Virus record (IMG/VR): IMGVR_UViG_3300042334_001734
Span: 1-25,960 of that record
Direction: 5' to 3' (one strand)
Source: a virus
Taxonomy: Duplodnaviria > Caudoviricetes
DNA length: 25,960 nucleotides
The notes under the pieces are model-generated. The model was not told the DNA's origin. It saw nothing but the letters and a program-made list of their open reading frames with translations, and searched no databases. Shown here piece after piece: positions 1 to 25,960 of the stretch (positions are counted from its first letter, which is position 1; the number at the start of each line of letters is the position of its first letter). The position numbers were made by a program, and so were the translations under genes.

Positions 1-2059
1 CAACATAGTATTCATTGCCAGCATAACTGGCAGGAATTACATTGCCTCGAAATACAACTTTTAATCCATTAGTGAATACTACGCCATTTGGTGCGGTATA
101 GTTGGCTTTACCAATAATTTCGTCAATGTTGATTGTGGCATTATTTTCAGGATTGACAAGACGAATCTGCCCAAAAATTTCAGGGTCGGTGCCGTCTTGA
201 TAATACAGCACATCTTTGATAGCTGTTAATAACGGAATTTCTTCAAAGAATCCAGAAGCATTTTTATACCAGCTAGTGCTGGAATACTCGGTACCAAATA
301 GAATATTAAATTTTTCTAAATTGCTAACTGACAATACATTGTTTAACAACATAAATTGCTGACCATCAGTATCAGTTTTATACTGTATTTGCCAGACATC
401 GTAATATTGATCTTGCGGAAGATAGGTGGTCTGATCAAACAATATTGAATCAAATGATCCAGGTGTATTATTTTCTGATACTACAACAACTTTAAAAGTT
501 AAATCGTTAACAGGGGTTGTGCCTCCTAATAAATTCCCAGGAATCTTTATAGTATCCCCGACAGTATACCCTGTTCCAGAATCAACTACAGTAATAGATG
601 TAGTTGAGTTTGAATATACTACACTGTTAGACAAAAGTTTTACGTTAACAATCAACCCAGTGCCACTACCGGTTACAGTGGTTGGAGTAATAGAACTATA
701 AGTTTGATTAACTACTGTTCCGGACTTTGTTCCACCAATATTTGCAAATGATGTTTGTAACAACGGGTCAAACTGTGTGGTAACTTGCCATCCGCCGGCT
801 TCGGGATCTTGATTTTGATTTAAAAAAACTACAGTGCGGCCATCTAATGATGTTATGCCATCGATTCCGCCTGTGACATCTAAAAACGGAGTAACAAATT
901 GATTATTAATTTGATCAAAATCAAGAGTAGTTACAAGATCTACCGTGCCTGACGGCTTGCCTGAAATATTGCCAATTGTGTTTAAACTATAATAAAAACT
1001 TTGTGCGTCCTTGTCGGGCACATCAAAGGTAACGGTGCCAAGATCTTCTCCATTGTTGAGAACCCCAAACACATCACGACTGCTGATGTTTGGTGCATAC
1101 GGTAAACGTCCGGCAACTCCAGGATCTGTTTGAATCCAAAACCCAGGGCCTGTTCCGGGGGTAGCATTGACAATATTAATTTGTCCCTGCAAATTATATT
1201 CATTGGCACTGGAATAGTATAGAGTATCGGGCGCGTCTTGAGGAACAGTAAATGTAATAATTCCTGTGGTAGCCCCGTTACGAAGCACCCCAGTATCATA
1301 GGTATTAATGTTTCCTAGACTGGCAATGGTCTTGATATAAAATGGGTAAACACCAGTTAAATTTAAATTAAATACATAGGTATTGCCGCGAACCAATATT
1401 AACGTTGGGTTTGGTTGATAGTCAATGATGTAAGATGAACTACCACTATTGCTCACTCGGAAGTTTACAGTTTCTGTGGCATTTTGTGCAACATTAAAAT
1501 TATAATTGCCGCCACGTACTAGAGTTATAATTGGGTTGTTACCAGTAACTCCACTAAATGCATAAACTCCGTTGGCCCGAGTCACCGTAAAATCGTCAGT
1601 CAATGGAATAGCTGTTGCTGACACATCAACACTTAGTGGCCCCGAGGGTAACCAATAGTATTGGGCAAAGTTTGTAAACTTGTCAAAATCTACAAACGGA
1701 TCAAATGCATAATATTCGCTAGTATATAAACGATCGGCCTTACTGGTATCAGCACCCTGTAATTTTAATGCGTCAGTAATTCCTGGATAGGTAATAGCAT
1801 CAACAATTTCTTTGCTGTTTTCAGGATTGATTTCTACCACGCCCGGTTCTAGTTGATAATTGGTACGACTGGCCGTTGGCTCAATTACATATCGATCTTC
1901 TGGATTAACGCCGGGGCCCACCTTGCGGCCTACATAGCCTTGTGTCTTTTTAAATTCAGGTTCTTGGACCAGTTGGTCTAGGGTGGCTGCTAGAAATTGT
2001 CTGTTGACCGGTGTTTGAAATATTTCTGGCAGAAAGTCAACTGTGCGAACTCTTGCCAT
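1..2059 (-). CDS. Large virion baseplate/tail structural protein, 5' part only (runs off left edge)
   Basis: Missing from the ORF track, presumably because no stop lies in the window. ATG at 2059-2057 overlaps the TAA of the gp6-like gene. Reads MARVRTVDFLPEIFQTPVNRQFLAATLDQLVQEPEFKKTQGYVGRK, and the same frame reads VVFRGNVIPASYAGNEYYV at the window edge; the segments I translated in between are open. Beta-rich modules and position in the baseplate operon. Confidence 0.85.
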   Translation of the reverse strand, partial: MARVRTVDFLPEIFQTPVNRQFLAATLDQLVQEPEFKKTQGYVGRKVGPGVNPEDRYVIEPTASRTNYQLEPGVVEINPENSKEIVDAITYPGITDALKLQGADTSKADRLYTSEYYAFDPFVDFDKFTNFAQYYWLPSGPLSVDVSATAIPLTDDFTVTRANGVYAFSGVTGNNPIITLVRGGNYNFNVAQNATETVNFRVSNSGSSSYIIDYQPNPTLILVRGNTYVFNLNLTGVYPFYIKTIASLGNINTYDTGVLRNGATTGIITFTVPQDAPDTLYYSSANEYNLQGQINIVNATPGTGPGFWIQTDPGVAGRLPYAPNISSRDVFGVLNNGEDLGTVTFDVPDKDAQSFYYSLNTIGNISGKPSGTVDLVTTLDFDQINNQFVTPFLDVTGGIDGITSLDGRTVVFLNQNQDPEAGGWQVTTQFDPLLQTSFANIGGTKSGTVVNQTYSSITPTTVTGSGTGLIVNVKLLSNSVVYSNSTTSITVVDSGTGYTVGDTIKIPGNLLGGTTPVNDLTFKVVVVSENNTPGSFDSILFDQTTYLPQDQYYDVWQIQYKTDTDGQQFMLLNNVLSVSNLEKFNILFGTEYSSTSWYKNASGFFEEIPLLTAIKDVLYYQDGTDPEIFGQIRLVNPENNATINIDEIIGKANYTAPNGVVFTNGLKVVFRGNVIPASYAGNEYYV

Positions 2060-5000
2060 TAAATTACTCCGCTACCAGGTGCTGTCCGAATATTTGTACT
2101 GGTCAAGGCCTGTATAACCTGAATATCATTCACCGTGGCCGCGTTAACAAAAATTTGATTCGGTGCCGACCGTATTTCATACAAGTCGCCAAATGACTTT
2201 TGTGGGTTAAGAGGCACCAACACCACACTACTTACAATGCTGCCAATTTGACTGTGGATATAGGCAGCCAATTCGCTAAAATAAAATGTAGCCCCAAAAT
2301 CCCATTTGTCTAAACTAAAATAAGCATCCATATTGGCCACTACTAAATTTTTAATCTCGCTTGTGCTGGTTGTGGTTCCGGCAGCAGGAATTACCTTGAT
2401 AATTGCCCGTAATTCTTCTGCTGCCTTGGCTCCAAATAACGGTTTAAATTGTACAGTGTTTAAAATCATATTGTCAGAGATCATTTTATAATCTTGGAGA
2501 CCGGCATATTCGGTAGTGAGTTCATCTAATGTAGGCGGAGTTGGTTCGGGTACCGTGCCGGTTGAATCTTTAATCCAATTTTGATATGCGACATAATAAG
2601 TCAAGGTTACAATATAAAGGTCAATGATATTAGTAGTTCCGGGATCGAGCCGACTTGTTAATGGGCTATTATGTCGATATTGGAAGTATAAATCTTGACG
2701 GCCAACTCGAGCAATCCAACCAGTGACAGGATCTACAGTTCTTGTTAAATCGTTATTCAAGGTCAGTTGATAAAACAGGCCAGCACTGTAATCAATGTTG
2801 CTAGTGGCGCTGGTTGGGTTGTAGGCGTAAAATACTTGACCGTTGGAGTATTCGGCCTTGTCCAGTTCAATCGCGGCCTGTGTAGCATAGTCGCTGTTGA
2901 CTACACCTTGTTCAACTAACAAATAGCGTTGAAGATTATCAAAGTCCACAGTTTGTTGTAGGAATACCAATTTTAAATTACTATTCACGCCGGGCGCTAC
3001 AATGTCATTAAAAAAATCTGGATTGTCAGGAACACCATCGGCATCATTGTCCTCAAATCCAACTATGACCTGAAAATCATCAACATACCCGTCGCTTTCT
3101 ACTGGTTGCCCAATGATCCGTACTCGAGTATCGCCTTCGAGTGGAGTATTATTATCGGGCTTGCTGTTGGTTTTTAATATGTTAACAAAATCGCTGATCA
3201 CTGTGCCGGTGCGACTGTCATAGATCTTTTGATTGGTAAAAAAGAAAAATCTAGTTTCTAATACGCTGCCAAAGTAATAGTCCAAACTACGACTAACCAC
3301 AGTATATGTTGATCCGTCCGTGGTAGCCTGTATAAACCACGAAGCATCACTGTTGACTCCGGCGGTTGATTGTGCATTGGCAAGGCTAAAATCAGCATTC
3401 ACATCAAGATTGGTACTATTGATCAAATACCATGTGGCGGTCAGATTATTATAGCCCAGACCAAAATTACGATTTAATCGAATTTGCTCAGTGATGCTTT
3501 GTGCAAATGTTGTGGTAAAATCTGTGGTAAACAGGGGAATAACCTGGGTGGCAATAGCTCCGGTAGGAACAAAGTTGTTAAGTACCACCGGTCCTAACCC
3601 ATTGGTAAAATTGCCCAGCCCTTGATTGGTGCCATCGACATAAACGGCAGTTGGACTTGCCCAGATCGCATATTTTTCATTGGCTCTTATGGGAACTCCA
3701 GCCACTAATTGATTGTCTTTATCAAAGAAATAACCGGTAGGAGCTATAAATTTTACCAAAGACCCAACTTCAATATACTTGGTGTTATTGCTAGAATATG
3801 TGCCGATGGATACTGGATTTTCCAATGAATTTTGAAAATAGCCTGTAGTTTCATTCAATTGTGTAGTGCTTTGGTTCCAGGTAATATTTAACACTGTTAG
3901 GTCAGGACGAGTGTAGTTGGCATAATAAAATTGTCTGGCACCATCTTCGCCGATCACCGGTTGAATACTATTAGCTATTACGTCAGCAATGTCATTATTG
4001 GTTAGCCAGGTAAATTGAAAGGCTGGCAAATTATTAGCTTCATACAAGGCACCATCGCTGGCAAAAATATTTGTGCTGGAATATTTTCCGGTGTTGTCTA
4101 CTAGATCAAGATATCGGCTGGTGCCAATGCTGGCACGATTTAAGGCCTTACTTTTTAAAATACTATTGTAGGCGGTGAATGGAAAGTTATTGTAATCTTC
4201 GCCATTGACCATGCGATCTTGTGTGTAATAACGTGCAGGTGCTCGTTGTTTAATTTCTTGAATGGTCTCACGTGCCTGGCTATTACTTACAGGTTGTGTG
4301 ATACCGCAAGTAAATGTGATAGTCTCAATTTGTCCAGTTCGACTAACATACGCAATAGGAACTTGAATGTTTTGCATTTCTTCTGGATTAATAATATATT
4401 GTAATCCATTACTGGCACGAACATAATTACGGAAAGTTCCAACTGGGATGGTGGAAAAAACGCCATCACCAAAGTTTAATGTAATCTGATCATTGGTGCG
4501 GCTGGTCACTGAATATATAGTACGAGAACCCGGAGTTAGTTGTTCAACCGCGGCCCCATATACATTATCGGTTTTGATCCATTCTCTAGTTACATTTCCT
4601 AAATTGTCAAGTTGGTATAACCAAACATCTTCATTGTTAACCCCTTCGATGTTGATGTCTACGGAACGATTACTGATACGCTCTGGCAAATTAAAATCTT
4701 GATTTTGTAACACACCTTGTTTGAACAAAAAGAAATAACCAGTATTGGCGCTGGCAAAACCCAATTGATCATTACGGAACAATACATTGAACTGCCCGTT
4801 GGGCAACGGGCGAGGTTCATACACATAACTCCGACCAATTGAACTAGCGTTAACCGCTTCAAATGGCATGTTGACTCCGTCAACCGTAGCAGTGTATGGA
4901 ATCACTGGAATATATCCAGGAACTAAATTAATAGCATATTCGCTGGTGTCTACCCCTAAGATTATTTGATTGTTGGCTGGTCTACCTATACGTTGTGTGT

Positions 5001-5496
5001 TTAATAAACTGGCATTGACAATGGCCGTAAATTGTTCTTGCCAATCAAAGTTGCTGGGATCAGCCCAATTCACTGTAATGCTGGCCAAATTAACTCCATT
5101 ATAATCTAAAACATTTTCTGTAGTTTTAACACTGAATACTTTTAAATAACCACTGGCCTCTGTATTACGCTTAGGAGTATAACTCACTAATTGTGCAAGT
5201 TTAACTACGCTATCTCTGCGTTCGGCTGTGTCTAAATAATTTTCGCGTGTGTTTAAATCCGTGCGGAACGCCAATGCTTGACCCATAAAGGCCATGACAT
5301 CGAGTAAGGCAATAAATTCACTGGACTCAATGTAGTCATTAAATGTTTCTGGATAATAAAGTCGCAAATAATCCACAAAACTCTTGCGTAAGGTTTCAAA
5401 ATCGTAACTTTGAAAGTCAGCTTCGCGGTAGGTTTGATAGATTCGTTTCCAATCTTCAACACCAAATATAGCTGTTTGTCTTGTGGTTGTGGCCAT
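2059..5496 (-). CDS. gp6: Baseplate wedge subunit, T4 gp6-like N-terminal half with long C-terminal extension
   Basis: 1145 aa. gp6/baseplate J-type motifs ESSEFIALLDVMAF...RENYLDTAERRDSVVKLAQLVSYTP, ITLNFGDGVFSTIP and ETIQEIKQRAPARYYTQDRMVNGEDY. Lies next to the gp25-like gene. Confidence 0.85.
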   Translation of the reverse strand: MATTTRQTAIFGVEDWKRIYQTYREADFQSYDFETLRKSFVDYLRLYYPETFNDYIESSEFIALLDVMAFMGQALAFRTDLNTRENYLDTAERRDSVVKLAQLVSYTPKRNTEASGYLKVFSVKTTENVLDYNGVNLASITVNWADPSNFDWQEQFTAIVNASLLNTQRIGRPANNQIILGVDTSEYAINLVPGYIPVIPYTATVDGVNMPFEAVNASSIGRSYVYEPRPLPNGQFNVLFRNDQLGFASANTGYFFLFKQGVLQNQDFNLPERISNRSVDINIEGVNNEDVWLYQLDNLGNVTREWIKTDNVYGAAVEQLTPGSRTIYSVTSRTNDQITLNFGDGVFSTIPVGTFRNYVRASNGLQYIINPEEMQNIQVPIAYVSRTGQIETITFTCGITQPVSNSQARETIQEIKQRAPARYYTQDRMVNGEDYNNFPFTAYNSILKSKALNRASIGTSRYLDLVDNTGKYSSTNIFASDGALYEANNLPAFQFTWLTNNDIADVIANSIQPVIGEDGARQFYYANYTRPDLTVLNITWNQSTTQLNETTGYFQNSLENPVSIGTYSSNNTKYIEVGSLVKFIAPTGYFFDKDNQLVAGVPIRANEKYAIWASPTAVYVDGTNQGLGNFTNGLGPVVLNNFVPTGAIATQVIPLFTTDFTTTFAQSITEQIRLNRNFGLGYNNLTATWYLINSTNLDVNADFSLANAQSTAGVNSDASWFIQATTDGSTYTVVSRSLDYYFGSVLETRFFFFTNQKIYDSRTGTVISDFVNILKTNSKPDNNTPLEGDTRVRIIGQPVESDGYVDDFQVIVGFEDNDADGVPDNPDFFNDIVAPGVNSNLKLVFLQQTVDFDNLQRYLLVEQGVVNSDYATQAAIELDKAEYSNGQVFYAYNPTSATSNIDYSAGLFYQLTLNNDLTRTVDPVTGWIARVGRQDLYFQYRHNSPLTSRLDPGTTNIIDLYIVTLTYYVAYQNWIKDSTGTVPEPTPPTLDELTTEYAGLQDYKMISDNMILNTVQFKPLFGAKAAEELRAIIKVIPAAGTTTSTSEIKNLVVANMDAYFSLDKWDFGATFYFSELAAYIHSQIGSIVSSVVLVPLNPQKSFGDLYEIRSAPNQIFVNAATVNDIQVIQALTSTNIRTAPGSGVI

Positions 5497-5515
5497 GTTT
5501 ATTCCGTCGTTGTAT

Positions 5516-5522
5516 TATTTAT
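5516..5522 (-). promoter_or_regulatory. Putative T4-type late promoter (ATAAATA)
   Basis: ATAAATA on the minus strand about 20 nt upstream of the gp6-like ATG. Resembles the T4 late consensus TATAAATA, and a gp55-like sigma is encoded in this window. Confidence 0.55.
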
Positions 5523-5547
5523 GGTTAGAATAAAGTGGGTAGTTTAA

Positions 5548-5922
5548 CTAGATATAACTGGCACGGCGAGTTTGTTGATCAAAAAATACTGACAGCAGAG
5601 TAGCGGTCTGTCCGGGAATTACAGCAATTTCTAGTTGAATCAGTATGCCGTGTTCTTGCGGAAATATATCTAGCTGTGTGATTTGTATTCTAGGATCACC
5701 ACCAACAACTCGCTGTATTTCCGTGGTTAGGGCACGTTCGGTCTCTTGTGTTTGATTTTCAAACACATTGTCATAGATAGAGGTGCCGTAGCCAGGGCGA
5801 CCAACAAGTTCTCCCTGTCGAATATTAAAAGCGTTTAATAGATCGCGTTTAATTAACTCAAAGTCTACCAATGTAAACTTTTTGAATTGATCAATAGTAC
5901 TAAATCCAACGAAGGTAGTCAT
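5548..5922 (-). CDS. gp25: Baseplate wedge subunit, gp25/GPW family
   Basis: 124 aa. LIKRDLLNAFNIRQGELVGRPGYGTSIYDNVFE...DPRIQ matches the gp25 pattern. A TAAATA at 5932-5927 lies just upstream. Confidence 0.85.
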   Translation of the reverse strand: MTTFVGFSTIDQFKKFTLVDFELIKRDLLNAFNIRQGELVGRPGYGTSIYDNVFENQTQETERALTTEIQRVVGGDPRIQITQLDIFPQEHGILIQLEIAVIPGQTATLLSVFFDQQTRRASYI

Positions 5923-5934
5923 ATTGTATTTACT

Positions 5935-7470
5935 CTATCCTATAAATTGTGGTTTGAGCTCAGATAATTTTTTCTGTGCCTGTAAAATATCGGCGTTAAT
6001 TCCAGCAGTAAGAGCACTAGGAAATTCAAAACTAGGTGCAGGAATTTTAGCATTTCCTAATATTCTTGCCACTGCAGCATCTACTGTCTGGCGGTTAACC
6101 GTATTACTAAATCCTGCGGCTACCTTAGTTGCTGATACTAAACTGTCTGAACTAAACAAACTAAAGTCTACACTGAAGCTTGACATTTTTCCAAATATGT
6201 CTAGACTACTACCAAGATTGCCTAGCAAGGCTTGTGCTTGAGTTCCTAACGATCCTAGGGCGCCTGTGGCTATGCCGGATAAACTGCCCAGGGCATTGGT
6301 GGCATATCCCTGGGCACTACCAATGGCTCCAGTTAACAAACCTTGAGCTTGTCCTAAGGCACTGTTTAATACTCCTTGGGCCTCCCCTAGCGTACTATTT
6401 AACAATGCACTACCTTGTGCCCAAGCGGCGGCTACCGGCGCAGTAAATTGAGTAGCGTTATTAACTACTGCACCAACCGATTCTTTTATTAATTGATTGG
6501 CTGCAGAGGTGGCCTCGGCAGTTAAATTAGCAACTCCCTGCGTTACGCTGTTAACTGCACCATTGGCAATAGTTGATATATTATTAATTGGAGTTGATAA
6601 TAAACTACTGACTGAGGCTGGCACCTGGCCGGTTATAGAGTTGGTCAGAGAAGTAACTCCCGAAAATGATGAAGTAATAAGGTTATTAAAATTGCTACCA
6701 AGTGCTGCAGTTCCAGATACTAAACTAGCTGCGGTCAATCCTGTTAATCCTGTAGCGCCGTAGATTTGTCCTGTGCTGGTACTTGCAGGAGCCGAGTTTT
6801 GGGTTTGGATAGTTCCGCTGGCAGTTAACGACTCGTAGTTAAGTTGCAGGACTCCATTTTGTATCCGAGTTTGTAGTGCTGGATCATCTAGTATACCGGC
6901 CACTGAGGTTACTCCATCCTTGCCAGTCCATATGCTAGGCGTACCGATTACACAAGCAAAGTCAGGATAATTGCTGGTGCCTGGTTTTAGATATCCTGTT
7001 TTTTCTAAAGACTGTGGTGTGAGATTATAAGTGCCAATACCAGTATCGGTAATAGTGTCTGGTGGTTGATCAACATATACTTCTGTGGTTGTAATCAACG
7101 CCTGTACTTCTTCTGGTGATAATGGTCCTACCCCGGTGACCGGTCCGGTCATTGCATAATCTGCCGCAGTTATTGGAGTTTGTAAAGGTGTGTTTGCCAA
7201 CGAAGGTATTGACAGGGCGATTTCACCAGTGACAATTGATAAAATAGTCACACGGTCAACTCCGGCAGTATCTCTTTCTAAACGACTTAATTCAAAATTA
7301 GTCAATCGTGTTTGGACACTGGTCAATGTTTGTCCAACACTGTACCCTACAAGACTTCCGGCTACCACCTGACTGTAAAACAACAGGTCAGCTTGTGCCT
7401 GGGTGTATCCACCAGGAGTAATTAACTCAAATTCGTTACCGCTCGGAAGAGTATATTTAAATATAGCCAT
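5935..7470 (-). CDS. Baseplate/tail-associated protein with possible degenerate lysozyme-like central region and 11-residue Ala/Gly/Leu repeats
   Basis: 511 aa. Start overlaps the gp5-like stop. Central IGTYNLTPQSLEKTGYLKPG...WTGKDGVTSV segment; C-terminal repeats STLGEAQGVLN/SALGQAQGLLT/GAIGSAQGYAT/NALGSLSGIAT. Confidence 0.6.
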   Translation of the reverse strand: MAIFKYTLPSGNEFELITPGGYTQAQADLLFYSQVVAGSLVGYSVGQTLTSVQTRLTNFELSRLERDTAGVDRVTILSIVTGEIALSIPSLANTPLQTPITAADYAMTGPVTGVGPLSPEEVQALITTTEVYVDQPPDTITDTGIGTYNLTPQSLEKTGYLKPGTSNYPDFACVIGTPSIWTGKDGVTSVAGILDDPALQTRIQNGVLQLNYESLTASGTIQTQNSAPASTSTGQIYGATGLTGLTAASLVSGTAALGSNFNNLITSSFSGVTSLTNSITGQVPASVSSLLSTPINNISTIANGAVNSVTQGVANLTAEATSAANQLIKESVGAVVNNATQFTAPVAAAWAQGSALLNSTLGEAQGVLNSALGQAQGLLTGAIGSAQGYATNALGSLSGIATGALGSLGTQAQALLGNLGSSLDIFGKMSSFSVDFSLFSSDSLVSATKVAAGFSNTVNRQTVDAAVARILGNAKIPAPSFEFPSALTAGINADILQAQKKLSELKPQFIG

Positions 7471-8984
7471 TATGGTCCAGTTTTTGTAATGCTTGTACCA
7501 GTTGGCAATGCAGGTGCGCCCGGTGGTGGTGTTGGTTGACCGTTTTCTAAATTAACAGTGACAGCCACACCTTGATTATGATAAGGCCATGGTTCGTGTG
7601 TGGGTGCTCTAGTTACAATACTTTCTAACCCGGCTGGAGCAACCTGCCAACCGGTACTGCTGTCAAAATTTGTGTCAGGCATAACATATTTGGTGATGCC
7701 CTTGGGCGCATCTACCCCCAATGCAGGACCACCATTTAGGCTAATTAAAATACCTTTAAGGCTCAATGCTGTACCACCATCAATTGTGGCTACTTTGCTT
7801 TTTATCGCTAGCTGCGTGTTAGATTTAATACCAACTTTACCTTCGCTAAAGAGTGTCATGGTTTTTTTGCAAGCAACCGATAGCTCATCATCACTTTGAA
7901 TTGCTGTTCCTTTTATACTTTTTATATTGATTTTTTCCCCGGCAAACATGTTGATATCCTTGTCAGCATGCAAATTAATAGTGCCTTCGGTTCGCAAATT
8001 AATTGAGTTGGTACTAAACACATCCAGTGTGCCTTCTTGTCCTAGTTCTACCCAGGATTGGCCGTTGGCATGACAAATATAAAAAGCATTGCCATCATCG
8101 CTCATGGTGATCTGATGTCCCTTGGCAGTACGAATACGAATCAAATTATCGCTGCCATCTAAGGCACCATCATCCATGACCAAGGTATGGCCGCCGCGCC
8201 GACCAATCACAGTGGCGGCCCCGGCAGGTGCGCCTGTACTGGTTACTTGTTTAGTAATGGCAGCATCCGAGGCGCCGCCGGCATAGATAGCACGGCCGGG
8301 TGTGGCAATTCCATAACATGCGCTAGGGCTTTCTCTCTGAGCAGTACTACCAATGCTTCCGCGAATTGGATCGTTGTTTAGGCCTTGTTGAAACAACACT
8401 GCGGCCGCATAAGCATGTATTGGTTTTGGTTGATCAAAGAATTTAGGATTTTCACTTATCTTGGTATTTTCTGGAGGATTGTTAACTTCGGTCACTGGCA
8501 ATAGTTTGCTCTGAGCAAAATAAGTTTCTTGGTTGGCATTGGCTTTTACATATTTGTCCGAGGCACCAATAGCCGGAACCATGCGATTAAGCCCTTGATC
8601 TGGTATACACCCTAGATAATATCCTAGATCTGGATCTCCACCAACAAAAAAGCACAAGACACTGACGCCCAAGTCTGGCGGGGTAAACCACATACCGTAA
8701 GAACTCTGGTTACCAGGATATGTTCCGGTGCCACTGGTTCCACTGGAATTGCTTCTGGGGGTTGATCCATAAAATGGTGGACAATAGCTAACGGTGCGCC
8801 AACTATCTTTGTTTGCTTGTTCCCCTCCAAATTGTTCAATAAAAACTTGTAACCGGCCAGCGCGACTAGGATCAATGTTGTTCATCACAACACCAACAAA
8901 TGGGCCCATCTCGGTCGGGATGCCACCTTTATCAAATTTAAAATTGGCCGGGCGACCAGTGCTTTTTTGTATATTTTCTGACAT
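7470..8984 (-). CDS. gp5: Baseplate central spike, gp5/VgrG-like (OB-fold plus beta-helix, no internal lysozyme evident)
   Basis: 504 aa. GPFVGVVMNNIDPSRAGRLQVFI and PPDLGVSVLCFFVGGDPDLGYYLG fit the gp5 OB-fold. GHTLVMDD and RTAKGHQITMSD are followed by beta-helix-like repeats; C-terminal THEPWPYH. Confidence 0.8.
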   Translation of the reverse strand: MSENIQKSTGRPANFKFDKGGIPTEMGPFVGVVMNNIDPSRAGRLQVFIEQFGGEQANKDSWRTVSYCPPFYGSTPRSNSSGTSGTGTYPGNQSSYGMWFTPPDLGVSVLCFFVGGDPDLGYYLGCIPDQGLNRMVPAIGASDKYVKANANQETYFAQSKLLPVTEVNNPPENTKISENPKFFDQPKPIHAYAAAVLFQQGLNNDPIRGSIGSTAQRESPSACYGIATPGRAIYAGGASDAAITKQVTSTGAPAGAATVIGRRGGHTLVMDDGALDGSDNLIRIRTAKGHQITMSDDGNAFYICHANGQSWVELGQEGTLDVFSTNSINLRTEGTINLHADKDINMFAGEKINIKSIKGTAIQSDDELSVACKKTMTLFSEGKVGIKSNTQLAIKSKVATIDGGTALSLKGILISLNGGPALGVDAPKGITKYVMPDTNFDSSTGWQVAPAGLESIVTRAPTHEPWPYHNQGVAVTVNLENGQPTPPPGAPALPTGTSITKTGP

Positions 8985-9256
8985 TACGCTTCTCTGTTTA
9001 AAATTTGGGGTGGAGTAGTATTAATTCCGTTATTGGGCCCTAACACCTTGGGTGTATTATATAGTGGTAATGCTCCAGGTGCAGCAACAACTACCGATCC
9101 ATCCGAGGTTGGCGGTTGTATTAATTGTGCTGGTAATGGTTGTGTATCTGATACCGGAGTTTCCTGATCATTAGTGTACGGAGTTGGGCTAGTCGTATAA
9201 GACTGGCGTCCAGGATATTCGGCTGTTCTTAATGCAGATCTTATTCCACGTGTCAT
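8984..9256 (-). CDS. Small Pro/Thr-rich hypothetical protein
   Basis: 90 aa. Fills the gap exactly: its TAA overlaps the gp5-like ATG and its ATG lies 3 nt after the upstream stop, in the same frame as the upstream ORF. Confidence 0.6.
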   Translation of the reverse strand: MTRGIRSALRTAEYPGRQSYTTSPTPYTNDQETPVSDTQPLPAQLIQPPTSDGSVVVAAPGALPLYNTPKVLGPNNGINTTPPQILNREA

Positions 9257-9259
9257 ATG

Positions 9260-10801
9260 TTATGCTCCGACCTGGAAAGGGCTAGTAGACTCACCGGTAA
9301 AATTTCCTATTTCATCCACACCAGCCACGGCTGGCGGCGTATATGGGAGTGTAGCGGCTGTAGTAGCTTGATTTGGTGTACCTGGCGCAGCGGCTGCTGG
9401 TGCAGAGGCAGCCATGGCTTGAAGATCTTTGTATGCTTGGGTCAATAACTTGCCTTCGAGCTCTTGTTCAAATTTACCTTTTGAAAAGGTGCTTCTAACT
9501 ATTTGCGCCACATAAGCATAGGTATTTTGCGGGCCGCTACTGGCTGCCACACCGAGCGCAGCAGTTCCACTGACATTATTAGCACTAACATTCATGATAC
9601 CTGTGTCAAAGTTATAGTCCGTTGGTTGATTCCACCCAATACTAAATGTAATTTCTGATGCTTCATAGTTAATGGTACCATCAGCATTAAATGGAGCAAA
9701 ATTAAAATTCTTGGCACTAACTCCGGTAGTGACTTCTCCTTGCTGTAACCAAGCGGGATCTCCTACAATTTTTAGTTTAACCGCAGCTTGGTCACCAGGA
9801 CTATACAAATAATCTGCAGCATTAGCGGCAACTTCATTGGCTTGCTTGTCGGCTCCCTGACTGCTTTGAGCACTAGCAACCATGACTGTACGGCGAGTGA
9901 TATTTCTAGGATCCGATGTAGTAGTTTCTTGATTTTTTATCTGGCTGCCACTCAACACCCAACGATATAGATTATTAAATTCTTGACTAAAATCTAATAC
10001 CTGTGTATTTTGTCCTGTAAACCAATAATTATAAACCTTGTGCAGGCCTCGAAATCGACTGGTAGGAAAATATTCACTTTGCATCTGAGTAATAGCATAG
10101 GTACTGATTGTATAGGTCATTCGATAAGCAAAATCGTTGCGAAGACTATCCCAGGCCAATGGAACAGCGGTTACATTGATTTTAAACCATGCCATTTGCC
10201 CTGTTTTATTATTGGCATTTGGTACTTGTTTACCTGTGACTTCGTCCGTGGTGTACAAGGCTTGATCGGATATGTAGCTGCTGTTGCGCATGACCTTGTC
10301 AATGAACTGTACAATTTGTGTTCCTGCTTGAACTTTTTCAGATCTAGAAGAAGTGTCTACATTGTTTGTTACTGGAGCCAAAGATCTACCGTTGGCATCT
10401 TTAGCTTGCATTGATGTTGCACTAAAGTTAGTACTGCCAGGTTTTTTAATCGTGCTGGCAGCCATAGATGCTGGAGCAAATTTTATTTCATATATGTCGG
10501 CCACTTTTTGTTTGCCAGCTGTAACTTTTCCTTGTTGATAGGTGTTTAAGGCCTCACATAATCCAGTAAAAGTTGAATTAACTTTAGTAGCTGCTGCGGC
10601 TGTGGGTGGTGCATTGCCAGCACTTGTGGGTGGTGCGGCGGCTGCAGCTGGAGTGGCACCAGTTGACGGCACCGCAGTTCCGCTACTGCCAGGTAACAGT
10701 CCACCACCGGTTGCACTAGCAGCACGACCACCAAGTGGAACATAAGCCGGAGTGGTTGTAACCCCGGCGGCTTTTTGTGCTGATTCAAATGAGGTTGCCA
10801 T
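9260..10801 (-). CDS. Baseplate hub-type protein (gp27/late control D-like C-terminal part)
   Basis: The likely start is MATSFESAQK at 10801, 4 nt after the upstream stop, rather than 10891. YNYWFTGQNTQVLDF, VKLKIVGDPAWL and VRSTFSKGKFEQELEG resemble hub C-terminal domains. Lies just upstream of the spike gene. Confidence 0.6.
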   Translation of the reverse strand: MATSFESAQKAAGVTTTPAYVPLGGRAASATGGGLLPGSSGTAVPSTGATPAAAAAPPTSAGNAPPTAAAATKVNSTFTGLCEALNTYQQGKVTAGKQKVADIYEIKFAPASMAASTIKKPGSTNFSATSMQAKDANGRSLAPVTNNVDTSSRSEKVQAGTQIVQFIDKVMRNSSYISDQALYTTDEVTGKQVPNANNKTGQMAWFKINVTAVPLAWDSLRNDFAYRMTYTISTYAITQMQSEYFPTSRFRGLHKVYNYWFTGQNTQVLDFSQEFNNLYRWVLSGSQIKNQETTTSDPRNITRRTVMVASAQSSQGADKQANEVAANAADYLYSPGDQAAVKLKIVGDPAWLQQGEVTTGVSAKNFNFAPFNADGTINYEASEITFSIGWNQPTDYNFDTGIMNVSANNVSGTAALGVAASSGPQNTYAYVAQIVRSTFSKGKFEQELEGKLLTQAYKDLQAMAASAPAAAAPGTPNQATTAATLPYTPPAVAGVDEIGNFTGESTSPFQVGA

Positions 10802-10805
10802 AATA

Positions 10806-12212
10806 TTACGGTGCCACCACTGCAAACGGACTAGCAGTTTCACCGGTAAAGTTTCCATTGATATCGATACCAGCACTAGCTGTGATGTCATTTACTGAGG
10901 TGGCCGGTGCTGGGCCTGGTGCACTGGTAGCTGGTGCCGATGTAGTTGTTCTAGCGCCTGGATCCACTGTAGGATATTGTGTGCCCACTGGTTTACCTAC
11001 TAGTATGTCTGACACTGTTTCGCCAACAAATTCAAACTGTAGAGGAATACTACCACGGTCCTGACTTAGGGCAGTTTGATACGGTATTGGGTTGCAGGTC
11101 ACATGATATTCGATTTGTTTGGTAACCAGACGAAATGTTAAATCTCGAATTACAAATGGATAGTATTTTTCAACCACTGATTTGGTACTGCCTTGTCCAG
11201 GATACCCAACCAACCCCTGGCTACGTATGGGATTTACTAAATTTCCTTGTTCATCGTAGCCATAAAATCTAATAACCATGCAATACTGTGCCTGGAGGTA
11301 GGCTGCGGCTTTGTCAGTAACATTAGCCTGTTTATACAAGGTAGTCACTGCATTATGCAAATTATTAATTAAAGTTATTCCGTTGGGTTCTGTAACAGTA
11401 AATTCAAATTTTTGTGCCGAGTGTGATAGACCCGATCCTTTGCCTGGGGTATAACTATCAATTATTAAATTGTCCATGTAGTAGTCTAATTGGAAAAATT
11501 GATTGCGCCCAATTTGGCTGGCGCCACCAGTTTGCGCCAGCAAGCTCCAGGTTGAAATATTTTTTGAGCCATTGGTAAAATCTGTGTACTGTGTTGGTGT
11601 TAACACATACCAGCTGAGTCCATAGGTATAGCTAGTATAGGCATCCAATACATTTGGTTGTGGAATAATTTGTTGATTAAACGAAGCACTGATAATTTGC
11701 TGAGCTGGTTTAACAGTTGGTGCAGTATTGTCTTCACGTTCTGCACCGACCCCGGGACTGGTAGCGGGTGCGGCCACTAGGCTGGAATTTGCATTTGTAT
11801 TTGATGCTGGAGTGCCTTGAGAATTTGTCAATGACAAGGTAGACGCTGTTGCGCCATCGGTGCTAACATAAGAAGAATTTACTGTGCCAGCAGCCGGAAC
11901 AATTCGACCGTCAGCAGCTGTTTGAATTGTAACTGTAGTTGGTGGTGTAGCTGGATTTTGTATACCGGTGGTGCCGTCATCTTGGGCTACTTGGCCTGCA
12001 CTGGCAGTTGGCACTGCAGCAGTTGTTTGTGCCGCCTGCAATAATTCTTGAGCATTGGTCAATTGGTTTGCAAGAACTGCAACTTGACTAGCAATTTGTT
12101 GCGCCAAGGCAGTGTTTCCAGCACCAATGGCAACATTTTGTTGTTGATTAAGCGACGAGATCTGTGCTTGTAAAGTAGCAATCTGTATTTGTAAAGATTG
12201 AATGTCTGCCAT
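10806..12212 (-). CDS. Baseplate hub-type protein (N-terminal part) with coiled-coil and low-complexity leader
   Basis: 468 aa. Gln-rich coiled coil, then a Thr/Ala linker, then a globular region PQPNVLDAYTSYTY...FEFTVTEPNGITLI...YCMVIRFYGYD. Context between gp53-like and gp5-like genes. Confidence 0.6.
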   Translation of the reverse strand: MADIQSLQIQIATLQAQISSLNQQQNVAIGAGNTALAQQIASQVAVLANQLTNAQELLQAAQTTAAVPTASAGQVAQDDGTTGIQNPATPPTTVTIQTAADGRIVPAAGTVNSSYVSTDGATASTLSLTNSQGTPASNTNANSSLVAAPATSPGVGAEREDNTAPTVKPAQQIISASFNQQIIPQPNVLDAYTSYTYGLSWYVLTPTQYTDFTNGSKNISTWSLLAQTGGASQIGRNQFFQLDYYMDNLIIDSYTPGKGSGLSHSAQKFEFTVTEPNGITLINNLHNAVTTLYKQANVTDKAAAYLQAQYCMVIRFYGYDEQGNLVNPIRSQGLVGYPGQGSTKSVVEKYYPFVIRDLTFRLVTKQIEYHVTCNPIPYQTALSQDRGSIPLQFEFVGETVSDILVGKPVGTQYPTVDPGARTTTSAPATSAPGPAPATSVNDITASAGIDINGNFTGETASPFAVVAP

Positions 12213-12213
12213 G

Positions 12214-12513
12214 TTAGAATCCTAGCACTGAGCGAAGAGTTGTAATTTTGGGTACATATATCTGTGTATCTGCTACAAAATCTAACGGGGGTTTGGTCAA
12301 TGTGTTGGGATTACGCTGATAAAACACCCACCAAAGGCCGGCATTGTCATAAAGGTCAAATGCTAACAGGTCAGGACGATACTGATAGGTGGTATTAATT
12401 TTAAACAAGATATCATCAGTTTGTTTAGGGATAGGTCTATTGACCATTACATCTAGAAAAAATTGACTATAGCCAGTTTGAAAATACGGACTAGTTGGAT
12501 CATAGTTGGCCAT
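12214..12513 (-). CDS. gp53: Baseplate wedge subunit, gp53/LysM-like
   Basis: 99 aa. YQYRPDLLAFDLYDNAGLWWVFYQRNP matches the RPDxxAxxLY...LWW pattern of gp53-like proteins. Confidence 0.8.
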   Translation of the reverse strand: MANYDPTSPYFQTGYSQFFLDVMVNRPIPKQTDDILFKINTTYQYRPDLLAFDLYDNAGLWWVFYQRNPNTLTKPPLDFVADTQIYVPKITTLRSVLGF

Positions 12514-13937
12514 TACCAGAATCCTCCTTTGAGCAAGTTTCCATTAGCGTATTCCTTAAGACTGAACTGTTTGCTAACTTGTTGTCGACTTTGCACTGGC
12601 AATAATGTCAATTGAATTTCCATTTTAGTTGGTACATACGTTGGTCTATTTAGACCTAAGGTGGGCGGTGCAGCACTACCAGTTATGGCGCCCTTGGTCA
12701 AAAACGCCGCTGCCAATCTATTTACAGTACCAAAAATGCTGTTGGTTGCCACACTTTGCCGATCACGAATATTATTAAAATTAAGACCTGCATTGTTAGG
12801 ACTTCCAGCACGAATATAGTCTACATCTGCCGGTAAATTATAATTAAAACTGCTAATTGCACAAGCATGCTCTCTAAATTGATAATCACCAAGGCCTGAC
12901 AAATATACTAACGGTGGCGGAGTGCCGCGCTCGGCATCTTGTCCATAAAACATTTTGGTAGCTGAACGTAAAAAATGTATCACTGCCAACAAGTAGTTAG
13001 CATCGTTGGTATCCTGCGCTGTAAATATGGCTGTTAAATTAATTTCATTTACATAACTGTTTTGATACCAATATCCTCGATAGTTTGAGTGAGTTAAATC
13101 ATACGGAGTATACTGAGCTCGGTACACGGTGTTTATAGCCGGAGTGTATGGAAATATAATGCCATCGGTGACTTGTAAGGGTTTGAGAATACCCGGATTA
13201 GGTGCGTTATATAGATATTTGGCCTGAGGGGCCAGGCGCAATCTTACACGCCAGTCGCCATTGTTGATCTGTTTGCGTTGATCAGCAATGGTTTTTTGAG
13301 CTTGGGCGCCTTTGATTAGCCCTTGGATATTTGCGTCAGCAGCAGCACTGTCGGCTGATGTACCGGTGCCGGTATTTCTCTCGGTTGTAACTGCACTGAC
13401 CTCTTGTGGTACATTAGGATCTTCAGTTGGACTAGCAGCCTCACCATTGATATCGGTTATCGGTAAATCTTCGGCGGCTACAAAAGAGCCATCTGCTTGT
13501 TGAACAAATCCACCACCGGCTGTGGGATCGGTAGCCGGATCGACTGGAAGATCTTCGGCGGCCTGAAACACCCCAGGTGATGTTTCAACAAACCCACTGT
13601 CTGCTGCACTCACCGCGGTGTTGCTATTGACATCACCGTCTGTTACTATTGTTTCGCCTGGCGCCAAACTTGTTGCCGGATCAACCGATGTGGCGGCCCG
13701 ACTTACTGTTGCAGATGTTGTTACCAGTGTTTGTCCTGGACTGGTGTTGGTAGTATTTGGTGTTAAAATTAACGAGGTTGCTGAATCTGTTTGCGTAACT
13801 GTGCCACCAGCAGCAATGGTAGCCGCAGTATTTTGTGTAGTAGCGGAAGCAACATTTTGATTTTGCCCAGTGGTATAGCTATCAAATTGCTCTTGGGTTA
13901 TTTCAACATATTGTCCATCTATGAGTACTTGTGGCAT
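12513..13937 (-). CDS. Tail-tube initiator-like (gp48/gp54-type) protein with acidic low-complexity N-terminal extension
   Basis: 474 aa. The C-terminal domain GIIFPYTPAI...THSNY...FLRSATKMFYG...GTPPPLVYLSGLG resembles tube-fold baseplate proteins that precede LysM genes. The N-terminal ~220 aa are Thr/Asp/Ala-rich. Confidence 0.6.
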   Translation of the reverse strand: MPQVLIDGQYVEITQEQFDSYTTGQNQNVASATTQNTAATIAAGGTVTQTDSATSLILTPNTTNTSPGQTLVTTSATVSRAATSVDPATSLAPGETIVTDGDVNSNTAVSAADSGFVETSPGVFQAAEDLPVDPATDPTAGGGFVQQADGSFVAAEDLPITDINGEAASPTEDPNVPQEVSAVTTERNTGTGTSADSAAADANIQGLIKGAQAQKTIADQRKQINNGDWRVRLRLAPQAKYLYNAPNPGILKPLQVTDGIIFPYTPAINTVYRAQYTPYDLTHSNYRGYWYQNSYVNEINLTAIFTAQDTNDANYLLAVIHFLRSATKMFYGQDAERGTPPPLVYLSGLGDYQFREHACAISSFNYNLPADVDYIRAGSPNNAGLNFNNIRDRQSVATNSIFGTVNRLAAAFLTKGAITGSAAPPTLGLNRPTYVPTKMEIQLTLLPVQSRQQVSKQFSLKEYANGNLLKGGFW

Positions 13938-13958
13938 TGATCAGTCCTGTTATCCATA

Positions 13959-13964
13959 TATTTA
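13959..13964 (-). promoter_or_regulatory. Putative late promoter (TAAATA) for the virion operon
   Basis: GGTAAATA about 21 nt upstream of the ATG at 13937, followed by an AGGA RBS-like element. Confidence 0.5.
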
Positions 13965-14000
13965 CCGCAAGAAAAAACGGCATATTTAATGATTAAAAGG

Positions 14001-14028
14001 TTGACAACTGTGGGTTTTATGCTACAAT
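14001..14028 (+). promoter_or_regulatory. Sigma70-type promoter with extended -10
   Basis: TTGACA (14001-14006), 16-nt spacer, TG-C-TACAAT (-10 at 14023-14028). RBS AGGAGG at 14041-14046 precedes the TTG start. Confidence 0.75.
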
Positions 14029-14053
14029 AAATACACTATTAGGAGGTTTATTC

Positions 14054-14947
14054 TTGGCCACACCCATCACAAAAACACCAGCAAAAACAAATTATCTCAA
14101 TAATAGAGATATCTTAAAACAAATTCACCTAAGCAAAAATACCTACTGTAGTTACACAGATCCTGTAGCTGATCATCAGTACGATATTATTTTGCCCACC
14201 TTGTTAAAAATCAATCAACGCACTATTGCAGAAGCTCGTCGCAATCGTGCCGACAGATTCAAGCGCGAAGGTATTGTCATTGACCCTAAAAAGATTGCCA
14301 ACACTGATTTAGTATTTAGAATTACCTGTTGGGAACACATACCCATGGCACCTAAAAAAATACCCAAAACTCAGGCTAAAAAGAAGAAAATCGAAGACAT
14401 TTTTGAATTAGAATTAGAATCAGATGATCCCTTGGCCGACCTAATTGATATTCCTGTGTTGGATCCCAAGCATGTGCGTTTACCATTTCCGCCGTTTTAC
14501 CACTATCGGTTAGATGAAAACAAAGTGCCATTTCAAGTGGGCAAAAGCCACTGGATTGGTGATTTCGCTCATGGTGAATTCAGCAAGGAACATGGAACAA
14601 TGACCCGTACATTGGCTACAATGTTTATGAAGTTATGTGAACGCTATGCCACTCGATCAAACTGGCGGGGATATACCTACAACGAAGAAATGCGTGGACA
14701 GGCCTTGTTGCAATTAAGCCAGATTGGCCTACAGTTTGACGAAAGTAAATCACAGAATCCGTTTGCATATTATACCGCGGCAATCACTAACTCGTTTACT
14801 AGAATTTTAAATTTAGAAAAGAAAAATCAAAATATTCGCGATGACATGCTAGAGCAAGCCGGATTAAATCCGTCGTGGACCAGGCAAAACGCCGGCAAGA
14901 AGGATCCTAACTTTGGCGCGGTAGTTACCATCATTACTCCAGAGTAA
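14054..14947 (+). CDS. gp55: Late-transcription sigma factor, T4 gp55-like
   Basis: 297 aa. N-terminal NYLNNRDIL and C-terminal NWRGYTYNEEMRGQAL...QFDESKSQNPFAYYTAAITNSFTRILNLEKK are gp55 hallmarks. Upstream of gp47/gp46 as in T4-like phages. Confidence 0.85.
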   Translation: MATPITKTPAKTNYLNNRDILKQIHLSKNTYCSYTDPVADHQYDIILPTLLKINQRTIAEARRNRADRFKREGIVIDPKKIANTDLVFRITCWEHIPMAPKKIPKTQAKKKKIEDIFELELESDDPLADLIDIPVLDPKHVRLPFPPFYHYRLDENKVPFQVGKSHWIGDFAHGEFSKEHGTMTRTLATMFMKLCERYATRSNWRGYTYNEEMRGQALLQLSQIGLQFDESKSQNPFAYYTAAITNSFTRILNLEKKNQNIRDDMLEQAGLNPSWTRQNAGKKDPNFGAVVTIITPE

Positions 14948-14952
14948 TAACT

Positions 14953-15738
14953 ATGATTAATCGAATTATTCTTGTGGGGTGTTCACATAGTGCTAATTCT
15001 GGATTTACTGAACAAAACAGTCATAAACATTATCCTAATCTTTTAAAAAAACAGACTGGATGCGACGTTATTAATTTGTCAATCGGTGGTATGAGCAACC
15101 ATGAAATTTTTTTAAGGGCGGTGGAGTACATTACAATAAGTGACATTAATGAACATGATGTTTTATTAGTGCAGTGGAGTTGTTTACATAGAATATGGGT
15201 GTATCAACAAGATAATAATGTTGACAACTTTACCCAAGTATTACCTCACCCAAGTGGACTCAATCCAGATTTAGCATGGCCGTTGTATAAGACCCATTCT
15301 GCTTATTATTGCAATGATTACATGGCACTAAAATTTTGGTTTGAATATATGATTTCTCTACAAGCAGTATGCAAATTAAAAAATATTAACTATGTATTTG
15401 TAAATGGGTCTAATAATTTAGTCGACAAATTGAATGTTTATCGTAATCAAACTATTACTTCATTAGAAAATATTAATCTTTGCGAAAATTTAAGGAAAAT
15501 ACTTGATTTTGATAATCGGGATGATTCGTACATATTACAGAAACTAAACATTCTTCTTGGTCTATATAACCAACTTGATTTTAATAATTGTTTAAAATTT
15601 GGAGCATTTTATTTTGGCCAAGCTGAATTGGATTTGTCAGATGATAACAGACATTTTGGAGAGCAGTGTAATCTACTTTGGGCCGATGAGATTCTACATC
15701 ACCTAGATAGAAATTGCCAGTCTGATTGTAATTTATAA
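14953..15738 (+). CDS. SGNH/GDSL hydrolase-like accessory protein
   Basis: 261 aa. Block I ILVGCSHS, NLSIGGMSN, VQWS and C-terminal DNRHFG (DxxH). Confidence 0.7.
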   Translation: MINRIILVGCSHSANSGFTEQNSHKHYPNLLKKQTGCDVINLSIGGMSNHEIFLRAVEYITISDINEHDVLLVQWSCLHRIWVYQQDNNVDNFTQVLPHPSGLNPDLAWPLYKTHSAYYCNDYMALKFWFEYMISLQAVCKLKNINYVFVNGSNNLVDKLNVYRNQTITSLENINLCENLRKILDFDNRDDSYILQKLNILLGLYNQLDFNNCLKFGAFYFGQAELDLSDDNRHFGEQCNLLWADEILHHLDRNCQSDCNL

Positions 15739-15754
15739 TTTATTAATGTATAAT
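15726..15754 (+). promoter_or_regulatory. Putative sigma70-type promoter upstream of gp47
   Basis: TTGTAA (15726-15731), 17-nt spacer, TATAAT (15749-15754). The AT-rich context lowers specificity. Confidence 0.45.
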
Positions 15755-15762
15755 TTAAAAAT

Positions 15763-16779
15763 ATGACAAATCTATTCAAAAAAACGGCTGTGATGACTGA
15801 TATACACTTTGGTTTAAAGTCTAATAGCATTGTGCACCTGCGGGACTGCGAAGATTTTGTTGATTGGTTTATTGCCAAGGCCCGTGAAGAGAGATGTGAA
15901 ACCGGCATGTTCCTAGGCGATTGGCATCACTCTAGAGCTGCAATTAACATGCAGACCTTGCATGTATCACTTAGGTGTTTAGAAAAACTATCTGCAGCGT
16001 TTGATCATTTTTATTTTATTCCCGGCAATCACGATCTATACTATCGTGACAAGCGCGATATTCACGGAGCGGAGTGGGCTCGGCATTTGCCCAATATTAC
16101 CATTGTCAACGACTGGTTTAAACAAGACGATGTTATAATTGCACCTTGGCTGGTTGGTGACGATCATAAGAAACTAAAAAAAATGTCGTCAAAGTACATG
16201 TTTGGACATTTTGAATTGCCACATTTTAAAATGAATGCTATGGTAGAGATGCCGGACCATGGTGAAATCAAGGTAGAAAACTTTGGTGGGATTGACCGTG
16301 TGTTTAGTGGACATTTTCATTTGCGTCAGCAACGTAAAAATATTACCTATATTGGAAACTGTTTCCCACACAACTTTGCCGATGCCGGGGACGATAAACG
16401 AGGTATGATGGTACTAGAGTGGGACAAAGAACCAGTTTATTATGCATGGCCTGGGCAACCTCTATATCGTGTTATGAGGTTAAGTGAAGCAATTGACAAC
16501 GGTGCTAACATTCTAAAACCCAATATGCATGTGCGTGTAGAGTTAGACATTGACATTAGCTATGAGGAAGCAACCTTTATTAAAGATAAATTTGTCAAGG
16601 ATTATAACTTACGAGAAATGGCCTTAATTCCAGTTAAAAGCACAGCAGTAGACATGGACATGTCTCCCGGAGAAGTCAAATTTGAAAGTGTAGATCAAAT
16701 TGTCACAGATCAGTTGACCAATATTGAAAGTGAATTTTACGATCCTAAATTACTATTGAAAATATATCAGAACCTATGA
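15763..16779 (+). CDS. gp47: Recombination endonuclease subunit, gp47/Mre11/SbcD-like metallophosphoesterase
   Basis: 338 aa. Motifs TDIHFG, LGDWHH, PGNHD, GHFE and SGHFH. Confidence 0.93.
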   Translation: MTNLFKKTAVMTDIHFGLKSNSIVHLRDCEDFVDWFIAKAREERCETGMFLGDWHHSRAAINMQTLHVSLRCLEKLSAAFDHFYFIPGNHDLYYRDKRDIHGAEWARHLPNITIVNDWFKQDDVIIAPWLVGDDHKKLKKMSSKYMFGHFELPHFKMNAMVEMPDHGEIKVENFGGIDRVFSGHFHLRQQRKNITYIGNCFPHNFADAGDDKRGMMVLEWDKEPVYYAWPGQPLYRVMRLSEAIDNGANILKPNMHVRVELDIDISYEEATFIKDKFVKDYNLREMALIPVKSTAVDMDMSPGEVKFESVDQIVTDQLTNIESEFYDPKLLLKIYQNL

Positions 16780-16976
16780 GTTGGCGATCAGTGCAATTAA
16801 GCAATGACTTGTGTGAGCAAGATCAATTAATAGTAAATTTGTGCAAAGAAAACTTGGTAAACTATGTTGGTACAGACGCTAAGTTTGCACAACTTTTACA
16901 TTGTTACCCGTTGGCTACTAATTTAGTGTCAACAATCCAATTTAAAATTAAAAATCCTGATGCTAATACCAATTGA
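16776..16976 (+). CDS. Short hypothetical protein, possibly a truncated remnant
   Basis: 66 aa. ATGA-coupled to the gp47 stop and overlaps the next ORF by 17 nt. Confidence 0.45.
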   Translation: MSWRSVQLSNDLCEQDQLIVNLCKENLVNYVGTDAKFAQLLHCYPLATNLVSTIQFKIKNPDANTN

Positions 16977-17829
16977 TTTTGTAGCGGGCACTCATGGCCA
17001 CTTTTTAGAAGTAGTATTAAATAATTTTTTTAACACTGCCGCACCAACTCTGGACCCCTTTAACTCACTTGGTGCAAGTCACAAAGTTAATTCTAAATAT
17101 TTAAACTCGAGGATATTTGTGGCCCAACATTGGTTTGAAGATCCTAGTGATCGGTTGTCTCAATTTAATCGTGCAATTTCTATACAATTTGATCAGGACG
17201 ATTTATTATTAGTATCGTCGGTGAGCTTATTACGAGCTGGTGATCAAGGACTTGATAACAATCAATTAGAAATTAATACTTATTCTAAACTTAGTAACGA
17301 TTTTTATCAAGAGATGTTAGTAGAAATTTTAAATGCATACCCAAATGTTGATACCGGCAGCGGCTCGATTCCTAGAAACATTTTAAGAGAATTTTTTAAA
17401 TTTGGGTTTTCAAATCCAAATATCAATGGCTATTGGAAAAAACAACAACAAATGCACTATACAATGCCGGTGTTTATATTTAAATTTAAAGCATTTTATA
17501 ATTATAATTTGTTTGTTGATACTTTAAAAAAATTGCAAAATTTTATAGAAATACCTTTTAAATTCGATAGTAATCTCGAAATGCTACACAAAAAATTTCT
17601 AACTTTAATACCATATATTGGTCATAAGGTGCAGTGCGATAATATTATATCGGCTATCCAACGAGGTCAACCACAACGCATTCCTTCGTTGACACTGTTT
17701 CAAGAAAGTTATATTAATGGCCAGTTAGAAAATATTTACAAAAAAGAGATGCCATTTCATAACCTAACCTACTTTACATCTACAAAAGATGTGTTACAAT
17801 ATTTAGAAACTCGGGCACCTAATCTATGA
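16960..17829 (+). CDS. Hypothetical accessory protein with sulfotransferase-like N-terminal loop
   Basis: 289 aa, AT-rich. N-terminal IPIDFVAGTHGHFLEVVL strand-loop-helix. Sits between gp47 and gp46. Confidence 0.6.
   Translation: MLIPIDFVAGTHGHFLEVVLNNFFNTAAPTLDPFNSLGASHKVNSKYLNSRIFVAQHWFEDPSDRLSQFNRAISIQFDQDDLLLVSSVSLLRAGDQGLDNNQLEINTYSKLSNDFYQEMLVEILNAYPNVDTGSGSIPRNILREFFKFGFSNPNINGYWKKQQQMHYTMPVFIFKFKAFYNYNLFVDTLKKLQNFIEIPFKFDSNLEMLHKKFLTLIPYIGHKVQCDNIISAIQRGQPQRIPSLTLFQESYINGQLENIYKKEMPFHNLTYFTSTKDVLQYLETRAPNL
17773..17800 (+). promoter_or_regulatory. Putative sigma70-type promoter for gp46 inside the upstream ORF
   Basis: TTTACA, 16-nt spacer, TG-T-TACAAT; same geometry as the promoter at 14001. 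Confidence 0.5.
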
Positions 17830-19589
17830 TCCATATAAAAAATCTAACCGTTAAAAACTTTATGAGTGTAGGTAACAGCACACAAGCGATTGGATTTGAT
17901 CGTAAAGACCTTACGCTGGTTTTAGGTGAAAATTTAGACCTAGGTGGTGATGGAAGTCGCAATGGCACAGGCAAGACTACGATTATCAATGCTCTTAGCT
18001 ATAGTCTATATGGACAAGCACTTAGTAATATCCGTAAGGATAACTTAGTCAACAAGACTAACAATAAAAATATGTTAGTCAGTTTGGATTTTAGTGTTGG
18101 TGATAAAGATTATCGAATTGAACGTGGTCGTAAACCTAACTTGTTAAGATTCTTTGTAAACAATCAAGAGCAAGAAATTACAGACGAGGCACAAGGTGAC
18201 AGTAGAGAAACACAAGATGCTATTGAACATACGCTAGGACTTAGCCACGATATGTTTAAGCATATTATGGCGTTAAACACGTACACAGAACCTTTCTTAA
18301 GTTTAAAAGCCAACGATCAGCGAACTATTATTGAGCAGTTGCTTGGTATTACTTTGTTATCAGAACGTGCTGACAAGATTAAAGAACAAAATCGTGCTAC
18401 TAAAGATGGAATTACTCAAGAAGAATTTCGTATTCGTGCGGTGCAGGAGGCTAACAAGCGTATTGAGGAACAAATCGACGCACTGAAACGCAGACAAGGC
18501 ATGTGGACAACTAAACATGAAGAAGAGAAAACAAAATTTGAGACTGCGCTGGCAAGCCTCAAAGAGATCAACATTGAATCTGAAATTGAGGCGCATAAGG
18601 CGCACGAGGCTTGGGATCAGCGCAGGAAAGATATCAACGAACTATCGAGCGCAATTAGTCGGGCAAAACTTGATAAGGACCGAGAGACAAAGGCCGTGGT
18701 CAAGCTGGAGAAGGAAATTACTTCTCTCATCGATCATACATGCCATACATGCGGCCAGGCCTTTCACGATCAAAAGCACGAACAGGTACTGGCGGGTAAA
18801 CAGGAAGATTTGGCAACAGCTAGAACAGCAAGCCAGGAACACACACAACTCTTATCAGAGTTGGAGACTGCCGTCGAAGCCTTGGGGACGCTAGGTAAGC
18901 CTCCCAAAACATTTTACGACAAAGAAGAGCAAGCAATTCAACATCGTGCTAATTTATCAAACTTAGAAATACAGTTGGTTACCAAGACAGCAGAAGTTGA
19001 TCCGTATATTGAACAGATTGAGGACATGCAGAATCAGGCCTTGCAGGAGGTTAATTATGATACACTTAATGGACTTAGTCGTTTACAAGAACACCAGGAA
19101 TTCTTACTCAAGCTACTCACCAGCAAAGACAGTTTTATCCGAAAAAAGATTATTGAACAAAACCTCAGCTATCTGAATGCTCGCCTAACACACTACTTGG
19201 ATCGTATTGGCTTGCCACATACTGTAGTGTTTCAAAATGACCTGAGTGTTAGTATTGAAGAATTGGGTAGAGAGTTAGACTTTGATAACCTGAGTCGCGG
19301 TGAACGTAACAGACTAATTTTAAGTATGAGCTGGGCATTCCGAGATGTATTTGAGAGTTTATATCAACCAATTAATGTATTATTCATTGACGAAATGATT
19401 GACAACGGCCTAGATACACAGGGCGTTGAATCGGCATTGGCATTGTTAAAGCAAATGAGCCGTGAACGACACAAGAGTATTTGGCTAGTAAGTCATAGAG
19501 ACGAGCTGGCTGGTCGTGTAGAAAATATCCTTAAGGTTGTTAAAGAAAACGGCTTTACAAGCTATAACACAGATAGTGAAATAGCATGA
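17826..19589 (+). CDS. gp46: Recombination ATPase subunit, gp46/Rad50/SbcC-like
   Basis: 587 aa. Walker A RNGTGKTT, coiled coil with zinc hook CHTC, signature LSRGE, Walker B LFIDE and H-loop VSH. Confidence 0.95.
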   Translation: MIHIKNLTVKNFMSVGNSTQAIGFDRKDLTLVLGENLDLGGDGSRNGTGKTTIINALSYSLYGQALSNIRKDNLVNKTNNKNMLVSLDFSVGDKDYRIERGRKPNLLRFFVNNQEQEITDEAQGDSRETQDAIEHTLGLSHDMFKHIMALNTYTEPFLSLKANDQRTIIEQLLGITLLSERADKIKEQNRATKDGITQEEFRIRAVQEANKRIEEQIDALKRRQGMWTTKHEEEKTKFETALASLKEINIESEIEAHKAHEAWDQRRKDINELSSAISRAKLDKDRETKAVVKLEKEITSLIDHTCHTCGQAFHDQKHEQVLAGKQEDLATARTASQEHTQLLSELETAVEALGTLGKPPKTFYDKEEQAIQHRANLSNLEIQLVTKTAEVDPYIEQIEDMQNQALQEVNYDTLNGLSRLQEHQEFLLKLLTSKDSFIRKKIIEQNLSYLNARLTHYLDRIGLPHTVVFQNDLSVSIEELGRELDFDNLSRGERNRLILSMSWAFRDVFESLYQPINVLFIDEMIDNGLDTQGVESALALLKQMSRERHKSIWLVSHRDELAGRVENILKVVKENGFTSYNTDSEIA

Positions 19590-20029
19590 TAGTAGATCTT
19601 GTTAACCGCGTTCCGGTTGCTTCGTGTAAAAGTTTATTTTTGTCTAAGTTGCATAACAAAAACCAGTTGCCGCAATATCAAGATTTTTGTACCATAATAT
19701 CCAATAATTTAACCACAGCATTAGTCATTAACGACGGGTATTGCTCGTTAGCAGAACTAGATAAAAAAATTATTATAGCCAGTCAATCCGTTACACACTA
19801 TTTTTATCTGGCTATAAACAAGTTTTACATTTATTCTGACATAGATCTAGATATTAGTCCTACACAAGATTATGACTCACTGTTAGTCGACCACTGTTAT
19901 AATTTAATTAAGGATCAATTTGAATTAGTTAGTTCCTCTATTCGGTTAGATGATCACGGACAACTAGGTAATTTTGTCCATCCTGTAACTACAATGGTTT
20001 TAAAACGACATGACAAAACTTCAAATTAG
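19586..20029 (+). CDS. Hypothetical accessory protein
   Basis: 147 aa, AT-rich, ATGA-coupled to gp46. Confidence 0.6.
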   Translation: MIVDLVNRVPVASCKSLFLSKLHNKNQLPQYQDFCTIISNNLTTALVINDGYCSLAELDKKIIIASQSVTHYFYLAINKFYIYSDIDLDISPTQDYDSLLVDHCYNLIKDQFELVSSSIRLDDHGQLGNFVHPVTTMVLKRHDKTSN

Positions 20030-20504
20030 AAGGTTAAAAAGCCATTACCTTAGCCGGTGGGCGGTTATGAGACACAATCAAAAAAATCAAAAGAAAATTT
20101 TGGTTCTAGAGGATCAGTTTGTATTAAGGAATTTAATACCTGGATCAACTTTATGTTATAACTGCTTGGGAGAAATATATCAAGGTATGATTGATTTATC
20201 TCCCAGAGACAAATATGACAATTTGGTGTTAATTAATAATATCGAATTTATTAATTTAACCGTTGATCAAACCAATGTATGGATAGAAAATCTCGCCAAT
20301 CAATTTTTGAAACCAGGCGGAAAAATTATTGTAAGTTTAGAACATAAATTTATAATTTATAACCGTGTAGAGATATCAGTTAACACATTAATTTCAACTT
20401 GGTTTACAAATTCAAACAGATTGAAGTTAACAAAATTTTTAAATTTATTAGGTAAAACAAACCCAGGATATGGTGATTATTTTTTTTGTATAGATTATGT
20501 TTAA
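20010..20504 (+). CDS. Hypothetical protein, possible degenerate SAM-methyltransferase fold
   Basis: 164 aa. KYDNLVLIN and FLKPGGKIIVS resemble class I methyltransferase C-terminal motifs, but no clear GxGxG motif I is present. Confidence 0.5.
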   Translation: MTKLQIRRLKSHYLSRWAVMRHNQKNQKKILVLEDQFVLRNLIPGSTLCYNCLGEIYQGMIDLSPRDKYDNLVLINNIEFINLTVDQTNVWIENLANQFLKPGGKIIVSLEHKFIIYNRVEISVNTLISTWFTNSNRLKLTKFLNLLGKTNPGYGDYFFCIDYV

Positions 20505-21363
20505 TATAATAATTCTGTATTGGGAGCCCGGTAGTGGGGGAGATTTTATTCAAAGTTTGTTGCTGTCCGACAATCAGTATCGTGGTGTTGTAACCAATTT
20601 TAATTTTACCGACTCAGGAAGAATTAGTCCTACCTTAGATTTATCATTTAAAGAGTTGTTTGAATCAAACTTGTGGTATTTTAAAGAATGGTCTCATGAA
20701 GATTGTTGTACATTGGCTGATATTATCAAGGCAGAAAACATTACTCAATTTGTGATTCCGACCCATAGGGTTGATCAAATTTCTGTTTTACAAAAATATT
20801 TTTCTAACAGTGTTTCAGTTGGAATAACATATCCAGAAAATATGTTTCCTATAGTTTTAAAAAATTGGTGTAAAAAAGTTGCGCAGACCGATTCGTATCT
20901 TGGTAAAATTTATAATCAACCTGTTCATCAATATTTAAAAAATAATAACGTCTTCGGAGAATTTGTGTTAAAAGAACAACTTAGATTTGGGACTAGACTT
21001 CGCACTTCAGTAGAAGATGTATTTGATGTTGCTATTTCTTTGGAGAAATTATATCTTGCCGATCTGTCTGATATCCATTTGTTAATTAGTGATCAGTCAA
21101 CAGTATATGATAATGTACATAGATGGTTATCGGCCCAGGGAGAGATTCAACAATATTGTTTTACAGTACATACAAATTTAAAAGACGCAATAGGATATAA
21201 TTCTAAAGCAGTTATCGCTGGTAAGTCAACCATCAAGTTGGATAGTTTTGACAATATATTAATAAAAGAATATTTTTTAAAAAATACCTTAATTAAAAAT
21301 GTGCCAATTTTTAAAACTTTAAAACAGGCAGACACTTTTTTAACAAGCGAGCTTGCGGTATGA
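20497..21363 (+). CDS. Hypothetical accessory protein with sulfotransferase-like N-terminal loop
   Basis: 288 aa. IIILYWEPGSGGDFIQSLL resembles the PxSG loop of P-loop sulfotransferase folds. Confidence 0.6.
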   Translation: MFNIIILYWEPGSGGDFIQSLLLSDNQYRGVVTNFNFTDSGRISPTLDLSFKELFESNLWYFKEWSHEDCCTLADIIKAENITQFVIPTHRVDQISVLQKYFSNSVSVGITYPENMFPIVLKNWCKKVAQTDSYLGKIYNQPVHQYLKNNNVFGEFVLKEQLRFGTRLRTSVEDVFDVAISLEKLYLADLSDIHLLISDQSTVYDNVHRWLSAQGEIQQYCFTVHTNLKDAIGYNSKAVIAGKSTIKLDSFDNILIKEYFLKNTLIKNVPIFKTLKQADTFLTSELAV

Positions 21364-21376
21364 TAACTACTAGTCC

Positions 21377-21817
21377 ATGGTATGGCTTTACGAAAACAAA
21401 CAAATCGATGTTTTGCCCGAAGAGTGCGTTGGTTTTGTATATTTGATTACAAATAACTTAACCGGTAGGAAATACATTGGAAAAAAATTAGCAAAATTTA
21501 GTAAGACAACATATAAAACAATAAAACTTAAAAACGGCAACAAAAAACGCAAGAAAATCAGAAGCAAAATCGATTCAGACTGGCAACTATACTACGGATC
21601 AAGTCCGGAATTAACAAAAGACATAGAACAACTAGGACCAGGCAACTTTACTCGCGAAATATTATACTACTGTAGGTCTAAATCCGAATGTAGTTACATA
21701 GAAGCTCGCGAACAATTCTCAAGACGTGTATTAGAAACAGATGATTACTACAACGGGCACATACAAGTACGTGTACATGGTAGTCATATAATTAAAAGAA
21801 AAAATGATAATGAGTAA
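21377..21817 (+). CDS. Stand-alone GIY-YIG family nuclease with basic insertion
   Basis: 146 aa. GFVYLITNNLTGRKYIGKK (GIY...YIG), YYGSS, FTREIL, a candidate catalytic Glu in YIEARE and Asn in YYNG. Confidence 0.8.
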   Translation: MVWLYENKQIDVLPEECVGFVYLITNNLTGRKYIGKKLAKFSKTTYKTIKLKNGNKKRKKIRSKIDSDWQLYYGSSPELTKDIEQLGPGNFTREILYYCRSKSECSYIEAREQFSRRVLETDDYYNGHIQVRVHGSHIIKRKNDNE

Positions 21818-22631
21818 AGTAATTTTTGCTGGATGTTCGTTTACTGCCGGAAGTGGGTGGGACGAACTCGGGGTTGTTGAACAATGTAAAAATTCTCCAA
21901 ATTTATGGGTCAATTTGTGTTGTGATCAAATTGATCAGTTAAAAAATTTAGAACTTGTAAATTTAGGAAAGGGCGGTGCATCTAATTCAGAAATATTTAC
22001 AATTGTAACACGAGCAATTGCAGAGTCTCGGTTTGATATTAGTATGCTTTTTTGTCAATGGACCGGCATGCCAAGATATAATTTTAGTGTTGGATTTGAA
22101 CTTTGGCCTACTACTGAACAACTATCACCAACTGCCCGATCTAAATTTGATGTCAATTTAAATCGTGGGGATAAGTGGACTAGAAAATATTTAGATGATT
22201 TATTAGACAGATTATTAGTATTGCATCATCTGCATCACGAAATTGTCAAGGTTGTAGAATATTCTAATATTTTACAAAAATTGGCTAAAGAATTTAATAT
22301 TAAATTATTTTTTATTAACGGACTATGCCCGTGGGACCAAGATTACTTTGTTAGATTACCCGGAGCCATGCCAGAACAATTTACATCATTTACTAAAAAA
22401 GAAATACTGAATATTGAATCACGCAACGACGAAGACATTTTTAAACTTTATAACATAATGCATGCCGACTATGAGTTAGCCGGCGGTATTGATGCTACTA
22501 ATTGGATCAATTTATATGATTCATTCCTTAAAAATAAAACAGATTTAAATTTTGATAAGATGCATCCAGGCACCCAAAGCAACCAGCATTACTTCCATCA
22601 AGTAAAAACATTTTTAGAAAATCAACAGTAA
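21804..22631 (+). CDS. SGNH/GDSL hydrolase-like accessory protein (paralogue of 14953-15738)
   Basis: 275 aa. IFAGCSFT, NLGKGGASN, CQWT, FFING and DKMHPG. Confidence 0.7.
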   Translation: MIMSKVIFAGCSFTAGSGWDELGVVEQCKNSPNLWVNLCCDQIDQLKNLELVNLGKGGASNSEIFTIVTRAIAESRFDISMLFCQWTGMPRYNFSVGFELWPTTEQLSPTARSKFDVNLNRGDKWTRKYLDDLLDRLLVLHHLHHEIVKVVEYSNILQKLAKEFNIKLFFINGLCPWDQDYFVRLPGAMPEQFTSFTKKEILNIESRNDEDIFKLYNIMHADYELAGGIDATNWINLYDSFLKNKTDLNFDKMHPGTQSNQHYFHQVKTFLENQQ

Positions 22632-22632
22632 G

Positions 22633-22974
22633 GCATTAATCCGCTATGTTTGGTCTAGGTAGCTAGACTTGCAAGGAGGAACGGTGAAATACCCGGTCCG
22701 GATAATCTTGTGTGCGAAAGGCAATTGCTAACTTAAGGCAACAAATGGTTTGGGCTCCGTTGAAAAAGATACGACTCATGCTTATAGGACTTGGATTTAT
22801 TGTCGGGTCACTAGGGTTCCGTTGATTTGTGAAGCTAGAGTAAGGGGTACCGGTCAACCGCCTCTGCGTAGAAATACAATCTCTTTATAATAAATGACTG
22901 CTGTCACTCGGATAATGTGTCAAGGTCAATTCACCGTGACACGGTGAATTGTGACCACATAATCTGGATAATGC
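22633..22974 (+). ncRNA. Candidate large structured non-coding RNA (~340 nt), family not recognised
   Basis: No credible ORF. The 5' GCATTAATCCG (22633-22643) pairs with the 3' TGGATAATGC (22965-22974). Multiple stems with GNRA/UGAAA loops, an 11-bp perfect hairpin at 22927-22951, a possible pseudoknot, and a downstream terminator. Confidence 0.65.
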
Positions 22975-23013
22975 GTAAGAAAAACAATCATGTCTGAGTG
23001 TAACGAAAGACAT

Positions 23014-23035
23014 AGATTAGCGTAGCTAATCTTTT
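23014..23035 (+). terminator. Intrinsic terminator-like hairpin
   Basis: AGATTAGC-GTA-GCTAATCT (8 bp) followed by TTTATTA, at the end of the plus-strand operon. Confidence 0.6.
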
Positions 23036-23040
23036 ATTAC

Positions 23041-23110
23041 CGCTAACAAAATCTTACAAAACTAAACAAAGCAAAATCTTTTTGTACATACGCTAAGAAA
23101 ATCATACAAA
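23041..23110. repeat. 20-bp direct repeat pair with 10-bp-phased ACAAA motifs
   Basis: CGCTAACAAAATCTTACAAA (23041-23060) and CGCTAAGAAAATCATACAAA (23091-23110) are 18/20 identical, with starts 50 bp apart. Confidence 0.7.
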
Positions 23111-23135
23111 TGTCTAGTTTTACAAACTTTTTCAT

Positions 23136-23468
23136 CTAGAACGTATCGGGCCAATCTCTAAACAAGGCATGTTGTATATCTCCACTAACAAACTGATTGA
23201 AACTTTTGTGTTTGACTTCTAGTTCTCCTTCTAACGGAGCAACCCTCTTAAAGGCACTGTCCATCTGCGCCATGTCTTTAAATTCCATTAGAATCATCCA
23301 TTCGGGCATGTCGGCGATACTACGGAAGCCCATCTTACAACGAGTAATTCTGTAGGTTTCCATTTTGCCCTCACTAATTAACTGTTCAAAGAAACTTTTC
23401 ATGCCGTTGACCCAATCTAAGTCCGAAATGTCGCCTTCTTTGTTTGCCCATATAGTGTAGAGATCCAT
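23136..23468 (-). CDS. Small dimeric alpha-beta barrel-like protein (DUF6614-like)
   Basis: 110 aa with AAGGA RBS. YRITRCKMGFRSIADMPEWMILMEFKDMAQMDSAF and terminal ALFRDWPD. Family recalled from the motif, not searched. Confidence 0.65.
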   Translation of the reverse strand: MDLYTIWANKEGDISDLDWVNGMKSFFEQLISEGKMETYRITRCKMGFRSIADMPEWMILMEFKDMAQMDSAFKRVAPLEGELEVKHKSFNQFVSGDIQHALFRDWPDTF

Positions 23469-23506
23469 TATTTTATCCTTGAGTAATAATATACATATAT
23501 AATTAT

Positions 23507-24187
23507 ATGAAAATAAAGTTTGATCATAATTTTGGCCAACAAGAGCAAGGCGAGTTTTTTCATTTCCGTTGCGAGCTCATTGATGTTGAATTGATAGAAC
23601 ACAATGCAGCTTTAGAAATGGGTTTTTTACAAACCATACGAAATAATCAAATACGCTGGTATCAAAGTCGTAGCACAAGAGTAGCAGTTGCTAACACCAA
23701 TTACACTATATTGGATACTGCTTGCGAATTAGTAAATCCTACTGCTAGTCAGTTTACAGAAATGGATCATATCTATACTAGCTATTGCTATTATAAAAAA
23801 TTTAAAAAATATTTTGAAGTAGGGCAACGTCTAAGCGGTGATCGTTTTATTGCCTACTACCATGATGACATTTTTGTAGCATGGGCCAAACTGCGCCATT
23901 ATTCACCACAGGCTATTGAAACGTGTTTGTTTGTATGGGATTATAGTTTACCGGCCTCTCGCCTAGGGTCACGTAGTCTAGAACATGAAATTGCTTGGGC
24001 TAAACAACAAGAGTACGAGTATGTTTATTTAGGCCCAGGATACGAAAAAAGTTCAATTTACAAGGCAGAGATACAGGGCTTTGAGTGGTGGAACGGTGAT
24101 GTTTGGTCCCAAGATGTAGATCAATATGTTTGGCTGTGCAAACGTGATAGTAAAATTAAGTTGCCCGCGGATCTTTACGGTGTTTGA
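23507..24187 (+). CDS. Aminoacyl-tRNA-protein transferase-like protein (ATE1/Bpt GNAT fold)
   Basis: 226 aa. FVWDY...RLGSRSLEHEIAWAKQQEYEYVYLGPGYEKSSIYKA matches the ATE C-terminal pattern (LG..S...EI..A......Y.YLGY......M.YK). Confidence 0.7.
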   Translation: MKIKFDHNFGQQEQGEFFHFRCELIDVELIEHNAALEMGFLQTIRNNQIRWYQSRSTRVAVANTNYTILDTACELVNPTASQFTEMDHIYTSYCYYKKFKKYFEVGQRLSGDRFIAYYHDDIFVAWAKLRHYSPQAIETCLFVWDYSLPASRLGSRSLEHEIAWAKQQEYEYVYLGPGYEKSSIYKAEIQGFEWWNGDVWSQDVDQYVWLCKRDSKIKLPADLYGV

Positions 24188-24665
24188 ACAAAGCCTGTAA
24201 GTAATCTTCGGGCCAAGTATCATAAAAGCCCTGCTTGGCAACAAGTTGGGCTTTTTCATTTAGGTCCGTTAGGCTCTGTACAAGTGCCAGTGCATACGTG
24301 CCTTGATTCATGCTAACACCGTTAACAATTTCTTGATCCCCAGGATGATCCTCTAAAGCCAGCAAATCGTTTTGTAGCAATGCTTCTTCGTTAGCAGCTT
24401 TAATGTCGCTAGTAAATTGTGAATAAAAGAATTCGTCGGGATTGTATGCAAGTATTAACACACTTTTGCCACTTAGTCCGTCTCTGGCAACATTAAGAAG
24501 GTCAAAGTAGGGATTAACTCCTACCCTAACTGTAAAGTCCTGATCTAGCCTGGCCTTGCGAGCATACGGACAAGGGGGCCAACCGCCTAGGGCAGGATGG
24601 GGGACTTCCACAAAAGTCTCTATCCAGAGTCCTATGTGATATTTTACGGTATCTAGGTCTAACAT
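24156..24665 (-). CDS. Hypothetical protein, DUF1415-like
   Basis: 169 aa. WIETFVE...PPCPYARKA and EDHP resemble the CPFA/FHP motifs of DUF1415. Overlaps the convergent transferase gene by 32 bp. Confidence 0.6.
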   Translation of the reverse strand: MLDLDTVKYHIGLWIETFVEVPHPALGGWPPCPYARKARLDQDFTVRVGVNPYFDLLNVARDGLSGKSVLILAYNPDEFFYSQFTSDIKAANEEALLQNDLLALEDHPGDQEIVNGVSMNQGTYALALVQSLTDLNEKAQLVAKQGFYDTWPEDYLQALFKHRKDPRAT

Positions 24666-24669
24666 ATTT

Positions 24670-24858
24670 TCAGAAAAACGGGAGGCCCGACTTTTTAGTG
24701 GTCTCTAAATTGTCTTTGATTAGGTCATTCAATGATTTACGCTCGGCTGTGCTAAGGTGCAAGGCCTGGGCATAGCTAACGCCACCTCGCATGTACCAAG
24801 ACATTTTTAACGCCTCTTGCCTGATTGTATCTGTTTCTTTTTCCATCTGCTCGATCAT
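24670..24858 (-). CDS. gp51-like baseplate/tail assembly protein; probably also the -1 frameshift extension of the upstream gene
   Basis: 62 aa. SWYMRGGVSYAQALHLSTAER. The frame stays open upstream to the slippery site at 24900-24906, and there is no clear RBS. Confidence 0.65.
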   Translation of the reverse strand: MIEQMEKETDTIRQEALKMSWYMRGGVSYAQALHLSTAERKSLNDLIKDNLETTKKSGLPFF

Positions 24859-24884
24859 TTCTGTAATCTGATCAGAGCTTGAGA

Positions 24885-25718
24885 TCAGGAGGCGGATTCG
24901 AAAAAACTGGACATATCCAGAGTAATCAACTGCTCATACTTGTGATGGCAGTCAGGGCAGTTAAGTTTAAGTGGTTGCATTTCGCTTTTGGCTTTGAGCT
25001 CAATAATTTTATCGCGTATGCGATTAAACAAGTTGCGGTCACAGTTTTTCAAAAATTCAGTGATGTATTCGGGCTCACTGACCAAGGCAGTGGGAGTTTT
25101 AATAGCGCCAATGCTCTGGGCTAGTGAATGCACAGTAAGTTCTGTTACTTTTTTTAACGCAGCGCCCAATGCTGTCATTTTGTCAGATTCAGGAAGATCA
25201 GCTTCGCCTAGAGTTTGCAAAAGTTTTTGTTGCTCAAATTGTACCTGATTGTTGTCATTGAGATTTTTATAAGTCATGGGCCGTAAAAAGATTTCCATAT
25301 CCCCGGCCGGTATGCATTGACTGTAATCGGGTTTTTGAATTTGATCCAACACATGTCGTAGATCGCATGTAAGTTCTGTAGTGTTCTGACAGGCCGGGCA
25401 AGTAGATGCCAGTTCCATTTCATGCCCGTAGCTGGCGATTCTAATGCCGATTAACACAGTATCTAAATCGGTGGACGGAATTTCCCATGCATTTTTTATA
25501 TTAGGCACACAACTTTGTATAACATTAATGGTTGCACTGCCGTTATATAATGCATCAGGAGTTCGATAGGTTATTTCATCAATAGCAGTCATGGGCAATA
25601 CCGGTAACTCTTGGTTAGCAGGCATGTCTAAGGCACCCGCAGGATAGTGTTGTCCTTGGCTGGGAAGTTTGATATAGATGCCGGGTTGTCTAAAATACTG
25701 ACTTAAAGGATTGGTCAT
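24885..25718 (-). CDS. gp26: gp26-like baseplate hub assembly / tail assembly chaperone
   Basis: The true start is probably MTNPLSQYFRQP at 25718 (277 aa). IKLPSQG, PMTAIDE, DLDTVLIGIRIASYG, two CxxC motifs (CPAC, CPDC) and terminal SSFF. Confidence 0.8.
   Translation of the reverse strand: MTNPLSQYFRQPGIYIKLPSQGQHYPAGALDMPANQELPVLPMTAIDEITYRTPDALYNGSATINVIQSCVPNIKNAWEIPSTDLDTVLIGIRIASYGHEMELASTCPACQNTTELTCDLRHVLDQIQKPDYSQCIPAGDMEIFLRPMTYKNLNDNNQVQFEQQKLLQTLGEADLPESDKMTALGAALKKVTELTVHSLAQSIGAIKTPTALVSEPEYITEFLKNCDRNLFNRIRDKIIELKAKSEMQPLKLNCPDCHHKYEQLITLDMSSFFESAS
24900..24906 (-). other. Putative programmed -1 ribosomal frameshift heptamer T TTT TTC
   Basis: agT TTT TTC gaa in the correct codon phase. 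The -1 frame reads FFRIRLLISSSDQITE directly into MIEQMEK with no stop. Confidence 0.65.
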
Positions 25719-25727
25719 TTTTTCACC

Positions 25728-25751
25728 ATAAATAGATAGTACACTACTTAT
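25728..25751. promoter_or_regulatory. Pair of putative late promoters for the two divergent genes
   Basis: ATAAATA on + (25728-25734) upstream of the tape-measure ATG, and ATAAGTA on - (25751-25745) upstream of the gp26-like ATG. Confidence 0.5.
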
Positions 25752-25764
25752 CGGCGCATAAAAC

Positions 25765-25960
25765 ATGGCTTTAGAAAACGAAGAAGAACTACAACGAGCA
25801 ATGGCAGAGCTAACCAGGTCTATGCAAGGACTTGGTACTGACACCGCTGTTGCCGACAATGAATTAACCAAATTTTCCAAATCAGTATCATCTGTAGGAT
25901 CCGCCATGGCCGGAGCTGCTGGCCAAGTAATGAAGGGCGGAAGCGCATTTTCGTCACTCA
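25765..25960 (+). CDS. Probable tape measure protein, N-terminus (runs off right edge)
   Basis: MALENEEELQRAMAELTRSMQGLGTDTAVADNELTKFSKSVSSVGSAMAGAAGQVMKGGSAFSSL is helical and Ala/Gly/Ser-rich, and is divergent from the chaperone-like gene. Only 65 codons are visible. Confidence 0.55.
   Translation, partial: MALENEEELQRAMAELTRSMQGLGTDTAVADNELTKFSKSVSSVGSAMAGAAGQVMKGGSAFSSL

Follow-up and report, generated by a model that had tools for sequence, protein, structure and literature searches.

A conserved, ornate RNA of jumbo phages with matched twin repeats and a DNA-type hairpin tail: a candidate primer RNA for R-loop replication origins

Introduction

Between converging operons of an uncultured T4-like jumbo phage lies a stretch of some 340 nt with the appearance of a large folded RNA. 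What kind of RNA is this, and what might it do for the phage? The window in which it was found, a genome fragment of 25,960 nucleotides, had been the subject of a sequence-only reading that proposed a possibly new class of phage non-coding RNA acting as a ribozyme, a nuclease scaffold or a replication primer. Replication initiation in jumbo phages is largely an open field. We here describe the structure, distribution and relatives of the RNA and weigh the explanations for its unusual 3′ part.

Results

Genomic setting and distribution

On the plus strand of the window, a late sigma factor gene, gp47, gp46, a SegE-like GIY-YIG gene (21377..21817; PF19835, E 7e-32) and an inserted ORF of 275 aa follow one another toward the RNA, and minus-strand genes converge on the locus. 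The GIY-YIG gene is the usual upstream neighbour of the RNA and is separated from it here by the inserted ORF. Its product had no PDB match by sequence or Foldseek, and the predicted model is poor past residue 110. AT-rich ORFs without family matches (14953-15738, 16960-17829, 19586-21363 and 21804-22631), two of them with SGNH-like motifs, are placed between the conserved gp55, gp47, gp46 and GIY-YIG genes; cargo insertion thus has a hot spot in this operon. At 23136-24665, a cassette composed of a DUF6614 gene, an ATE_C-like aminoacyl-transferase gene and a small conserved gene adjoins the baseplate hub (gp26-like) gene, which is followed by a 62-aa gp51-like ORF (24670-25907).

Near-complete related genomes measure about 345 kb and carry full tRNA sets, a permuted tmRNA and the RNA element in one copy. 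Their two-piece permuted tmRNA genes were located at G001:110821-111310, G002:287900-288233 and G004:166863-167268; the tag encoded in G001 is unusually long and ends in EALAV. In agreement with the sequence-only reading, neither covariance models nor ARAGORN matched a tRNA, tmRNA, RNase P RNA or group I or II intron in the window. RF00010 is absent from five related genomes, and reverse transcriptase (PF00078) occurs in none of these five, two of which are near complete; a retron- or DRT2-type template RNA was dropped on the latter ground. Readings as RNase P, group I or II intron, tmRNA-like ORF, C/D-box or TIGR RNA were also dropped because the characteristic motifs of these RNAs are missing.

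Homologues were gathered through the GIY-YIG protein, and 70 of 80 such loci carry the RNA. The remaining ten comprise four without downstream sequence and six with a third body, type C. The collection comprises 128 distinct full-length copies, 49 of type A, to which the window belongs, and 79 of type B. Pattern scans of IMG/VR led to estimates of about 980 and about 1200 further stretches. In GTDB, the pattern scan returned 121 loci, three of which proved real by HMM, two with the GIY-YIG gene; these are probably phage contigs in bins. Searches of cultured phages with blastn gave no match to type A and only chance matches to type C. Across the family, three or more complex 5′ bodies are exchanged in front of a common 3′ core.

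Structure of the RNA

Among the 128 distinct homologues of types A and B, about 16 helices including two pseudoknots are supported on the plus strand. The type A structure contains 77 pairs, with 94.6% of cells paired across the 49 copies as compared with 35-47% in slid controls. Double-sided changes occur at 39 of the 77 pairs, a number reached in none of 500 shuffles, which ignore relatedness. Variable pairs contain G-U rather than A-C combinations, which supports the plus strand, as had been suggested from the letters alone. Folding energy by itself is weak evidence for an RNA: in the single window sequence it gave a z-score of −1.6 on the plus and −3.1 on the minus strand. A first covariance model (R1) with only 7 pairs was discarded. 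The comparative data thus support a conserved, ornate phage non-coding RNA on the plus strand.

With boundaries inferred from helix P1 and the second repeat copy, the RNA extends over 22641..22974 and consists of the type A body and the common 3′ core. The 5′ domain (22642..22716) is formed by P1 (22642-44/22714-16), a P2 hairpin and P3 with a T-loop-like cap at 22682-95, all backed by covariation; it is the portion exchanged between types. A covarying region at 22725..22782 (helices 6-8) follows, with a hairpin at 22726-40 and P5, whose A-rich cap lies at 22758-73. The loop of the next stem-loop (22785..22813; helices 9 and 10) engages in pseudoknot 1 with 22887-95, and equivalent covarying pairs are present in type B. 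The most conserved core (22820..22884) contains pseudoknot 2, an enclosing helix (22837-40/22881-84) and the core hairpin (22843-65). In pseudoknot 2, which joins 22821-25 to loop 22854-58, all five pairs are kept in 123 of 126 sequences through seven sequence variants. The joint alignment of the A and B cores covaries as well. Downstream lie repeat copy 1 (22895..22918, with a variable 7-mer at 22910-16), a covarying hairpin (22928..22950), repeat copy 2 (22952..22974, 7-mer at 22966-72) and two tail hairpins, all on the plus strand.

All sequence elements listed in the sequence-only reading lie where it placed them, and most of its helices held up. Covariation bears out the T-loop-like stem, the CGT/ACG stem at 22758-73, the bulged core hairpin, the GTA-GAAA-TAC hairpin (22868-77) and the hairpin claimed at 22927-22951, now placed at 22929-49. 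The claimed pseudoknot (22795-803/22887-95) is paired in 88.8% of cases, with double changes at four of five pairs, and the hairpin GTCTAG-GTAG-CTAGAC (22653-68) is real though varying, being 62% paired in one register. Two helices had to be given up. The proposed closing stem (22633-43/22965-74) belongs to the minimum free energy fold of the window. Of the 49 homologues, however, only 8 can form such a duplex at −6 kcal or better, and the 3′ side of the stem coincides with repeat copy 2. The other, TGC-GAAAG-GCA, clashes with the covarying P1. The second pseudoknot, the twin repeats and the hairpin tail (22990-23032) had escaped that reading.

Some loci show peculiarities at the RNA boundaries. 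A short unit containing AGGCA is tandemly duplicated at the 5′ boundary in L090 and L131 (in both just 5′ of the RNA) and in L435, and such words might be binding or processing sites. In L141, a divergent RNA body adjoins a Vsr/HNH-like endonuclease gene with helix-turn-helix repeats. Directly 5′ of the RNA, a sigma-70-like promoter was read by eye in L154 and L401, both of which are copies without a GIY-YIG gene; in the window, such promoters are not enriched (six sites versus 7.0 in shuffled sequence).

Relation to the Polynucleobacter-1 motif

The Polynucleobacter-1 RNA motif was described by Weinberg et al. in 2010 (PMC2864571). Its Rfam model RF01718 (gathering threshold 37 bits) matched the 5′ end of all twelve type B loci tested, at 82-122 bits, in place of the type A 5′ domain. 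It found nothing in the window, neither at gathering nor at E ≤ 10, in five other type A loci, in twelve loci of other or variant types, or in five Rak2/PA5oct loci. An HMM seeded with type A finds type B, and both belong to the same larger RNA by 3′ core and position. The published motif makes up the first 140 nt of type B, which occupies the same genomic position as type A; the model comprises neither core, pseudoknots, repeats nor tail. As RF01718 is found in every type B locus and in no type A locus tested, the body in the window, judged by these matches, is sister to a fragment that Rfam lists but does not explain.

This bears on the claim of a new class. Type A itself is without an Rfam match, since the window gave nothing at gathering and four chance matches at E 0.5-5. 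The claim is nevertheless too strong for the RNA as a whole, because type B opens with RF01718 over 140 nt and has its 3′ core in common with type A. Our literature searches, with most subscription papers out of reach, returned no description of the full-length RNA, its repeats or a function. What is new here is the identity rule of the twin repeats.

Twin repeats

In every type, a hairpin flanked by two repeats closes the element. The repeats contain a 7-mer that follows CTC in copy 1 and TCT in copy 2 and varies between phages at up to five positions, giving 15 or more variants. Within an element, by contrast, the two copies agree: 262 of 267 distinct pairs have identical 7-mers, as compared with a mean of 32 and a maximum of 47 after shuffling, or 71 when shuffling is confined to one type. 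The scan patterns fixed several repeat positions; in a scan that left the inner five bases free, 78 of 79 pairs, included in the 267, were identical. Along the type A tree, 20 changes of variant are counted where six would be the minimum; recombination may have added to this count.

Deviations from identity are directional. In each of the five exceptions, copy 1 reads G where copy 2 reads A. At position +10, G/A (copy 1/copy 2) was found 168 times and A/G never (expected 58); at +11, T/C was counted 42 times against five C/T (expected 31). Such one-way differences would be tolerated if RNA of copy 1 paired with the template DNA of copy 2. In the same hybrid, the fixed differences at positions 0 and +2 are C-A mismatches; there the opposite pairing fits better, as it does for many pairs at −3/−2. 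Partial identity of the repeats reaches −2 and +11, +12.

Partners for the 7-mer were sought elsewhere. The variant tracks no residue of the GIY-YIG or DUF6614 proteins, the only two neighbours covered (best mutual information 0.35 of about 1 bit). No anti-repeat inside the RNA appeared among the top 45 covarying column pairs of each type. Four genomes contain no third orthologous repeat site, apart from one synonymous coincidence in G001 and G002 only. The spacing of the repeats is continuous from 47 to 79 nt, with no helical phase, and the loop between them occurs in both orientations. Copy 2 is likely to be the 3′ end of the mature RNA, because a look-alike in phage PA5oct, ncRNA004, ends at its own copy 2.

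A DNA-type hairpin tail

Beyond copy 2, the window carries tail hairpin 1 (22990..23013), with an AT-rich stem, a GA/GA mismatch and a GTA loop, predicted to be a single-stranded DNA element, and tail hairpin 2 (23014..23032), with a cGTAg mini-hairpin loop. In 110 of 132 loci, the 170 nt that follow copy 2 contain a plus-strand hairpin of the form cGN(N)Ag, as compared with 2 of 591 control windows. Among 285 loci, this hairpin was found in 214, a motif of GA-stem-loop-GA type in 246 and a matching minus-strand element in 169. The loops are GTA, GAA, GCA and GTTA. ColE1 has the same motif, with GA-GC-loop, at 1332 on its RNA II strand. This is 136 nt past the origin, at the primosome assembly site. 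Mini-hairpin loops such as GTA and GTTA are reported to be far more stable in DNA than in RNA and to be present at the priming sites of G4, St-1, alpha3 and ssiA (PMC13037366).

Combining repeat-hairpin-repeat with a mini-hairpin, a scan blind to the family had the RNA locus as its sole match in G001, G004, G005 and the window and recovered 12 of 14 Rak2-type copies. It missed the copy in G002 and PA5oct, and G002 gave two other matches instead. These, at 122944 and 160706, lie on the strand opposite to most genes and may be chance or unrelated elements.

Related elements in cultured phages

At the syntenic spot, phage PBECO4 has an 836-nt gap whose sequence matches 82 phage records, mostly at four to five places each. 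Such Rak2-like cultured phages carry four to five copies of an element per genome as opposed to one in the relatives of the window. In 24 copies from five genomes, the order is that of our RNA: pseudoknot 2 partner and loop, enclosing helix, pseudoknot 1, twin repeats, hairpin and tail. Partner and loop of pseudoknot 2 show compensatory variants, a TG-extended −10 often lies just upstream, and the syntenic copies have no GIY-YIG gene. The repeats match in 22 of 24 copies, and both exceptions are G/A, with only two of six bases free to vary. In Munch and EJP2, with five copies each, paralogues carry different, self-matched repeats, which favours matching in cis. A short insert motif, GATCC/TTGC-GTCCAAAATTT, recurs at different positions in several variable stems of Rak2-type loci (L614-L643).

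Model scores for these elements are weak, though exact in position. The top 12 matches of the A+B-core model in 97 kb were all placed precisely on cores of Rak2-type (9 of 24) and type C (3 of 4) elements, at E-values of 0.002-0.14, and the A2 profile HMM did not find the Rak2-type copies (best E 0.3).

In PA5oct, ncRNA004 is transcribed, with a published 3′ end at 246734, RNA-seq ends being approximate (PMC7318152). Two direct 6-mers flank a hairpin there, and the published end coincides with the final base of the second; the tail motif follows 57 nt on, and the tail hairpin recurs in the syntenic gap of PA5oct (near 76.5-77.2 kb). The element shares the order of core, repeats, hairpin and tail with the Rak2-like elements and our RNA; its tie to the latter is one of architecture, as the covariance model does not find it. 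Atu_ph07 has no such element at the syntenic spot, and our searches found no published function for the PA5oct or Rak2-like elements.

Discussion

Of the functions offered in the sequence-only reading, the replication primer is the one that we favour; the nuclease scaffold is weakened, and the ribozyme found no support. We propose, giving the idea an even chance of being right, that the element is a ColE1-RNA-II-like primer RNA that seeds an R-loop replication origin of jumbo phages. Fold, repeats and tail are established by the comparisons above; that the element is transcribed, and all that would follow from this, we infer. Repeat copy 1 would be exposed by the folded body. While RNA polymerase moves through copy 2, copy 1 RNA could base-pair there with the DNA template over about 9 bp (+3 to +11), a pairing in which rG-dT and rU-dG wobbles would be tolerated, and so seed a persistent hybrid. 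The displaced plus strand might then fold its cGN(N)Ag hairpins, on which a helicase or primase would load, and an RNase H-type cut close to where copy 2 ends would provide the 3′-OH primer.

Features expected of an R-loop origin are visible in the sequence. An RNA stretch able to re-pair with the downstream template is indicated by repeat identity and one-way wobble, and a single-strand signal on the displaced strand by the hairpin tail. A transcript running into the origin would be required as well; observed are the plus-strand RNA fold and, in PA5oct, transcription of the look-alike. Several points speak against the proposal. The G/A exceptions, seven with the two of Rak2 type, are few and not independent. 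Cumulative GC skew does not turn at the locus in G001 and G002, where skew follows gene strand. An RNase HI-family gene occurs in PBECO4 and GAP32 and in none of G001-G003. The mismatches at positions 0 and +2 and the copies missed by the family-blind scan belong here too.

A different explanation, in our view unlikely though it must be taken seriously, is that of a free ornate RNA which works at a distance from its own gene as a scaffold, decoy or ribozyme, with repeats kept alike by local templated mutation or symmetric non-Watson-Crick contacts and a tail that terminates transcription where genes converge. A primer would indeed seem to need less than three or more exchangeable 5′ bodies of such complexity, and partial repeat identity out to −2 and +11, +12 is what conversion tracts would give; conversion, however, would be expected neither to preserve the CTC/TCT difference within the tract nor to yield G/A exceptions in one direction alone. 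As to the tail, operons converge at the element in the window, hairpin 2 scores terminator-like there on both strands, and at least five A in the preceding 8 nt at 79 of 163 loci are compatible with a minus-strand terminator. On the other hand, only 8 of 163 tail hairpins have a plus-strand U tract, 49 of the 70 loci followed by a co-directional gene retain the tail, and just one of 66 other terminator-like hairpins in G001 and G002 has a tail-type loop. A terminator role is thus possible on the minus strand and fits poorly on the plus strand.

The RNA might also be guide or activator of the adjacent GIY-YIG nuclease in an OMEGA-like ribonucleoprotein. OMEGA systems pair a guide RNA with a neighbouring nuclease gene of RuvC/HNH type, and their RNAs (HEARO/omegaRNA, TnpB reRNA) are likewise large and pseudoknotted. 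Here, 152 of 162 RNA-first loci have the GIY-YIG gene upstream at a distance of up to about 1.4 kb, even where its identity drops to 50%, copy 1 is at most 420 nt from its stop codon in 102 of 119 while other neighbours vary, and the protein has a predicted long basic beta-hairpin. We nonetheless consider such a partnership very improbable: no variable guide was found, nor is the nuclease an obligate partner, as ten of the 162 loci have the RNA without the gene. The scaffold is further weakened because Rak2-type copies stand alone, with promoter-like sites of their own and no GIY-YIG neighbour, and because four cultured T4-like GIY-YIG homologues, followed by gaps of 148, 28, 0 and 87 nt, leave no room for the RNA. 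Unlike OMEGA RNAs, moreover, the present RNA has no Rfam match (type A) and a single core locus, and its neighbour is GIY-YIG instead of RuvC/HNH. The nuclease could possibly be a helper at the origin.

Finally, the repeats could be iterons, DNA binding sites of a phage initiator at an origin where transcription merely opens the DNA. Direct repeats around a palindrome with an AT-rich tail resemble iteron origins, at least two tandem A(A/G)GC(A/T) words stand at the 5′ boundary in 34 of 102 loci versus 6 of 96 controls, the inter-repeat loop occurs in both orientations, and T4 oriE has direct repeats (PMC3016281). Binding sites would hardly explain the continuous spacing without helical phase, the coexistence of different variants within one genome, or the near absence of mismatched pairs although variants differ by one base, which makes iterons rather improbable to our minds.

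Returning to the primer RNA, we extend the proposal more tentatively, with somewhat less than even confidence: a widespread family of ornate primer RNAs might define the origins of Rak2/PA5oct-related jumbo phages, the body placing the copy 1 guide on the template of its own twin as a self-addressed R-loop seed of free but matched sequence, with Polynucleobacter-1 as one interchangeable 5′ domain. If true, an orphan Rfam motif from 2010 would gain a function, single-copy freshwater and marine elements would be united with the multi-copy elements of cultured phages, and the twin-repeat rule would offer a sharp genetic test in phages growing on laboratory E. coli, such as the Rak2-like phage of record OR545507, for which MG1655 is given as host. 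What triggers the persistent hybrid is called speculative for ColE1 (PMC5043065) and an open question for T4 (PMC3016281).

Leading strands primed from R-loops are known from T4 and ColE1 (PMC3016281, PMC5043065, PMC4412123). T4 oriF and oriG share with the present element a T4-like phage as carrier, several copies per genome, a location near transcription-strand switches and, on our proposal, a transcript as primer (PMC3016281); they differ in that a promoter and an AT-rich unwinding element suffice, with no conserved RNA structure. Another counterpart of the proposed primer is RNA II of ColE1/pMB1. There is no sequence homology, the mixed-sequence twin repeats stand in place of the G tracts of ColE1, antisense RNA I and Rop have no equivalent seen here, and priming by the phage RNA is a proposal. 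In both cases, however, a long folded transcript contains a stretch that pairs, or would pair, with the template for a persistent hybrid (rG with dC in ColE1), a displaced strand serves, or could serve, for helicase loading, and a GA-GC-loop hairpin motif follows downstream on the same strand.
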